Assembly: GCA_040904565.1 (NCBI GenBank)
Contig: JBBDTI010000094.1
Span: forward strand, 1 to 64,000
Direction: 5' to 3'
Length of the DNA: 64,000 nucleotides
Source: Rhodothermales bacterium
Lineage (GTDB): Bacteria > Bacteroidota > Rhodothermia > Rhodothermales > VXPQ01
A program made the translations under genes and the position numbers. The notes beneath the pieces were generated by a model. It saw only the letters and a list, made by a program, of their open reading frames with translations, did no database searches and was not told the origin of the DNA. Shown here piece after piece: positions 1 through 64,000 of the stretch (within the stretch, counting starts at the first letter, position 1; every line of letters begins with the position of its first letter).

Positions 1-467
1 AAGACCTTGGCCTTGAGACCTTCGCGAAGGGCACGGCGCGCTATAAGCAGGTCCGGTCGATCACGAAGACTAATTTCGGAACGCGCGAGTGGACACGCGG
101 CGTGGAGGACCCGGAGGGCGTCTTCGCCGAGTTGGACGTGCTCTACGACTACCTGCGGCTTTCCGATGAGGCCTCATCGCAGAAGGGGCTACTTAAGGAC
201 GCGACGGCGGATCTCTACCGCGCCGTGAAGGCGAATTATTCGGCGTTATCGGTGGAGGAGATCAAGACGCTGGTGGTAGAAGACAAGTGGCTCGCCACGG
301 TGGAGGACGCCGTCCGGTCTGAGGTGGAGCGCATCACCGGGCAGCTCGCCGGGCGCGTGCAGGAGCTGGAGGAGCGCTATGCCGAACCGCTGCCGGATAT
401 TGAGGATGAGGTAGGTATGCTCGCAAGACGTGTGGATAAGCATCTGAAGACGATGGGCGTGTTATGA
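1..467 (+). CDS. hsdM: Type I restriction-modification methyltransferase subunit, C-terminal part (5'-truncated by window)
   Basis: Frame is open from base 3. C-terminus VVEDKWLA...ELEERYAEPLP...VDKHLKTMG is typical of long HsdM proteins. Its stop overlaps the hsdS start. Confidence 0.85.
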   Translation, partial: DLGLETFAKGTARYKQVRSITKTNFGTREWTRGVEDPEGVFAELDVLYDYLRLSDEASSQKGLLKDATADLYRAVKANYSALSVEEIKTLVVEDKWLATVEDAVRSEVERITGQLAGRVQELEERYAEPLPDIEDEVGMLARRVDKHLKTMGVL

Positions 468-1678
468 AGGCTAGGTCGAAGAGAAACGAGTTGTCTGGAC
501 TCGCTGCCGATTGGCCTGTCGTTGAGTTAAGCGAGCTCCTTGTTAATTCGGCAACGTACGGCATCGTCAAAGCAGGAAACTTTCAGCGGTCCGGCGTGCC
601 CATGGTGCGTGGAGGCGACATCAAGGGTGGCCGGATTAATTTCAACCTGCCGTTCGTTTCCGAACGCAAAAGCGAAGAATATGACAGAACGCTCTTGGAA
701 GCGGATGACGTACTGATTGCCCTGGTCGGATATCCTGGGGAATCTGCTGTTGTACGGGAGTGGTTAGTTGGGGGGAATATATCACGGGCCGTCGGCCTAT
801 TGCGTCCGCGCGATTGCCTTAACTCGGAGTATCTTGCGTATTATCTGAATTCGCCATTGGGGCGACAGGAGTTCCTCAGACCCGGGGCCGGGTCGGCACA
901 GATCGTTGTCAATCTGAAAGATCTCAATCGGCTATCCGTCCCACATCCACCACTCCCCGAACAGCGCGCCATCGCCGCCGCACTTTCGGACGTGGACGCG
1001 CTGATTGCCAAGCTCGATGCGCTGATCGCCAAGAAGCGGGCCATCAAGACGGCCGCGATGCAGCGGCTGCTCACCGGCGAGCAGCGCCTGCCGGGCTTTA
1101 GTGGGGCGTGGGAGACGAGGCGGGTGTCGGAATTTGGTGATGTGATCACCGGCGGAACGCCGCCGACCGGGATTGGACGGTTCTGGGGCGGTGATAATCT
1201 ATGGGTAACACCTTCGGACATAGGCGCGAAGAAAGACATTCGCGTGACAGCGCGTACCCTCACTAGCGAAGGCCTCAACGTCTTGCGGATGCTACCTCGG
1301 GGAGCGGTACTAATTACTTGTATAGCGAGCCTCGGGAAGAACGCGGTACTTCCGGCTACGGGAGCGTGTAACCAGCAGATCAATGCTATCATTCCGAATG
1401 GACGTCACGATTCCGACTTCCTGTACTACCTTTTCGAGAATAACAAAGACGTTCTCCTCGCAAGTGCGGGAAAGACGGCTACGCACATCGTCTCGAAGTC
1501 GCGCTTCTCAGATCTGGCCTTTCTTGTTCCATCTATCTCAGAGCAAGAGGCCATCGCCGAAACCCTTTCCGATATGGACGCCGAAATCGATGCTCTGAAG
1601 GCCCGCCGCGACAAGACGCAGGCAATCAAGCAGGGCATGATGCAGGAGCTACTCACCGGCAAGACTCGCCTCGTATGA
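464..1678 (+). CDS. hsdS: Type I R-M specificity subunit
   Basis: Two variable TRDs, each followed by a conserved helical repeat (PPLPEQRAIAAALSDVD...MQRLLTG and PSISEQEAIAETLSDMD...MQELLTG). Confidence 0.97.
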   Translation: MKARSKRNELSGLAADWPVVELSELLVNSATYGIVKAGNFQRSGVPMVRGGDIKGGRINFNLPFVSERKSEEYDRTLLEADDVLIALVGYPGESAVVREWLVGGNISRAVGLLRPRDCLNSEYLAYYLNSPLGRQEFLRPGAGSAQIVVNLKDLNRLSVPHPPLPEQRAIAAALSDVDALIAKLDALIAKKRAIKTAAMQRLLTGEQRLPGFSGAWETRRVSEFGDVITGGTPPTGIGRFWGGDNLWVTPSDIGAKKDIRVTARTLTSEGLNVLRMLPRGAVLITCIASLGKNAVLPATGACNQQINAIIPNGRHDSDFLYYLFENNKDVLLASAGKTATHIVSKSRFSDLAFLVPSISEQEAIAETLSDMDAEIDALKARRDKTQAIKQGMMQELLTGKTRLV

Positions 1679-4600
1679 GTACCGTCGGCCAGCCTGAACG
1701 ACCCACTCAGAATCGTGTCATCGGTCTCATTCGTGACCGGGACGGGCTCGGCTACGGCTACCTCGGTAACTTGAAGGACCGGGCGGACAATCGGAACGTC
1801 GAATCGGACCTCCTCAGAAAGTGGCTGCGGGCCCGCAGGTTCAGCGAGAGGCTCATCGGCCGCGCGCTACATAAGCTCGGCCAGGCGGCGGCGCTGGGAT
1901 CCGGCACGAGCCTCTACGACGCCAATAAGGACGTCTACGAGCTCCTCCGCTACGGCATCAAGGTTAAGGAAGGAGCCGGCGAGCAGGCTCAGACCGTGCA
2001 CCTAATCGACTGGCACGACCCGGAAGCCAACGACTTTTATGTAGCAGAGGAGGTCACCGTCCGTGGTGAAAACGACAAGCGCCCGGACGTCGTTATTTAC
2101 GTCAACGGCATCGCCCTTGCCGTTCTGGAGCTGAAGCGCTCCATCGTTTCGGTGGCTGAGGGGATCCGCCAGAACCTCGACAATCAGAAGAAGGAGTTCA
2201 TCCAGCCGTTCTTCACTACGATGCAGCTCGTGATGGCGGGCAACGATACGGAGGGGCTGCGCTATGGGACGATCGAGACGCCGGAGAAATATTACCTCAC
2301 CTGGAAGGAAGAATCCCCGGACTGGACGCCGGGGGATCCGCCGTCAGAGAAATATCTCCCGATCGGAAATTGCGACGGCGCGGTAGGCGCGCTTGACTGC
2401 TCGCTGCTGCGTCTTCTACGTAAGGACCGCTTCTTGGAGATCATCCACGATTTCCTCGTTTTCGATGCCGGCACGAAGAAGCTGTGCCGCCACAACCAGT
2501 ACTTCGGCGTTCAGGCGGCCAAGGAGGCCGTTCGCCGCAGAGAGGGCGGCATCATCTGGCATACGCAGGGATCCGGAAAGAGCCTCGTCATGGTGTGGCT
2601 CGCCAAATGGATCCGCGAGCATGTGAGCGGCGCGCGCGTGCTCATCGTCACCGATCGGACCGAGCTCGACGACCAGATCGAGAGCGTTTTCAAGGGCGTC
2701 AACGAAGACATCTACCGCACAACCAGCGGCGCGGATCTCGTGCGCCGGCTGAACAACACCAACCCGTGGCTCATGTGCTCACTCGTGCATAAGTTCGGCC
2801 GCGGCGAGTCTGAGGCGATGGACAAGTACGTCGAGGACGTGCGGAAGAGCTTGCCGGCCGATTTCGAGGCCAAGGGCGAACTATTCGTGTTCGTCGACGA
2901 GGCGCATCGCACGCAGTCGGGCAAGCTGCACCAAGCGATGAAGACGATTCTGTCGGAGGCGACCTTTATCGGCTTTACCGGCACGCCGCTGCTGAAGGCG
3001 GACAAGCAGCGCACGATCGAAATCTTCGGCCCCTACATCCACACATATAAATTCGATGAGGCCGTCCGCGACGAGGTCGTGCTCGACCTGCGCTACGAAG
3101 CGCGCGACATCGACCAGGACCTCACCTCCCCGGAGAAGGTCGACCGGTGGTTCGAGGCGAAAACGCGCGGACTCACGGACGTGGCCAAGAGCCGCCTAAA
3201 GGCGAGGTGGGGCACCCTAAGGGAAGTGCACAGTTCCCAGCCGCGGCTCAAGAAGATTGCCGACGACATCCTGCTCGACATGAGCATTAAGCCTCGCCTT
3301 GCGGAGGGCCGGGGTAACGCCATGCTCGTATGTAGCAGCATTTATCAGGCCTGCCGGCTCTATCAGATCTTTGTTCAGACCGATCTCGAGGGACGGTGTG
3401 CAATTATCACAAGCTACAAGCCGTCACCCGGAGACATCAAAGGGGAGGAGACCGGTGAAGGACTGACCGAGAAGCTGACTCAGTACAAGATCTACCGCAA
3501 GATGCTCGCCGACTACTTCGATGAGCCGGAAGATACGGCCATGAACCGCGTCGAGGAATTCGAGCAGCAGATCAAGAAGAAGTTTGTGGAGCAGCCCGGG
3601 CAGATGAAGCTCCTCATCGTCGTCGACAAGCTTCTAACCGGCTTCGATGCGCCGCCGGCCACCTACCTCTACATTGATAAGACGATGCGCGATCACGGCC
3701 TCTTCCAGGCGATCTGCCGCGTCAACCGGCTGCATGGGGAGGATAAGGAATACGGCTATATCGTTGATTACAAGGACCTCTTCAAATCGCTCGAAGGGGC
3801 CATCAACGATTATACCGGCGGCGCCCTCGACGGCTACGACAGAGAGGACGTCCAGGGACTTCTCAAAGACCGGCTGCATGAGACTCGGAGTGACCTGGAG
3901 GCCGCTCTGGAAGCCGTAACGGCACTCTGCGAGCCGGTCGAGCCGCCCAGGGACACGCCGCAGTACATGGACTACTTCTGCGCCGAGGATACCTCCGACC
4001 GGGAGGCCGTGAAGGAGAATGCGCCGAAGCGCGCGGCCCTCTACAAGCACGTCGGGAAGCTCGTGAGGTCTTACGCCAACCTGGCAAACGAAATGCAGGA
4101 GGCCGGATACAGTCCCCGCGAAGCCGTAGCCATCCGCGACGAGGTGGCGCACTATGAGAACGTGCGCCGGGAGGTAAAGCTCACAAGCGGCGACGCGCCG
4201 GACTTAAAGGCCCTCGAGCCGTCCATGCGGCACCTGCTCGACACATATATCCGCGCGGAGGAAAGTGAGGTCGTATCCGAGTTTGAGGACATACCCCTCA
4301 TCGAGGCCATCGTAGAGCGAGGGCTCGGCGCCGCAACCGAGGCGCTGCCGGAGGGCATCCGGAAGGATAAGGAGTCCGTGGCGGAGACGATCGAGAATAA
4401 CGTTCGGACGACGATCGTGGACCGCCAGGACGTCAACCCGAAATACTACGAGAAGATGTCGCGCCTGCTCGACACGCTTATTCAGCAGCGCAAGGCGCAA
4501 GCGATAAGCTACAAGGCCTACTTGAAGAAAATCGAGGAGTTGTCCCGTCAGGTGATGCGACCTGAGGAGACCACGAGTTACCCGCCGCGTATCAACAGTC

Positions 4601-4818
4601 CGTCCAGGCGCGCGTTGTACGACAACCTGGACGAGCAGGAGGACCTGGCCGTCGACCTGGATAAGACGCTGCGGGAAACGAAAAAGGACGGCTGGCGCGG
4701 CAGCCACTTTAAAGAGCGCGAAGTGCGCAACGTAATCCGTGAGCAGCTGGCCGAATACGGCATCGAGACCCGAACCGAGGAGATCTTCGATTTAGTCAAG
4801 AACCAGAATGACTACTGA
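1675..4818 (+). CDS. hsdR: Type I R-M restriction subunit
   Basis: PD-(D/E)xK motif RPDVVIYVNGIALAVLELK, Walker A HTQGSGKS, DEAH box, LLTGFDAP and QAICRVNR. ATGA overlap with hsdS. Confidence 0.97.
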   Translation: MSTVGQPERPTQNRVIGLIRDRDGLGYGYLGNLKDRADNRNVESDLLRKWLRARRFSERLIGRALHKLGQAAALGSGTSLYDANKDVYELLRYGIKVKEGAGEQAQTVHLIDWHDPEANDFYVAEEVTVRGENDKRPDVVIYVNGIALAVLELKRSIVSVAEGIRQNLDNQKKEFIQPFFTTMQLVMAGNDTEGLRYGTIETPEKYYLTWKEESPDWTPGDPPSEKYLPIGNCDGAVGALDCSLLRLLRKDRFLEIIHDFLVFDAGTKKLCRHNQYFGVQAAKEAVRRREGGIIWHTQGSGKSLVMVWLAKWIREHVSGARVLIVTDRTELDDQIESVFKGVNEDIYRTTSGADLVRRLNNTNPWLMCSLVHKFGRGESEAMDKYVEDVRKSLPADFEAKGELFVFVDEAHRTQSGKLHQAMKTILSEATFIGFTGTPLLKADKQRTIEIFGPYIHTYKFDEAVRDEVVLDLRYEARDIDQDLTSPEKVDRWFEAKTRGLTDVAKSRLKARWGTLREVHSSQPRLKKIADDILLDMSIKPRLAEGRGNAMLVCSSIYQACRLYQIFVQTDLEGRCAIITSYKPSPGDIKGEETGEGLTEKLTQYKIYRKMLADYFDEPEDTAMNRVEEFEQQIKKKFVEQPGQMKLLIVVDKLLTGFDAPPATYLYIDKTMRDHGLFQAICRVNRLHGEDKEYGYIVDYKDLFKSLEGAINDYTGGALDGYDREDVQGLLKDRLHETRSDLEAALEAVTALCEPVEPPRDTPQYMDYFCAEDTSDREAVKENAPKRAALYKHVGKLVRSYANLANEMQEAGYSPREAVAIRDEVAHYENVRREVKLTSGDAPDLKALEPSMRHLLDTYIRAEESEVVSEFEDIPLIEAIVERGLGAATEALPEGIRKDKESVAETIENNVRTTIVDRQDVNPKYYEKMSRLLDTLIQQRKAQAISYKAYLKKIEELSRQVMRPEETTSYPPRINSPSRRALYDNLDEQEDLAVDLDKTLRETKKDGWRGSHFKEREVRNVIREQLAEYGIETRTEEIFDLVKNQNDY

Positions 4819-5557
4819 AGAGCGTCCGCCGGTCGTCGCCGAAGCCGTGCTCGAAGTCAGTGGCATCGAGGTCGAGGTCGTCCGCAAAGATATCAAAAAC
4901 GTTCACCTCAGTGTTTACCCGCCCTCGGGGCGCGTGCGGATTGCCGTCCCCGTTCACGTCGACGATGAGGCCGTCCGCCTCGCCGTAATCGACCGGCTCG
5001 ACTGGATCCGCCGCCAACAGCGCGAATTGGCCGAGCAGCCCCGCCAATCTCGGCGCGAGATGGTTACCGGCGAGAGCCACTACGTTTGGGGACACCGCTA
5101 CCTCCTTAATGTGATTCGACATCAGGGCCCGAACATTGTCCGTCTTCGCAAGCCCACGACGCTGGAAATGTTTGTGCGGCCCGAAGCCGGTGCGGAACGC
5201 CGCAGAGACGTGCTGGCCGAATGGTATCGGGAGCAGCTGAAAGAGCGCATCCCGCAACTCGTCACCGAGTGGGAGCCGGTGCTTGGCGTGGAGGTGGCCG
5301 AATGGGGCGTCAAGCAGATGAAAACCAAGTGGGGCAGCTGCACGCCCGACGACCGGCGCATCTGGCTCAATCTGGAGCTGGCGAAGAAACCGCCTGAGTG
5401 TCTGGAATATATCGTCGTGCACGAGATGGTACACCTATTGGAGCGGCACCACAACGACCGCTTTCGGGCGCTCATGGATCGATTCATGCCGAAGTGGCGA
5501 CTACACCGGGATACGCTCAACGCCGCTCCTCTATCGCATGAGGATTGGGGGTACTAG
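4808..5557 (+). CDS. M48/YgjP-like (DUF45, SprT-like) zinc metallopeptidase
   Basis: MKTKWGSC and YIVVHEMVHL (HExxH)...HNDRF motifs. Overlaps the hsdR stop. Confidence 0.9.
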   Translation: MTTEERPPVVAEAVLEVSGIEVEVVRKDIKNVHLSVYPPSGRVRIAVPVHVDDEAVRLAVIDRLDWIRRQQRELAEQPRQSRREMVTGESHYVWGHRYLLNVIRHQGPNIVRLRKPTTLEMFVRPEAGAERRRDVLAEWYREQLKERIPQLVTEWEPVLGVEVAEWGVKQMKTKWGSCTPDDRRIWLNLELAKKPPECLEYIVVHEMVHLLERHHNDRFRALMDRFMPKWRLHRDTLNAAPLSHEDWGY

Positions 5558-6167
5558 GGATGAATGATCCAATCAATTAACGCGAACCCGAACAGCAAGA
5601 GGTTGTGCTCATAATCGGACTGGCTTCTGAGTAGCATAGGTCAAAGTTGCAAAGCTCCTATTGCGCGACGAGCAATGACTGGCGTCCATCCATTTTAACT
5701 TGATGCTTCTTGTTAAACGCTTCCGCAAAAGAGCGCCTGCATGACACGCTGGAGCGAACATATAGAGATGGGTCTGCCGAGGAATAGATACGCGTATACA
5801 TTGCTATCATGAACGATTGCGATATGGTGCCCCTGAGCGCCAAACCATAATGCGTTACTGTTGCTGCGCTCTAAGAGATTGGCGGTACAAGAAGTTACGA
5901 AACCGGGTCAGCAAGCCGCAGCGAACTTGAATCCAGGGAAGCTATCCACAAATTTGCCTGGCCCGACCAGGCAATGCCGAAGCTGGCGAGTAGTGTCTGA
6001 TGAAGCTACAGAACGGAGATCATATTGAAGCCACGTATTCGATGATCTCATGCGCTCCATCGTGATTGGGAGGACCGGCAAGGATAAACAAAGATGTCCT
6101 GTATAATTGTTACTGAGGTGCGGCTTCAAGGTCGAACACGAGCACGATCAACGAGGAAGCGACTTAA

Positions 6168-7655
6168 TTGATGAGCAATGGAGACGCGAGCAACGAGGAT
6201 ACGAGGTCAGTAGAAGCTTCGGACGTTGAGGCAGTGGCCGATCACGGAGATAATGGAGGTACTTGGTTGCCGGTCAAAATGGACGTAGCGTTGAAGACGC
6301 TGATCACATCGATAAACAACCGGTGCCTAGTCTTTTTTTGCGGTGCCGGACTTTCGATGGACCCGCCGAGTTCACTTCCGTCTGCCTATGCCCTCGTCCA
6401 GAAGCTGGAGGAGAAGTACCAGCGCTTGCATGGAGAGTCGCTAGTCGGTACGGTCGGCAACAAGATAGAGGAGATCGCGAAGTGGGCGTTGGACAATGCA
6501 CCAGAGTTCCAAAACTTCTTCCTGCCTACTATCAACTCCGAAGATTTCTTCAAGGCGTCCAATCCCGGTCACGAAACCGTTGCCGATTTCTTAATCGCTC
6601 GGATTGCAGAAGCGGCACTTAGTACGAATGTCGATTATCTGGTTGAACATGCCGCCAAGAAGCTGGGCAAAGGCCGGTTTCGTGGAGTTGTGAGACGAAG
6701 TCACTTTAATAGAAATCCGGACCACAGTCCCTTGTTGAAGGTGCACGGATGCTTCGACCATGAAGAACAGCACACCGTGTGGTGCGAACAACAGTTGAAT
6801 GAGGCACCCATCAGAGGGCGAGTCGAGCGCTTTCAGACTTGGATGCAGGAGCATCTTCCGGGGAAGGACCTCCTCGTAATCGGATACTGGACCGACTGGC
6901 CTCACCTCAATGAAACTCTGAACAGAAGTATACAGGATCATTATCCGCGATCCGTAACTCTCGTAGATCCGAGTAGCCCGGAGGAACTCAAGGAAAAAGC
7001 GGAAGGACTCTGGGAATGGGTCGATCAGAGCAACGATGTTAACTTTCAGCACGTCCGGGCCTGCGGCAACGAGTTCATGGAGCGCCTGCGCCAAGAGTTC
7101 TCCGCTTGGTTCTTCCGGGAGTTGCTACACGAGGTGAGGGATGAAGGGCGGGTTCTGGAGTATTATGGGGTCGCCTCGACGGAGCAAGTGAAGCTTCCTC
7201 CGCTAGACCACATGGCGATGAAGGACATCTACGATCTGCGCCGAGACTTCCAGGGAGTCCCAACGGGAAAGCCAGTGACCGACCGAGATCCGACGGGAGC
7301 AGCGTACGAGCGCGTAGGGGCTTTGCACCAGTTGTTGATGGAGGGGGCGGCAACTATGGAGGGGCGGCTATACAAATTGGGTGGAGCTGCCCTGCGACTC
7401 GTCAACAGTCAAGGCCGAGAGGTCGAACGCGTGAAAGACGAATTTGCACGGGCTGGGGACACGCCGCGCGGCGTGACGGCTCACGTCTGCGTCGGCTCTC
7501 GCGGCTCGCTTCCCGGTCGCCAGAATCTCGTGCGCGAGCCTACGGACGACGATGTCGTTCGGACTGGGCAGGCCCAGGTTTGGTGGACGGACGACGATCT
7601 AGTCCGCTACCTTCAGAACGAGACGGACTTACTCAACACGACCGAAGACGAATAA
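6168..7655 (+). CDS. SIR2-like NADase effector with C-terminal ABC-three-component-type domain (Lamassu LmuA-like)
   Basis: Sir2 motifs FCGAGLS, STNVD, LKVHG and VIGYW, plus a C-terminal extension of about 180 aa. First gene of an overlapping three-gene operon. Confidence 0.8.
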   Translation: MMSNGDASNEDTRSVEASDVEAVADHGDNGGTWLPVKMDVALKTLITSINNRCLVFFCGAGLSMDPPSSLPSAYALVQKLEEKYQRLHGESLVGTVGNKIEEIAKWALDNAPEFQNFFLPTINSEDFFKASNPGHETVADFLIARIAEAALSTNVDYLVEHAAKKLGKGRFRGVVRRSHFNRNPDHSPLLKVHGCFDHEEQHTVWCEQQLNEAPIRGRVERFQTWMQEHLPGKDLLVIGYWTDWPHLNETLNRSIQDHYPRSVTLVDPSSPEELKEKAEGLWEWVDQSNDVNFQHVRACGNEFMERLRQEFSAWFFRELLHEVRDEGRVLEYYGVASTEQVKLPPLDHMAMKDIYDLRRDFQGVPTGKPVTDRDPTGAAYERVGALHQLLMEGAATMEGRLYKLGGAALRLVNSQGREVERVKDEFARAGDTPRGVTAHVCVGSRGSLPGRQNLVREPTDDDVVRTGQAQVWWTDDDLVRYLQNETDLLNTTEDE

Positions 7656-8227
7656 TGGATCCACTAACGGCAGCACAAACGGAGCTCTCAAAGGTCGGCT
7701 ATGAGACCTGGCAGGAGCCGGACGAAACCGACCGGGTCTACTTCGAGGATCGAAGCGTCTTCGGAATGGTCACAACTTACGCGTCCGTCCGAGATCTTAT
7801 CGACGGGTATGAGGATCGGCAGAACCGATTCTTGCGGACCAATGAGAACGCACTTCGGTCGGCCAGCAACCAGGAGAAGGTGTGGAACGCCTACACGGTT
7901 CACCTCGCGGTTGGCGACTTCTCGGAGGCTGACCGTGAACATGCTGAGCAGGAAAACAAGCTCTTCCGTATCGAAGAAAACTTTCGAGGGACACGGAAGA
8001 TTGCCCGTGCCAACGTGACTGACGTCGAGGGTGTCGTCGCCGCACTCCTTCCGCTTCTCCCTATCCAGAGAAAACCGAAGTTGGCGGCAGAGGATTACCG
8101 AAAGCAACTCGAAGAGGAACTCCGCGAAGAGTTCGACGAAGCCTTCTTGAGCGTTCTCGACGAGAACGCGTTGCCCGTCGACATCGTGAACGACTTACTC
8201 CAGGACAGACCGGCCCAGGACCAATGA
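7655..8227 (+). CDS. ABC-three-component middle component (Lamassu LmuC-like), about 190 aa
   Basis: ATG at 7655 overlaps the upstream TAA (TAATG). WNAYTVHL...IEENFRGTRKI pattern resembles MC1-type middle components. Lies between the effector and the SMC ATPase. Confidence 0.65.
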   Translation: MDPLTAAQTELSKVGYETWQEPDETDRVYFEDRSVFGMVTTYASVRDLIDGYEDRQNRFLRTNENALRSASNQEKVWNAYTVHLAVGDFSEADREHAEQENKLFRIEENFRGTRKIARANVTDVEGVVAALLPLLPIQRKPKLAAEDYRKQLEEELREEFDEAFLSVLDENALPVDIVNDLLQDRPAQDQ

Positions 8228-10413
8228 GACTATCACGCATCGAGATTTCTGGCTTCCGGGGCGTTCGAGACGCCATTGACCTCCGTCTGCCTTCCGGCTT
8301 CACGGTCATTTCCGGGCGCAACGGCTCGGGGAAGAGCACCTTCTGCGACGCGATCGAGTACGTCTTCACTGGAGATATACGAAGAGAGTCGGACTACTCC
8401 GAAAATCAGGAGGGCTACGCTGACTACATCCGGTGGCAAGGCGAGGGAGCGCCGTCCGACGGCACATTTGTCCGGCTCTACGTCCGGGATGACGATAGAC
8501 GCGAGATCGTTCTAGAGCGTGAGTTTGAGAAGCCTCTCGTGGTGCGCCGGAGCGTTGGTGGAGACGGGGCACCGGACAATGAATTCGAAAGTGCAAGTGC
8601 AGAAGAGGAAGTTGTTTCTTGGCTGTGTGATCCCGGGCAGGCTCCTGACAGTCCTCTCCGCCGCTTGTGCGAGACCTCGATCATTCGCGACGAGCGTATT
8701 ACCGACCTTAGCGTGGAAGCTGGTGAAAGAGACCGGTACAAGTTCGTGCGGCGAGCTCTGGGTATGGACGTGTTTGCCGATTCCATGGAGCGCACCAAGA
8801 AAGTATGCGATAAACTAAAAGAGAAGGTCCGCGATCTGGAGCCGCGGTTGGAGAGGCATGAGATTGAGGTCAACAGGCTCCAGTCGGAAATTGACGCGGC
8901 TCGTGACGAAGCCGAAGACATCGAAAGCGTTGAGATATCGGTTGCGTTTGTAAAGGACCAACTTGCTAAAGCGGATCGACTGGACGCTGACGAGGAAATC
9001 AGCACGACCGAACTCGCTACACGGGCGCGAAAGCTGGTTATCGATCTCCGTGAACAGGCCAATGAACTTGCTCACGCGCTGAGCGACTTCAACGAGCTGC
9101 GTAACCGTATCGAGCGCTATCGGGAAGGGGGCGAGACCGCGCAGCGGCTGAAAAAGCTGTCGGGTGAGATCGAGGAATTACAAAGCCGAATTAAGCAGGT
9201 GGAAGCCCGCAAGAAGGCCCTGGAAGCCGAGCTGGAAGCTTTTCAGAAGCGACAGCCGGACTCAGCGAATTTGGCCGAGCTTCACCGTCTTGGGGAAGAG
9301 ATCGGGCTGACGGAAGTTGGCGAATGCCCGCTCTGTGGAGAGTCGCCCACGCCTGAGGAGTTTGAGGCCAGCCTACGACGACTCCGGAGTACCGTGGATG
9401 ACATCATCGATCGGATCGACAACCTGAACGGCCAAATCGATCAGCAAACAGAACAGCTCAACCCACTCCGTAGCCAGAAGGAAGAGCTTGTGAAGGAACG
9501 GGACGAGGTTCGCGATCAGCGAGCGACTCTCATCTCGCAACTGAACGCCGTCCGAGAACGCGCTGACGATGTGCTTGAAGACCGAAAGGAGGATGCTGGA
9601 CAGGTAGACGAAAAACCTGCCACGGACAACCAGAACGCTCAGCAAGAGGTCCCTGACCTAGATTCCGGCAAGCTAGAACGCGAAATTAACGAACGCAGGC
9701 GACTGCGGACCCAACTGGACGAAAAAGTGTCCGATGTCGAGGCGTCGCTGGCGCTTAAGAAAATTGAGAACCTCCAGGCTAGGCTCGACGAGGAACGACA
9801 GAAACGAGAGGAGACCCAGGAAGAGCTCAGGTACACGCGTGAGAGACACGAGCAGGCCGACAAGGTTCGGCAGCGCGTCAAGAGCGAAGCGGGACAGGTG
9901 CACAAGGACCGAATTCGCAAGCTGGCACCTCTCCTCACAGAACTATATTCGCGGCTACGACCGCACGTCGACTGGATGAACCTGGAGACGAAAGTTCGGG
10001 GAAATATCCAGCTGTATCTCCGGTTCGACGTAGATGGCAAAAACCCGAGTCTCTTCTTTAGCAGTGGCCAGCGGCGGGCCGTGGGACTGGCATTTCTCCT
10101 CGCGGTCCATCTAGGCTGCACGTGGAGCCGGTTTAATACGCTCATTCTCGACGATCCCGTTCAGCACATCGACGACTTCCGAGCGCTCCAACTGACCGAG
10201 CTATTGTCTGCAATTCGACGATCCGGCCGTCAAATAATCGTGACCATAGAGGACGAAGCCCTCGCGCGCCTTCTGCGCCGCCGCTTGCGCAGTAGCGATG
10301 CCGAGGAAGGCCAGCACGTCCAGATGGTGTACGACGCCAGGAGCGGTGCCCGGATCAGTAAGCAAACCGTGATCGGATCGATGCCGGAGCGAGTACTTGC
10401 AGGCGTGGGCTAA
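8224..10413 (+). CDS. SMC/Rad50-like ABC ATPase (Lamassu LmuB-like)
   Basis: Walker A GRNGSGKST, long coiled coils, central zinc-hook CPLCG, signature FSSGQ and Walker B LILDDPVQHID. Confidence 0.9.
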   Translation: MRLSRIEISGFRGVRDAIDLRLPSGFTVISGRNGSGKSTFCDAIEYVFTGDIRRESDYSENQEGYADYIRWQGEGAPSDGTFVRLYVRDDDRREIVLEREFEKPLVVRRSVGGDGAPDNEFESASAEEEVVSWLCDPGQAPDSPLRRLCETSIIRDERITDLSVEAGERDRYKFVRRALGMDVFADSMERTKKVCDKLKEKVRDLEPRLERHEIEVNRLQSEIDAARDEAEDIESVEISVAFVKDQLAKADRLDADEEISTTELATRARKLVIDLREQANELAHALSDFNELRNRIERYREGGETAQRLKKLSGEIEELQSRIKQVEARKKALEAELEAFQKRQPDSANLAELHRLGEEIGLTEVGECPLCGESPTPEEFEASLRRLRSTVDDIIDRIDNLNGQIDQQTEQLNPLRSQKEELVKERDEVRDQRATLISQLNAVRERADDVLEDRKEDAGQVDEKPATDNQNAQQEVPDLDSGKLEREINERRRLRTQLDEKVSDVEASLALKKIENLQARLDEERQKREETQEELRYTRERHEQADKVRQRVKSEAGQVHKDRIRKLAPLLTELYSRLRPHVDWMNLETKVRGNIQLYLRFDVDGKNPSLFFSSGQRRAVGLAFLLAVHLGCTWSRFNTLILDDPVQHIDDFRALQLTELLSAIRRSGRQIIVTIEDEALARLLRRRLRSSDAEEGQHVQMVYDARSGARISKQTVIGSMPERVLAGVG

Positions 10414-10645
10414 TTAGTCGATTCCTCGTGCGTATGACAAGTCAGACAGCCTATGTGGCAACTGTAGGCGCCGCATGCTCTCGGCCTCGATAATGAAAGA
10501 CACGCTGGCCTTAGTCAAGAAGACCTACACCGCGGAGATCGGCCCGAACGAGATCCCGATGGGCCACGTTTCAGCGTTCGAACTTTTCAGCCATGGCGAG
10601 ACCGACGCCCTCCCTCGGTTCCAGAAGTCGATCATGAAGGAATTG

Positions 10646-11674
10646 CTAGTCGGAAATGCCCGCGTCCTTTCGTAGCTGCTTCAAGCCGTCCGCGCCTAGC
10701 TCAGCCGCGAACTCTCTGATTTTTGAATTCGCGTGCTGATACGTGATCGGCTCGCCGTCGGCCTTTAGGAGCGCCTTGCTGCTCTTTTTCCACATAAGCT
10801 GTTCGAGATGATTATAAATTGCACTTCTGTTGGGCAAGCCTTTACGTTCCCCATTTCGGTGCCAACATTTACGTTTCGTCGACAGTAGGTGCAGTACAGC
10901 CGCCCTAAAGTCGTCTTCCCGCATTGTCGCCGGACGACCGCGGTCTTCATCCACTACGTCCTTCGCATCATCAAGCGACATTTCTTTGATTTGTCCGTAG
11001 ACCTCGAACTCGAACAATATTTTTTCGAGCGATCTCACGGACCTGGCAATCCACCCAAACGTGCGGGCAAGTGCGTGTGCACTGCTCTCTTCTTCCGAAA
11101 TACGCGCATCGATGCTCCTCAAGGCGTCGCCGATTGTGGCATCGGCAAAAAGAGGTACATAAAGCGAATCGAATCCAGCTTTACCGGGAATGATGTAGTC
11201 GCGGTTGTAATCAGATCCAGCCTCGGGTGGTAGCCCGAGCAGAGACCGCGTCTCTACGCAATCTGGCATGGCCTCTCCCATCCTGGCGTTCTCACCCAAC
11301 TTATCCCTCAATCTCGCGATATGATCTCTAAGCCGGCGTAATTCGTGGAGTCGCGACTTTCTCGTCTGCGTAGCTTCGGTGCTTGTCAGGGCGTAAGCGT
11401 CGTCGATCTCCTCGGCGACTGCGTCAAGATGTATCCGGAGCCTTTTCCGTAGCTGCAACAGGCTTTCGTAGTCATCCGGTAAGGCTCTTACATAGCGGTT
11501 ATAGCTATCCTGAAAAATCTTGTATAGCTGCTCCCACGCATCTTCCTCGATATCCGCAGCCTCAGCATCGTCGCAGAGCCAGAACCAATCTCCTAAACAG
11601 TGCGATGGCAGGTCATCGTCGACGACGACCGTCGTATATCGGCTGATGATTCTGGCGAATTTGCTAGCCTTCAT
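10646..11674 (-). CDS. Hypothetical protein, possible C-terminal helix-turn-helix
   Basis: 342-aa ORF whose start overlaps the integrase stop by 11 nt. No family recognised. Confidence 0.7.
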   Translation of the reverse strand: MKASKFARIISRYTTVVVDDDLPSHCLGDWFWLCDDAEAADIEEDAWEQLYKIFQDSYNRYVRALPDDYESLLQLRKRLRIHLDAVAEEIDDAYALTSTEATQTRKSRLHELRRLRDHIARLRDKLGENARMGEAMPDCVETRSLLGLPPEAGSDYNRDYIIPGKAGFDSLYVPLFADATIGDALRSIDARISEEESSAHALARTFGWIARSVRSLEKILFEFEVYGQIKEMSLDDAKDVVDEDRGRPATMREDDFRAAVLHLLSTKRKCWHRNGERKGLPNRSAIYNHLEQLMWKKSSKALLKADGEPITYQHANSKIREFAAELGADGLKQLRKDAGISD

Positions 11675-12866
11675 CGCTCCACATATCCTGGCTTAGGCGG
11701 TTTACGGCCTCCCGATCGAAGGACGAAAGGTATCGCTCGGTGATATTAAGGTTCGAGTGCCCGAGCGCCTTGCTAATCGCATAAAGATTTCCTGACTTCC
11801 GGCGCGCCAGGTCGGCAAACGAGTGCCGGGCGACGTGAAAGGAGACATCGTCCGGGTTAGTGATCTCCGCCGTAGCTGCCGCGATCTTGATGTTTTTATT
11901 GGCGACGGCGTTACGGCTGGATATGCGCCGGCGAAGCCGAATTGGGTCGCTGTCGTCCCCTTTCTGCAAGAACGGGAATAGAAAGGTACCGTCGCCACGG
12001 GACTTCCATTTGTCCAGAATCGCTAGCGCTTCCGCTGGGAGCGGAAACTCGACTCGCTGGCCCGTCTTCATCATCTGGTACCGCAGCGTGCCATCCGTCA
12101 CGTCCGCCCGCCGGAGCTGGCAAATATCGCCGAACCGCACGCCCGCACCATATACGGCGAAGATGAAAGCATCTCGGGCGAGATCGACTTCGTCGTCGAG
12201 AGCAGTAAGATCGACATTCCTGAGCGCGTCGAGCTCCTGCTTCCTGAGCCGACGCCTGTCCGGTGCCACCCGCTTGGGCAGTTCGTACGTCAGGAACGGG
12301 TCGTTGGCGACATCAAACACGCCGTCTTTGATGGCCTGCCGAACGACGCGGCGTAGACGGGCTAACTCTTTTCGGATCGTGTTCGGATTGTTCTTCCGCT
12401 TCTCCCTACAATGCCGTTCAAATCGGGCTAGAAGGGTGCCATCGAGCTCGGACCAATCGATGGCCTCACCCGCAACGGCTTGAAGCTTACCAAGGGTAAC
12501 TTTGTACTTCTTGTGCTCCCAGTACTTGCCCTGCGCGTCCAGTTTCTCAATAAACTCCTCGAAAAACGTTGTTAGGCTGCCCGTCTGTCCTTCAACTTTG
12601 GCCATAACTTCAGCTGCGGAATCCGCCCGTATGGCCGCCGCCTGGGCGTCGAGGCGCATCTCGGCTAAATCGTCGTTAAAGGAGCGGTAAAGCTCGTGCG
12701 AGCCCCGGACTTCCTGCTTGCGCTCATTCCAATACTTCGGCTCGATCCAGACGCCGGTTGACTTAAACCTCGTCTTCCGATTGGCGGTCACGCGCAGCCA
12801 AACGGGCACTTTCCCGTCTTTGCGCTTCTTACTCTTTCGAAGGACGAGCTTTACACTGGCGCCCAT
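11664..12866 (-). CDS. Tyrosine integrase with N-terminal arm-binding domain (Bacteroidota-type)
   Basis: N-terminus VKLVLRKSKKRKDGKVPVWLRVT...KSTG...W. Catalytic residues GVRFGD, K(TG), HVARHSFA and LGHSNLNITERY. Probable start is the ATG at 12866 rather than 12989. Confidence 0.95.
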   Translation of the reverse strand: MGASVKLVLRKSKKRKDGKVPVWLRVTANRKTRFKSTGVWIEPKYWNERKQEVRGSHELYRSFNDDLAEMRLDAQAAAIRADSAAEVMAKVEGQTGSLTTFFEEFIEKLDAQGKYWEHKKYKVTLGKLQAVAGEAIDWSELDGTLLARFERHCREKRKNNPNTIRKELARLRRVVRQAIKDGVFDVANDPFLTYELPKRVAPDRRRLRKQELDALRNVDLTALDDEVDLARDAFIFAVYGAGVRFGDICQLRRADVTDGTLRYQMMKTGQRVEFPLPAEALAILDKWKSRGDGTFLFPFLQKGDDSDPIRLRRRISSRNAVANKNIKIAAATAEITNPDDVSFHVARHSFADLARRKSGNLYAISKALGHSNLNITERYLSSFDREAVNRLSQDMWSDEG

Positions 12867-12896
12867 ACGGCGAACATCGGTTGGGGAATCGTTGCG

Positions 12897-13101
12897 GGTA
12901 CAACATAGGTATAACAATTTTTGATACGTACCGCAACGGCAACCCCCTTCAGGATCCACTTTTCTGTCTGGTACTCGAGTACGCGGCACCTAGTGTAACT
13001 CGCGCTTACAACCGATTACAGACGTTGCAATCCAGTACCGCCCACTATCATTTTCCTCGAGACCTTGGATTTTAGTGGCTTGATTCTGTTTAGGTACAAC
13101 A
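12897..13101 (+). repeat. Three GGTAYAACA direct repeats, putative integrase arm-type sites
   Basis: GGTACAACA at 12897-12905, GGTATAACA at 12908-12916 and GGTACAACA at 13093-13101, all between the integrase start and the att core. Confidence 0.5.
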
Positions 13102-13157
13102 AAAGCCCACTTGGCGCGCAACGCTCGGTGATTATTGACATGGAAGATGCTCAGTGA

Positions 13158-13178
13158 TCGACTCCTGCCGGGATCACC
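13158..13178 (+). other. att site: 3' fragment of a tRNA gene (probably a tRNA-Arg isoacceptor)
   Basis: TCGACTCCTGCCGGGATCACC looks like a T-loop/T-stem plus acceptor 3' strand. It matches the tRNA-Arg(TCT) in this window at 14 of 15 nt (TCGAGTCCTGCCGGG). No 5' tRNA half is present upstream. Confidence 0.7.
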
Positions 13179-13182
13179 TCAG

Positions 13183-13219
13183 AAAGCCCGATTGCGTCGA
13201 GTAGTCGGGCTTTTTCTTT
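13183..13219 (+). terminator. Rho-independent terminator after the tRNA fragment
   Basis: AAAGCCCGATTGC-GTCGA-GTAGTCGGGCTTT stem followed by TTCTTT. Confidence 0.8.
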
Positions 13220-13478
13220 GCCCTAGGTAAAGGCTGGGTTAAAGGTTTTTCCGAATCTCGGAAAGCCTCCAGAGTCGTCCTGCACGGACGGCGGTACTTT
13301 TTCGAATTAGTTCGGAGACTACGATGTATAGTCAATGTAACACCGAGTTGCCGCGGGATGTCCACGATGGGGCAAGCGTGCGGCCGGAAGTATCATATCC
13401 GACGGCGTTCAGAACCCATCTGCAGCGATCGGTGCGCCGAAGGCTACGCGGGCCGAAACCGACGCTCAGGTCATCGGC

Positions 13479-14272
13479 ATGTGGCTGAACGGCAAGAGCG
13501 CCAATACCGTCGAAGCGTACACACGTGACGTCAGCCGTTTCCTACGCCACACAGGCCGCTCGCTGAGCGATGTTCGGTTGGAGGATATCCAAGACTACGC
13601 CGCCAGTCTGGAGGGCTTAGCGGCCGACACACGAGCCAGAAAGCTCGCTGCGGTCAAATCGCTCGGCACGTTCGCCCACGAAATCGGATATTCCCGGTTC
13701 AATGCCCGGCGGGCGGTGAAGCTGCCGAACTCGAAGAACGAGCTCGCCGAACAAATCCCTACGGAGTCGTAGGTTCAAAACATCGTCGCGTGCGAGACGA
13801 ATGACCCCAACAGGGGGCTCCTGCGGCTCCTCTACGAAGCAGGCCTGCGCGTCTCCGAGATCTGCGGGCTCCGCTCGCGCGAAGCGCAGAAACGCGACGA
13901 TGCAGGTCAGATCACCGTCCACGGAAAGAGCGAGAAGACCCGGCATGTGCTGCTGTCGGCCGAAAGGTGGCGCGAACTCGTACAGCTGCGCGACGGTATG
14001 GGCGACGACGATCCTGTCTTCGAGAGCCGGAAGGGCGGTTGCCTGTCCCGCGTGCAGGTATGGAATATTGTGCGGAAGGGCGCCAGCCGCGCCGACATCG
14101 AACGGAACATCTCGCCGCATTGGATGCGTCACGCACATGCCTCGCACGCGCTCGACCGCGGCGCTCCCGTTCATCTGATTAAGGATACGCTCGGGCACGC
14201 CACGCTCGCGACGACGTCGCAGTATTCCATGCGAGGCCGGGGGATTCGAGTGCACGTTACCTTTCCGTTTAG
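13479..14272 (+). pseudogene. XerC/D-like tyrosine recombinase pseudogene
   Basis: SAM-like N-domain and catalytic GLRVSE, HGK, HWMRHAHA and LGH...Y all lie in one frame, broken by an in-frame TAG at 13770-13772. A 1-nt frameshift near 14226 separates the natural tail HARPGDSSARYLSV* (stop 14270-14272). Confidence 0.85.
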
Positions 14273-14297
14273 GATCCCACCTGTATCAGTAACACGA

Positions 14298-15632
14298 TCA
14301 TAGTTCTTTAAGCCGAGTAGAGAGGTCCCGCGGCGCGACAAACACGAACGAGCGACCGCTCCTGCCTTGATGCAGCAGTTGCCTTTCGACGAGGTCAAGC
14401 AGATCTGTCCGGGAAGTCTGGTAAGCTACCCGGTGACTCGTCTGGTGTGAACGAATGGTATACCGCATTCCTGGATGTTTCAATGCATGGCTTAGCAGAG
14501 CAAGCTGGCGATGATTAAGATCCGACGACTGACGAAGTAGCTCGGCCGTCTCGCGAATCTCTGCGATCTTCCGGACCAAATACGCCCGTAGCTCATCGAT
14601 CGCCCTGCAAATTACGCTTAGTTGTGAAAGGATGAAGTAGGTAAGATCGTTCTCGTCTGTTTCCGTATAGAGAAACGACCGCCCATACCTTGCGGGCGCC
14701 TTTTTAAGAATCGTCGAGATGGAGATGAACTCGAAGAGCCAGAAATCTTGCCTAAGCATCAGCCAGTAAAAAAGGGCTCGCGCTGTCCGGCCGTTACCGT
14801 CGACAAAGGGATGGTCGTAAGCAAGCCAGAAGTGCAAAATGGTCGCCTTCAAGACCGGATGCAGAAATACGCCGGTCTGGGCTTCGTTGGCGAAGTCGCA
14901 CATGCCGGCCATTCGCTCCGGGATCTCACTGGCTGGCGGTGGGGCATGCAGAAGCACGTTGTTCGTGTTATCGTAAACACCAATACCGTCACCTTCGCGT
15001 CGGAAGTAGTCGTCAGGTGTAGGCAACGTGCCGTCGGTGATCGTGCGATGTATGTGGACTACGAGCGCCGGAGAAAGCTCTTCGTCCTTTAGCTCTCCGA
15101 TCAGCTCCATCGCACGATAATTATTCAAAATCATTCGCTCACTCTTGTTCAGGGGTCGGCGCCCTGTCCGAATCATCTCCTTGGCGTCCTCTCTCGTTGA
15201 GACAGCGCCCTCAAGCTGACTGGATGTGATCGCTTCTTCAATTAGTGAGTTTTGAACGTACCGATCTCGGGTCTGCGGATTTGTTACGGGCTCGGGCAGA
15301 GAAATCTGCCCGCTTGCCTCTCGGTCGATCCGATGCAACATTTCAAGCGCCGGATCCGGGAGTGTATAATGGAAGTTTTGCCCCGACTTAGCCCTGAGCG
15401 GTACGTCTCGTCTAATTGACGATCGGGCCATTTTGATCGCCAACCAATACTCTTCCGAACTCAGGCCATCTGGCGGGGGCACACGTCTATGCGTATCCCA
15501 ATGCCTATATTTACCGCCAGGCGCGGGACCGATTTTCCGAGAGAACAGATCGCCGTAGAACTCCGGCCCTCGGGATTTCATGACCCTTTGCAGGAGTTCG
15601 CCGGTCGCCGGCGGCCTTTTTGGAATCCTCAT
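14298..15632 (-). CDS. Fic family protein (class II-like, C-terminal HTH)
   Basis: Canonical HPFVDGNGRTAR, N-terminal inhibitory-type motif SSQLEG and a C-terminal HTH-like segment. Confidence 0.95.
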   Translation of the reverse strand: MRIPKRPPATGELLQRVMKSRGPEFYGDLFSRKIGPAPGGKYRHWDTHRRVPPPDGLSSEEYWLAIKMARSSIRRDVPLRAKSGQNFHYTLPDPALEMLHRIDREASGQISLPEPVTNPQTRDRYVQNSLIEEAITSSQLEGAVSTREDAKEMIRTGRRPLNKSERMILNNYRAMELIGELKDEELSPALVVHIHRTITDGTLPTPDDYFRREGDGIGVYDNTNNVLLHAPPPASEIPERMAGMCDFANEAQTGVFLHPVLKATILHFWLAYDHPFVDGNGRTARALFYWLMLRQDFWLFEFISISTILKKAPARYGRSFLYTETDENDLTYFILSQLSVICRAIDELRAYLVRKIAEIRETAELLRQSSDLNHRQLALLSHALKHPGMRYTIRSHQTSHRVAYQTSRTDLLDLVERQLLHQGRSGRSFVFVAPRDLSTRLKEL

Positions 15633-16288
15633 CCCTTTCCGTCGAAGCTCGAACTACTAATCAACTACTAATTACCTGCAAGTTAGTAATTCCGCGGAGC
15701 AAATGGAAGGGAATTATAGTTGACGTTGTCCAGTAGAGAGGTGAATGTCTCGACTTCCTTGTTGGCAATCCTAACGCGGAGACGTGTCCGCGAACGCCTG
15801 CGACGGCGAGCTATTCGGTTCGTTGAGGACCACTGGTATTTGATAGAGGCCCTCGTTTCAGAACTTCTCGAACACAAGCGATTGACAGCAAATCATGCAT
15901 CACTATTCGCGAATGCTATGATAGCCGAGAGCCAGGGAGACCACGAAGATGCCGGACAGAGCCGGCGGGCGCTGCAGTAGCAGGTTTATGAACGGATGAA
16001 GTGAATTGGTAATCCATGCCTATTTCGAAGGGGTCAGTCCGACAAAACTTGTTGTCTCATGCAGGAGCGACTGACCAGCCGATTCGACGTTGCTGTGAGC
16101 GAAAACGGCGAGATCATAGTCGAGGGCAGGCACCGTACAGAGCTCGTCATCCTAATCCGGTCAGGATCATGGAATAAGCACACGAGCTCCTATATAAGCG
16201 AGAGGGCATTCTTCGTCATGGAGGGGTCCATGTTCTCGACATCATCCTCGACGAGCCTCGCATCGCACGTCGTCCGCCCGAAAGCCCC

Positions 16289-17860
16289 TCACGCCCGACG
16301 CTCCCCCACCACCGACATCCCCTGCTCGAAGACGACGTCGACCGGAATGTCGGCGGTGTTAACGCGGTCGAGGTCGGCCTGCAGCGTCGCGTCCATCTCG
16401 CCGTACTGCTTCAGGAAAGCGTCCACCGAAGCGTAGTTGCCGTCGCCCTGAAGAACGAGGATCGCCTCACTCAGGGACGTGATGGCTGCCTGCATGGCTT
16501 CGGCGTCGACCCGATATACGCCGGTGGACGACCGCACGAACGCGCCCCGCTCCTTGAAGTAGTTGAATCGGAGCAGATTCGCCCGCCCGTGCGCGCTCGC
16601 CGCGCCGAAGCGTATCGACCGAAACATGCCCGCCAGAAACGTCACGAAATGGTCCATCAGCTCCCCGTCGATCTCCCCTCGCCCGTGCAGCGCGGCGACC
16701 ATATAGAGCCCCAGAATGTCGGCCTTGCCCTCCTCGACGGCCGTATAGTGGTCCCGCAGCGCCTCACGCACGGTCCCCCGACCAGTCAGCGTCGTCTTGA
16801 TCCCCAGCCCATGCGCGACCTCGTGAAACAACGTGTTGCTGAAGAAGGCGTCGAAGGTTACGTGGGATCGCTGATCGCCGGCGATCAAGATCCTTGCGAT
16901 AGGCATCAGAATCTCCTCGAACTTCGCTCGCATCGCATTCTTGAGCTGCAGCCTCCGCGCGCCCTTTTCGAGCTGCACTTCTTCATCGTTCGGCAGGTTG
17001 ATGGCAATGGTCTTTGCGCCGGCATTCGCATCACCGGCGTAATAGACCACATCGTAGACGCCGAGATCGGAACCGGTACCGGGTGTCTCTCGCTTATATC
17101 GCTCGTCGACCGGAAGCCCTTGCTGAAGTATGGGCAGCATGTCCACATATCGAGCCAGGCGATCGCTCCACTCCCGGTCCTTGACGAGCACAAAGGCCTC
17201 GTAGGCCGCCTTGTATCCGAAGAGCCGATCTTCGTACGTCTCGATGGGCCCGATAACCACGTCGATGACGTTCTGCTCCATGTCCATCCACGCCCGATCG
17301 CTGGGCCGATAGTCGTCCGTCTCGAGCGCCCCGGCCCGCAGCTCGAGGTAGTGCTTCATGCCCGGATCCCGGGAGAGCCTGGCCGCGCGGCGAAGGCGCT
17401 CCGCGGCCGATCTAACGTGGCTGAGAAAGAATTCGTGGTATGGGACGGCCAGAAGGCGGCCGGCGGCGTCTCGCCGAACCATCGTGTAGAGGCTTCTCAG
17501 GTCTTCGTTCGAGGCAGCCGCCGCCTCGAATTCATCCGGCGTCATGTCGGCCGGATAGAAATTGGCACCTCGCGGTTTCGCTCCGATACCCTCGAGGAAC
17601 GGTTCGTTGCCTGAAAGGCGGTCCCACGGACCGTAGTTGATCTCGGCATATCGACGAAGGCCAGGATCGGAAATGGAGGCCAGGAGCGCCGAGCGGTCAC
17701 CATATGCCTGGATCCAGTATATGGCATCCATCTCTCGGGCCGCCTCGACAAGATGACGGATCATCTCCCGCTGCTCGTCATCCAGTGCGCCAAGATCCGC
17801 TTCGAGCCGAACCTGCCTGTACCGTTTCAGCAGCGCTGCGGGGCGGTCAATCGGCGTCAC
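16289..17860 (-). CDS. Dipeptidyl-peptidase III-like (M49-related) Zn-dependent hydrolase
   Basis: KTIAINLPND, HEVAHGLG and EEGKAD motifs. Start is uncertain; the GTG at 17860 overlapping the helicase stop is most plausible. Confidence 0.85.
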   Translation of the reverse strand: MTPIDRPAALLKRYRQVRLEADLGALDDEQREMIRHLVEAAREMDAIYWIQAYGDRSALLASISDPGLRRYAEINYGPWDRLSGNEPFLEGIGAKPRGANFYPADMTPDEFEAAAASNEDLRSLYTMVRRDAAGRLLAVPYHEFFLSHVRSAAERLRRAARLSRDPGMKHYLELRAGALETDDYRPSDRAWMDMEQNVIDVVIGPIETYEDRLFGYKAAYEAFVLVKDREWSDRLARYVDMLPILQQGLPVDERYKRETPGTGSDLGVYDVVYYAGDANAGAKTIAINLPNDEEVQLEKGARRLQLKNAMRAKFEEILMPIARILIAGDQRSHVTFDAFFSNTLFHEVAHGLGIKTTLTGRGTVREALRDHYTAVEEGKADILGLYMVAALHGRGEIDGELMDHFVTFLAGMFRSIRFGAASAHGRANLLRFNYFKERGAFVRSSTGVYRVDAEAMQAAITSLSEAILVLQGDGNYASVDAFLKQYGEMDATLQADLDRVNTADIPVDVVFEQGMSVVGERRA

Positions 17861-19358
17861 GATCGGATGCCTGATGGGCCTCCTCTTCATCCGGCGCCGC
17901 CTGTGCTGCCATCTGCGCCTGCTTCGACGCATGGAGATCCTGCTCGCGCACGTCGTCGATAAACATCGCCAGCAGCTCAGGTTCTTCGCGGGCCAGATCC
18001 TGCACCAGCGGGACGAACTGCTTGGCTCGTTCGCGTTCCATCTTCGACCGGTCTCGCATGCGGTTTTCCAGGATGACGGTGAGCCGCTCGGAGATGCGGT
18101 TGCTCACGTCTTCGGCCGTCGGCAGCGGGCGCTTCTCCACGGAGATGCCGTACCGGGAGGCGGCACGGATCAAATCCGTCTCATCCTCGAAAGTGGCCAG
18201 CACGATCGCGACGCCGATCTTTCCAGCACGCGCGGTGCGCCCGGATCGGTGCACGAGATATTCCGGATCCTGCGGAACGTCGTACATAAAGACGTGGCTC
18301 AGATCGGAGATGTCTATACCGCGCGCCGCGACGTCGGTCGCGATAAGGAAGCGCGTCTCCCCGGAATGCGCCCGGTCGAGGGCCTCCTCCCGGGCCTTCT
18401 GCGAGAGGTCGCCCGAGATGGCATCGGCACTGTAGCCGTAGTTCTGCAAGAACTTCGTCAGATACTCGACCTCGCGCTTCGTGTTGACGAACACGATAGC
18501 GGCGTCCGGATTTTCGAGCTCGAACAGGCGGGCGAGCACGCGGTCCTTCTCCATCGGGTCCGTCACGTAGTACCGATATTCGAGCGTCTCGACGCTTTCC
18601 TGGCCGGCACTGAGCGAGATGAACTGCGGATCGGTCAAGAAATCGCGGCTGAGCGTCCGCACCTTTGGCGGGATCGTCGCACTGAACATATAGGTATGCC
18701 GGTCGTCGGGCAGATACCGGCGCAACTCCTTCATGTCGGGATAGAATCCCATCGAAAGCATTTCATCCGCTTCGTCGAAGATGAGAAACTTGAGTCGATC
18801 GAGATCCGCGTTGCCCTTGCTCAGGTGGTCAAGGATACGTCCAGGCGTCCCGATGACCACGTGTGCGCCGCCCTTCAGTCCCTCTATCTGCGGTCCGTAG
18901 GCCACACCGCCGTACACAAGCACGGAGCGCATCTCATTCGTCTCGGGCGTGGCGAGCTTCATCCGCTCGAACTCACTGTTGATCTGCTTGGCGAGCTCGC
19001 GCGTGGGCGTCATGATCAGCGCCTGGGTTTCGTCGCGCGACGAATCCAGGAGCTCGAAGAGCGGAAGCAGAAACGCGCCCGTCTTTCCCGATCCGGTACG
19101 CGACTGTACGACGAGGTCCTTTCGATCCAGCATATAGGGGATCACCTTCTGCTGGACCGGCATGAGCGTATCCCAACCGGCCGCACTCAGCGCGGCCTGC
19201 ACGGAATCGGGGAGGTCCTCCTGTAATACGGCTGGACGCTGCGCTTCCTCGTCGCGCATGGCTTCAACGTCTTGCTCCTGCCTGCGCTCCCGCTGAGCGC
19301 GGCGCGTAAGATCGATGACCTCGGTATAGCGAGACGACTGCTTTTCGTCGCTTGACAT
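17847..19358 (-). CDS. DEAD-box RNA helicase
   Basis: Q motif, TGSGKT, PTRELA, DEAD, SAT, ARGID and HRSGRTAR. Confidence 0.97.
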   Translation of the reverse strand: MSSDEKQSSRYTEVIDLTRRAQRERRQEQDVEAMRDEEAQRPAVLQEDLPDSVQAALSAAGWDTLMPVQQKVIPYMLDRKDLVVQSRTGSGKTGAFLLPLFELLDSSRDETQALIMTPTRELAKQINSEFERMKLATPETNEMRSVLVYGGVAYGPQIEGLKGGAHVVIGTPGRILDHLSKGNADLDRLKFLIFDEADEMLSMGFYPDMKELRRYLPDDRHTYMFSATIPPKVRTLSRDFLTDPQFISLSAGQESVETLEYRYYVTDPMEKDRVLARLFELENPDAAIVFVNTKREVEYLTKFLQNYGYSADAISGDLSQKAREEALDRAHSGETRFLIATDVAARGIDISDLSHVFMYDVPQDPEYLVHRSGRTARAGKIGVAIVLATFEDETDLIRAASRYGISVEKRPLPTAEDVSNRISERLTVILENRMRDRSKMERERAKQFVPLVQDLAREEPELLAMFIDDVREQDLHASKQAQMAAQAAPDEEEAHQASDRDAD

Positions 19359-19466
19359 GTGGCGTAGGGTAAGAGTTGTGGTGTTGTGAAGGAGGCACTC
19401 ATACGTCGATGCGAATCGAACAGGTCCCTCTGTCGCGGTTCGACGCGGACCTGCTCGCAGAGAGGG

Positions 19467-20216
19467 CTACATCGCGAGCCCGCCGTCCACGTGCAGGACG
19501 TGCCCCGTAACATAATCCGCCGCCGGCGACGACAGAAAATGGACGGCGTTTGCGATGTCCTGGGGGCTTGCCGCCCGTTTCAACACGACGGCGTCAAGCA
19601 TGGCTTCGCGTGCCGCCTCTCCCAGGGATGCCGTCATGTCGGTCTCCACGTATCCGGGCGCTACGACGTTGACCGTGACGCCCCGGGATCCGAGCTCCTT
19701 TGCAAGACTCTTGGAAAACCCTATGATCCCGGCTTTGGAGGCCGCGTAGTTCGTCTGTCCGGCATTGCCGATGACGCCCACGACGGAGGACAGATTGACG
19801 ATCTTCCCGCCCCGCTGCTTCATCATGGGACGATAGGCCGCCTTGCAGAAGTTGAAGACGCTCTTCAGGTTCGTGTTGATGACGGCGTCCCAGTCTCCTT
19901 CATTCATGCGGATCATGAGCCCGTCCCGCGTGATGCCGGCATTGTTGACCAGGATGTCGAGCGAGCCCCACGCATCCAGCACGCCTTCCACCGCCTCGTC
20001 GGCGGACGCCATCTCTGCGGCATCACCCTGAAACAGCATGCATTCGGAGCCGCCGCCCTCCAACTCGTCACGCAACGCCTCCGCATCCTCCGTCGAAGAT
20101 CGGTACGTGACGGCCACGCGGGCTCCTGCCCCTGCCAGCGTCTGTGCTATGCAGCGTCCGATACCGCGCGAACCGCCGGTGACGAGCGCGTTCTTACCTT
20201 TCAGGTCGAATGACAT
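19467..20216 (-). CDS. fabG: 3-oxoacyl-ACP reductase
   Basis: TGGSRGIG, NNAGITRD and YAASK, within the fab operon. Confidence 0.97.
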   Translation of the reverse strand: MSFDLKGKNALVTGGSRGIGRCIAQTLAGAGARVAVTYRSSTEDAEALRDELEGGGSECMLFQGDAAEMASADEAVEGVLDAWGSLDILVNNAGITRDGLMIRMNEGDWDAVINTNLKSVFNFCKAAYRPMMKQRGGKIVNLSSVVGVIGNAGQTNYAASKAGIIGFSKSLAKELGSRGVTVNVVAPGYVETDMTASLGEAAREAMLDAVVLKRAASPQDIANAVHFLSSPAADYVTGHVLHVDGGLAM

Positions 20217-20258
20217 ATCGCAACTTGATCGTGGTGACTGACAAAAACGAGTGGGGGA

Positions 20259-21218
20259 TCAGGTCTCCGATTCGAGGAGAGCGGCTACATCGTCGGCGCC
20301 CTCGGCCGAGACCGTGTCGACATCGCGTCCCAGCGTACGCCGAACGAGACCGCTGAGCACCCGTCCAGCCCCAACCTCGACGAACCGGCCGGCACCGGCT
20401 TCCTGCATGGCACGGAGAGAATGGGACCACCGCACCGGTGCGGTGAGCTGGTCGACGAGCCGGCGCCGAATCTCATCAGGGTCCCGGCTCGGTTCGCCGG
20501 TTACGTTCAGATAGACGGGGCATTCCGGACGCTGAATCTCGACCTTTTCGAGCGCCTCCTGGAGCCCTTCCCGTGCGTAGTCCATCAACGGAGAATGAAA
20601 GGCCCCGCTTACGGGGAGCGGTACCACACGGCGAGCGCCTCGGTCTCCAGCTGCTGACATCGCCCGCTCGACGGCATCGACGTCGCCCGAGATGACGACC
20701 TGCCCGGGTGCATTGAAATTGGCTGCTTCCACCACCGAGACCGTCCCCTTCGTGGCTTCGGCGCAGACCTGAACGACCTCGTCGTCGTCCATCCCCAGCA
20801 CGGCTGCCATGGTACCCGGACGCGCGTCCCCGGCCCCAGCCATAAGCTGACCCCTCCTGCGCACGAGCCGGAGCCCGTCCTCAAAGGAGAGAGCACCTGC
20901 TGCTGCCAGTGCGCTGTACTCGCCCAGACTGTGGCCGGCGACCATGGAAGGGCGCGGTGCCCGGCGGCGAAGCACCGCCATCACCGCCATACTGTGGACG
21001 TAGAGTGCCGGCTGCGTTACGTCCGTCTGCTTCAGCGCTTCCTCGGCGTCGGGACGGTCCTCTGCCGTTCCGAACATGATAGCCGAGAGAGGAACGTCCA
21101 GCACCCGGTCCGCCTCGTCGATGACGCGGCGAGCCCCGTCGAACCGCTCGTACAGGTCCCGCGCCATCCCAACGTACTGGCTCCCCTGACCGGGGAACAG
21201 AAAGGCCGTTTGACTCAT
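20259..21218 (-). CDS. fabD: Malonyl-CoA:ACP transacylase
   Basis: FPGQGSQ, GHSLGE and SGAFHS. Confidence 0.97.
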   Translation of the reverse strand: MSQTAFLFPGQGSQYVGMARDLYERFDGARRVIDEADRVLDVPLSAIMFGTAEDRPDAEEALKQTDVTQPALYVHSMAVMAVLRRRAPRPSMVAGHSLGEYSALAAAGALSFEDGLRLVRRRGQLMAGAGDARPGTMAAVLGMDDDEVVQVCAEATKGTVSVVEAANFNAPGQVVISGDVDAVERAMSAAGDRGARRVVPLPVSGAFHSPLMDYAREGLQEALEKVEIQRPECPVYLNVTGEPSRDPDEIRRRLVDQLTAPVRWSHSLRAMQEAGAGRFVEVGAGRVLSGLVRRTLGRDVDTVSAEGADDVAALLESET

Positions 21219-21257
21219 GGTTGATAGGTCACCGTTAGATCCGATTCGACGTGTGGG

Positions 21258-22292
21258 TTACGACTCGGCCGCCGCCGTCATGAGATCTTCCTCCACCACG
21301 TCAGCCCCGTCATAGGCCCAGCGGACGTAGCTGGCGCCCCACGTGAAGCCGCCGCCAAAGGCGGCCAGGACGAGATTGTCTCCGCGACGCAGCTGTCCTT
21401 CCCAGTCGGCAAGGCACAGCGGGATCGTAGCCGCCGTCGTATTTCCGTACCGTTCGATATTCATCATGATCTTGTCGGAGCCGATTCCCATGCGGCGCGC
21501 CGTGGCATCGACGATGCGTTGGTTTGCCTGATGGGGAACGAGGTAGTGGACGTCGTCCCCCGTCAGGTCGTTGCGGCGCATGATTTCGACGGCGGCGTCC
21601 GCCATGCCCTCAACGGCATACTTGAACACAGACCGCCCTTCCTGCTGGAGATAATGCATGTGCCGATCGATCGTCTCATAGGAGGGCGGATGCAGGCTGC
21701 CGCCCGCCGGCATGTGCAGCAGTCTGCCGTGGTTGCCGTCGACGCGTTGATAGTAATCGATCAGTCCGCAATCATCCGAATCGGGCTCAAGAAGGACCGC
21801 GGCTGCCCCGTCGCCAAACAGAATGCAGGTCGTCCGATCCTCAAAGTTGGTGATACTGCTCATCTTGTCGGCGCCGATCACGAGCACCTTTTCGTGTCGA
21901 CCGCTCTCGATCATCTGCGCGCCGGTAGACAGTCCGAACAAAAACCCGCTGCACGCCGCGGAGAGGTCGAATCCCCATGCATTGGACGCGCCGATCTCCG
22001 CCTGAACGAGGCAAGCCGTCGACGGAAACAGCATGTCGGGCGTGACGGTGGCTACAATGATCGCGTCGATTTCCCCCGGATCGAGGTTTCGTTTCTCCAG
22101 AATCAGCTTGACCGCTTCGGTCGCCATGAATGACGTCGCCTTATCGGGGTCATCCAGGATGCGGCGTTCGCGAATGCCGGTACGCGAGCGAATCCACTCG
22201 TCGTTCGTATCCACCATCCGCTCCAGATCTTCGTTCGTAAGGCGACCTTCGGGCAAGAAATGCCCGACAGACGAGATTGCCGCACGTGTCAT
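21258..22292 (-). CDS. fabH: Beta-ketoacyl-ACP synthase III
   Basis: AACSGF, PHQAN, GNT and FGGGFTWG. Confidence 0.97.
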
Positions 22293-22404
22293 GGAGTCGC
22301 TCCTCGTTCGTTAAATCAGCAAAAGGATGCCGGAATACGATCGATCGCCCGCATACCTGCTTGCGCGCCGTCACGGGCACAGCGGATGGGGACGCGCATA
22401 CGCG

Positions 22405-23409
22405 TCAGGTGCCGATGGCATCCGCGATGGCACCGACGACGCCTTCTCGCGCTTCCTCGGCTGCCGTCAGAATCATTCGTTCGAAGGCGCGGGCCGTCGA
22501 TCCGCCGTGACCGATGATTACGTTGCCATTTACGCCGAGCAGGGGCGCACCGCCGTATTCCTCGTAGTTGAAGCGCTTTCTAACGGCGGACAGGACCGCG
22601 GCGACCGCCTTCTGGTTCTCGTCGGACAGTTTCTGCCGGGCCATTTCTTCCGCGATCATGTGCGGGAACGCGGAAGCTACACTTTCGCCGAATTTGAGAA
22701 GGATGTTGCCGACGAACCCATCGCATACGACGACGTCGGCGGCGTGATGCAGGAGGTCGCGACCCTCCACGTTACCCCGAAAATTCAGATGGGCTTCCGC
22801 GGAGAGCAGGTCGAAGGCCGACTTGACCAGATCGTTCCCCTTACCGGGCTCCTCACCGACGTTCAACAGCGCAACGACCGGATCTTCGCGCTTCATGACC
22901 GTCTTCGCATAGATGGACCCCATCTTCGCGAACTGAACGAGATGTTCGGGACGGCAGTCTACGTTCGTACCCACGTCGAGCACGATGCTGTAGCTCTCCG
23001 TCGTAGGGAAAAACCCGATGACGGATGGACGCGCTACGCCTTCAAGCCGGCCGAGAATGAATAGAGATGCCGCCATGACGGCTCCCGTGTTGCCGGCGCT
23101 TATGAATCCGTGCGCCTTTCCGCTCTTGTGCGCACCGAGTCCTACGTGGATCGACGAACCCTGCTTCGCCTTTACAGCCGCAGCAGGCGCTTCTCCCATG
23201 CCGATCACTTCAAGCGCATCAACGACGTGAAGTGCGAGTCCATCCGCTCCATCGACCTGCGCGAGTGCCGCACGGACCTCCGCCTTTCGGCCGACGAGAA
23301 GAATTTCGAGATCGCCATTAGCGGCTCGAAGCGCACGTGCTGCACCGTCAACGACGACCGATGGGGCATCGTCGCCCCCCATCGCATCAATCGCTATTCG
23401 AATGGACAT
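22405..23409 (-). CDS. plsX: Phosphate acyltransferase
   Basis: IDAMGGD, SAGNTGA, VVCDGFVGN and GGAPLLG. Confidence 0.97.
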   Translation of the reverse strand: MSIRIAIDAMGGDDAPSVVVDGAARALRAANGDLEILLVGRKAEVRAALAQVDGADGLALHVVDALEVIGMGEAPAAAVKAKQGSSIHVGLGAHKSGKAHGFISAGNTGAVMAASLFILGRLEGVARPSVIGFFPTTESYSIVLDVGTNVDCRPEHLVQFAKMGSIYAKTVMKREDPVVALLNVGEEPGKGNDLVKSAFDLLSAEAHLNFRGNVEGRDLLHHAADVVVCDGFVGNILLKFGESVASAFPHMIAEEMARQKLSDENQKAVAAVLSAVRKRFNYEEYGGAPLLGVNGNVIIGHGGSTARAFERMILTAAEEAREGVVGAIADAIGT

Positions 23410-23638
23410 GTCGGATGGTTGTCAGAAATTCAGCCGTCGTTCACACGCATTCCGCCACACGTTTATCTGTGGGCGCTTGTGCCTCGAGACCTTCGTCCGC
23501 GTAGGACACCGAAAACGTCGATGCGCCCGCTGCGCGAGGCGCAGCGACGAGTCATAGCAGCGCTATGGCGAGGAGCTGCAACGATGCGCAGCGGGATGCA
23601 GCGGCGTTTGAATGTACGCAGATTAAGGTCACGAGGCA

Positions 23639-23830
23639 CTAGATGACATCTTTGGGCTCGATCACCTGGCGACCTCGGTAATGGCCGCAGCTTGGACAGG
23701 CGTGGTGCATCAGCTTAGCCGTTCCGCAATTCGGACACTCCATCATGGGCCGAGCTTTCAGACTGCTGTAATATTTGGCACGACGCTGGCGCGTGCGAGC
23801 TTTAGAATGTTTCCTTTTCGGATTGGCCAT
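23639..23830 (-). CDS. rpmF: 50S ribosomal protein L32 (zinc-ribbon form)
   Basis: MANPKRKHSKAR...CPNC...CPSCGHYRG. Confidence 0.97.
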   Translation of the reverse strand: MANPKRKHSKARTRQRRAKYYSSLKARPMMECPNCGTAKLMHHACPSCGHYRGRQVIEPKDVI

Positions 23831-23894
23831 AGCTAGCTATCTACTTTTCTCGAGGGTGATGCCGGCGCGCACGCCGACTCATTCTACTACACAA

Positions 23895-24392
23895 TCAGTC
23901 TTGTTTCGCTCCGGGCTTCAATTCCTTAAGCGCCGCCCAACGAGGGTCGATCTCATCTTCGTCAGCCGGAGCACCGAACTCCGTCGGTATCTCCTCGTCC
24001 TCGGCTCCGGGCGCAACGGTGCGAACGGGAACCGCGAGTAATATGGTATCACGCACGACTTCTGTTACGTCTATTTCCGTATCGGCCGGGTCAAGCTCCC
24101 GTACCTCATCGTACGCATCATCGTCCTGCACAAGAAACTCAGGCGGCGCAAAGAGCAGATGATACGTCCCGCCAATATCCTTATCGAACATGCGGAGCGT
24201 GCGGTCGCATTCGAGCGTAGCCGTAGCGCGCACCTCGAGCGATACGAGAATCCGTCGTTCCGCTACGTCGAGCCGGGCATCTACCTTGACGTCCGCAAAT
24301 GTCTCAGGACCGAGATCGACAGCCTCTACGTCAGGCTCGAACGCCAGTGCGTGCACTCCCGGTTCGAGCGCCCCGATGTCAATCGAAAACAT
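23895..24392 (-). CDS. yceD: YceD/DUF177 family protein
   Basis: LECDRTL...DPRWAALKEL, in the conserved position upstream of rpmF. Confidence 0.9.
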   Translation of the reverse strand: MFSIDIGALEPGVHALAFEPDVEAVDLGPETFADVKVDARLDVAERRILVSLEVRATATLECDRTLRMFDKDIGGTYHLLFAPPEFLVQDDDAYDEVRELDPADTEIDVTEVVRDTILLAVPVRTVAPGAEDEEIPTEFGAPADEDEIDPRWAALKELKPGAKQD

Positions 24393-24952
24393 ATCAGCAT
24401 TTCAGGTCTTGCACCGTTTGGCAGGCGGCCCGCCACATACTCCTTCTGGTGCCCTATAGCACGTTCCGTGCAATCACGCTCTCTGCGCAGGCGCAACCGC
24501 CGCCTTACACTACGCCGATTAATCTCAGCGCGTGAACCAACTAAGATATGCACCGGGGCGTTCCGGAACAATTCAGGTCCGCTCGTGAGATTCCCCGAAA
24601 AGACCGTGAAGACGGCCCATAATGTCACAAGCCTCCCCGGATTCCGGGAACGGAGCTCCGAGCCGCGGACGCAGGCGAACGCCCCAGCGCCGTTGAGCAC
24701 CAGCCCGAGAATGCACCGGATGCTCTATGAAATCGGACGCGTCCACCTTGCCTTTCCAGGCCCAATTGGTTACCATAATTTTGTCAGCGTCCCCAAAGAT
24801 CTTGGCGCCAGATCAACTCTCCTTTTCGCTCGTCGAAAGGACCCGGGCATCCACATGGAGAGTGGCATCCGTACCGACACGGTCATCACCTAGATGCCTT
24901 TCTAGCGACCTACCACCAGGTCCGCGCCAACTTTGCAGGGCGCCTCGGGGCG

Positions 24953-25178
24953 CGTGGACAACATGTTAATAACCCGGCCCGGAATGTCTGCTTGTTCATG
25001 TGCCGCACCCGGTAGCGTGCGGCTTCTGACTGGCGGCTCTGTCTTCGCATGTGGCAAACCACTGTATATTTGTGGTTTAGAGGAAATTATCCTGGCGCTT
25101 CTCGCGATACGATCCGTGGGCGCCCGCATGACAGGTTAGCGCGACGTTTGGCGTCTGGGCACATGGGCATGTGAATAA
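24953..25178. promoter_or_regulatory. Weak DnaA-box cluster upstream of dnaA
   Basis: TGTGAATAA at 25170-25178 (consensus TTATNCACA on the minus strand). Degenerate CGTGGACAA at 24953-24961 and TGTTAATAA at 24964-24972. Confidence 0.5.
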
Positions 25179-25337
25179 CCGGTGCATATCGCTGCGCGCC
25201 TGTCGCAGCGTTTGTCGTCCGGTTCGCTTGAAAGCTAATTGGTGATGATCTTGTGCGAGTCAACCTCCTGACTGCGGCGGTCGGCTCCATAACCCAGCTG
25301 CGGTCCCTTCCGCCGCAACGTTCGAACAACCTTTTAT

Positions 25338-26852
25338 ATGGATACATCGCCTGACGACGTTTGGAACGCGTGTCTCGAAATCATACGGGATAACGTTACG
25401 CGCCAGAGCTTCAAAACGTGGTTCGAGCCGCTGAGAGCTGTCAGTCTGACAAGCGACGACGGCATTCAGAAGCTTACGGTCCAGCTTCCCAGCCGATTCT
25501 ACTATGAGTGGCTTGAGGAGCACTACCACAGCCTCCTTCGCAAGACCGTCGTAAAGGTTCTTGGGGCCGACGCTCGCCTTTTTTACGACATTGTCATTGA
25601 GCGCGACGACGTTCAGCGGGGTTATGAAGGGGCCTCCATGCACCTGCCTGCCCGTCCGGAGGATGAACCCTCGTCCGACGCGGAGCGATCTTCGCCGCCC
25701 TTTCCGACGACACGATATGCGGAGCCGGACGAGCGCTCCTCACCACGGCCTCCGCTTGACGCCTCGACCCCGGATGGTGGGCTCAATCCGTTCGTCGTAC
25801 CGGGTGTGCGAACGACTCGGATCGAAAGCCAGCTGAACGGATCGTACACGTTCGACCGCTTCATCGAAGGGGACTGCAATCGACTCGCACGCAGTGCCTC
25901 TTGGGCCATCGCACAACAGCCTGGAGCGACGAGCTTTAACCCGTTCCTCATCTATGGTGGCGTTGGCCTGGGAAAGACGCACCTCATTCAGGCCATCGGC
26001 AACTACGTTCGTCAGCAGGGCAACAAGTCCGTTTTATACGTTTCGAGTGAGCGCTTTACGTCCGACTTCGTTCAGTCCATTCAGCACAATCGCGTCAACG
26101 ATTTCAGTACGTTTTACCGCAACATCGACCTGCTCGTCATCGACGACGTGCAGTTTTTCAGCGGAAAGGAGAAGACGCAGGAAGAGTTCTTCCACGTATT
26201 CAACGCCCTGCACCAGGCAGGGAAGCAGATCGTGCTGTCGGGCGACCGGCCGCCACGTGAAATCGAAGGTATCGAGGAGCGGCTTCTCTCTCGATTTCAG
26301 TGGGGACTCACAGCCGACCTGCAGCAACCGGAGCTCGAGACGCGTATTGCGATACTTAACCGCAAGGCGGAAGACGACGGCATCGATCTTTCGCACGAGA
26401 TTATCGAGTTTATCGCGCACAACGTTAAGAGCAATATCCGTGAGCTGGAAGGTGCCCTTATTCGCCTTCTCGCCCACGCGACGCTGCACAAGCGAGAGAT
26501 CGATCTTCCTCTGGCGAAGGACGTGCTTCGTGACCTGATCAAGGAGACGCGAATCAATCTGACCATTGAGGAAATTCAGCGCGTCACGTGCGAATACTTT
26601 GACATCTCGGAAGACCTGGTCCGTGCTAAGACGCGCAAGCGAGAGATCGTCCAGGCGCGTCAGATTGCCATGTATTTCAGCAAGCAGATGACGCAGCATT
26701 CACTCAAGACGATCGGCCTGCACTTCGGTGGACGGGACCACTCGACCGTGATCCACTCCTGCCAGAGCGTCGAAAATCAGCTCGAAACCGATCCCAAATT
26801 CGGTGAGATGCTCGATGAGATCCGGCACAAGATCGAACTTCGTAGCCGGTGA
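25338..26852 (+). CDS. dnaA: Chromosomal replication initiator
   Basis: FNPFLIYGGVGLGKTHL, LVIDDVQF, RLLSRF and FGGRDHSTVIH. Confidence 0.99.
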   Translation: MDTSPDDVWNACLEIIRDNVTRQSFKTWFEPLRAVSLTSDDGIQKLTVQLPSRFYYEWLEEHYHSLLRKTVVKVLGADARLFYDIVIERDDVQRGYEGASMHLPARPEDEPSSDAERSSPPFPTTRYAEPDERSSPRPPLDASTPDGGLNPFVVPGVRTTRIESQLNGSYTFDRFIEGDCNRLARSASWAIAQQPGATSFNPFLIYGGVGLGKTHLIQAIGNYVRQQGNKSVLYVSSERFTSDFVQSIQHNRVNDFSTFYRNIDLLVIDDVQFFSGKEKTQEEFFHVFNALHQAGKQIVLSGDRPPREIEGIEERLLSRFQWGLTADLQQPELETRIAILNRKAEDDGIDLSHEIIEFIAHNVKSNIRELEGALIRLLAHATLHKREIDLPLAKDVLRDLIKETRINLTIEEIQRVTCEYFDISEDLVRAKTRKREIVQARQIAMYFSKQMTQHSLKTIGLHFGGRDHSTVIHSCQSVENQLETDPKFGEMLDEIRHKIELRSR

Positions 26853-26963
26853 GCCGGGGTCCGTTGCGTTCGGCTTTTCGGACCTCTGTTTGCTATCTTG
26901 TCGGATCCATCGATCGGGCGACGACTAACCTGTACTCACAATGCTTTTCCAAACGCTAGCCTC

Positions 26964-28097
26964 ATGAAGTTCACTGCCTCCAGTGCCGACCTACTTAAAG
27001 CACTGACGACCGTCGGGGGAGCCGTCCCTTCTAAAAGCACCCTTCCGATTCTGGAGTGCATTCTCTTCGAGCAACTGGATGATACGGGTCTTCGCCTTAG
27101 TGCGACGGATCTGGAGATTTCCATCGTTCAGCGCATCAACGTTCAGTTCGAGAGCAACGGCACGGGGGACGGTCAGCGCATCGCTGTACCCGCCAAGCGA
27201 TTGCTCGATACGCTGCGTGCTCTGCCTGACGTACCCATTCATTTTGAGGCCGACGACGAATTCCACGTCGTGCTCCAGACCGACATGGGTGAATACAAGA
27301 TGATCGGTCACGATGGAGCGGATTATCCCGCGCTGCCCGACCTGGATCCCGACCACCGGATCGAGACCGAGGGTGCCCTGCTCAAGCGGGCAATCGAAAA
27401 AACGAGTTTTGCCGTCAGTAAGGACGCACTTCGGCCGGCCATGATGGGCATCTACTTCCAGATCGGACCGGACGAAGGCCGTGCCGTGGCTACCGACGGC
27501 CACCGGCTGGTAAAACTCCGGCTAGAAGGAATGACGTCCGAGGAGCCGGTCAACTTCATCGTGCCGGAGAAAGCCATGTCGCTCGCTGGTAAGATCGTCT
27601 CGGACGACGTGTGCACGATACAGGTCGACGAGGGCTATGTGGGCTTCGATTTCGGCAACTCGCGCATTCTTGCCAGGCTCATAGACGAAGCGTATCCGAA
27701 CTACGAAGCCGTCATCCCCGGCGAAAACGATAAGCGGATGGTCGTATCAAGAGATGCCATGCTGGCAGCCGCCAAGCGTGTCGGACTCTACTCATCAAGC
27801 ATGACGAACCAGATACGCCTGTCCCTCGAAGCGGAGACGGTGGAGATATCCGCTGAGGATATCGAGCGCTCTAGCGAGGCACACGAGACCGTTCGGTGTG
27901 AATACGACAGCGAGCCCATGGTGATTGGCTTCAATTCGGTCTATCTCAACGAGGTACTCGGACACATCGACGACGACGAAGCGGTTTTCGAGTTCAGTTC
28001 ACCCAATCGTGCCGGCGTCGTCACTCCGGAAACGCAGCAGGACGGCGAGCACATCCTGATGCTCATCATGCCCGTCATGCTCAATACGTATGCGTAG
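26964..28097 (+). CDS. dnaN: DNA polymerase III beta clamp
   Basis: ATDLE, VATDGHRL, YPNYEAVIP and LIMPV. Start set at MKFTASS. Confidence 0.98.
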   Translation: MKFTASSADLLKALTTVGGAVPSKSTLPILECILFEQLDDTGLRLSATDLEISIVQRINVQFESNGTGDGQRIAVPAKRLLDTLRALPDVPIHFEADDEFHVVLQTDMGEYKMIGHDGADYPALPDLDPDHRIETEGALLKRAIEKTSFAVSKDALRPAMMGIYFQIGPDEGRAVATDGHRLVKLRLEGMTSEEPVNFIVPEKAMSLAGKIVSDDVCTIQVDEGYVGFDFGNSRILARLIDEAYPNYEAVIPGENDKRMVVSRDAMLAAAKRVGLYSSSMTNQIRLSLEAETVEISAEDIERSSEAHETVRCEYDSEPMVIGFNSVYLNEVLGHIDDDEAVFEFSSPNRAGVVTPETQQDGEHILMLIMPVMLNTYA

Positions 28098-28219
28098 GCT
28101 CCTGTTTGACCGCAGGCGCAGGCTTACGGTCGCACGGGAGTGAGTAATGAAGGCGACGGATCCCCGTACCGGCAGCCTGTATTCCCGGTACGGCGTCGAA
28201 GGGGTGCCTTACGATTGCA

Positions 28220-29209
28220 TCATTCGTCGTCAAGCGCCTCGATGGACGCCAGGAGGCGCTCGGACGCGTCGCTATGCCGCCCGTACTTCACGGATATCTG
28301 GTCCAGGGCATTGCGCGCGGCCTCGATATTGCCCCTCGCAAGCTCCGTCTTTGCAAGAAGGAACGAGGCTTCACCTGCGAGAAACGTCTCTTCGGGTTCC
28401 AGTTCGAGAACGCGGCGCAGCAGCGCGGCAGCGCGGTCGAGACGGTCCTCGTCGAAGTGGGGGAAAAGCCCGAGAAACGACGTTTCGGCCGCACGCAAAA
28501 CATCTATTGCCTCCAGATAGGCCTCTACCGGATCTGATACGACCGTCTCCTCTGCAGCGCCTCGCACGGCATCAAACCCCTCCAACACCAGCTCGTCACG
28601 GTCGAATTCGGCCAGCCGTTCCGTCTCGGGACGCAAGATGCGCCCCCCAACGAAGAGTAGAGCGTAGGCCGTGATGGCGACGAACGCAATGCGAGCGAGG
28701 CGCGTCCCCCTCGCGCTTCGTCCACCAGTTACCGCTTCACGGGTACCCGCACGATTTCCGGACAACCCTCTATCCCTGTTCCCGGGCCGACGCGGCTTTT
28801 CGGCCCCGGGGTCTATGCCCCCGACGTCTCCAGCGTGTCCACCTCGAAGTCGGTCGAACTGCGCCTCGATGTCCGCATCCGTTTCGAGCTCCCTTCGACG
28901 GGACTTGAATCGGTCGTATCGTGATCGCAGCGCCTCATCGGCGCCGATGCGGTCTTTGACCTTCCGCATGGCTTCAGCCAGCGGCTCCGGCATGCGCCCA
29001 ATATCGACATCATCCATTACAGCAAGGAAAGCAAGCACGTCGTCGCTCGGCGGGTCCGCTAGAATACGTTTGCCCGCCCGAAGCGCACGGTCCACGCGGC
29101 GCACCTCCTCTAGGACGGGCCGTAGATGGGGATGCCGTTCGACATACTCCGCCACCTGGCGACGTTCATCACCCGAGAGTTCCGGATAGAACCCGATCTT
29201 ATCTTCCAT
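28220..29209 (-). CDS. Hypothetical membrane protein with TPR-like C-terminus, putative anti-sigma factor
   Basis: One hydrophobic segment (IAFVAITAYALLFVGG) and a helical TPR-like tail, downstream of an ECF sigma gene. Start is uncertain (frame open to 29404). Confidence 0.6.
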   Translation of the reverse strand: MEDKIGFYPELSGDERRQVAEYVERHPHLRPVLEEVRRVDRALRAGKRILADPPSDDVLAFLAVMDDVDIGRMPEPLAEAMRKVKDRIGADEALRSRYDRFKSRRRELETDADIEAQFDRLRGGHAGDVGGIDPGAEKPRRPGNRDRGLSGNRAGTREAVTGGRSARGTRLARIAFVAITAYALLFVGGRILRPETERLAEFDRDELVLEGFDAVRGAAEETVVSDPVEAYLEAIDVLRAAETSFLGLFPHFDEDRLDRAAALLRRVLELEPEETFLAGEASFLLAKTELARGNIEAARNALDQISVKYGRHSDASERLLASIEALDDE

Positions 29210-29522
29210 TTTCCTCGCCGAACTCTCAGCGAGCCCGGCAGCATCAGTTACATGTGCTGCGTGCGTGTACTGCTTTCTCGTGCTGCGTGCGCGTGCCTGT
29301 AGTATCGGTTCGCGTGCCTGCGCGCATTTCGGCGATCCGGACAGGTTCCGCGATAGTACAACGCGGGCGATCGTACTACCTAGACACATTCGGGGGCGAT
29401 TCATAACCTCCGCGCCCCCTATTTCGCGCTCCCTATATAGAGTCTACGTAGCATCTCCAGCTTCCGTCTCCTCCGCGCCCGGCCGAGTCGAACACGCGCT
29501 TACAGCCGGTTCCTGACCCGTT

Positions 29523-30149
29523 TCATTCAAAGTACGCTAGCAGATCATCATCGTCGCGCAAGCGCTGAATCGCCTTATAGACGTACGCCCGGATGCGCGG
29601 CAGCGGGTGGCCCGTCCGGTCGGATATTTCGCGATAGGAGAGACCATCCAGAAAGCGTAGGCGCACGCATGTTTGCAGATACGCCGGCAATCGGTCGATA
29701 GCACGGAGGAGCGCCTGATGCGCCAGGCCGACGTCGTTATAGGTTGCCGGCATTTCACCGACAAGTAACGGCGACGCCCGATCATCGAGCGACACGGAAT
29801 GACGGCGATCTCGAAGGTAGTTCCGAAACGTATTCTTGCAGACGACGCTGACCCAGCTTGCGTATCGCGAAGGAAACCTGACCTTCGATTGGGACCGTTC
29901 CACCTTTCGAAACGTCTTGTCGATCAGTTCGTCGAGGTCGGCAGCCCCATAGGAGGTTTCCTGAACGAACTTCACCAGAAAGTACCTCCGTATAAAGCAG
30001 TAGGTCCACAGTTGCACGACATCACGATCGTCCGGTTCGTGAAGGTTACGCCAGCGTGTATACGTCTCGTTTGCTGACGCAATGTCATCGACATGGAACG
30101 GTAGACTCGACGCGAGAGCGTCCAGCGACTCGAAAGCGGAGTGAGACAT
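29523..30149 (-). CDS. ECF-type sigma-70 factor
   Basis: Region 2-like YASWVSVVCKNTFRNYLR and region 4 IDRLP...LRFLDGLSYREIS. Confidence 0.85.
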   Translation of the reverse strand: MSHSAFESLDALASSLPFHVDDIASANETYTRWRNLHEPDDRDVVQLWTYCFIRRYFLVKFVQETSYGAADLDELIDKTFRKVERSQSKVRFPSRYASWVSVVCKNTFRNYLRDRRHSVSLDDRASPLLVGEMPATYNDVGLAHQALLRAIDRLPAYLQTCVRLRFLDGLSYREISDRTGHPLPRIRAYVYKAIQRLRDDDDLLAYFE

Positions 30150-30325
30150 GATGGAACCGTCAACGCGGGTGGTGAGATGCAGGTGAAGCGGAACGTCCGC
30201 CTGGGTGACACCTACGCGATGGTTCTAGTCCGTCAAGATTACTGGAAGATTCCGCAGTTCAAAAACAAGTGGAGCGTTCAGGCGTGTGACATCAGCCTCG
30301 ACGAGCGGACTCCATCGAAAACCAA

Positions 30326-30354
30326 TTGACTTCGCTGTCAGAACGCTGTACTTT
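30326..30354 (+). promoter_or_regulatory. Sigma70-type promoter for the rplM operon
   Basis: TTGACT-17 nt-TACTTT. Confidence 0.6.
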
Positions 30355-30519
30355 GTTAGGCTCGCTAAGCAGTCTCGTCGCGATGAATCGACCGACTGCC
30401 ATCTGCGGAAACGCAGTGTCGACGTAACGGCGTTGTTTGCGATATTCCCTGCAGGTTGTCCTGCGTCGGTTAATCCTGCGCGCTTCTTCAAGATACGACA
30501 AAGATAGAGACTTTCATTC

Positions 30520-30966
30520 ATGGACGCGAATAGCTTCAAGACATACTCGGCGAAGCCCAGCGAGATCGAGCGCGAGTGGTACATCGTCGACGCCGAGGAT
30601 CAGGTCGTCGGCCGGCTTGCCTCGCAAGTTGCGTCGATATTGCGCGGCAAGCACAAGCCCCAGTTCACGCCTCACGTCGACACGGGGGATTTCGTGATCG
30701 TCGTGAATGCGGAGAAGATTCGCTTCACGGGCAATAAGGAAACGAAGAAGGAATACTTCCGGTACACGGGCTACCCCGGCGGGGAGCGCCTCACGACGCC
30801 GGAAGAGATGCGTGAGCGGAAGCCGGATTTCATCGTTCGCAACGCCGTGAAGGGAATGATGCCGAAAGGGCCGTTGGGACGAGAGATGACCAAGAAGCTC
30901 AAGGTCTACGTCGGCCCCGATCATCCGCACGAGGCGCAGCAGCCGAAAGAACTCACCGTTTCATAA
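30520..30966 (+). CDS. rplM: 50S ribosomal protein L13
   Basis: GRLAS...[15 protein letters not shown]...HPHEAQQP. Confidence 0.99.
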
Positions 30967-30992
30967 ACAGCGTAACGACGTTCACCTCTTAT

Positions 30993-31388
30993 ATGGCAGG
31001 ACCCACTCAGTACAACGGCGTAGGCCGTCGCAAAACTTCCACCGCGCGCGTCTACCTTCGTGCAGGCGACGGTAACGTGACGATCAATCACCGTGCCTCC
31101 GATGATTATTTCCCGCTCGACTGGCGCCGCAAGACGATCTCGCAGCCTTTCGAGGTCACGGACACCATCGGCAAGTTCGACGTGCTGGTTAACGCCAGCG
31201 GCGGCGGACTGACGGGCCAGGTCGAGGCTATCCGCCTGGGCATCGCCCGAGCGCTGGTTCAATTCGACGAGGAATTGAAAAAGCCGCTGCGCGCTGCCGG
31301 TTACCTTACCCGGGACGACCGTATGGTCGAACGCAAGAAGTACGGTCAGCCCAAGGCGAGGAAGCAGTTCCAGTTCTCAAAACGCTAG
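30993..31388 (+). CDS. rpsI: 30S ribosomal protein S9
   Basis: [10 protein letters not shown]...[19 protein letters not shown]. Confidence 0.99.
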
Positions 31389-31396
31389 ACATAAAT

Positions 31397-31480
31397 CACA
31401 CATACTGCCCGACGTGCAATGGGTTGGCCGGCTCGACCGGTTTCGTTGCGCGGTGGACGGCGGTAGCGGCTCAAACCCAA
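31397..31480 (+). ncRNA. S2 leader (t44-like) autoregulatory element
   Basis: CACACA start, internal GGGTT (31421-31425) and terminal AAACCC (31473-31478) directly upstream of rpsB, matching the S2-leader pseudoknot layout. Confidence 0.7.
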
Positions 31481-31496
31481 ACCATCCAACTAGATA

Positions 31497-32309
31497 ATGA
31501 GTGATGCAGAAACGGCTGCGGCCACCGAGACCGGTGAGACCACGCAGCAGAACATTGAAATCGGACAGCAGTCCGGTCACCGCGCTTCCATCGAGCAGCT
31601 CCTGAAGGCGGGCACGCATTTCGGACACCTCACGTCCCGCTGGAATCCAAGGATGAAGGAATTCATCTTCATGGAGCGCAACAACATCCACATTATCGAC
31701 CTGATGCAGACGCAGGTCATGCTGGATGCCGCGGCAGACGCCGCCGGCCGATTTGCGAAGATGGGCAAGCGGATTCTCTTTGCCGGCACGAAGAAGCAGG
31801 CCAAGGACATCGTCCGTAAGTATGCGGAAGAATGCGACTCGTCGTACGTCGTGGAGCGCTGGCTGGGTGGCACGCTGACGAACTTCCAGACGATTCGCCG
31901 AAGCATTCGCCGGATGGAAGACCTCGCCAAGTTCGAAGAGGACGAGGCGTTCCTGGAGCTCAAGAAGAAGGAACGTCTGATGCACGCTCGCGAGCGGGAG
32001 AAGCTCGAAAAGGTACTGAGCGGCATCGCCGCCATGCCTCGCCTGCCCGGCGCGCTCTTCGTGGTCGACATCAACCGCGAGCACATCGCCGTCAACGAGG
32101 CGCGCAAGCTCGATATTCCCGTCATTGCCATGGTGGATACGAACTGCGATCCGAGCCTGATCGATTATCCCATTCCAGCCAACGACGACGCGCTCAAATC
32201 CATCGAGCTCGTCACGTCCGTGATTGCCAATGCCGTAAACGAAGGCAAGCGCGCGAAGGAAGTGCAGGAGGCCAACGAAGAGGCCAAGAAACAGAAGGAA
32301 TCCAAGTAA
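31497..32309 (+). CDS. rpsB: 30S ribosomal protein S2
   Basis: GTHFGH...WNPRM, RWLGGTLTN, DTNCDP and PANDD. Confidence 0.99.
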   Translation: MSDAETAAATETGETTQQNIEIGQQSGHRASIEQLLKAGTHFGHLTSRWNPRMKEFIFMERNNIHIIDLMQTQVMLDAAADAAGRFAKMGKRILFAGTKKQAKDIVRKYAEECDSSYVVERWLGGTLTNFQTIRRSIRRMEDLAKFEEDEAFLELKKKERLMHAREREKLEKVLSGIAAMPRLPGALFVVDINREHIAVNEARKLDIPVIAMVDTNCDPSLIDYPIPANDDALKSIELVTSVIANAVNEGKRAKEVQEANEEAKKQKESK

Positions 32310-32390
32310 CGCACTCCCCCGTTTCGGATTTCCTTCGTACGCCGCGACGGCCACACAGCAAGAACGCTTAACGACAGAATACAATCGACT

Positions 32391-33221
32391 ATGTCTATTT
32401 CCGCTAAGGACGTCAAACGGCTCCGGGACATGACCGGTGTCGGCATGATGGACTGCAAGAAGGCGCTTGAGGAGTCGAAAGGCGACTTCGACGCCGCCGT
32501 GGAGCTACTCCGCAAGAAGGGCCAGAAGGTGGCCGCCAAGCGAGCTGACCGTGAGGCGAACGAGGGGCTTGTCGTAGCCGCTCTCTCCTCCGATCAGTCC
32601 AAAGGCGCCATCGCAGAAATCAATTGTGAGACGGATTTCGTCGCGCGCAACGATGATTTCGAAGCGTTCGCGAACCGGATCGTCGAGCTCATACTGGACG
32701 AAGAGCCGTCGAACCTCGATACCCTGAATGTCCTCAATCTGAAAGACGGGCAGACGGTCGAGCAAGCCGTCGTGGAAATTACCGGTAAGATCGGCGAGAA
32801 GATCGACGTGCGCCGCTTCGAAGTGCTGAAGAGCGAGGGTGGACGGATCGTGTCCTACATTCATCCCGGATCCAGGCTCGGCGTACTCGTCGACATACAC
32901 GGCAACGGACAGGTCAAGGAGGCGGGTACGGACGTCGCCATGCAGGTGGCTGCCATGAATCCCGTCGCGACGACCACGGACGACGTGCCCGACGAGCTTA
33001 AGGAAAAGGAGCTCGACATCGCCCGTGAGGCGGCAAAGAACGAGGGTAAGCCGGAGCATATCATCGATCGCATCGCCGAAGGCAAGCTGGACCGGTACTT
33101 CAAGGACAACGTGCTCGTCGAGCAGCCTTTCGTGAAGGACTCTTCGATGACCGTGAGGGAGATGCTGAACGACGCCGGCGTAAACATCCGCCGCTTCGTC
33201 CGCTACGGCCTCGGCGAGTAG
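32391..33221 (+). CDS. tsf: Elongation factor Ts
   Basis: [16 protein letters not shown] and [10 protein letters not shown]. Confidence 0.99.
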
Positions 33222-33243
33222 ATGACCCGCATACGTGGATTAC

Positions 33244-33279
33244 GGGGCACACCGGCATTCCCGGTGCTGCCCCTTTTTA
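33244..33279 (+). terminator. Rho-independent terminator after tsf
   Basis: GGGGCAC-ACCGG/CCGGT-GCTGCCCC stem followed by TTTTTA. Confidence 0.8.
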
Positions 33280-33385
33280 TTGTGCACCGTTTCCCGTAGG
33301 CATGCGAGAACATGCCTCACGGACCGAGATTGAATTCATCGAACCGGCGCAGTAGCTTCCCATACGATTTTTCGAGCGATCCTGA

Positions 33386-34141
33386 ATGACCATGTCGACC
33401 GACGCCCCTCTGAGCGCTCCCGACCGCGTATTGCTAAAACTCAGTGGTGAAGCACTTCTCGGTGCGCAGACCTACGGCATCGATCAAGACGTTCTCGGAT
33501 CCTATGCGAGGGAGATTTCTACGATCGTCGAGGACGGCGTGCAGATAGCCATCGTCATCGGCGGGGGCAATATTTTTCGGGGCGTGAGCAGCGCCGGGGC
33601 GGGGATGACCCGTGCCCACGCGGACTACATGGGCATGCTCGCGACCATGATCAATGCCATGGCACTCCAGGACGCCCTCGAACAGATCGGCCTGCAGACC
33701 CGGCTTCAGTCGAGTATCAAGATGGAGGAGATTGCCGAACCGTTCATCCGCCGCCGCGCGATCCGACACCTCGAAAAGGGACGTGTCGTCATTTTCGGCG
33801 CCGGTACCGGCAATCCCTACTTTACGACGGATACGGCAGCCGCCCTGCGGGCGCTCGAGATTGAAGCGGACGTGCTCTTGAAAGGTACGCGAGTGGACGG
33901 CATCTTCACGGCGGACCCCGAAAAAGACCCCACCGCACACCTCTACGAGGAAATTAACGGGAGCGAGGCGATAAAGAGCGACCTCCGGGTGATGGATATG
34001 ACGGCCTTTACGCTGTGCAAGGAATCCGGCCTCCCCATCATCGTATTCAACATGAACGAGCGAGGAAACCTCAAGCGCATCGTACGCGGCGAGCGCGTCG
34101 GTACGCTCGTTCGCTGGAGTGAAGAATCAACGGCCGTATAA
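33386..34141 (+). CDS. pyrH: UMP kinase
   Basis: [17 protein letters not shown] and GNPYFTTD. Confidence 0.99.
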
Positions 34142-34189
34142 CCGCAGGCTAAACGGATCAGTAAGTGTTTTCTCTGACACGGTACCGTC

Positions 34190-34759
34190 ATGGTTGATCA
34201 GCACATCAAAGAGCTGCTCGAAGAAGCCGAGCAGCACATGGAGAAAAGCATGGACTGGCTCCGACAGGAGCTGAACAGCATTCGGGCCGGTCGCGCGACC
34301 CCATCGATGATCGAGAACGTCCGGGTCGAATACTACGGTTCACAGACGCCGCTCAACCAGATCGCGAGCATCAGTGCACCGCAGCCGGACCTGCTGATCG
34401 TGCAGCCCTGGGACCGCTCGGCGCTCGAAGCGGTCGAGAAAGGCATCATGGCGGCCAACATGGGGCTCAATCCCTCCAACGATGGAGCGTTCATCCGCAT
34501 CCCCGTCCCGCCGCTCTCCGAAGAACGCCGCAGGGAGCTCGTCAAGACGGCGAAGGGTCGAGGCGAAGAGGCCAAGATCGGCATTCGCAACATCCGTCGC
34601 GACGTCAAGGATACCATGAAGAAGGTGGCGGAAGAAAAACACATCTCCGAAGACATGGAATATGAAGGGGAAGAGCGTCTCCAGGAGATCACGGACAAAT
34701 ACACGGATGCCGTGGACCGGTTCATCAATCGAAAGGAAGAGGAGATCATGGAGGTCTAG
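34190..34759 (+). CDS. frr: Ribosome recycling factor
   Basis: IRAGRA, YYGSQTPL, PPLSEERR and IRNIRRD. Confidence 0.99.
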   Translation: MVDQHIKELLEEAEQHMEKSMDWLRQELNSIRAGRATPSMIENVRVEYYGSQTPLNQIASISAPQPDLLIVQPWDRSALEAVEKGIMAANMGLNPSNDGAFIRIPVPPLSEERRRELVKTAKGRGEEAKIGIRNIRRDVKDTMKKVAEEKHISEDMEYEGEERLQEITDKYTDAVDRFINRKEEEIMEV

Positions 34760-34850
34760 TGTTCGCTCGACGCGTCACATCCTCGCGTTAGAGCAAAATT
34801 CTAGAACCAAGTAGAGACCTTCCGGTACAGATAAACGCTCAATTTTTCAC

Positions 34851-34942
<92 letters not shown>

Positions 34943-35038
34943 TACCTTAAAGACGGTACGACGCGGCGATCGCCGGCGCACCGGTCGGCGTTCGTCCCTT
35001 CGGCGAAGGTTACCATCCACGACGCAACGAGGCACCGA

Positions 35039-35920
35039 ATGATCGACAGCATGACGGGTTTCGGCCGCGGAGGGGCGTCCGTGAAAAACGCGTCCGCCAC
35101 GGTCGAGCTGCGCTCCGTAAACAATCGCTACTGCGAGGTGTCCGTGCGTCTGCCCCGAAATCTGAGCGACCGCGAGTCGGACGTGCAGGCACGCATCAAG
35201 CAGCACTTTTCGAGGGGACGTATCAGCGCCCAAATTCAGGTCGAAACGACGTCGGACGACGTGCTTTCCATCCAGGTCGATCGCGAGAGTGTTCGCGCTT
35301 ACATGAACCTGCTCGAGACGGTGCGGGAGGTGGCCGGCATTACGTCACCGGTGCGGCTCGAACACCTCCTGAATTATTCCGATGTCTTCGAGGCCGCGCC
35401 GCCGCCCGAGGATGAAGCGGAAAGAATGTGGGAGGCCGTCGAGAATGCGCTCACCGACGCGATGGACGCGCTGCGGACCATGCGGCGCCAGGAAGGCAGT
35501 GCTCTTCTTGCCGACCTCGAACAGCGGATCGAAGCCATCGGCCGTCATCTTAGACGCGTGGAGGAGCGCGCGCCCGCCCGCGTCGAGGAGGCGCGGGAAC
35601 GATTGCGGGAGCGGCTGCGCGACGTGATGGAGGACGAACGCATCGATCGCGACCGACTCGAGATGGAGATGGCGCTCGTGGCAGACCGCGTGGACATCAC
35701 CGAGGAATGTGTGCGGCTGCGCTCGCACCTCGAAATGTTTCGACAGGCATTGAATAGTGAACACGCCGAAGGGCGGAAGCTTAATTTCATCTCGCAGGAG
35801 ATCAATCGCGAGATCAACACGATCGGCGCGAAGGCCAACGACGCGGACATTTCCCACCTCGCGGTCGAAATGAAGGACGAGCTGGAAAAGGTGCGCGAAC
35901 AGGTTCAGAACGTGGAATGA
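35039..35920 (+). CDS. yicC: YicC/YloC family endoribonuclease
   Basis: SMTGFGR, SVNNRY, GRKLNFISQEINREINT and REQVQNVE. Confidence 0.95.
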   Translation: MIDSMTGFGRGGASVKNASATVELRSVNNRYCEVSVRLPRNLSDRESDVQARIKQHFSRGRISAQIQVETTSDDVLSIQVDRESVRAYMNLLETVREVAGITSPVRLEHLLNYSDVFEAAPPPEDEAERMWEAVENALTDAMDALRTMRRQEGSALLADLEQRIEAIGRHLRRVEERAPARVEEARERLRERLRDVMEDERIDRDRLEMEMALVADRVDITEECVRLRSHLEMFRQALNSEHAEGRKLNFISQEINREINTIGAKANDADISHLAVEMKDELEKVREQVQNVE

Positions 35921-36489
35921 CCCGGCCTCGTCCCCGCATCGTAGTTCTAACCGCCCCGAGCGGGTCCGGTAAGACGACGATTGCCAACCGGGTCATGGAG
36001 GCCATCCCCGAGCTACGGTTCTCGGTGTCCGCGACCACGCGAGAGCGGCGGCCGCATGAAAGAGACGGCGTCCACTACCATTTCGTCTCCCAGGATGCCT
36101 TCGAGCGCCTGATCGAGGAAGGTGAAATGCTCGAATACGAGGAAGTCTACCCGGGGCGATACTACGGCACGCTGCGATCCGAGCTCGATCGCTCTACCGA
36201 TGAGCGGCCCGTCCTGCTCGATATCGACGTTCGCGGCGCGTTCAACGTCAAGAAGCGGTATGGAGACGACGCACTGATTCTTTTCATCCGGCCTCCCTCC
36301 GAAGAAGAGCTCGAACGGCGCCTGCGCGAAAGGGCGACGGAAGACGAAGGCACCATCCGCGTCCGCCTGAACCGCGCTCGCGACGAGCTGGCTTATGTCG
36401 ACAGAGCGGATGCGGTCGTGGAGAATGACGACCTTGAGAAGGCCGTCGCGGAAACATTGCTCGTGATTCGCCAGTTTCTTACCTCCTGA
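35917..36489 (+). CDS. gmk: Guanylate kinase
   Basis: APSGSGKTT, SATTR, YYGT and LDIDV. Confidence 0.98.
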   Translation: MTRPRPRIVVLTAPSGSGKTTIANRVMEAIPELRFSVSATTRERRPHERDGVHYHFVSQDAFERLIEEGEMLEYEEVYPGRYYGTLRSELDRSTDERPVLLDIDVRGAFNVKKRYGDDALILFIRPPSEEELERRLRERATEDEGTIRVRLNRARDELAYVDRADAVVENDDLEKAVAETLLVIRQFLTS

Positions 36490-36540
36490 AAAGGATATTA
36501 CCACCCGGTTTTTCTGCAAACAGATATAGGGCTCGCGTCC

Positions 36541-36837
36541 ATGGGAATTCGGACGATAAACGTCGATCAGCTGACGACGCAGTGTGATACTATTTATGAA
36601 TCCGTCGTCGTGCTGTCGAAGCGCGCACGCCAGGTTGCGGCGAAGCAAAAAGCCGAACTGGACGACAAGCTCGCCTACTATGAAGGCTTTTCCTCCGACA
36701 TGGAGAATCTCCGGATGCAGGAAGAACAGGCCCGCGTGTCCCTCGAATTTGAGACCCAGGCGAAGCCTCCGGAAGTCGCCATTCAGGATCTTTTGAACAA
36801 CGAGATCTACTTTCGCAATCCGAACGAAGAAAACTGA
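36541..36837 (+). CDS. rpoZ: RNA polymerase omega subunit (Bacteroidota/Chlorobi type)
   Basis: IYESVVVLSKRARQ...KP motif, between gmk and coaBC. Confidence 0.85.
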   Translation: MGIRTINVDQLTTQCDTIYESVVVLSKRARQVAAKQKAELDDKLAYYEGFSSDMENLRMQEEQARVSLEFETQAKPPEVAIQDLLNNEIYFRNPNEEN

Positions 36838-36873
36838 CGGAGCGGCCGCCGCGAGGCGACGTCTTTTATCTAC

Positions 36874-36902
36874 AGGAAAATCCGGCTAGACCGGATTTTC
36901 TT
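36874..36902. terminator. Inverted repeat, probable terminator after rpoZ
   Basis: AGGAAAATCCGG-CTAGA-CCGGATTTTCTT. Confidence 0.6.
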
Positions 36903-36999
36903 ATATATGGGCGGTACGCATCGCCTCGGGCGGACGCCCGCTCGTCTTTCGCGCAGGCGAGGACAGCAGGGCGGACCTCTACACCATCCAACGGAAACC

Positions 37000-38241
37000 A
37001 TGACGGCGAACGACGGGCATCCCGATCTGGAAGGGCGTCACATCTTGCTCGGCGTCACAGGCGGTATCGCAGCCTATAAGTCCGTCGAGCTCGTCCGCCT
37101 CCTCAAAAAGGCCGGTGCCGACGTGCAGGTCCTCATGACACCCGACGCCGGACGCTTCATCACGCCCCTGACGCTCGGGACCGTGTCGGAGCGTCCCGTC
37201 CTCACCGAGATCTTCGTCGACGGCGATGAAGGATCGTGGACCCGGCATATTTCTCTCGGCAGATGGGCCGCCCTCTTCGTGATCGCGCCGGCGACGGCGC
37301 AAACCCTGGCGAAGCTGGCTCACGGATTCAGCGATAACATGCTAACAGCGACGGCCCTCGCCGCCCGATGTCCGCTCCTCATCTGTCCGGCCATGGACCA
37401 CGACATGTTCGTGCATCCGGCTACGCAAAAAAACCTTGAGGTGCTGGCGGACCTCGGCTATACCGTGATGCCTCCGGCGTACGGCTCGCTGGCCAGCGGT
37501 CTCGTCGGGCAGGGGCGTCTCCCCGAGCCGGAGAGCATTCGCGACGCCGTCGTCGACATGCTCGGCGACCGGGCGCACGGGGAAAGCCTTGCCGGACAGC
37601 GGGTCCTCGTAACAGCCGGACCCACGCGCGAACACATCGATCCTGTTCGGTATATCAGCAACCCGTCCTCCGGCAAGATGGGCTTCGCCCTAGCCGCCGC
37701 CGCCGCCCGCCGAGGCGCCGACGTAACCCTCGTTACAGGCCCCACGCATCTGCCCACTCCGAGCGGCGTGACGCGCGTCGACGTAGAATCAGCCGAGCAG
37801 ATGCACAGCTCCGTGATGGAGCATCGTGGGGCGGACATCATTATCATGGCGGCTGCCGTGGCTGACTATTCGCCCATCGATACGTCCACCCAAAAGATGA
37901 AAAAACACGACGGCGACGTGGCCCTGCAGCTTCGTCGTACGCCGGATATCCTTTCCGAGCTCGGCGCCCGGCGATCCGACGATCAGATCCTCGTCGGGTT
38001 TGCCATGGAGACGGACGACGGTCTCGCGCATGCGCGCGAGAAGCTCGACGAAAAGAACGTGGACTGGATTGTGCTGAACACGCTAACGGATGAGGGCGCC
38101 GGTTTCGGTGTGGATACAAACCGCGTCACCCTTATCAGCCGCCTCGGCGAAGAAGAGGAGCTTCCCCTCATGTCGAAGCGGCGTGTGGCGGAAGCGATTC
38201 TGGATCGCCTCCGGTTCGATGCGACGAAGCCAGCGGCCTGA
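37000..38241 (+). CDS. coaBC: Bifunctional PPC decarboxylase / PPC synthetase
   Basis: [39 protein letters not shown] and VGFAMET. Start set at ATG 37000. Confidence 0.97.
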
Positions 38242-38283
38242 CACGCCGCTGTCACTGCCCATCCCTTATATAGTCTGGTGGGG

Positions 38284-38328
38284 TTGTCCACATCCTTCGT
38301 GGATAACCCTGTGCGCACTTCGTTGACA
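38284..38328. promoter_or_regulatory. Pair of inverted DnaA boxes plus a TTGACA -35 element upstream of udg-dnaB
   Basis: TTGTCCACA at 38284-38292 and CGTGGATAA at 38298-38306 (one mismatch each). TTGACA at 38323-38328. Confidence 0.6.
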
Positions 38329-38404
38329 ATCAGCGCCAATCCAGGCTTGAGACCCCGTCGGCCTGCCGCTAGTTTCTAACCTGGATTTTCGCCCTCCGCG
38401 CCGC

Positions 38405-39226
38405 ATGCAAGCCCTCCTTTCCGAGCTGAAGACGATTCTAGAGCACGAACAGGCCTTGACCGGCCCGTTCGTTCAGCTGCCTGCGCCGCGCACATCGGAG
38501 ATCCGCTCCGACGCAATGGATTCCGGCAAACCAGACGACGATCCCGACATGCCCACGAAAGATCTGTTCGGCAATCCCATTACTCGAGACAACAACGCCG
38601 CCTTATCTCCATACGAGCGGATTCACGCGCTCATTCCAGCGGATTCTCCGCTTGCTTCCATGGCTACGCTGGAAGAAGTGGAATCGTACGTCCGGGACAC
38701 GGTCCTCATCCCGCTGGACGAAACCCGTCAGAACCCGGTGTTCGGCGTCGGAAACCCGAATGCGGACCTGCTCGTCGTCGGCGAGGCCCCGGGTGCTGAC
38801 GAAGACGCTCAGGGGGAACCGTTCGTAGGTCGGGCCGGCCAGCTCCTTACCAAGATTCTTGCCGCGATCGACTTTTCGCGTGACGATGTATACATCGCGA
38901 ACATCCTCAAGAGTCGCCCCCCGAATAACCGCAATCCCCTTGCCGCCGAGGTCGAAGCGCACGTTCCAATCCTCTACAAACAGATAGCCCTTATCCAGCC
39001 GAAGATTATACTGTGCGTCGGAAAGACATCCGGTACGACGCTGCTGGACGAACAGACGACACTAGGTGCCCTGCGCCAGAAATTTCACGACTTCCACGGA
39101 CTTCCGCTTATGGTTACGTATCATCCGGCGGCCCTCTTGCGGAATCCCAACTGGAAGCGGCCGACCTGGGACGATGTCCAGATGCTTCGTGACCGCTACG
39201 ACGAGCTTGTGGGGGTCCCGGCGTAG
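38405..39226 (+). CDS. Uracil-DNA glycosylase, family 4-like
   Basis: GEAPG..ED..GEPFVG, RPPNNR.P and TYHPAALLR. The Fe-S cysteines usual for family 4 appear to be absent. Confidence 0.93.
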   Translation: MQALLSELKTILEHEQALTGPFVQLPAPRTSEIRSDAMDSGKPDDDPDMPTKDLFGNPITRDNNAALSPYERIHALIPADSPLASMATLEEVESYVRDTVLIPLDETRQNPVFGVGNPNADLLVVGEAPGADEDAQGEPFVGRAGQLLTKILAAIDFSRDDVYIANILKSRPPNNRNPLAAEVEAHVPILYKQIALIQPKIILCVGKTSGTTLLDEQTTLGALRQKFHDFHGLPLMVTYHPAALLRNPNWKRPTWDDVQMLRDRYDELVGVPA

Positions 39227-39281
39227 CTCCGGCGTCGTACGCCTCGCGTCGAGGCCCACGCTTTTTGAGAAGTAACGAACT

Positions 39282-40790
39282 ATGTCAGATCAGGAAGAAC
39301 CACATTCCTCGAACTCATCCGGGCCCAACGGCCGACCGCCCAGTCCGCCGCCCGATCGACGCGACGTGCATCAGCGGACAGGCCGCATGCCGCCGCACGC
39401 GACGGACGTCGAGCAATCGGTGCTGGGGGCCATGCTTCTGGAGCGCGAAGCCATTCCAAAGGCGATCGAGATCCTGACGGAGAAGTCGTTCTACAGCACG
39501 AAGCATCGCCGCATCTTCTCGGCTATCACGTCCCTGTTCGAGAAAAGCAATCCGGTCGACCTGATTACGCTCACCGAGGAAATGCGGCGCCGGGAAGAGC
39601 TCGACAGCATCGGTGGAGCCTACTATCTCACGGAGCTCACGACCGAGGTGGCGTCTGCCGCCAACGTGGAATACCACGCCCGCATCATTGCGGAGAAGTA
39701 TCTCCTTCGTGAGATGATCGAAACGATGACCACGCTCGTCGGCGAGGCCTACGATCCCACCTCGGACGCCTTTGAGCTGCTCGACAAGGCCGAGTCGGAG
39801 ATCTTCCAGATCTCGGACACACAGATGCGCCGTCCGGCCGCGTCGATGTCGGACGTCATCAAAACGACGCTGCAGCAACTCGAAGCCATTCACGGACAGG
39901 AGGGCGGCATCACGGGCGTGCCGAGCGGCTTCAACCGCCTCGACGAATACACGAGCGGCTGGCAGCGCTCCGACCTGATTATCGTCGCGGCGCGCCCGTC
40001 GATGGGAAAGACGGCCTTTGCGCTGACGTGTGCCCGCAACGCGGCCCTTCATCCACAGCACCCCGCCGGCGTCGCCATCTTCTCACTTGAGATGGGCGCC
40101 GAGCAGCTTGCCCAGCGGCTCTTGACGTCCGAGGCGCGCATCGACGCACAGGCGGCGCGGACGGGTCGAATGAAGGATCGCGACTGGCAGTCCCTCGCCC
40201 GTGCCGCCGGGCGCCTTTCGGCCGCTCCCATCTACATCGACGATACGCCCGGCCTCTCCGTCCTGGAGCTCCGTGCCAAATGCCGTAGGTTGAAGGCGGA
40301 GCACGACATCGGGCTCGTGGTCGTCGACTACCTGCAACTCATGCAGGGGGCGACGAACAACCGCCAGGCAAATCGCGAGCAGGAGATCGCTCACATCAGC
40401 CGGTCCCTGAAATCTCTGGCCAAAGAGCTCGACGTTCCCGTCGTCGCGCTGTCCCAGCTGAACCGCGCCGTCGAGAGCCGCGGTGGCGACAAGCGGCCGC
40501 AGCTATCCGATCTGCGCGAGAGCGGATCGATCGAACAGGACGCCGACGTGGTCTGCTTCATCTACCGCGCCGAGCGGTACGGAATCACGGTCGATGAGAA
40601 TGGAAACTCGACGGAGGGCCTCGGGGAGATCATCATCGGAAAACAGCGGAACGGCCCGATCGGTGTCGTCCGACTGGCGTTCGTGGACCAGTACGCCCGG
40701 TTCGAGAATCTGACGACCTATTACCAGTCCCCGGGCGGAGGCGACGGGTTCTCTGCCCCACCACCGGGCGATGACGACGCTCCGTTCTAA
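39282..40790 (+). CDS. dnaB: Replicative DNA helicase
   Basis: AARPSMGKT, FSLEM, DYLQL, SQLNR, LRESGSIEQDAD and KQRNGP. No intein. Confidence 0.99.
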   Translation: MSDQEEPHSSNSSGPNGRPPSPPPDRRDVHQRTGRMPPHATDVEQSVLGAMLLEREAIPKAIEILTEKSFYSTKHRRIFSAITSLFEKSNPVDLITLTEEMRRREELDSIGGAYYLTELTTEVASAANVEYHARIIAEKYLLREMIETMTTLVGEAYDPTSDAFELLDKAESEIFQISDTQMRRPAASMSDVIKTTLQQLEAIHGQEGGITGVPSGFNRLDEYTSGWQRSDLIIVAARPSMGKTAFALTCARNAALHPQHPAGVAIFSLEMGAEQLAQRLLTSEARIDAQAARTGRMKDRDWQSLARAAGRLSAAPIYIDDTPGLSVLELRAKCRRLKAEHDIGLVVVDYLQLMQGATNNRQANREQEIAHISRSLKSLAKELDVPVVALSQLNRAVESRGGDKRPQLSDLRESGSIEQDADVVCFIYRAERYGITVDENGNSTEGLGEIIIGKQRNGPIGVVRLAFVDQYARFENLTTYYQSPGGGDGFSAPPPGDDDAPF

Positions 40791-40864
40791 ATGACGTCCG
40801 CCGCACCGCCGTGAGTACGTTCGTGCGTGCCGGCGCAAGAGCAGCCCGCGGATCGCAGCGCGAC

Positions 40865-41947
40865 TTAGAATCCCAGGCCGGTCGTATTCAGGCGAATGCG
40901 GGCGAGTAGCGGATCGGACGTCATATAAAGGGTCGAGCCATCATCGCCAAACGCGCAGTTCGCGATGCGCTCACCGGTGACGATCGTTCCCAGGTGATCG
41001 CCCTCCGGCGTCAGCACGACGACACCACCGGGGCCTGTCGCCCAGAGATTGCCGCCCATGTCGACGGCCATGCCGTCGAACGCTCCCTGTTTGCCCTGCT
41101 CGCGAAGCGGGGCGCCGTCGAAGAACACGCGGCCGTTGTCGATCGTGCCATCTCCGAGCACGTCGTAGGCCATGATGACGGGATTCTCGCCGCCCGAATT
41201 AGCCACATAGAGCGTCTGTTCGTCGGGCGAGAAGGCGATGCCGTTCGGAAACCCGAGCTCGTCGGTCAGCAGCGTAACGGTGCCCTCCTCATCCACCCGA
41301 TAGACTCCGTTGAAGGCCAGCTCTTTCTCCGGGTTCTCGTTGAGTCCCTCGAGACCGTACGGCGGATCGGTGAAATAGATGTCGCCGCTGGAATGCACGA
41401 CCAGATCGTTCGGGCTGTTGAACCGCATGCCGTCGTACTCGGCCGCGACGACTTCGCGCGTGAAGTTCTCCTCGTTCAACCGGCCGATCTGCCGGTTGCC
41501 GTGATCGGCCATCAGGAGCCGACCCTCGGCGTCCAGCATGAGTCCGTTCGTGCCCAGTTCCGCTCCGGCAGGGTCGCTCCACATATACCCGGCGGGGCGT
41601 AGATAGGGGGTGAGGCCGCTGTCTTCATCCCACCGGTAGATGGTATTGCGCGGGATATCCGAGAACAGCACGTACCCGCCGTCCGGAACCCAGACCGGGC
41701 CTTCCGACCACTCGAAGCCCTCCGCGAGCTTCTCGACGACGGCATCGGCAGGGATGAGTGCATCCAGCCGCTCGTCCAACCGCTCGATCGTGCCGATCTC
41801 CTCGTACTCCGTTTCCTGCTCAGGCTCATTGGGCGGCGGGGCACCGCAGCCAGCCGCACCGAGGAATGCGGCGGCGACCACTAACGTGACGACGACTGTG
41901 TGGGCGATGGAGACACGGATAGGAGAGGAACGCATGTTCATTACCAT
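40865..41947 (-). CDS. SMP-30/gluconolactonase family lipoprotein
   Basis: Lipobox-like AAGC, SEGPVW, NSPND, FTDPPYG, PNGIAFSPD and DGMAVD. Confidence 0.93.
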   Translation of the reverse strand: MVMNMRSSPIRVSIAHTVVVTLVVAAAFLGAAGCGAPPPNEPEQETEYEEIGTIERLDERLDALIPADAVVEKLAEGFEWSEGPVWVPDGGYVLFSDIPRNTIYRWDEDSGLTPYLRPAGYMWSDPAGAELGTNGLMLDAEGRLLMADHGNRQIGRLNEENFTREVVAAEYDGMRFNSPNDLVVHSSGDIYFTDPPYGLEGLNENPEKELAFNGVYRVDEEGTVTLLTDELGFPNGIAFSPDEQTLYVANSGGENPVIMAYDVLGDGTIDNGRVFFDGAPLREQGKQGAFDGMAVDMGGNLWATGPGGVVVLTPEGDHLGTIVTGERIANCAFGDDGSTLYMTSDPLLARIRLNTTGLGF

Positions 41948-42187
41948 GTTGCTGACGTGATCGGTACCCTACGCTAGGAAGTAAGGTACGGCACAGGGGC
42001 TTCATCGTACAGGCTGCGGCCCCACGAGCGTGGTGACATAACAACGAGACGCCGCGCCCCGGGAGCGGCGCGCGAAAATATGGTCTATTATGGAGAATAC
42101 GGACGGGCCGCGGGACCATGACGCCGCGCCATCCGTCACGTACGTAGTAAGTTGCATCCATCCATTGAAGAGTAGGAGGCACCCACG

Positions 42188-42394
42188 ATGAGTGACCATG
42201 TCTACAAAACCGTCGAGCTCACCGGTTCGTCGCCGGACGGCATCGAAGAAGCCGTAGAGCGGGCCATCTCGAAGGCCGGCGAGACCGTGCGAAACATGCG
42301 GTGGTTCAAGGTGGTCTCGACCCGCGGCCATCTGGAGGACGGCAAGATCGCCCACTGGCAGGTAACCGTAAAGATTGGGTTTACGCTGGAATGA
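42188..42394 (+). CDS. Dodecin (flavin-binding)
   Basis: [15 protein letters not shown]...MRWF.V..TRG...[12 protein letters not shown], with a GGAGG RBS. Confidence 0.95.
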
Positions 42395-44298
42395 GCGGCA
42401 TCTCGACTCCCTCTTCGAGCCCCCTTCGCCTGCTGCGCCGCGCCGCCTGCTTACTGGCCGTACTGTCCGTGAGTCATGGCGGATTCGCGCAGGAGGCCGA
42501 GACCCTTGAAGGAGTCCTACCCGACTCTATCGTGATCACGGCGTCGAGATACGCCGAGGACGTACGTCACACGGGCCGGCGCGTTGCGGTGTGGACGGCG
42601 AGCGACATTGAGCGCCTCCCGGTGACTTCGGTTGACGACTTGCTCAGAACGGTCGCCGGCGTCGACGTGCAGAGTCGTGGAGGGTTCGGCATACAGAGCG
42701 ATCTCTCAATTCGTGGTTCGGGGTTCAATGGCGTCCTGCTGCTCCTCGACGGGGCGCCGATCAACGACCCCATGACGGGCCATTTCCTGGCGGACCTTCC
42801 CGTACCGCTCTCCGAAGTCGCGCGTGTCGAAGTGCTTCGCGGTCCGGCCGCCGCCGTATACGGTCCCGATGCCCTCGGCGGCGTGGTCCAGCTCTTTACG
42901 CATGCAGGACTTCGGAGCGGCGCCATCCAGCAGCGGCTCCGTCCGCAGCTTTCCGTTACGGGCGGCCAGCACGATCTCTACGGCGTGGACGCGTCGCTGG
43001 GAGGGTTCGCCGCGGGAATGCATGTATCCGCAGCGACGGCCTGGCAGGGAACGGATGGCGAATCCGTGGCCGGCGGTGCTGCCCGAAGCGATTTCCGGCG
43101 GCGCGTCCATACGGCCGCCGTCTCGACCCGCCGCGCGGGCGCCGACGTGTTCGCCCGCGTGGGCTGGGATGACCGTGAATTCGGCGCCTTTCATTTCTAC
43201 ACCCCCTTTCCCAGCGACACGGCGCGGGAGGAGACGTCTACGCTGTGGGGACAGGTTCGCGTTCGGGGGGCGGACTGGACGGCACAGGTTCACGCCAAGC
43301 AGCACTTCGACCGCTACGTCTACAATCCGGCCACGCCGGCCAACGAACACACCAGCCGCACGATCAACGCGTTCGCCGATCGCCGATGGCACGCGTCCGA
43401 TGCGATGTCGGTATCCGTCGGCGCAGAAGGCGGCGTACGAGGCATCGACAGCAACAACCTTGGCGTACACCAGGACGCCTCGGCCGGCCTTTTCGCCGCG
43501 GCTACCTGGGGGAAAGGTGCACTGGACCTCCGTGGTGCCGGTCACGCCGACTACGATCCGGCGTACGGGCTCGAGGTTACGCCCCAGATCTATGGTGCCC
43601 TCGACGTCGGAACGGCCGTACTGCACGGCGGCGTGGCGCGCGCGGTGAGGGCCCCAAACTATATCGAGCGCTATTTCAACACGACGCTGGAGAGTCCGCG
43701 CGGCCGCAGTCTGGGGAACCCGGACCTGCAGCCCGAGCGTGCGTGGTCGGCGGAGGCAGGTGTGACGTGGGAGGCCCTTCAGGACGTCCGACTGCACCTG
43801 ACCGGCTTCCGCCGCGTGACGCGCGACCTTATCGACTACGCCATGGCCTCACCATCGGACACCGTATTTCTGGCTCGGAATCTCCATCGCGTGGAAGCGC
43901 GGGGTGCCGAAGCCGAGATCGAAGCACGCGGCCGGATCGGGAACAGTATCGTCTCCTTTACGAGCTCGTACACGCTTCTAGATGCAGACCTGGGTGAGGT
44001 GAGCGAAGGTGTCTCCTTCAAATACGCGCTGACGCATGCGCGACACCTCGTACAGTCCACCTTCTCCGTCAATCACGGCAGGTGGGGTGCCGGCACGCGT
44101 GCGCTTTACAAGGATCCGATCGACGGCGACGCCTACTTCGTGGCCCATCTTCACGCCGGATACGTCGTTCCGCTTTCGAGGGGACGGCTCACCATATCCA
44201 CCGAACTGCGCAACGTTTTCGACGTGGACTACGCAGACGTTTTCGACGCTCCCATGCCTGGACGGTGGTGGATGGCGGGACTTCGCTGGGCACCGTAG
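42391..44298 (+). CDS. TonB-dependent outer-membrane receptor
   Basis: Signal peptide, TonB-box-like DSIVITASR, plug [29 protein letters not shown] and C-terminal PGR. ATG 42391 overlaps the dodecin stop. Confidence 0.93.
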
Positions 44299-44321
44299 CA
44301 GAAACGGCGCCGTACAGAAAC

Positions 44322-44362
44322 AAAAAAAGCTCGATCCTCCCCGCTGCAGGGCTGATCGAGCT
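44322..44362 (-). terminator. Terminator downstream of tRNA-Cys
   Basis: AGCTCGATC...GATCGAGCT stem with a T7 run on the minus strand. Confidence 0.7.
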
Positions 44363-44373
44363 CCATGTTCTGC

Positions 44374-44447
44374 TGGAGGTGACGGGCGGATTCGAACCGC
44401 CGTACAAGGTTTTGCAGACCTTTGCCTAACCCCTCGGCCACGTCACC
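44374..44447 (-). tRNA. tRNA-Cys(GCA)
   Basis: GGTGACG...AAGGT-CTGCAAA-ACCTT...GGTTCGAATCC...CGTCACC-TCCA. Confidence 0.98.
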
Positions 44448-44864
44448 TGATGCTGTACCGCCCCTTCTGAACGCCGTTCAGGCGTCCGAGGGCGATCCAA
44501 AATCCCTTCGGGGCTTCGTAGTACACATTATTCACTACCAGGTTCTGCCGCAAGATCCGCCGCAAAGCGCGATTCACGTGGACTTCCATCCGGCGTCGAG
44601 GCCGGATGCCGCGATCGTTCGGGCACGCCATCGCTCCCGCGTGAGCTCGGGCGGCGGGAAGCGTCCGTCACAAGGGCTTTTCGGTGCGTATTTAAGTTCC
44701 GTCGCATCCGAGCCGATACACCAGTCAGGAAATGCATCACGCCGCGGGAGCAGGTGCGTCCACGATAGTGGCAGGGAACGGCGCGCGCTCTGGCGTCCGA
44801 CGCGATTGGACGCGCGCACCCGGTCGCGCGCCAGACCAACGTCATCTCGAACGGAAACCGTCCT

Positions 44865-46007
44865 ATGGGAAAGGCAGCCTTACTAGCCATCGCGGCTCTC
44901 ATCGTCACATCCTCATACTACACCCTGTCGACGCAGGACGGACAGGCCGGTGCGGCGGGGGCGACCGCACAGTATCAGCTTGAGGTACTCGCTCGCAACG
45001 CCGCCATGGCCGGCTACAGTCAGGCCCGTCAGGGTATTGCGGATGCAGGAACGTTCACTCCGTTTACATACGGCGGCGTGACGCTGGACGGCACGTACTC
45101 GGGCGGCCATTACGAAACCACCATTTCGTCCAACGGCGACGTGGCCACCATCGAATCCGTCGGTACGGTCGGCCGCGGGTCGGACGCAGCCCACTTCACG
45201 ATCAACGCCGTCGTGGGCGCGAGAGCCTCCGCAGCCTCGAGCGTTCCCCCGTTTCTCGCGTATGCGCTCCTAACGAACGAAGATCTCCTCTTGAATGGCA
45301 ATGTCGGAGGCTATGTGGACGAAGAGACGACCCTCAACGCCAATTTCCACACGAACGGGAATCTCCACGTCAACGGCAATGCAGCAGACGTCTCCGGCTT
45401 CGGCACGTACGTCGGCTCGGGAACGTCCAACCCCCCGCAGGCGCTCGCCAACACGTTTCAGCCGAACCACAATCCGGACGAGCTATCGACGGCCTACGCG
45501 GCGTCACCGATAGACATTCCGACGTTCGACGCGGATGCCTTTCTCGAGAACGTGGCCGTTGACGAGACGAGCCCCAGTACGGTGGTCCTTGCAGGCACGA
45601 TCGACCCCGGCGGCACGCGCGAGAACCCGTACGTATGGCACGTGAAGGGCGATCTGGTGTCCACCGGCGGCGCCACCATTCACGGATACGTGCTTTTCGT
45701 AGTCGACGGCGACATCAATCTGTCCGGAAACCTGATTGCGGGCGCCGACTACGACGAAAGCAACGTGGCACTCTACGCCGGTGACGACGTCACCATCAAC
45801 GGGAACGTCCAGATCCACGGCCAGATCTACGCGGGTGATGACGTCACGCTGAGCGGCACGCCCGACATCTACGGATCCATTGCCGCGCGATCTTCCGTCA
45901 CGCTCAACGGTACGCCGGGGATTCACTACCGGCCCGCGTCGCCGTCGCTGGCGACGATTTTTTCCGACACGTCCACCCTGCACCTCGTGTCCTACTACGA
46001 GCACTAG
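44865..46007 (+). CDS. Exported protein with PilX-like N-terminus and beta-helix-like C-terminal repeats
   Basis: MG-KAALLAIAALIV hydrophobic start, ARNAAMAG helix and repeats such as YAGDDVTINGNVQIHGQI / YAGDDVTLSGTPDIYGSI. Confidence 0.6.
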   Translation: MGKAALLAIAALIVTSSYYTLSTQDGQAGAAGATAQYQLEVLARNAAMAGYSQARQGIADAGTFTPFTYGGVTLDGTYSGGHYETTISSNGDVATIESVGTVGRGSDAAHFTINAVVGARASAASSVPPFLAYALLTNEDLLLNGNVGGYVDEETTLNANFHTNGNLHVNGNAADVSGFGTYVGSGTSNPPQALANTFQPNHNPDELSTAYAASPIDIPTFDADAFLENVAVDETSPSTVVLAGTIDPGGTRENPYVWHVKGDLVSTGGATIHGYVLFVVDGDINLSGNLIAGADYDESNVALYAGDDVTINGNVQIHGQIYAGDDVTLSGTPDIYGSIAARSSVTLNGTPGIHYRPASPSLATIFSDTSTLHLVSYYEH

Positions 46008-46084
46008 CGCAACAAAGAAGCCAGTCCGACGCCGTGCGCGCCAGGCTGGCTTTCCCGTTTCTTCCGAATGCCTTTCAGGATGAG

Positions 46085-46158
46085 CGCGCCCGGCAGGACT
46101 CGAACCTGCAGCCTGCGGATTAGAAGTCCGCTGCTCTATCCAGTTGAGCTACGGGCGC
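46085..46158 (-). tRNA. tRNA-Arg(TCT)
   Basis: GCGCCCG...GCGGA-CTTCTAA-TCCGC...GGTTCGAGTCC...CGGGCGC-G. CCA is not encoded. Confidence 0.98.
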
Positions 46159-46201
46159 AGGACCAACTGCTTCCGTCGAGCCGGCGGGCGGCCTCCTTGT
46201 G

Positions 46202-46275
46202 TCGGGGCGGCCGGATTTGAACCGACGACCCTCTGCTCCCAAAGCAGATGCGCTACCGGACTGCGCTACGCCCCG
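46202..46275 (-). tRNA. tRNA-Pro(TGG)
   Basis: CGGGGCG...TCTGC-TTTGGGA-GCAGA...GGTTCAAATCC...CGCCCCG-A. Confidence 0.98.
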
Positions 46276-46337
46276 ATCTCCGATGACTCTCGGCCAAGGC
46301 GAGATGTGCGTCCACACGCCACTTGGCCTGCGCCGGG

Positions 46338-46514
46338 TTAGAGCGCCTGCTTTGCGGCATTAAGCTCGTCGCGAACGTCTTCGACGTCGACCATCTTCTC
46401 CTTAAAGCGATATTGGCCGTTCGGCTTTTTCTCCGCGGCAACGATCTTCGCCATTTGCTTGGTCGTCTGGCGCTGCTTTCGGACCTTGTCGCCGAATGTC
46501 TGTTTCTTTGCCAT
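46338..46514 (-). CDS. DUF4295-like small protein
   Basis: MAKKQ...KQMAKIV...GQYRFKEKMV, in the conserved position after rpmB-rpmG in Bacteroidota-like genomes. Confidence 0.8.
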   Translation of the reverse strand: MAKKQTFGDKVRKQRQTTKQMAKIVAAEKKPNGQYRFKEKMVDVEDVRDELNAAKQAL

Positions 46515-46612
46515 CGTTCTCTCCTCTCGTATTCTGTCGGGTCCGCCCCGCCAACGCAGCCGCCAGGCCCGTTGCGACGCACGCCGTGGGCTCGTCACCC
46601 ACCCGGGCCGAA

Positions 46613-46783
46613 CTACTTAATCTCGCGGTGTACGGTGTGCTTGCGCAGCTTGGGGTTGTACTTCTTGAGCTCCATGCGCTCCGTCGTGTTGCGCCGGTTC
46701 TTCGTCGTCGAATACCGCGACGTTCCCGGAGCTTCCGTGCATTCGAGCGTAACCTGTATACGGACGCCTTTTCCTTTTGCCAT
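46613..46783 (-). CDS. rpmG: 50S ribosomal protein L33 (56 aa, below the ORF-track cutoff)
   Basis: Manual translation gives [56 protein letters not shown]. Confidence 0.98.
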
Positions 46784-46828
46784 AACTTTTCTCCGCGTCT
46801 ATGCTGCCGGCCTTAATGGATGCAAGAT

Positions 46829-47065
46829 CTAAATGCGCACGCCCTGACGACGTGCCTCTTCGATCACAGCCTGAATGCCGTTCTTATTGATCGTCTTCAA
46901 CGTCTTCGTCGACACCTTGAGTGTCACGTAGCGGTTTTCGGACGGAATGTAGAATTTCTTCTTCTGCAGGTTCAGGTTGAACCGACGCTTCACTCTGTTA
47001 TTCGAGTGAGATACGTGATTACCCGTCTTTGGCCCGCGACCTGTCAGGTCGTCCTTCTTTGCCAT
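46829..47065 (-). CDS. rpmB: 50S ribosomal protein L28
   Basis: TG...GNHVSHSNNRVKRRFNLNLQ...KTINKNG. Confidence 0.98.
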   Translation of the reverse strand: MAKKDDLTGRGPKTGNHVSHSNNRVKRRFNLNLQKKKFYIPSENRYVTLKVSTKTLKTINKNGIQAVIEEARRQGVRI

Positions 47066-47349
47066 GGTTCGAAGTCAATCTGTTTACGCCGTGCAGTGAG
47101 GCTGCGCACTAAGTCAGGCTCTCTTAAAAGAAAGTATTGGAAGAAAGAAAAAGCCGCCGAGGCGGCTCGCACATTCAATACAGCCTGTTAACATACGTCA
47201 ACCGGGTTTTGCAACGCAAACCTCCGTACGTGGCTAGCCTGCGCTGGATCCGGAATTATCCGTAAAGGCGGTCCTTAAAGGAGACGCCGTACCAAATGTT
47301 TCTTTAAGAAGCGGTTGAGTCCTCGGCAGGATCCGGCCGTGAGAAGTCC

Positions 47350-48183
47350 CTACGATTCTCCCGGCTCGTCGTCGGTCGTAGTATGGCTGTTAACCCCCAG
47401 CGATGCAAGGTCCGGAGACGAGAAGAACTCAAACAGAGTATCCGATCGAAGCCCGAGCCGCAACGTTTCCAGAGGGATGATCTCTTCGGGGCCGATGTTG
47501 CCAAGGTTAACGTTCGTACCGAGATGCTGTATGAACCAGACCTGCTGCGGCTTCTTCGGCGCTTCAAAAATGAGACGGTCCCTGTCGATGAGGTCGACGA
47601 TTTCTTCGACGAGGCCCGTTCGCACCTCGCCGTTGGGTCGATAGAGCCCGGCCGTTCCGCTTTCACGCGCCTCGCAGATTACTTTCCAGCTGCCCGCTTC
47701 CAGTTCGGCCTCAATCAGCCGCACCCATTTATAGGGTGGCATGATACGCTCCCTGTCCTTCGATCCGACCTCGCTCAGGACGCTGAAGTCCTCCGCAAAG
47801 GATCGGATGTAGGACAGTTTCTCCTCGTGCACGATGTGCAGCGTCCCGTCGGAGATCTCGACGTGCTCAAGGCGGAGCGATCGAAGCAGCTTTCGGTACG
47901 CGTCCAGCTGATCGCGCAAAAAAAACGCCTCGAACAGCGTTCCACCAAAATAAGCCGGTATGCCCGCACTTCGGTATACATCCAGCTTGCGTTCGAGCCC
48001 GGGCGTAATGGCGGCCGTACCCCAGCCCAGCTTGACGAGATCTACGTATTCTGCCGCCACATCCAGCACATCCTCGACCTGTCGCGGCGCGAGGCCCTTG
48101 TCCAGCAGCAGGGTCATGCCCGATTCACGCGGCTTTGCCGGGCGATCCGGGATTCCGATCATATCGAAACGTTCATGGATCAT
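47350..48183 (-). CDS. Phosphosulfolactate synthase (ComA/HSA32 family)
   Basis: KPRESGMT..LDKG, VKLGWGT, GGTLFE, SEVGSK, EARESG, IFEAP and E.LRLGLR.DT. Confidence 0.93.
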   Translation of the reverse strand: MIHERFDMIGIPDRPAKPRESGMTLLLDKGLAPRQVEDVLDVAAEYVDLVKLGWGTAAITPGLERKLDVYRSAGIPAYFGGTLFEAFFLRDQLDAYRKLLRSLRLEHVEISDGTLHIVHEEKLSYIRSFAEDFSVLSEVGSKDRERIMPPYKWVRLIEAELEAGSWKVICEARESGTAGLYRPNGEVRTGLVEEIVDLIDRDRLIFEAPKKPQQVWFIQHLGTNVNLGNIGPEEIIPLETLRLGLRSDTLFEFFSSPDLASLGVNSHTTTDDEPGES

Positions 48184-48299
48184 ATCGAACGGGATGTCTG
48201 GTCGGTCGTTACGGCGTGCCAGCTGCAGGGGGAATCGCTGGATCCGTCCGGAATCTACGGAACGTCAGGCTATGATATCAAAACCGGGTCATGGGGACG

Positions 48300-49565
48300 T
48301 CATCCCTCCACATTCACGGCGGAGGCCGGTTCGATAGCTGCTGCCCGGGATGCGGGATACAGGGCTGCGGCTGAACACAGGGCCACGGCGACGACGCTGA
48401 TCGCCACGACGTCCAGGACCTGAATCGAGATCGGATAGGCACTGATCATGAACGATTCGGCCCCGGCGAGCGGCACGAGTTCGTAGCGCTGCTGGAGCCA
48501 TGCGAGCCCGAGGCCGGCCACCAGACCGAAGAACGTCCCGACACCGCCCACGAGCAAGCCTTCCAGCATAAAAATCCGGCGTATGTTCCGTCGCGAGACG
48601 CCCATCGCCTGCAGCACGCCCACGTCTCGCCGCTTCTCGATCACGATCATCGTCAAGGAACCGACGATGTTGAAGGCGGCCACGATGATAATGAGGACGA
48701 GAATGAAGGATGCGCCCCATTTCTCCAGGCGCATAACGTCGTAGAGCGATTTCTGCAGGTCGTACCAGGTCAGGACCTCGTAGTACTGCGGATCGAGCTG
48801 CGCCGAAAGGGTCCGCTTGACCTCGTCGGCCCGATCCAGATTTCCGAGCCGAAGCTCGACTCCGGAGACGACGTCTCCCATCCTGAGCAGACGTTGGGCT
48901 TCCTCGAGCGCGATAAACACGTGGCTCTCATCGTAGACATCCTGCAGCTCGAAAAGACCCCGGACCTCGAACCACATCAAGGGCGCGCCCCCGAACACGT
49001 TGGCCATCGTACGCTCGAGCGCCGGTGCAGAGAGAAGGGCAACGAGACTCGATGCCTCGGACTCTGCGGCGGGGGCGAGTGCGAACTGACGGGCGAGCGA
49101 CATCCCCGCCACCACGCCGGGTCTTCCGTTGCGCCGGGCCAGGTCGAACGAACCGAAGCCGGTGCCTTCGACGACGTCGCTCACGCCGGCATACGCATCC
49201 GGGTCGACGCCACGTACGATGACGACCTTGTTCACGTCGGTGCCCCTCCTCGGTACGAGCAGCGCCTTGCCCTCCACATAGGCCGACGCATACCGTACGT
49301 CCGGCAGTTCGAGTGCCACCGCCATCAACGAATCCGCGTTGCGTATCCCCCCGTCTTCCACACTGACGATACGCACGTGGGGGTCCAGCGAGACGAGCAG
49401 GTCTCGCACGAAGTCGTAGAAACCATTCATCACGGACAGCACCACGATCAGGGCCGCTACACCGAGGGTGACGCCGGCCACCGATATCCCGGTGATGAAC
49501 GATATGAGCGTGACGCGCCGACGACTAACGAGATACCGCCGGGCAATCAGAAAACGATAATCCAC
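48300..49565 (-). CDS. LolC/E-like (FtsX family) ABC permease
   Basis: IARRYL, VLSVMNGF, AAFNI...EKRRDVG.L..MG and YPA.RAA. Confidence 0.92.
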   Translation of the reverse strand: MDYRFLIARRYLVSRRRVTLISFITGISVAGVTLGVAALIVVLSVMNGFYDFVRDLLVSLDPHVRIVSVEDGGIRNADSLMAVALELPDVRYASAYVEGKALLVPRRGTDVNKVVIVRGVDPDAYAGVSDVVEGTGFGSFDLARRNGRPGVVAGMSLARQFALAPAAESEASSLVALLSAPALERTMANVFGGAPLMWFEVRGLFELQDVYDESHVFIALEEAQRLLRMGDVVSGVELRLGNLDRADEVKRTLSAQLDPQYYEVLTWYDLQKSLYDVMRLEKWGASFILVLIIIVAAFNIVGSLTMIVIEKRRDVGVLQAMGVSRRNIRRIFMLEGLLVGGVGTFFGLVAGLGLAWLQQRYELVPLAGAESFMISAYPISIQVLDVVAISVVAVALCSAAALYPASRAAAIEPASAVNVEG

Positions 49566-49577
49566 CCGCGTGACGAT

Positions 49578-50381
49578 CTATAGCATGGGCTGCGGATTGG
49601 TAAAGATGCCGTCCGGTGCTTCGGTAGGAACCTCGACGTTGTTCGTGTACAGAACCGATCCGTTACGAGGCTTTTCCTCCGAGACGACGATCTCGCCGTT
49701 CGGCGTGTCGAGCGTCGTATACCCGGACCAGTTGATCGGCTGCGGCACGTGGTCGTCCGGGTGACCCTGCAGGTGATAGGCCCACGCATCTATGAGCCCC
49801 GTCTCCTTTTCCACATACACCCAGTACTGATCGCCCGGTGTCAAGCCTACCTCGCCGAAGGAAAGGTGGAGCACGTCGCGTTCCGCATTGGAGGAATCGG
49901 CTACGTACGTCCGATTGACACCCGCATCGAACAGCTTGACGGGCATCAAGAGCCAGTACGTGTCGTTGATAAAGCGCCGATAGGCCGTGTCGAGCCACTC
50001 GGACTCCTCCTCGCCCTCGAGCTCTTCGCCATCCAGGTATACGTCGCCCTCTCGCGTGTTAACGTTGAAGAGCGCCACGAACACCGAGTCTTCACCCGCC
50101 GGCATTTCAACGCGGTAATCTCCCGTGGTGCGGTCCCAGAAGTGACGAACGGGGTTGTCGGCCCCTCCAAAGTTGAAGCGCAGATACGGCAGCGCAGCCC
50201 AGGCCTCGGGACCGCCGTGCGCCTCAAACACGGTCATGGCGACGGAATCCGCCTTGGTCTGCAGCGGCGGCATCTCGACGGACGGCGAGCCGTCCGTATC
50301 GGTTGGGCGCTCCGAACATCCGACGAGAGCGGCGCTCGATAAAATTATGAGGCAGAGGGTTGCAAATTCAGGAAAGGTCAT
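49578..50381 (-). CDS. Hypothetical lipoprotein
   Basis: Lipobox LVGC, AHGG..AW, NDTYWL.MP.KL and GLTPGD.Y motifs. Confidence 0.75.
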   Translation of the reverse strand: MTFPEFATLCLIILSSAALVGCSERPTDTDGSPSVEMPPLQTKADSVAMTVFEAHGGPEAWAALPYLRFNFGGADNPVRHFWDRTTGDYRVEMPAGEDSVFVALFNVNTREGDVYLDGEELEGEEESEWLDTAYRRFINDTYWLLMPVKLFDAGVNRTYVADSSNAERDVLHLSFGEVGLTPGDQYWVYVEKETGLIDAWAYHLQGHPDDHVPQPINWSGYTTLDTPNGEIVVSEEKPRNGSVLYTNNVEVPTEAPDGIFTNPQPML

Positions 50382-50530
50382 GTCAGATCCTCAAGGATGT
50401 GTTCGGGCCATCTCCGATAAACGCCACCCCGATGAGCGGCATGGGATAGGTGCATAATAGCAAAATGATAGAACAATCCGACTTCAGTGCGGGTTCGATT
50501 GAGACGTGCAAGTAACCGATTCCCTCTGCC

Positions 50531-51244
50531 ATGCCGAGTTCCTCCGTCGTACAGCGGATCGTCGTATTGGCTCTCGCCGTCCTCCTGGCGAATTCGGCTG
50601 CGTCCGCCCAGTCGCGGGCGGACACGACCGCGGGCGACGGTGAAGGGGCGTATGGCTCGGGCCTCGGCGGGGCGATCCTTTTGACCAATTCCGGGTTCGG
50701 CCTGGGCGGCTATTATCACCGCGCCGTTTCCTCCAATACGTCGTTCATGGTGGAGGCGAGCCTGGGAGCAGGCAAGGATGAACGGGAGCTGAAGTTCTTT
50801 CGGTTTGGCAGCAGCTACATTCCAAACAAAGCGAATTATCTGTTGATGATGCCCGTTCAGATCGGAGTGGTTCACCGGTTGTTTCGCGACACGATCGAGG
50901 ACAACTTCCGTCCGTACGTGCAGGTATCGGTCGGACCCACGTTTGGATGGGAATATCCCTATTTCGACGATCTGAATAGAAACGGGTCGTATGACGGTGG
51001 GGACGAGCGTATTTACGATTCGATAGGAGCTATTCCGAAAGGCGATATTCGGCTCGGCTACGGGGGAGCGCTCGCCATTGGCGCGCACTTCGGCTCGAGC
51101 AGGAACGTGGCGCAGGGCATCCGTATCGGATACGCGTTTACCCGGTTTCGGAATGGAATTCAGCTGCTGGAACCGCAGGTGCAGGATGCACAGCGGTTCT
51201 TCGGAACGCCTACGATCACGCTGACCTTCGGTAAGCTGCTCTAG
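50531..51244 (+). CDS. Hypothetical exported, probable outer-membrane beta-barrel protein
   Basis: Signal peptide (ASA|Q) and alternating amphipathic beta-strands. Confidence 0.65.
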   Translation: MPSSSVVQRIVVLALAVLLANSAASAQSRADTTAGDGEGAYGSGLGGAILLTNSGFGLGGYYHRAVSSNTSFMVEASLGAGKDERELKFFRFGSSYIPNKANYLLMMPVQIGVVHRLFRDTIEDNFRPYVQVSVGPTFGWEYPYFDDLNRNGSYDGGDERIYDSIGAIPKGDIRLGYGGALAIGAHFGSSRNVAQGIRIGYAFTRFRNGIQLLEPQVQDAQRFFGTPTITLTFGKLL

Positions 51245-51266
51245 CGAGCCGCTGAAGGACGGCGCG

Positions 51267-52361
51267 CTATACGTTGAAGCGGAACAGGATGACATCTCCG
51301 TCGGCGACCGTGTAGTCGCGCCCCTCGGCTCGAAGCACGCCTGCGTCCCGCGCCTTGGCCTCGGATCCGTGCTTGACGAAGTCCGCGTACTTGACCGTCT
51401 CGGCGCGGATGAATCCGCGCTCGAAGTCCGTGTGAATGACGCCCGCGGCTTGCGGCGCCTTCGTGCCCCGCTCTATCGTCCACGCCCGCGTTTCCTTCGG
51501 ACCCGTCGTGAAGAACGTTACGAGTCCGAGCAGCTGGTAGGCCGCGTGGACCAGCCGTTCCAGTCCGGATGCATCCAACCCTACCTCGTCCAGGTATGCC
51601 TGCCTGTCGCCCTCTTCCAGTTCGGCGAGCTGCGCCTCCAGGTCGGCGCAGACCACCACGACCCCGGCCCCCTCCTCGTCCGCGATGCCACGCACGACAT
51701 GTACGTAGGTGTTCCCGTCGGGCAGCTCTCCTTCGGCAACGTTCGCCGCATAGAGGACCGGCTTGGCCGACAGCAGGAACAGGGATTCGAGCCACGGTTC
51801 TTCTTCCGCTCGCACGGACAGGCTTCGAACCGGTTTACCATCGCCCAGATGATCCTGAACCCGCTCGTAAAAGGCCAGCTCGTCACGAATCCTGCGGTCG
51901 CCACCCTTAGCCTGCTTGGCCGTCTTTTCGATGCGTCGTTCGAGCGTGTCGAGGTCTTTCAGGAGGAGCTCCGTCTCTATGATCTCGATATCTCGGGCGG
52001 GATCGACGGATCCCGAAACGTGGACGATGTTTGGATCATCGAAGCATCGAACCACGTGAATGATCGCATCCACCTCCCGGATGTGCGCCAGGAACTGGTT
52101 CCCGAGGCCTTCGCCTTTCGAAGCCCCTTCGACGAGGCCGGCAATATCCACAAACTCGATAGCCGTCGGCGTCTCCTTGGCCGAGTTTGATAGGTCAGCG
52201 AGCCGGTGGAGCCGCTCGTCGGGTATGGGGACGATCCCGACATTCGGTTCGATCGTGCAGAAGGGATAGTTCTGCGATTCGGCTCCCGCTTCACTGAGAG
52301 CGTTAAACAACGTCGACTTCCCGACATTCGGCAATCCAACAATGCCGCAACGAAGCGCCAT
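51267..52361 (-). CDS. ychF: Redox-regulated ribosome-binding ATPase
   Basis: GLPNVGKST, YPFCTIEPN, DIAGL, IHTDFERGFI and C-terminal FRFNV. Confidence 0.98.
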   Translation of the reverse strand: MALRCGIVGLPNVGKSTLFNALSEAGAESQNYPFCTIEPNVGIVPIPDERLHRLADLSNSAKETPTAIEFVDIAGLVEGASKGEGLGNQFLAHIREVDAIIHVVRCFDDPNIVHVSGSVDPARDIEIIETELLLKDLDTLERRIEKTAKQAKGGDRRIRDELAFYERVQDHLGDGKPVRSLSVRAEEEPWLESLFLLSAKPVLYAANVAEGELPDGNTYVHVVRGIADEEGAGVVVVCADLEAQLAELEEGDRQAYLDEVGLDASGLERLVHAAYQLLGLVTFFTTGPKETRAWTIERGTKAPQAAGVIHTDFERGFIRAETVKYADFVKHGSEAKARDAGVLRAEGRDYTVADGDVILFRFNV

Positions 52362-52375
52362 CTTGCATATCTTCT

Positions 52376-52960
52376 ATGAGCGTACGACTTATCGACGATC
52401 ATCCGCCAAGACGATCCTTGAAGCGAATCAGCCCGCTAATCGGACGACCCGCTAATTGTTCCTTTCTGGCAGGACTCACGCTTCTCCTGATCGGACTGGT
52501 GAGCGTGCCGTCTCGTGCCGTTGCCCAGGACGCCGGCGCGCCCCGGGTGCAGCTCGGCCTGGGCGTGCTCCCCGGCGTCGGTGCTCAGGCGGCCTACATT
52601 ATGCCCCGAGGGTTCTACACGTTCGAGAGCGTGTTGCTGGTTGATGGAGCCCCCAGTTTCGCCGGTGGGGAAGGAAGCGTTCAGGTCGCCGGCGGCGTGG
52701 GAGGTGCCATACGCGTTCTGGGTATCCTTCGCACGCTCGGCAGCCCGGGTTACGTGGGACGCAACATCGATGTCGGTCTTCGGTTCGGCCCGAGTCTCTT
52801 TTTTACCGTCGGCGAGTCCAGCCGCGACGAGAATCCGTTCAGTCTTTTCCTGGAGCCCTTCGTGCGTGCGACCTCCGACTTCGGTGCCGATCGCATTTTC
52901 TTTGCCGAAATCGGTATTCAGCGACCCTTTCTACGGGGTGGCATCTGGATCGACCTGTAG
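52376..52960 (+). CDS. Hypothetical exported beta-strand protein
   Basis: Signal-like hydrophobic stretch and a beta-rich body. Start is uncertain. Confidence 0.6.
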   Translation: MSVRLIDDHPPRRSLKRISPLIGRPANCSFLAGLTLLLIGLVSVPSRAVAQDAGAPRVQLGLGVLPGVGAQAAYIMPRGFYTFESVLLVDGAPSFAGGEGSVQVAGGVGGAIRVLGILRTLGSPGYVGRNIDVGLRFGPSLFFTVGESSRDENPFSLFLEPFVRATSDFGADRIFFAEIGIQRPFLRGGIWIDL

Positions 52961-52964
52961 CGCG

Positions 52965-53621
52965 TTATCCCTGATACGGTACGGAGATGAACTCGCGCTC
53001 AGGCAACCGCACCGCCGTCAGTTTTCCCATCCCCGGGTGCATGTGATACACGCATCCGGTATCGATCAGGATCAACTTTTCTTCGTTCACGGGCGCGTCG
53101 TGGGGCGTGTGCCCGCAAACGACCGGCTTTTCCCAGGCCACGTCGTTGGCTTGGAGGTGTGCTCTCTCCCAGAGGAAAATTTGCTCGTCACCCCGCTCGA
53201 TATTTTCCTTAATCGTTAGTTGCGGTCTCAGACCGGCATGGACAAAAAAGAAGTCGTCCGCGTCGTAGTAAAGTCTCGTTGCTTCAAGAAAATCTACGTG
53301 CCGCTCGGGAATCTCGTACTCGCCGCTCACGGCCTTGTAGCTCTCTAGCGTCTCCAGGCCGCCGTTCATCTTCCACAGTTCAAATCCACCGCCGTCCAGA
53401 TAATCCAGCATGAGCGCTTCGTGATTCCCGCGAAGATAGGTGCACCGGGTCCGTTCGGTCAGGTCGATCAGGCGATTGATCACACCGCTGGAGTTGGGCC
53501 CTCGATCGACGTAGTCTCCCACGAATACGAGATGGTCGTCGGGTGTCGGCCGCAGCTCATCAATGAGGGCATCCAGGGAGTGTGCACACCCGTGCACGTC
53601 TCCGATAGCGATTAGACCCAT
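52965..53621 (-). CDS. Metallophosphoesterase (PPP/PphA-like)
   Basis: GDVHG, GDYVDRG, GNHE, HAG, GHT and DTG. Confidence 0.93.
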   Translation of the reverse strand: MGLIAIGDVHGCAHSLDALIDELRPTPDDHLVFVGDYVDRGPNSSGVINRLIDLTERTRCTYLRGNHEALMLDYLDGGGFELWKMNGGLETLESYKAVSGEYEIPERHVDFLEATRLYYDADDFFFVHAGLRPQLTIKENIERGDEQIFLWERAHLQANDVAWEKPVVCGHTPHDAPVNEEKLILIDTGCVYHMHPGMGKLTAVRLPEREFISVPYQG

Positions 53622-53651
53622 TCGATCATCCTGATACTGTAGCGTATACGC

Positions 53652-54131
53652 CTATGAGCTCGATCGATCCTGGATCGACTGCATCCCGACGAGGCCGCGA
53701 CCCGACTTTTTGAGCTTTCCACCATCCTGAAGGTCTAGGAGCACGGCATCGAGTATACCGTTGACGAACTGCCCACTCTTGGGTGTGCTATAGCGTTTCG
53801 CCACCTCTATGGCCTCATTAATCGAAACTTTTGGAGGAATATCCTCAAACGTCAGCAGCTCCGCGATGGCCATGCGGAGGACGATATGATCGATGAGTGC
53901 GATGCGGGATAGGTCCCAGTTGTCGGTATGCCTCCCGATCATCTCGTCCAACTCCTCCGTGCGCCCAAGAGTACGGAGGAAAAGACTCTCTGCAAACTTT
54001 AGATTCTCGGCGTCGTCCTTAAGCCGCGGCCTGATGAGCGTATCTATGAAGTGCCGAACGTCTCCTCCCGCAATCTCTCGCGCATAGAGGGCCTGCATGA
54101 CTCGTTCTCTTGCTTCCCTTCGATTACTCAT
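53652..54131 (-). CDS. nusB: Transcription antitermination factor
   Basis: RREARE...QALY, P.KVSINEAIE.AK and FVNGILD. Confidence 0.97.
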   Translation of the reverse strand: MSNRREARERVMQALYAREIAGGDVRHFIDTLIRPRLKDDAENLKFAESLFLRTLGRTEELDEMIGRHTDNWDLSRIALIDHIVLRMAIAELLTFEDIPPKVSINEAIEVAKRYSTPKSGQFVNGILDAVLLDLQDGGKLKKSGRGLVGMQSIQDRSSS

Positions 54132-54470
54132 AATGTCAAGCTACTGCTCAGGAACGGCTACGCGCGAACGGGCCGTCAATGCTGGTACGATGCGTGTCGG
54201 ATGACGGTGAGGCCGGTTGGGCACGGTCGACCTCGCGCAAGGGCGACGATACACGCCGGAAAGCTACATATTCATGAACCCCGCTGAGGTTCTTCCGGCA
54301 ACCCACTTTCATACGCTGTTCGCTCCAAATCGACGGACCCGACGCGCAAAGAGGTTACGTAGCCGGTAGGTAGCGTGTCTACCGAATGGGGCGATCCTGC
54401 CAGCCCCGTCCCCGGTCTTCGTACGTCGCCGTACGGAGAGATACTGCGTTTCAGCTCGCCTTCTTCCTCG

Positions 54471-56906
54471 ATGCGTGTGCCCGTTCCTGTAGCCGGTTAT
54501 CCTGCCGCCGCTGCGTCCATCGCCTTTGCCAGCGGCATCGTGGCCGCCTCGTGCGTGCCGTGGGATGCGGGAGCATGGCTGACGCGATTGGGTCTCGTAG
54601 CGGTGCTCCCAGGGGCCCTGTGGGGACTATCCCGTTCGATTCGCCCATTGAATCCAGACCCCGGCGTCATCACCCTCATTGCATTGATCGCAACGCTCTG
54701 TGCGGGGGCTATGCGATACACCACGTTTTATGCAATTCCTCAGAACCACGATGTGCTGGCGTTCGCCGCCGAGCGCGAGTCGGAATGGACGGGTTACGTC
54801 GCCGATCCGCCGACGATTTCACGGGGAAGCGTTCGCTTCACCCTACGATTGAAAGGGAACGATTCGTCCCTCGGCATCCTCGTATCGGGACGCTTGCCGC
54901 CCGGGACGCGCGTCAGTCAATGCGATGCCGTCCGCGTTCGCGGCCGCTCCGCTCGACTCCCACGCCCACGCAATCCCGGGGAATTCGACTATGGGTCGCA
55001 CCTGGCACGGCAGCGCATCTACCTCCGGGTTTACCTTTCCGACGGCGGACTAACCCATATAGGCCGGCGGCGCAGCGGATTCATCTGTGCGGCGGAACCG
55101 ATACGATCGATCGTACGCGCTCGCCTCGATCGATACGTGTCTGAAGAACGCCCCCGGGCCGTACTGCAGGCACTCATCCTCGGAGACAGACGCGGGATCG
55201 ATAGCGGCATCCGCGGTCAGTTCGCGCGAATGGGCCTGCTTCATCTGCTGGCGGTATCCGGTCTGCACGTTATGGTCGTAGGGATGGTTTTCTACCGGGT
55301 CATCGGTCCATCTCTCAAGCGGATGGGGTTCAGCTGGCGATCAGCGAATCGGCTTCGAGCAACGTCCACGGCCCTCCTCCTCGTTGGATATATGTTGTTG
55401 ACGGGATGTACGGCCTCAGTCGTTCGCGCCGTCGTCATGGCGCTACTCTTCTTGCTCTCGACCGTGCTCCAGCGACCTTCGCGGCCCATCAATACGCTGG
55501 GACTCGCCGTTATGCTTCTCCTCGTCGTCCGGCCCGCGCACCTCTATGAGGCAGGGTTTCAGCTCTCCGTCACTGCGGTTGCGGCTATACTGCTTATCAC
55601 CCCACAGCTCCAGGTGTGGATACCTGTACCTTCTGGAAAAGTACTGCGACATGTCCACGGCGTGACGTCGGTCACCGTAGCGGCAACACTCGGCACGCTC
55701 CCCGTCGTGCTGTTTCACTTCGGCCAGGTTGGGCTGGCCGGACTCCTACTCAACATTCCGGGGATTCCACTGACGACGGCGGCTCTCGCAGCAGGGATCG
55801 CGGCGATCGTCTCCGGCGGTTCGATCGAGGCGGCCGGATTGAACATGGGCTCGTCCGCGACCCTGCTGGCACAAGCACTACTGTCTGTCGCCGAACTGGG
55901 AGATATCTACATGCCGTGGAGCGTCGTTCGTCTTCACATCGAAGATCCGACGATCACCGCGGCGATCGCCCTTATCGTCGTCGCCATTTCAGCTGGGTTC
56001 GCTCCAGCACATCGATGGAGATGCCTGCTGGCTGCACTAACCTTGTGGACGCTGCATCTGGGCACCGGGATCGTACGAGGCGACTACCGACCACACGTCG
56101 ATCTCGTGTTTTTTGACGTGGGACAGGGGGATGCCATATTGCTCCGCTTTCCGGGTGGTAAGAACGTGCTGGTCGATGCCGGACCGCGATCCATCTTCAC
56201 CGATGCGGGAGCTCGCGTCATTCTGCCGCAACTCACCTATCACGGTGTATCACGCCTGTCGAGCGTCGTCATTACGCATCCTGACAGCGATCATCTCGGC
56301 GGACTTCCAACGCTCCTGCGTTCCGTACCTGTGGATCGCGTGATACAATCGGATTACCAGCATACCTCCGCCCTATACCTCGAGACGGAGTCCATCGTCG
56401 ACAGCCTCGGTGTACCTCGTCAGACGGTTCGTTCCGGCGATACGCTATCGTTCTCGCAGCAGGCCTACGTCCGCGTGCTGCATCCCCCAGCATCGTACGT
56501 AAAGGCAACACCGAACGAGCACTCGATCGTACTCGCGATTCGATTTGGAACCGTAACGGCACTGCTGATGGGAGACGTACCGGTCGAGGTGGAGTACGAC
56601 CTTCTCCAACGCTACGGAGATCTTCTACGTAGCGACATTCTGAAGGTGGGTCATCATGGCTCGCGTACCAGCTCGTCGGCCGCATTCGTCGCGGGTGTGC
56701 ATCCCCGGAAAGAAAGGGGAGAAGGAAAAATCCTTCCCTACGCGGTCATAAGCGTGGCGGAAAGCAATCGGTTTGGTCTGCCGGACGAAGACGTTATCGA
56801 TCGACTCCGGCGCACGGACTATAGAATTGCCATGACGGCGGAGTCAGGTGCCATCTGGATTCGAACGGATGGAAGGAATGTGAAGCAGGTCGATTGGCGC
56901 AAATGA
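54471..56906 (+). CDS. comEC: DNA internalization competence protein ComEC/Rec2
   Basis: RNPGEFDY, HLLAVSGLH, GFQLS, DVGQGD, THPDSDH and HHGS.TSS. Start is uncertain (54375 or 54471). Confidence 0.93.
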   Translation: MRVPVPVAGYPAAAASIAFASGIVAASCVPWDAGAWLTRLGLVAVLPGALWGLSRSIRPLNPDPGVITLIALIATLCAGAMRYTTFYAIPQNHDVLAFAAERESEWTGYVADPPTISRGSVRFTLRLKGNDSSLGILVSGRLPPGTRVSQCDAVRVRGRSARLPRPRNPGEFDYGSHLARQRIYLRVYLSDGGLTHIGRRRSGFICAAEPIRSIVRARLDRYVSEERPRAVLQALILGDRRGIDSGIRGQFARMGLLHLLAVSGLHVMVVGMVFYRVIGPSLKRMGFSWRSANRLRATSTALLLVGYMLLTGCTASVVRAVVMALLFLLSTVLQRPSRPINTLGLAVMLLLVVRPAHLYEAGFQLSVTAVAAILLITPQLQVWIPVPSGKVLRHVHGVTSVTVAATLGTLPVVLFHFGQVGLAGLLLNIPGIPLTTAALAAGIAAIVSGGSIEAAGLNMGSSATLLAQALLSVAELGDIYMPWSVVRLHIEDPTITAAIALIVVAISAGFAPAHRWRCLLAALTLWTLHLGTGIVRGDYRPHVDLVFFDVGQGDAILLRFPGGKNVLVDAGPRSIFTDAGARVILPQLTYHGVSRLSSVVITHPDSDHLGGLPTLLRSVPVDRVIQSDYQHTSALYLETESIVDSLGVPRQTVRSGDTLSFSQQAYVRVLHPPASYVKATPNEHSIVLAIRFGTVTALLMGDVPVEVEYDLLQRYGDLLRSDILKVGHHGSRTSSSAAFVAGVHPRKERGEGKILPYAVISVAESNRFGLPDEDVIDRLRRTDYRIAMTAESGAIWIRTDGRNVKQVDWRK

Positions 56907-56911
56907 AAGGA

Positions 56912-57290
56912 TTACGCACATCCTAACAGGCCCTAGTATAGTATCGGTATTATTTAAAAGAGTAGTAGTATGTTGTAGTAGGGGCTGTTGACATGTGGAG
57001 ATGTCGTCTTTTCACATTACCGTTTAGCGAATGTGGAAAATAACGCCGCTCTATACCCATTCTCATTCACGACGATTGTTTGGAATACGGTCGAGGGATC
57101 TGAAGTAAGAGCGAATTATACACGTTAATCCACGCCTCGCTCTATATGGTCGGACGGCGTTGTTCACACGCGTAGGCCTGTGAACATCATCTTGATCGAT
57201 GTTGGCAGCAGGGATACTTGTACACGCCAATCCACGGGGACGGCGGGTATTCACATGCGTGGGGATAACCTTGTGGCTTATCCACAGGGC
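56912..57290. other. Probable chromosomal replication origin (oriC)
   Basis: Intergenic region between convergent comEC and pgi. AT-rich TATTATTTAAAA (56948-56959), TAG-repeat trio tract (56961-56981), GGGGC clamp, then tandem degenerate boxes. Perfect TTATCCACA at 57278-57286 plus about ten boxes with 1-3 mismatches. Confidence 0.8.
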
Positions 57291-57383
57291 GTGCACAGCG
57301 ATTGCTCGATTGCGGTTGACCTGCCAGACGGGCGCGGCCGGTAGTTCACTCCGGCCGCGCGGCACGACATTGCCTCCTTCTTT

Positions 57384-58658
57384 CTAGGGGCGGCCGAGCC
57401 GGCTGAACATCTCCTTCTTGTAGGCTTCGACACCGGGCTGATCGAAGGGGTTCACACCGAGGAGATATCCGGAAACCGAGACGGCATGCTCGAAAAAATA
57501 GATGGCTTCGCCGATAGATTTCGGCGAGACGTTTTCAAGCCACAGTGTCATGTTGGGTACTCCGCCGTCTGCGTGTGCCCGTGACGTGCCGTTGTGAGCC
57601 GCCCGATTCACAAAACTCATCGTTTTCCCGGCGACGTAATTGAGACCGTCCAGATCGTCGTCCGACGAAGGGATTTCCAGATCTCCCCCGTCGTCTTCGA
57701 CCATCAAGAAGGTCTCCGCCAGAGTCCGCTGCCCGTCCTGGACGTATTGCCCGATGGAGTGCAGGTCGGTCGTATACTGAGCGACCGAAGGAAACAGGCC
57801 CGTCCCGTCCTTGCCTTCGCTCTCTCCGAACAGCTGCTGCCACCAGAGGCCAAAGCCATGGAGGCGAGGCTCGAAGACGGAAAGAAGGTCGACTGACAGT
57901 CCCCCGTCCAGAAGCGCCGACCGAACGGCGGCGTAGAGAAGTGCCGGGTTGCCTTCGGCGGACGCTAGTGCATTGCAGGCGTCGACGGCACCATAGAATA
58001 ACGACGACGTGTCGATACCGGCTGACGCTATGGGTAGGAGTCCGACCGGCGTGAGTACGGAGAACCGACCGCCGACGTCCCGCGGGATCTCAAATTTGCG
58101 GTACCCGCGCTCCGCTGACAGTGTATTGAGCGCCCCGGCACTCGGATCGGTGGTCACGATGATGCGGCGCTCCGGATCGTCGTACGTATTCTCGAGATGG
58201 CGCCGGATCGACCGGAAGGCGAGGGCGGGTTCCAGCGTCGTCCCGCTCTTCGAGATGACATTGACGTAGACCGATCGTCCCTCGAGATACTGCAGGAGTT
58301 CGTGAAGATACGTACCGCTCAGGTGATGGCCGGCAAAGACGATCTCGGGGACATCACTCGGGTGCCGGAAGTAGGGGGTCAGTGCCTGAATGACGGCTCT
58401 GGCACCGAGGTATGAGCCACCGATACCGATACAGACGAGGACGTCGGCTTCTTCGCTGATCTCCTGCGCCGTCTCCGAAACGCGGCCCAACAGCGCGTCG
58501 TCCGGTTCCACGAGGAGGTCGCGCCATCCGGTAGCGTCACTTCCCGGGCCGGCCTTCTTCAGCAGCGTCCGGTGGGCACCTTCTGCGCCCGTAATTCTGG
58601 CGTCCAGGACCGACGCGTCGAGAAAGGGGAGCGTGTTGTCGTGATCGAGTCGCAGCAT
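57384..58658 (-). CDS. pgi: Glucose-6-phosphate isomerase
   Basis: GIGGSYLG, SKSGTT.E, GGRFS, QLFGESEGK, DLHSIGQ and NPFDQPGVE.YK. Confidence 0.98.
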   Translation of the reverse strand: MLRLDHDNTLPFLDASVLDARITGAEGAHRTLLKKAGPGSDATGWRDLLVEPDDALLGRVSETAQEISEEADVLVCIGIGGSYLGARAVIQALTPYFRHPSDVPEIVFAGHHLSGTYLHELLQYLEGRSVYVNVISKSGTTLEPALAFRSIRRHLENTYDDPERRIIVTTDPSAGALNTLSAERGYRKFEIPRDVGGRFSVLTPVGLLPIASAGIDTSSLFYGAVDACNALASAEGNPALLYAAVRSALLDGGLSVDLLSVFEPRLHGFGLWWQQLFGESEGKDGTGLFPSVAQYTTDLHSIGQYVQDGQRTLAETFLMVEDDGGDLEIPSSDDDLDGLNYVAGKTMSFVNRAAHNGTSRAHADGGVPNMTLWLENVSPKSIGEAIYFFEHAVSVSGYLLGVNPFDQPGVEAYKKEMFSRLGRP

Positions 58659-58799
58659 GGAGAGAAAAGTCGTCTTCTTCCGTCATGGGGTCGTCAGGCA
58701 CGATGCATCGCGAAAAGGATACGCAGCCTGCGCCGGGATTCGAATAGATTATCCGAGAATTTACAGGTGTCGGGAATCGGCGGATTTTGTGAATGCCGA

Positions 58800-59195
58800 T
58801 TACAGGTCGGGATCGAAGTCGAGCTCCCACTCGTCCGCGACATGCTGGAGAAAGTCCCTCTCCTCCGAAAGAATCTCTCCCTCGACCTGCGCGACGTCAG
58901 CGAGGTCATGGAGAATCGTTGCGAGAAGGTCCCGCGACAGGGCCTCCTTCAAGACCTTCACGGCCTCATGAACGCGATCGGGGTGAGTCCCGTTGAGGTA
59001 TGTCAGCGTAGCTTCCCGAATCACATGATCGATGAGTGCCGGGTCCTTATCCGGCTGCCAGCGTCTCAGGCTGGCGGAGATCTCAAGGGTCTCTCCCGGC
59101 TCCAGATCGGCTCCGGCACGATGCGCGAGGCCAAGGTAGAGAAGGGCCAGGTCGTGGAGAAGCGTGAGTGTGAGTTGGCCTTCGCTATGCATCAT
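58800..59195 (-). CDS. TerB-family protein
   Basis: LAHRAGADLEPGE...ILHDLADVAQVEGEILSEERDFL..VA..W follows the TerB helical pattern. Confidence 0.7.
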   Translation of the reverse strand: MMHSEGQLTLTLLHDLALLYLGLAHRAGADLEPGETLEISASLRRWQPDKDPALIDHVIREATLTYLNGTHPDRVHEAVKVLKEALSRDLLATILHDLADVAQVEGEILSEERDFLQHVADEWELDFDPDL

Positions 59196-59426
59196 TTTCG
59201 CCGATCGTTTTAGCAGCCCATGCAGAAGCAGAATGACGTTTATTGAACGGATGATTCACGGAACGGTGCCGAACGGAACCATAAGATACGTTGCGGCAAC
59301 GGATCCGTTGCACCCGATGCGATGGGAAGCCTGCGCTGTCAGTTGGGGTCGGTGCTCCATAGTTGACCAAACGCCGTTGGGCGTGACGCGGCCGGATCAC
59401 AGCAACAAGCCGAAGAGAACGCCAGG

Positions 59427-60107
59427 ATGAACGCATCGAACGACCTTCCCGTGACGAGCATGCTGGCCTACTGCTGTGTGCACGACGATGCCCTTCCGCG
59501 AGTGCGGAGCAAAGGTCTGCGGGCCGACGCGGACGGCCATCGGATTTACCGGCGCTTCCAGGCGGCTCGCGACGCGTGCCCCTCCCGGCTGCTCGTCATC
59601 GACGTCTACGAGGTGGAATCGTCGGGACACGAACTTCAGGATAGGGTGCCGGCCCACGCCATCGTCAACCTCGACCCATTTCGCCAGCCGGTCCCGGTGG
59701 CGGCTGGCGGCGGCTTCATCACGCGCCAAACGGCGACCGGCATCGAGGTGTTATTGATCCACCGGCGAGGAGTGTGGGATCTGCCGAAGGGCAAACAGGA
59801 TCCGGGCGAATCGGTAGCGGAGTGCGCCCGGCGAGAAGTCCAAGAAGAGCTGGGCATTGCGGACGTGGGGATCGAAGGCAACCTCGGGCAGACGGTGCAC
59901 GGATACGCCGACGATGCTGCATATGCCGTAAAGACGACGCACTGGTTTCGGATGTCGACGACCGCGAGGTCATTCATGCCGGAGGAGGCCGAGGGAATTG
60001 ATGCGGCGGAGTGGTTCGCCTGGCATGATGCCCGAGCAGCGCTGGGCTACGAAACGCTTCGACGGCATATGGATCGCCTGGAGCCGTTCATCCGCGACGA
60101 CGGATGA
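59427..60107 (+). CDS. NUDIX hydrolase with an extra N-terminal domain
   Basis: AAGG...WDLPKGK and Nudix box G.QDPGESVAECARREVQEELG, with an N-terminal extension of about 85 aa. Confidence 0.92.
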   Translation: MNASNDLPVTSMLAYCCVHDDALPRVRSKGLRADADGHRIYRRFQAARDACPSRLLVIDVYEVESSGHELQDRVPAHAIVNLDPFRQPVPVAAGGGFITRQTATGIEVLLIHRRGVWDLPKGKQDPGESVAECARREVQEELGIADVGIEGNLGQTVHGYADDAAYAVKTTHWFRMSTTARSFMPEEAEGIDAAEWFAWHDARAALGYETLRRHMDRLEPFIRDDG

Positions 60108-60131
60108 CGGAGACCCGACGCGAGAACGGGG

Positions 60132-61634
60132 TTAGTCCTTATGATGCTGCAGGATCTTTACAGGCAGCCCGAGCAGCTCGTCGGGGTCGAAGGGTTTGCT
60201 GACGTAATCCGTAAAGCCGATTTCGAGAAACCGCCCCTTATCACCCGGGAGGGCGTGGGCCGTCACAGCCACGATGGGTGTGTTCTCGTAGCCGGACGTC
60301 CGGCGCAGTTTCTTTAGAAGTTCGATCCCGTCAGGCCCCTGTCCGAGCTTGATGTCCATGAGGATGAGGTCAAATTGCGACATGCAGGCCGTGCGGTACG
60401 CCTCCTTCGCACTACCGGCTACGGACACGTGGTAGCGTGCTTGGAGCAGTTCTTTTAAGAGATGCCGCGTCTCCGGATGATCCTCCACCAGGAGGAGACG
60501 GATGGTAGAATCCCCATTTGTATCTCCCAGCTCTTCGGCAGCGTCCGACCCGCCTAGCGGAGGCGTGGGTGTCGCAGAGGGTTCGGCGCTTCTGGGGAAC
60601 GCAACGCGGAATCGAGATCCGGCGTTCTTCGTACTCTCGACATGAATGTCTCCACCGAGAAGATCTACAAGTCGCCTCGTGACGGCAAGCCCCAGGCCCG
60701 TACCGGCGTGCGAGCGGCTGCTGCCGATGCTCTCCTGGCTGAAATCATCAAAGAGCTGCGGGATGAACGCCGGCTCGATGCCGACCCCCGTGTCGACGAC
60801 GTCGAACCCGGCCTGCTCTTCCGTGCTCCAAACGACGATACGAACATGGCCTTTGTCCGTGAACTTGATCGCATTACCGATGAGGTTGTGTACGATGCGG
60901 TTCAGTGCCGCGCGGTCGGCCAGTACCAAAGCGAGTGGTCCGTCTTGAACGGATATCTCGATGCGGAGCCCTTTCTCTACGGCAATGGGACGGAGCATCT
61001 CGGCCACATCTCGTATTTCGGGGTCGAGGCGGATAGGCCCGAGCTCCAGATCCATTTCGTCTGATTCGAGCTTAGCAAGATCCAGCACGGAATTGAGCAT
61101 TTCGAGCAGCCGGCGGCCGCTGGCCCTGATGAGTTCGGCAAATTCTCGCTGTTCGGACGGCAGCTCCTTCGACAATACGGCCGCGAACCCGATGATTCCG
61201 GTGAGCGGGGTACGTATCTCGTGACTCATATTGCCAAGAAATGCCGTCTTCAGGCGCGACATTCGTTCGGCCTCTTCTTTGGCTGTTATGAGTTCCGTGG
61301 CGACCGTTAAGATCGCGGTATGGAATCGCACGAGCGCATTCTGATCCGAAAACTCCGCCCGTGTGTAGAGATGTGTCGGACGGTTATCAGCGTCGTTGCC
61401 CTTCAGCTCGATCCGGCAGGATTCTCGACGGCCCGACTGCGCAGCAAGCCGGAGGTGCTTTTGAAAGCGCCAGGTCTCCTTGGGGGCGACGAGGTTTCCG
61501 AATCGTTGTCCTCGGACGGTTGGGCGGTCCACACCGGCTAAACGGGCACCGATATCGTTGCAGTCAACGATGCATCCCTGGTAGTCCAGGATGAAGTAGC
61601 CGACCGGGATCAGGTCAATGTCCTTCGTACTCAT
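60132..61634 (-). CDS. Cytoplasmic PAS-HisKA-HATPase-REC hybrid histidine kinase
   Basis: MSHEIRTPL, NLIGNAIKFT, DTGVG, GTGLGL and receiver LLVED...LMDI...SKPF. Confidence 0.95.
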   Translation of the reverse strand: MSTKDIDLIPVGYFILDYQGCIVDCNDIGARLAGVDRPTVRGQRFGNLVAPKETWRFQKHLRLAAQSGRRESCRIELKGNDADNRPTHLYTRAEFSDQNALVRFHTAILTVATELITAKEEAERMSRLKTAFLGNMSHEIRTPLTGIIGFAAVLSKELPSEQREFAELIRASGRRLLEMLNSVLDLAKLESDEMDLELGPIRLDPEIRDVAEMLRPIAVEKGLRIEISVQDGPLALVLADRAALNRIVHNLIGNAIKFTDKGHVRIVVWSTEEQAGFDVVDTGVGIEPAFIPQLFDDFSQESIGSSRSHAGTGLGLAVTRRLVDLLGGDIHVESTKNAGSRFRVAFPRSAEPSATPTPPLGGSDAAEELGDTNGDSTIRLLLVEDHPETRHLLKELLQARYHVSVAGSAKEAYRTACMSQFDLILMDIKLGQGPDGIELLKKLRRTSGYENTPIVAVTAHALPGDKGRFLEIGFTDYVSKPFDPDELLGLPVKILQHHKD

Positions 61635-61813
61635 GGCTCAAGCACTCGCTGTGTGGCGCATTCGGACGAACAGGGACGGTTATGAGCGGGACGGCTCGGC
61701 AAGTAGGTTAAATGCGACACTTCGACCGATGTGGGCAATCACGCTGGACGATGCTTCGACCGACTCAATCTGCAGAGTATCGTAACGATCCTGGCATTAA
61801 TAATACAGGTAGA

Positions 61814-62287
61814 TCAAGCCGGCCAGATGCCCAGGATGCGCCGGAGCAAGACGATTTGACCGACGTGGTAGGCGGTATGGTCTGCCACGAGAAGCGTTTC
61901 GCGAAGGTAGGTGTGTTCCGGAGCGTGCAGAAGATGGTCCTCGACGTCTACCTCTTCGATGAGCTCTATAAGTCCCGCCCGATCTGCGAGAAGTGCCTGC
62001 ACGCTCTGCTGCCAGGCTTCGGCCGTTGGCGGATGAGGGTCCAACGGCCAATAGTCATCGGGCCAGGTCGGCGGCTCATAGACGTCGCTCGTGCAGTACT
62101 TGAGGATATCCGCCTGGGCCAGACGAATATGCTCGAGAAGCTGCCAGAGGGAGTGCGGGCACCCGTCGGGCCGTCGGCCCCGATGATCGGGCGGCACGCC
62201 GCGGACGGCCCGCTCGAGGTCGACGTGGGCTGAATGCCACGTGAGCACGTCCTTTAGTCGAAGGGTGAGCTCGGACTCCGTATCCAT
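61814..62287 (-). CDS. DinB family protein
   Basis: HSLWQLLEHIRLAQ...DHTAYHVGQ. Confidence 0.9.
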   Translation of the reverse strand: MDTESELTLRLKDVLTWHSAHVDLERAVRGVPPDHRGRRPDGCPHSLWQLLEHIRLAQADILKYCTSDVYEPPTWPDDYWPLDPHPPTAEAWQQSVQALLADRAGLIELIEEVDVEDHLLHAPEHTYLRETLLVADHTAYHVGQIVLLRRILGIWPA

Positions 62288-62469
62288 CTGAAGTACCTAT
62301 TCCTGTGTATTCCCCCACGCGAGGTGACGATCATCGGCCGGACCGAGGCGCGCCCGGCAGTCGGCGTACGTACAAGGCCTTGTCCGTGGCCGGCCGATCG
62401 AGGGCGTCTCTTCAGGCCGTTCCAGATGCACCGTTAGCTTGATCCGGTTCATGTTGTTATGTTACGGAT

Positions 62470-63474
62470 ATGAGTCCACTCCTATGCAATTACTACGTTA
62501 CGTACCGGTGCAACGCCAGGTGCGGATTCTGCGACATCTGGGAACAGCCGTCGCCCATGATATCCCTCGAGGATGCGGAGCAAAACCTGGATGACCTGCG
62601 GCGCCTCGGCGTCCGCATCATCGACTTCACGGGCGGCGAGCCCCTGCTTCACACGAAACTGCCCGATCTGCTGGCCATGGCGAAGGAGAGGGGCTTTCTG
62701 ACGACCGTTACGAGCAATGGACTCCTGTACCCGAAGCGCGCGGAGCGCATGAGGGGCCTGGTCGATATGCTTCATTTTTCGATTGACTCCTCGAGGGGGG
62801 ACGAGCATGACGCCTCACGCGGCGTTCAATCGTTCGATCGGCTGATGGAGTCGCTCGAGCTCGCTCTGGAGCTCGGCGAGCATCCGGACCTTCTCTTCAC
62901 GGTGACCAACGACAACGTCGATCGGATGGAGGAGATCTATGAAACGCTCGCCCTACCGAATCGGCTCATCATGATCATCAACCCGCTCTTTGAGTACAAC
63001 GAGTTGGGAGACTCGCTGCGCGGCGAGGTCATGGATCGCATGCGCGCGATGGCCGAAAAGCCGTACACCTATCTGAACGGCGCCTTCCTTACGCTGCGCG
63101 AACGGGGTGGCAACGATCCGGATGATCCGGACTGCCGCGCGGTATCGACGTGCGTCGTCATCTCTCCGTTCAACGAACTCGTCCTGCCGTGCTATCACTA
63201 CGGACTCGAACGCATCCCCATCGATGGACGCCTGTACGAACACTGGCAGTCTGACACCGTCGAGCAACACCGGCAGATGGAAGGCCGGCACGAGGTATGT
63301 CGGGGTTGCACGATTAACTGCTACTTCGAACCGAGCTTCGCGGTGTCGCCGGGCCGGCGTTATTTCTGGGAGAGCCTGCCGTCCAAGATGCGGTATTCGT
63401 GGAGGAAGTTCGTCGTGCAGCAATTGGAGGGGAAGCTCGGCAACGGTCGCGCGTTCGAGCATGCTGCGATCTGA
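62470..63474 (+). CDS. Radical SAM protein with SPASM/twitch-like C-terminus
   Basis: CNARCGFC, TGGEP and C-terminal C...PC...CRGCTINC. Confidence 0.93.
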   Translation: MSPLLCNYYVTYRCNARCGFCDIWEQPSPMISLEDAEQNLDDLRRLGVRIIDFTGGEPLLHTKLPDLLAMAKERGFLTTVTSNGLLYPKRAERMRGLVDMLHFSIDSSRGDEHDASRGVQSFDRLMESLELALELGEHPDLLFTVTNDNVDRMEEIYETLALPNRLIMIINPLFEYNELGDSLRGEVMDRMRAMAEKPYTYLNGAFLTLRERGGNDPDDPDCRAVSTCVVISPFNELVLPCYHYGLERIPIDGRLYEHWQSDTVEQHRQMEGRHEVCRGCTINCYFEPSFAVSPGRRYFWESLPSKMRYSWRKFVVQQLEGKLGNGRAFEHAAI

Positions 63475-63520
63475 GATGCGATCTGACCTGCGGCGTGAAC
63501 CTGCGGCGTGAACCTGCGGC
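63465..63520 (+). repeat. Short tandem repeats
   Basis: TGCGATCTGA twice (63465, 63477), followed by about 2.7 copies of the 13-mer ACCTGCGGCGTGA. Confidence 0.8.
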
Positions 63521-63622
63521 CAGGTCTCGCGGGCTAGCCCTGCGGTGTGTCGTCGCCCTTATCGCGCCGATGATTTGCATCCAACGAGCGGCAGCGACTT
63601 TTAATCGGGAGTTCGGAGCGGA

Positions 63623-64000
63623 TTAGTCGTTGCCCGCGCGGCTAGCTCGCACGTCCCTGGCCTTCAGCTGGAGCGAGGTGCGGCCGTTCCACGTGTTTTC
63701 ATCGATCGAATGGAGGACGTCGATGGCCGAGCCTTTCTGCCAGCTCGTCTCCAGCACGTCCAGCCGATCACCCAGCCCGAATCCGATGACGTCTATCGGC
63801 GCCGATCCGTTGCGGCGGACCGTGAACTTGAGATGCTTATCGTCGCGGCCGACCGTACGTGGACGCCGGGCGAGTTCGAGTCGATTCGATTGAAACACCG
63901 GGCGACCGTTCGACGGGCCGAACGGGCCGAACTGCTTTAGTACGGCCCAGAAGCGGTCGTCGAGTTCGCCGAGGTCGAGGCGCGCGTCGACGGCGATGGA
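63623..64000 (-). CDS. recJ: ssDNA exonuclease RecJ, C-terminal part (5'-truncated by window)
   Basis: QFGPFGPSNGRPVF...KHLKF...IGFG...N.WNG..SLQL, the RecJ OB-fold tail. Confidence 0.92.
   Translation of the reverse strand, partial: SIAVDARLDLGELDDRFWAVLKQFGPFGPSNGRPVFQSNRLELARRPRTVGRDDKHLKFTVRRNGSAPIDVIGFGLGDRLDVLETSWQKGSAIDVLHSIDENTWNGRTSLQLKARDVRASRAGND

What the first reader, a model, noticed from the sequence alone, without database searches (positions are those of the whole stretch)
6168..10413. Three-gene Sir2-effector / middle component / SMC-like ATPase system (Lamassu-like)
Seen: three ORFs joined by TAATG and ATGA overlaps. ORF1 keeps the Sir2 NADase residues (GAGLS, TNVD, KVHG) and has a long unique C-terminus. 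ORF2 is a 190-aa protein with WNAY...IEENFRGTRK. ORF3 is a 729-aa Rad50-like ATPase with a CPLC hook and an intact FSSGQ signature. Known: Lamassu/ABC-three-component systems have this effector-MC-ATPase layout, and Sir2 effectors deplete NAD+. Inference: a long-LmuB-type variant that may be too divergent for current models. No Mre11/SbcD nuclease is adjacent, so it is not SbcCD.
Basis: partly seen in the sequence, partly recalled or inferred. Interest (0 to 1): 0.72.

Follow-up and report, generated by a model that had tools for sequence, protein, structure and literature searches.

The report
Long-type Lamassu defence with Sir2 effector
Three overlapping genes encode a Sir2-fold enzyme, a small partner protein and a Rad50-like ATPase, a trio kept together in many unrelated bacteria that likely works as a known kind of anti-phage system (long-type Lamassu) by destroying NAD+ in the infected cell, so it is real but mostly ordinary.

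Summary
The three ORFs, both overlaps and all quoted motifs are present; ORF1 probably starts at ATG 6171. ORF1 has a Sir2 fold closest to anti-phage NADases, with the catalytic Asn and His in 102 of 102 homologues. ORF2 belongs to the ABC-3C MComp1 (LmuC) family. ORF3 is an LmuB with the long-type marks: DD Walker B and one central CxxC. The trio stands in this order in 128 of 141 related loci. ORF2 is predicted to dock on ORF3's head (0.74 against 0.00). Long Lamassu with a Sir2 effector is already classified (PMC12663957), though untested by that paper's account. Two family traits stand out. The effector's C-terminal domain matches no Pfam ABC-3C CTD and was seen only with Sir2. The ATPase has Glu at the switch-His position and a new His in the D-loop in 102 of 102 intact homologues. 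Whether this is the paper's long-Sir2 clade could not be checked. Verdict: new member of a known kind; interest 0.3.

The parts
6171..7655 (+). LmuA-like effector, 494 aa: Sir2/NADase-type domain (about residues 32-315; GAGLS 58, N153, D155, H192) plus a family-specific alpha/beta C-terminal domain (about 340-494)
   Evidence: Pfam SIR2_2 E 1.1e-8; model pLDDT 86.5; VIA Z 19.5, rmsd 3.4, 257 aligned to SeThsA; N, D and H in 102 of 102 homologues
7188..7655 (+). C-terminal domain of ORF1, presumed docking and oligomerisation domain (role inferred)
   Evidence: Folds alone at pLDDT 85.8; no Pfam CTD hit in 44 members; joined to this Sir2 domain in 84 of 84 full-length hits among the 150 listed
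7655..8227 (+). LmuC / ABC-3C middle component (MComp1 family), 190 aa, start overlaps ORF1 stop (TAATG)
   Evidence: 26 of 30 family members hit PF20289 at E<=0.1; 6 of 30 hit PADLOC LmuC, best 5.1e-7; Atlas features 0.92 to clusters with an MComp1 minority; predicted to bind ORF3
8224..10413 (+). LmuB, Rad50/SbcC-like ABC ATPase, 729 aa: Walker A 31-38, one CPLC hook at 368, signature FSSGQ 612, Walker B LILDD 640, D-loop His648, Glu676 at the switch-His position; start overlaps ORF2 stop (ATGA)
   Evidence: PADLOC LmuB E 1.1e-55; Rad50 best in PDB, E 7.8e-12; motif counts; tree

Best explanation
The three genes encode a Sir2-fold effector, an MComp1-family middle protein and a Rad50-like ATPase that likely form a long-type Lamassu (ABC-3C) abortive-infection system, in which the ATPase would sense foreign DNA and likely switch on NAD+ destruction. 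Shown here: the three intact overlapping genes, their families, their conserved order and the conserved catalytic residues. Predicted here: LmuC sits on the LmuB head and head-proximal coiled coil, the place where SbcD binds SbcC. Inferred from solved short Lamassus and other Sir2 effectors: an LmuB dimer joined at the zinc hook holds one LmuA inactive through its C-terminal domain; binding a DNA end or replication intermediate, with slow ATP turnover, frees LmuA; freed LmuA oligomerises, hydrolyses NAD+ and arrests the cell before the phage or plasmid completes its cycle. I put the family assignment near 0.9 and the release-and-oligomerise step near 0.6.
For: LmuB best PADLOC hit E 1.1e-55. 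MComp1 in 26 of 30 ORF2 family members. Sir2 fold nearest ThsA, KomC and Avs5 (Z 19.5, 19.0, 18.3), above classical sirtuins (Z 15.7 at best). N153 and H192 align with DSR2 N133 and H171, the residues mutated in the DSR2 catalytic control, and are kept in 102 of 102 homologues. Trio in 128 of 141 loci, whose LmuBs with the window's form 26 clusters at 50% identity. One CxxC in 103 of 103 and DD Walker B in 102 of 103 (the exception is frameshifted). LmuC-LmuB model score 0.74, best of 3 controls 0.00; the mark was reached by 116 of 157 solved complexes and 2 of 215 mismatched pairs; runs agree in at least 88% of contacts; partner pLDDT at least 81. The tree puts the family outside SbcC and outside the short LmuBs. 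Accessory and mobile: 1 of 285 genomes of the host's order, the window's own; beside type I R-M, an integrase and a Fic gene; PADLOC hits flank 18 of 25 chosen loci (no background control).
Against: No activity, protection or expression was measured. The LmuA C-terminal domain matches no Pfam ABC-3C CTD and shows no significant profile match to CTD1 or CTD4. It was seen only with Sir2, so the effector swapping typical of Lamassu was not found. Grouping with the four MComp1 long LmuBs is weak (84/66 and 96/78, long-branch warning). LmuB is shorter (median 682 aa) than the ~800 aa quoted for long types. The switch His is replaced, so ATPase activity is not assured. The activation model in the papers read comes from short Lamassus with nuclease effectors. 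The complex score may reflect likeness to solved Rad50-Mre11/SbcCD structures.
Confidence: 0.8

Rival explanations
1. Same defence system, different switch. LmuA stays on the LmuB heads and is activated in place by head engagement, as Mre11 is on Rad50, or it uses NAD+ for ADP-ribosylation or a signal instead of bulk depletion.
For: LmuC is predicted at the heads, not at the coil apex as in short Lamassus, and PMC12663957 predicts LmuA at the heads in long types. The C-terminal domain is unlike the helical bundle that drives short LmuA tetramers. It was seen only with this Sir2 domain, which fits a fixed allosteric coupling.
Against: The nearest solved folds are bulk NADases, several solved as helical filaments; the ADP-ribosylating SirTM scores lower (Z 12.7). 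Release and oligomerisation is reported in all three structural papers read.
Confidence: 0.1
2. A selfish addiction module. LmuBC is simply the antitoxin that keeps a toxic NADase quiet, stabilising the island or plasmid that carries it, with no DNA sensing.
For: Tight translational coupling. Found on 13 plasmid records and beside an integrase here. Several copies are interrupted by IS elements.
Against: A ~680-aa ATPase with invariant Walker A, signature and zinc hook is far more than an antitoxin needs. Tested Lamassus need the ATPase for defence. Two loci have lost lmuA and one has lost lmuB while keeping lmuA (L056).
Confidence: 0.06
3. A DNA-repair complex: an SbcC/Rad50 substitute with a regulatory sirtuin (deacylase).
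For: Rad50 is the best PDB sequence match; signature and hook are intact. No sbcCD was found in this genome, so a gap could exist.
Against: No nuclease subunit. The family lies outside the 19 SbcC rows (100/99). Present in 1 of 285 genomes of the order. GC3 is 0.64-0.69 against 0.78-0.79 in three neighbouring host genes. The Sir2 domain is closer to anti-phage NADases than to deacylases.
Confidence: 0.04

Closest known systems
Long Lamassu with Sir2 effector (Haudiquet, Chakravarti et al., PNAS 2025, PMC12663957)
   Same: lmuA-lmuC-lmuB order; Sir2 effector; Walker B hhhhDD; one CxxC; LmuC predicted at the LmuB head with a second small C-terminal part; LmuA C-terminal domain with helices and a beta-sheet.
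   Different: LmuB median 682 aa against ~800. Switch His replaced by Glu with a new D-loop His ('H-loop' has 0 occurrences in the preprint text). Whether this family is their long-Sir2 clade is unknown: Table S3 and the SI PDF could not be read.
MComp1-type ABC-3C systems with CTD1 or CTD4 effectors (Pfam PF20289, PF20276, PF20280; four genomes fetched here, L158-L161)
   Same: MComp1 middle gene, DDP Walker B, one CxxC, same gene order; nearest group in the tree, weakly.
   Different: Their effectors carry CTD1 (3 of 4) or trypsin plus CTD4 (1 of 4). They keep the switch His (STHD in 3 of 3 with a complete tail). This family's C-terminal domain gives no significant match to either CTD.
Short Lamassu / DdmABC (Vibrio cholerae, Salmonella; solved structures)
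   Same: Three-gene layout and SMC-like sensor; source of the sensing and release model.
   Different: Different LmuC and LmuA CTD families, Walker B D[Q/S/T/E], partners at the coil apex, nuclease effector; a separate clade in the tree (99/97).
Anti-phage Sir2 NADases ThsA, KomC, Avs5, DSR2
   Same: Fold (Z 19.5, 19.0, 18.3; DSR2 top in Foldseek, E 1.1e-9) and catalytic Asn/His.
   Different: Only the Sir2 domain is shared (11-21% identity in the Foldseek rows); no SLOG, STAND or DSR sensor region. The sensor here is a separate SMC-like ATPase.
SbcCD / Mre11-Rad50
   Same: Split ABC head, long coiled coil, central zinc hook, predicted partner site at the head-proximal coil.
   Different: No nuclease; DD rather than DE Walker B; shorter coils; His switch kept in 19 of 19 SbcC rows but not here.

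Membership tests
Lamassu / ABC-3C (type II) | Operon effector - middle component - SMC-like ATPase, conserved as a unit | tested here: met
   128 of 141 loci, 98 of 101 with room
Lamassu / ABC-3C (type II) | ATPase matches LmuB models better than other SMC-like families | tested here: met
   PADLOC top four hits are LmuB, best 1.1e-55; all listed NCBIfam Rad50/SMC/SbcC hits are under their cut-offs
Lamassu / ABC-3C (type II) | Middle gene of an LmuC / MComp family | tested here: met
   Met at family level: 26 of 30 members hit MComp1, best 2e-9; 6 of 30 hit PADLOC LmuC. The window's own protein is under the Pfam cut-off
Lamassu / ABC-3C (type II) | Effector carries a recognised ABC-3C C-terminal domain | tested here: inconclusive
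   No Pfam CTD hit in 44 members; hhalign to CTD1 scores 12.3, inside the 9.4-15.9 range of 30 controls. A folded alpha/beta domain is present but no CTD1/CTD4 model was folded for a structural comparison
Lamassu / ABC-3C (type II) | Effector domains are exchanged on a shared C-terminal domain | tested here: inconclusive
   84 of 84 full-length hits carry this Sir2 domain, but only the best 150 of 276 hits were listed
Lamassu / ABC-3C (type II) | Anti-phage or anti-plasmid activity needing all three genes | not testable with these tools
   Needs a bench assay
Long Lamassu (PMC12663957) | Walker B hhhhDD | tested here: met
   LILDD in the window; DD in 102 of 103 homologues, the exception frameshifted
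Long Lamassu (PMC12663957) | Exactly one CxxC zinc hook | tested here: met
   103 of 103, at 0.48-0.54 of the length
Long Lamassu (PMC12663957) | LmuC binds at the LmuB head like the SbcD tail | tested here: met
   Predicted only: 0.74 against best control 0.00, contacts at LmuB 179-201, 533-583, 630-692 and 719-726
Long Lamassu (PMC12663957) | LmuB falls in the long clade; length about 800 aa | tested here: inconclusive
   Groups with four MComp1 long LmuBs at 84/66 only; 729 aa here, family median 682; the paper's reference set was not available
Long Lamassu (PMC12663957) | Member of the paper's long-Sir2 clade | not testable with these tools
   Table S3 is beyond the part of the supplement that is held; no DefenseFinder models here
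Anti-phage Sir2 NADases | Sir2 fold with catalytic Asn and His | tested here: met
Anti-phage Sir2 NADases | NAD+ hydrolysis on activation | not testable with these tools
   Needs an enzyme assay
SbcCD / Mre11-Rad50 | Partner metallophosphoesterase nuclease gene next to the ATPase | tested here: not met
   None adjacent; no TIGR00619 match in the genome
SbcCD / Mre11-Rad50 | ATPase within the SbcC clade, DE Walker B and His switch | tested here: not met

The most novel reading that the evidence does not exclude
This family is a separate branch of long Lamassu that current models miss, with its own effector-docking domain (possibly a dead restriction-endonuclease fold) and a rewired ABC active site: the Glu at the switch position would act as the general base in place of the lost Walker B Glu, and the new D-loop His would replace the switch His from the partner head. 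It would be a natural ABC ATPase with the catalytic Glu-His pair moved to new positions, and a ~680-aa step between SbcC and short Lamassu.
Probability: 0.3. Interest if true: 0.55.

Novelty: new member of a known kind. Interest (0 to 1): 0.3.

Why it matters
As a single locus it adds little: Sir2-armed long Lamassu is a named class. It is useful as a test case. PMC12663957 lists only one validated long Lamassu, with hydrolase-protease effectors, and the structures in the papers read are of short types. A compact, widespread, highly conserved family with an easily assayed NADase could show whether the proposed SbcCD-to-Lamassu intermediate senses DNA ends and releases its effector, or activates it in place. 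The fixed His-to-Glu and D-loop His pair offers a direct handle on the open question of whether LmuB must hydrolyse ATP (raised). The PADLOC and Pfam models used here miss two of the three genes in this window, so counts based on them may leave the family out.

Tried and rejected
A single-sequence scan of GTDB contigs with ORF2 confirmed none of 302 candidates; the alignment-based scan worked. ORF2 has no PDB sequence match at E<=10, and its profile gave no significant match to one SbcD sequence, which is too weak a test to speak against the SbcD-tail idea. ORF2 was not folded on its own for a PDB search; both folding jobs went to ORF1. The C-terminal domain gave no Foldseek hit at E<=0.001 and a best VIA Z of 4.4 (rmsd 4.2, 86 aligned); many of the 50 rows at Z 2.8-4.4 are restriction-endonuclease-fold chains, but this is within the tool's noise. 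The Atlas feature search of that domain peaked at 0.80, a chance-level score. By eye the last ~80 residues echo the CTD1 tail, but hhalign did not support it. No match in 50,697 phage records; one IMG/VR contig holds the trio beside Vsr and a serine recombinase. A viral scan for CTD4 relatives found nothing. No RNA holder was listed, which says nothing on expression; run X1 may be this DNA's source and run X2 holds only short pieces about 95-99% alike. No Rfam match, no sigma-70-like promoter upstream and no repeat array that I judged meaningful. Krishnan et al. 2020 is not held; it is known here only through citations and Pfam names. Paper searches for 'Lamassu-Sir2' and 'long Lamassu' returned only the PNAS paper and its preprint; a search on H-loop, D-loop and Rad50 listed nothing on Lamassu. 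Subscription journals are largely outside this library. No AU test and no mixture model were run on the tree. Look-ups of earlier findings by sequence, place and one word set were blank.
Full report
Observation. All quoted motifs are present. ORF1 more likely starts at ATG 6171 (494 aa), since its closest homologues begin MSNG. Residue numbers below use that form.

ORF1. Pfam gives SIR2_2 above cut-off (E 1.1e-8), and 42 of 44 aligned relatives hit it at E<=0.1. The model (pLDDT 86.5) matches SeThsA at Z 19.5 (rmsd 3.4, 257 aligned), KomC at 19.0 and Avs5 at 18.3, with the best classical sirtuin at 15.7; Foldseek ranks DSR2 first. N153 and H192 align with DSR2 N133 and H171, the pair mutated in the DSR2 catalytic control (PMC10973363, one passage). 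N153, D155, K190, H192 and G193 are kept in 102 of 102 full-length homologues (set filtered to 420-500 aa). NADase activity is inferred, not shown.

ORF2. It has no PDB sequence match and scores only 14.1 bits on Pfam MComp1 (cut-off 27.3). At family level the link is clear: 26 of 30 aligned members hit MComp1 at E<=0.1 (best 2e-9), 6 of 30 hit PADLOC LmuC (best 5.1e-7), and the Atlas lists clusters with an MComp1 minority at feature score 0.92 and an MComp1-named cluster at TM 0.49/0.50.

ORF3. The four best PADLOC hits are LmuB models (best E 1.1e-55); Rad50 is the best PDB match. Among 103 homologues (filtered to 650-740 aa with a complete 3' end) the median length is 682 aa, every one has exactly one CxxC near the middle, and 102 have a DD Walker B. 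The exception, L107, is frameshifted there.

The trio is conserved. An ORF2 alignment fetched 61 GTDB loci and the best 80 of 158 metagenome matches. All three genes stand in order in 128 of 141, and in 98 of 101 loci with room for them. The three exceptions look decayed. The loci were picked by ORF2 motifs and are not independent, but their LmuBs with the window's form 74, 44 and 26 clusters at 90, 70 and 50% identity, and the 61 named loci span Pseudomonadota, Planctomycetota, Acidobacteriota and others. The ATGA junction between lmuC and lmuB recurs in 114 of 133 loci.

Complex. LmuC was folded with one LmuB: score 0.74, best of 3 controls 0.00; the mark was reached by 116 of 157 solved complexes and 2 of 215 mismatched pairs (counts hold only roughly with my own alignments); runs agree in at least 88% of contacts and partner pLDDT is at least 81. 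Contacts lie on the LmuB head (630-692, 719-726) and head-proximal coil (179-201, 533-583), with the tightest from LmuC 132-139 and 177-178. This is the placement PMC12663957 predicts for long LmuC. The pass may come from likeness to solved Rad50-Mre11 or SbcCD structures. LmuA was not in the job.

Tree. On 371 head columns of 63 ATPases (LG+G4, no mixture model), 22 family rows form one clade (100/100), apart from 19 SbcC-like rows (100/99) and 15 short-LmuB-like rows (99/97). The family groups with four MComp1-type long LmuBs only weakly (84/66; 96/78 with the protease system, flagged as long branches meeting). The 'short' and 'SbcC' labels are mine, from length, motifs and upstream gene size. 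Duplicates, ORFs open at the locus end and some near-copies were left out.

Context. Upstream lie a type I R-M system and a YgjP-like peptidase; downstream an unknown 342-aa ORF, a tyrosine integrase, a broken second integrase and a Fic gene. The operon is 56.8% GC against 61.5% for the genome, and GC3 is 0.64-0.69 against 0.78-0.79 in three host genes and 0.81 in hsdR. The effector family was found in 1 of 285 genomes of the host's order, the window's own, and no close LmuB in 40 relatives (best E 7.9e-7). PADLOC hits at E<=1e-12 flank 18 of 25 loci that I chose out of 141, and 12 of 25 at E<1e-29; some are generic ATPases or helicases and there is no background control. Thirteen plasmid records carry the effector; the two opened show the trio next to restriction genes, one with lmuC split by IS21.

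Known work. PMC12663957 (parts 1-5 of 8 read) divides Lamassu into short and long, defines long by about 800 aa, hhhhDD and one CxxC, lists Sir2 among long effectors, and names one validated long system, which is not Sir2. Its system table and SI PDF could not be read, and they bear directly on novelty. Passages were read from its preprint, PMC10586767, the 2022 preprint that first lists SIR2 Lamassus and two structural preprints. Oligomerisation of Sir2 effectors rests on search listings, abstract openings and PDB titles. Earlier notes of this scan record other long Sir2 Lamassus; I did not test them.

What is unusual. First, the C-terminal domain (340-494) folds well alone but matches no Pfam CTD in 44 members, whereas four reference MComp1 systems carry CTD1 or CTD4. 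Profile comparisons with those were not significant. Its profile finds 276 clusters; of the 150 listed, all 84 full-length ones carry this Sir2 domain. Second, the ATPase has Glu676 where the switch His normally sits and His648 in the D-loop, both in 102 of 102 intact homologues. The switch His is kept in 19 of 19 SbcC rows, 3 of 3 complete long MComp1 rows and 12 of 15 short rows, and none of the 41 non-family rows shows this Glu/His pair. The canonical role of the Walker B Glu and switch His is recalled textbook knowledge. That the two changes compensate for each other is my inference and untested; the site could simply be slow or dead.

Verdict. A real, well conserved operon that works like, and on the testable features belongs to, long-type Lamassu with a Sir2 effector. 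New member of a known kind, interest 0.3, with about a 0.3 chance of being a distinct branch with a rewired ATPase site.

Noticed in passing
window 13158-13177: A 20-nt stretch matches (19 of 20) the 3' end of a contig-truncated tRNA on G000:C79 whose anticodon loop reads TTT (Lys, my reading; ARAGORN did not call it). It lies just upstream of the integrase start at 12989 and is followed by a hairpin and a T run, so it may be an attachment site bounding the island.
   Followed up: partly
window 1-5557: Type I R-M system (hsdM tail, hsdS, hsdR) followed by a YgjP-like metallopeptidase, directly upstream of the operon.
   Followed up: partly
window 10646-11674 (-): 342-aa ORF between the operon and the integrase with no hit in PADLOC, NCBIfam or PHROGs and only chance-level Pfam hits.
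   Followed up: partly
window 13479-14303 (+): Second tyrosine recombinase interrupted by an in-frame stop between its N-terminal and catalytic domains.
   Followed up: partly
window 14298-15632 (-): Fic-domain protein, best PADLOC hit SoFic E 1.2e-38.
   Followed up: no
window 6171-10413: The window's LmuA and LmuB are more acidic (D+E 16.0% and 20.4%) than all 102 and 103 distant homologues (medians 11.8% and 14.7%), and LmuB has acidic insertions near residues 105-122 and 461-474. It may reflect a salt-adapted lineage; not tested.
   Followed up: partly
L047 6635-7984, L067 6674-8289, L031 7029-8174, L225 7509-9598: IS elements sit inside the operon in at least four loci (between lmuC and lmuB, in lmuB, or in lmuC), which may mean the system is costly.
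   Followed up: partly
L159 2786-9001 and L226 806-9841: Two Lamassu operons lie directly beside an sbcD/sbcC-like gene pair: a CTD1 long Lamassu upstream of one and this family downstream of one on a plasmid.
   Followed up: no
G000 whole genome: No SbcD match and no SbcC over cut-off in this 94.9% complete genome, although SbcC-like genes were found in genomes of the same order.
   Followed up: no

Follow-up and report, generated by a model that had tools for sequence, protein, structure and literature searches.

A candidate compact bilateral chromosomal origin with an inward-facing DnaA arm beyond the DUE in Rhodothermales

Introduction

The basal unwinding system (BUS; Richardson/Murray; Pelliciari et al, 2021, PMC8287927) is known from B. 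subtilis and many other bacteria, and in its published form it is one-sided. The search rule in that paper's main text accepts a DnaA box with up to two mismatches 0-16 bp from the trios, an optional second box with up to four mismatches, and three or more trios in an unbroken run, each with a central A. The same main text makes no mention of Bacteroidetes, Rhodothermales, symmetry, inversion or a both-sided layout.

Three origin layouts have been named: canonical, bipartite and bilateral (Yoshida et al, 2026, PMC13643167). According to the text passages of that paper, Thermoanaerobacter tengcongensis is the only experimentally validated bilateral case, and further bilateral origins are predicted in Thermoanaerobacter, proteobacteria and cyanobacteria; those passages do not name the clade studied here. 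The T. tengcongensis origin has its AT-rich region between boxes 8 and 9, and opening in vitro did not require its boxes 9-12 (Pei et al, 2007, PMC1888806). An engineered E. coli origin, BL-oriC, carries an inward-facing second DnaA region beyond the DUE and loads DnaB in vitro about as well as wild type, and its far-side complex requires contacts with ssDNA and DnaB (PMC13643167). Natural E. coli oriC has two oppositely oriented DnaA assemblies, of which the DUE-adjacent one (R1, reading TGTGGATAA toward the DUE) opens the origin and the other helps to load the second DnaB (PMC13643167). How a single asymmetric DnaA assembly can load two helicases in opposite directions is an unsolved question of bacterial replication, and two-sided origins have so far comprised one validated natural case, T. 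tengcongensis, and one engineered E. coli mimic (PMC13643167).

Here we describe the replication origin in the window (the whole stretch of DNA analysed, 64,000 nucleotides of contig JBBDTI010000094.1 from a Rhodothermales bacterium). A preliminary description of this DNA had proposed a symmetric, double unwinding module, with two inverted arms facing each other across one AT-rich tract, and had considered this architecture undescribed. We examine the anatomy of both arms and their conservation in relatives, and weigh what the far-side arm may do.

Results

The chromosomal replication origin of this genome, located by composition and box density, is the 477-bp gap between comEC and pgi (56907-57383). 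Its neighbours are a comEC homologue (54375-56906, + strand, stop codon at 56904-56906; Pfam Competence, DUF4131 and Lactamase_B) and pgi, for glucose-6-phosphate isomerase (57384-58658, − strand; Pfam PGI), the stop codon of which faces the origin. Counting 9-mers with up to two mismatches to TTATCCACA, we found 10 DnaA boxes within 450 bp, the maximum for the 4.02-Mb assembly, where the runner-up segment of that length holds 6 and the mean is 0.6. The origin is singled out by this count but not by a stricter one: allowing one mismatch, it has 3 boxes and is level with two other sites. The cumulative GC-skew minimum lies at ~50-56 kb on the 70-kb contig. In the closed genome of one relative (G007) the homologous module sits at 818.1 kb, exactly where GC skew changes sign, with negative skew in 8/8 sampled 20-kb windows to the left (0-820 kb) and positive skew in 7/7 to the right (820 kb-1.77 Mb). 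The closed genome of a member of another order of the same class (G277, 39% G+C) likewise has negative skew in five of five windows left of the module and positive skew in five of five to its right; in a third closed genome (G039, 68% G+C) skew around the module is too weak to place a sign change. A box cluster, an AT-rich element and a switch from negative to positive skew, three marks of a bacterial oriC, are thus all present, and the preliminary description had been right to place the element within oriC.

A second origin upstream of dnaA was also considered and rejected. The dnaA-dnaN genes (25338-28097) lie 30 kb from oriC, and the region before them (~24950-25340) has scattered boxes only, with no AT-rich element, clamp or trios; we read it as the dnaA promoter region.

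The centre of the origin is an AT-rich DUE of ~48 bp held between two GC clamps (56933-56981). The lowest-GC 40-bp window at the locus has 10/40 G+C, compared with ~59% G+C in the surrounding DNA. On the right, the + strand carries proximal DnaA-trios TAG TAG (56976-56981), with TTG before them at 56973-56975, so that only two TAGs are in phase in this genome; a distal run, TAG TAG TAT (56963-56971, + strand), is one base out of phase with them. The trios abut the right clamp, GGGC (56982-56985), and beyond it stand the tandem boxes TGTTGACA (56986-56993) and TGTGGAGAT (56994-57002) on the − strand (reverse complement ATCTCCACA, two mismatches), a position at which relatives read TGTGGATATGTGGA. 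The sequence of the right arm is that of a canonical basal unwinding system, predicted from its tandem boxes, GC clamp and + strand TAG trios. Like the BUS, it has two abutting boxes of which the upstream one is nearer the consensus, a GC spacer of ~4 nt, 5'-TAG-3' trios on the strand reading TGTGGATAA, and AT-rich DNA. The better box, TGTGGAGAT, has two mismatches and stands 12 bp from the trios (an 8-nt second box plus the 4-nt clamp), within the published 0-16 bp. Three or more contiguous trios are absent from this genome's right arm and present in 10/16 genomes of its family, which carry 3-5 TAGs.

Further to the right is a forward box, CTTTTCACA (57008-57016, + strand, three mismatches), aligned with TTATTCACA, TTGTTCACA or TTATGCACA in relatives. 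It is followed by a putative DnaA-oligomerisation region (57032-57286), a ~300-bp array of at least eight more boxes starting at 57032(-), 57116(+), 57126(+), 57160(+), 57247(+), 57260(-), 57272(-) and 57278(+), the last of them a perfect TTATCCACA. A three-box unit is duplicated within the array, at 57116-57176 and 57218-57263 (direct repeats D2 and D3).

On the left side of the DUE we identified an inverted counterpart of the right arm, beginning 6 nt past the comEC stop codon. Its distal box, TTACGCACA (56912-56920, + strand), has two mismatches to TTATCCACA and points toward the DUE. A degenerate proximal box, TCCTAACA (56921-56928, + strand), is in 8-bp register with it and so mirrors the tandem-box register of the right arm; family relatives read (G)CATTCACA and similar at this position. 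Next come a clamp, GGCC (56929-56932), mirroring the right-hand GGGC, and two trio-like triplets, CTA GTA on the + strand (56933-56938), which read TAC TAG on the − strand. Only these two are in phase, and the third triplet, TAG, breaks the pattern, in line with the earlier remark that the left trios are the weaker ones. Measured by the BUS search rule, the left arm has an acceptable box, with TTACGCACA 12 bp from CTA, and two trios instead of at least three. Under the three-trio rule, therefore, the left arm does not count as a BUS. Taken strictly, the rule also excludes the right arm of this genome; most relatives do qualify on the right. No further box with up to two mismatches was found in 56800-56911. 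The left side thus bears one good and one degenerate box here, and up to three boxes in some relatives.

The two arms match closely when one is inverted. CACATCCTAACAGGCCCTA (56917-56935) agrees with the reverse complement of 56979-56997 at 15/19 nt across a 43-nt spacer (56936-56978), so the inverted arms, paired boxes, clamps, inward trios and spacer can all be read directly, as the preliminary description had them. Extending the comparison to 27-nt arms (two boxes, clamp and two triplets) gave 18/27 matches, a value reached by 0/500 shuffles of the left flank. By our binomial estimate a few 15/19 inverted repeats are expected by chance in 64 kb, and it is the placement around the DUE and the conservation in relatives that make this one more than chance. 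A repeat search of the window seeded with 6-nt words did not return it; the arms share no exact 6-mer, which is why that search missed them, and the miss is no evidence against the repeat.

Across 16 family loci, agreement between the 27-nt arms ranges from 14 to 20 of 27 positions, the spacer is 32-38 bp, and 15 of the 16 have a shuffle p <= 0.05. On either side the tandem boxes are set in one and the same 8-bp register; an example is TTATCCAC-GCATTCACA-AGCC on the left, with TTATTCAC-ATATCCACA-GCCC on the right as read on the − strand. Reading inward from the clamps, the first triplet is YTA on the left in 14 of the 16 and TAR on the right in 15, and the second is YTA in 14 and TAR in 16. 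At the third triplet the left count drops to 1 (NTN in 2/16) and the right stands at 10; the fourth gives 1 and 4, and the fifth 1 and 6. From these counts we conclude that the left arm copies the boxes, the clamp and exactly two trios, and no more. The CTA-YTA pair (14/16 family genomes) is the most conserved stretch in the left half of the DUE. Outside the family, the full 27-nt mirror exceeds shuffles in 2/9 loci. In the other order, the left side consists of one strong box and two or three G/C, and by eye we saw no evident left trios among 29 distinct modules. In the sequences compared, the full mirror image of tandem boxes, clamp and two triplets thus appears to be conserved only in the window's own family. 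Two full-length dnaA paralogs are present in 19/19 family genomes.

The left box itself is conserved much more widely. A DNA search of 40 relatives recovered the 3' end of pgi in 30 and the DUE region itself in four. Beside pgi, 25 of these 30 loci, our own genome included, carry the right-arm module (TAG repeats, GGGC and TGTGGATATGTGGA); the other five (L007, L012, L013, L021 and L028) have no right-arm anchor next to pgi and are outside the 25-locus counts. One of the five genomes, G019 (L012), does carry the module, ~1.4 kb further away. An inward box with up to two mismatches occurs 63-83 bp before the right-arm anchor in 23 of the 25 order-level loci; the opposite orientation occurs in 1/25, and size-matched control windows contain such a box in 2.4% of cases.

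We also searched 400 genomes of the phylum with the right arm alone (TAGTAGNNNNTGTGGAWATGTG, one mismatch allowed). The pattern is present in 32/401 genomes, with all but one of the matches in other genomes falling within the class, and the reversed control gave 7 matches. The 25 new loci obtained in this way, picked regardless of their left side, all have an inward box, a perfect TTATCCACA in nine of them. Added to the first 25, these loci give 50 origins, which come from two orders of the class; duplicate genomes (L080-L083) and a probable chance match outside the class (L054) were left out. The best inward box has up to two mismatches in 48/50, and the best outward box in 2/50. Conservation of the left arm, on which the preliminary description had made its proposal depend, thus holds across relatives. 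The genomes are related, and the counts therefore overstate independent support.

The distance between the facing boxes is also constrained. Measured between the best left box and the right proximal box, it is 51-56 bp in 34/50 origins; another 13 have 60-66 bp and three have 73-74 bp, and at these longer gaps the best-scoring box is the distal, outer box of a tandem set. The inner box-to-box gap is 57 bp here and ~51-58 bp in relatives, about five helical turns. An exact head-to-head pattern (TTNTCCAC-N52-57-TGTGGAWWWGTG) matches 46/401 phylum genomes, and its reversed control none of the 401. Of the matching genomes 44 lie within the class, where they make up 41/61 of family f29, 2/2 of f31 and 1/2 of f2. 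Among the 301 genomes outside the class, the right-arm pattern occurs in one and the head-to-head pattern in two, neither of which is AT-rich between the boxes; at the pattern stringency used, we did not find the two-sided layout in this rest of the phylum. The left-box feature spans two orders and, among the genomes measured, ~39% to 59% G+C.

Within Rhodothermales the left box is not universal. By their named records the relatives belong to Rhodothermales, among them Salinivenus, Longimonas and Rubricoccaceae, which bears out the preliminary description's taxonomic guess; the cultured Longimonas halophila (L162) is one relative with the left box. In a survey of 80 named loci (partly overlapping the other locus sets), the right arm was found beside pgi in 40 and the pattern was not found next to pgi in the other 40. 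The 40 positive loci divide into 31 having an inward box with up to two mismatches, five with three mismatches and four with none.

One alternative is that the left arm is a chance inverted repeat or a comEC terminator hairpin without any role in replication. Its position 6 nt past the stop codon, the few 15/19 repeats estimated for any 64 kb and a weak Rfam match across the arms all lean that way. That match, the only one at E <= 1, is to a miRNA-hairpin model and scores 20.4 bits where the gathering threshold is 60 (E = 0.23). We attribute it to the inverted repeat itself; Rfam gave nothing beyond this sub-threshold hairpin match, and we reject a structured RNA. A pattern scan found no terminator-like site at the left arm, and the RNA fold of 56895-56960 (-8.3 kcal/mol, z = 0.46) is at the level of shuffled sequence, 126/200 shuffles folding as well. 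Among relatives, eight loci of genus g8 have comEC inverted, so that it diverges from the origin, three have it co-oriented, and in five it ends 800-900 bp off; the left arm persists in every one of these loci, including the 13 in which comEC is inverted or distant. On the strength of scan, fold and comEC orientation we reject the terminator, one of the outcomes that the preliminary description had said would refute its proposal. Arm orientation and spacing are moreover conserved over two orders, and these conservation data effectively refute the whole reading, which we regard as scarcely credible.

Discussion

We favour, with moderate confidence and by analogy with the engineered E. coli origin, the reading that this is a compact, natural bilateral origin, in which a canonical BUS on the right is joined by a minimal mirrored DnaA anchor on the left that would stabilise the bubble and help to place the second helicase. 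Its orientation and spacing are strict, and we therefore argue for a structural role; the analogy with BL-oriC is the reason for preferring bubble stabilisation and second-helicase placement. What we infer for DnaA binding, filament direction and helicase loading is as follows. The right arm and the ~300-bp box array would be the canonical opener: ATP-DnaA on the right-arm boxes would form a filament on the trio strand, and the DUE would open. From across the DUE, one or two DnaA molecules anchored on the left arm would face the bubble, as a small second subcomplex that might hold or limit the bubble and, as proposed for bilateral origins, help to place a second DnaB helicase on the other strand. 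In the window's family, contacts of left-arm DnaA may extend to the first two triplets of the − strand. Since the far-side boxes of T. tengcongensis are not needed for opening, the far-side arm may be dispensable for melting.

Some observations sit less easily with this bilateral reading. The left box is not universal, the left arm has one or two boxes and may fall short of the "cluster" in the definition of bilateral origins in PMC13643167, and the family's conserved pair of mirrored triplets is unexplained by a pure helicase-recruitment anchor.

The symmetric module originally proposed would go further, with each arm nucleating its own ATP-DnaA filament, the DUE melting symmetrically and each filament handing a helicase to one strand. 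The family's left arm does copy the right element by element, with triplets reading TAR-TAG on the − strand; CTA-YTA is the best-conserved part of the left half of the DUE; and in this genome the right arm also has just two in-phase trios, which makes the arms formally equal. The dnaA paralogs of the family would, speculatively, allow a division of labour. The mirrored trios nevertheless end after two, with a third YTA in 1/16, whereas the right arm has a third TAR in 10/16 and up to five trios; B. subtilis needs at least three, as many as the published BUS search requires (PMC8287927). Loci outside the family tend to a single left box without evident trios, and they show the full mirror in 2/9 cases. 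In the left half of the DUE, moreover, the + strand is G-rich and C-poor, as in the right half, and the − strand there therefore lacks the G/A-rich character of trios. A second full unwinding module is weakly supported where trios stop at two and other families have none evident, and we think it unlikely. What stands of the original proposal is a canonical right arm and a conserved left arm, and what we doubt is the complete second module. Its fullest version, in which the family origin is a mirror-image double unwinding system with filaments on opposite strands of the 48-bp DUE and the two DnaA paralogs dividing the work, is in our judgement doubtful; if true, it would mean symmetric loading of two helicases, nearer to archaeal origins than to the E. 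coli and B. subtilis models.

The left arm could instead be a regulatory or boundary DnaA site, acting as a stop that prevents unwinding or the filament from entering the neighbouring gene, as an anchor for a bridge to the right arm through DnaA domain I that would confine the DUE in a small loop, or in titration or negative control. A protein bridge or barrier under geometric constraint would fit the fixed spacing of about five turns and the strict orientation; coding sequence reaches almost to the arm, with the comEC stop codon 6 nt off; and the far-side boxes of T. tengcongensis are dispensable for opening (PMC1888806). Nothing in the sequence separates a boundary role from a helicase-loading one, but a mere barrier leaves the family's mirrored clamp and triplets unexplained, and the neighbouring gene varies among lineages, so that protection of a particular gene is improbable. 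We consider a regulatory or boundary role distinctly unlikely, and keep to the reading of a bilateral origin with a minimal left anchor.

Compared with the published BUS, this origin differs in two ways: across the DUE stands a further set of boxes, clamp and two triplets in inverted form, and neither arm in this genome has three contiguous in-phase trios. It shares with T. tengcongensis and BL-oriC the DnaA boxes that flank the DUE on each side and an unusually AT-rich, short DUE, and with BL-oriC the inward-facing far-side sites (PMC1888806; PMC13643167). The 472-bp origin of T. tengcongensis, which adjoins dnaA, has its boxes in two clusters, 1-8 and 9-12 (PMC1888806), whereas the far side here is limited to one or two boxes at a closely constrained distance; and unlike either of those origins, one family is mirror-symmetric down to the clamp and two triplets. 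The full one-sided box array is kept on the right, so we regard the left arm as an addition and not as a relocated half.

Bilateral origins are in print, both the T. tengcongensis origin and the engineered BL-oriC (PMC13643167), so that a two-sided origin is not new in kind, and the earlier statement that the architecture is undescribed was too strong. In the literature on oriC and DnaA boxes in Bacteroidetes/Rhodothermaeota we found no origin description for this clade, and our literature search returned neither a far-side arm cut down to one or two boxes with a constant five-turn spacing nor a mirror copy of the box-clamp-trio module. The clade offers a natural, very compact two-sided origin with strict far-side box orientation, conserved over two orders. 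The one family with full mirror arms and a duplicated dnaA further provides a defined natural substrate of ~90 bp. It is suited to asking if the second helicase is loaded by DnaA on the far side, if a strand can be engaged with two trios alone and if the initiator paralogs have specialised. Should the left arm prove dispensable, the finding would shrink to the annotation of oriC in an under-studied group.

In archaea, the Orc1/Cdc6 sites that flank the AT-rich region are in inverted orientation. The present origin resembles this arrangement in that initiator sites bracket the melting region, a parallel already drawn for bilateral bacterial origins (PMC13643167), but the initiator here would be DnaA and the archaeal helicase is MCM, loaded on duplex DNA, so the likeness is one of analogy only. 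As in E. coli oriC, there are two oppositely oriented sets of DnaA sites; in E. coli one flank of the DUE carries both assemblies, whereas here there is one per side. The forward boxes of the array, at 57116-57286, resemble the oppositely oriented Right region of the E. coli origin.

Two dnaA paralogs in the window's family

The genome that contains the window encodes two DnaA paralogs. One is encoded within the window on the plus strand (25338-26852), with dnaN downstream (26898-28097), and the other lies on the minus strand of a separate contig of the same genome (C67; locus L032, 925-2628). Both paralogs are full-length, each with domains I-IV, and share 50% overall identity. Every one of the 19 genomes from the window's family carries two dnaA copies, as do 5 of 22 genomes from other families of the order. 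The duplication is fixed in the same family that has the full mirror-image origin.

DnaA boxes within and outside the origin

The right-hand box array of the origin contains a duplicated unit of ~60 bp with three forward-oriented DnaA boxes (57116-57176 and 57218-57263). Direct repeats in this array show 84% identity at a distance of 102 bp (D2) and 86% identity at a distance of 87 bp (D3).

Outside the origin, a cluster of DnaA-box-like sites is positioned 5' of the window's dnaA gene (~24950-25180; 6 sites with ≤2 mismatches in a 450-bp span). When we examined this cluster, we found that an AT-rich element, a GC clamp, and trios are all absent; the cluster probably serves dnaA autoregulation. 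Groups of three near-consensus boxes (≤1 mismatch), each lying within a few hundred base pairs, are located away from the origin at 38109-38306 in the window and at 17954-18347 of contig C68 from the same genome. These groups could act as sites for DnaA titration or reactivation.

Variation of the origin in relatives

Four loci on contigs of named Rhodothermales and Salinibacteraceae metagenome-assembled genomes (L132, L135, L137, and L142) have a clear right arm, and their left side contains no inward-facing DnaA box (best match, 5 mismatches). These loci look like natural "one-sided" comparators within the same order. In eight loci of genus g8 (L004, L008, L009, L016, L017, L019, L023, and L027), the origin-adjacent comEC gene has the opposite orientation to that in the window, which places the origin in a divergent promoter region rather than behind a gene end.

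In family f29, from the other order of the class, an RGATTT motif, in most cases GAGATTTA, is conserved at the center of the DNA unwinding element in the origins of loci L055-L113. On the plus strand, the left half of the element in these loci is A-rich and the right half contains TAG trios. The RGATTT motif may represent an additional protein- or ssDNA-binding element.
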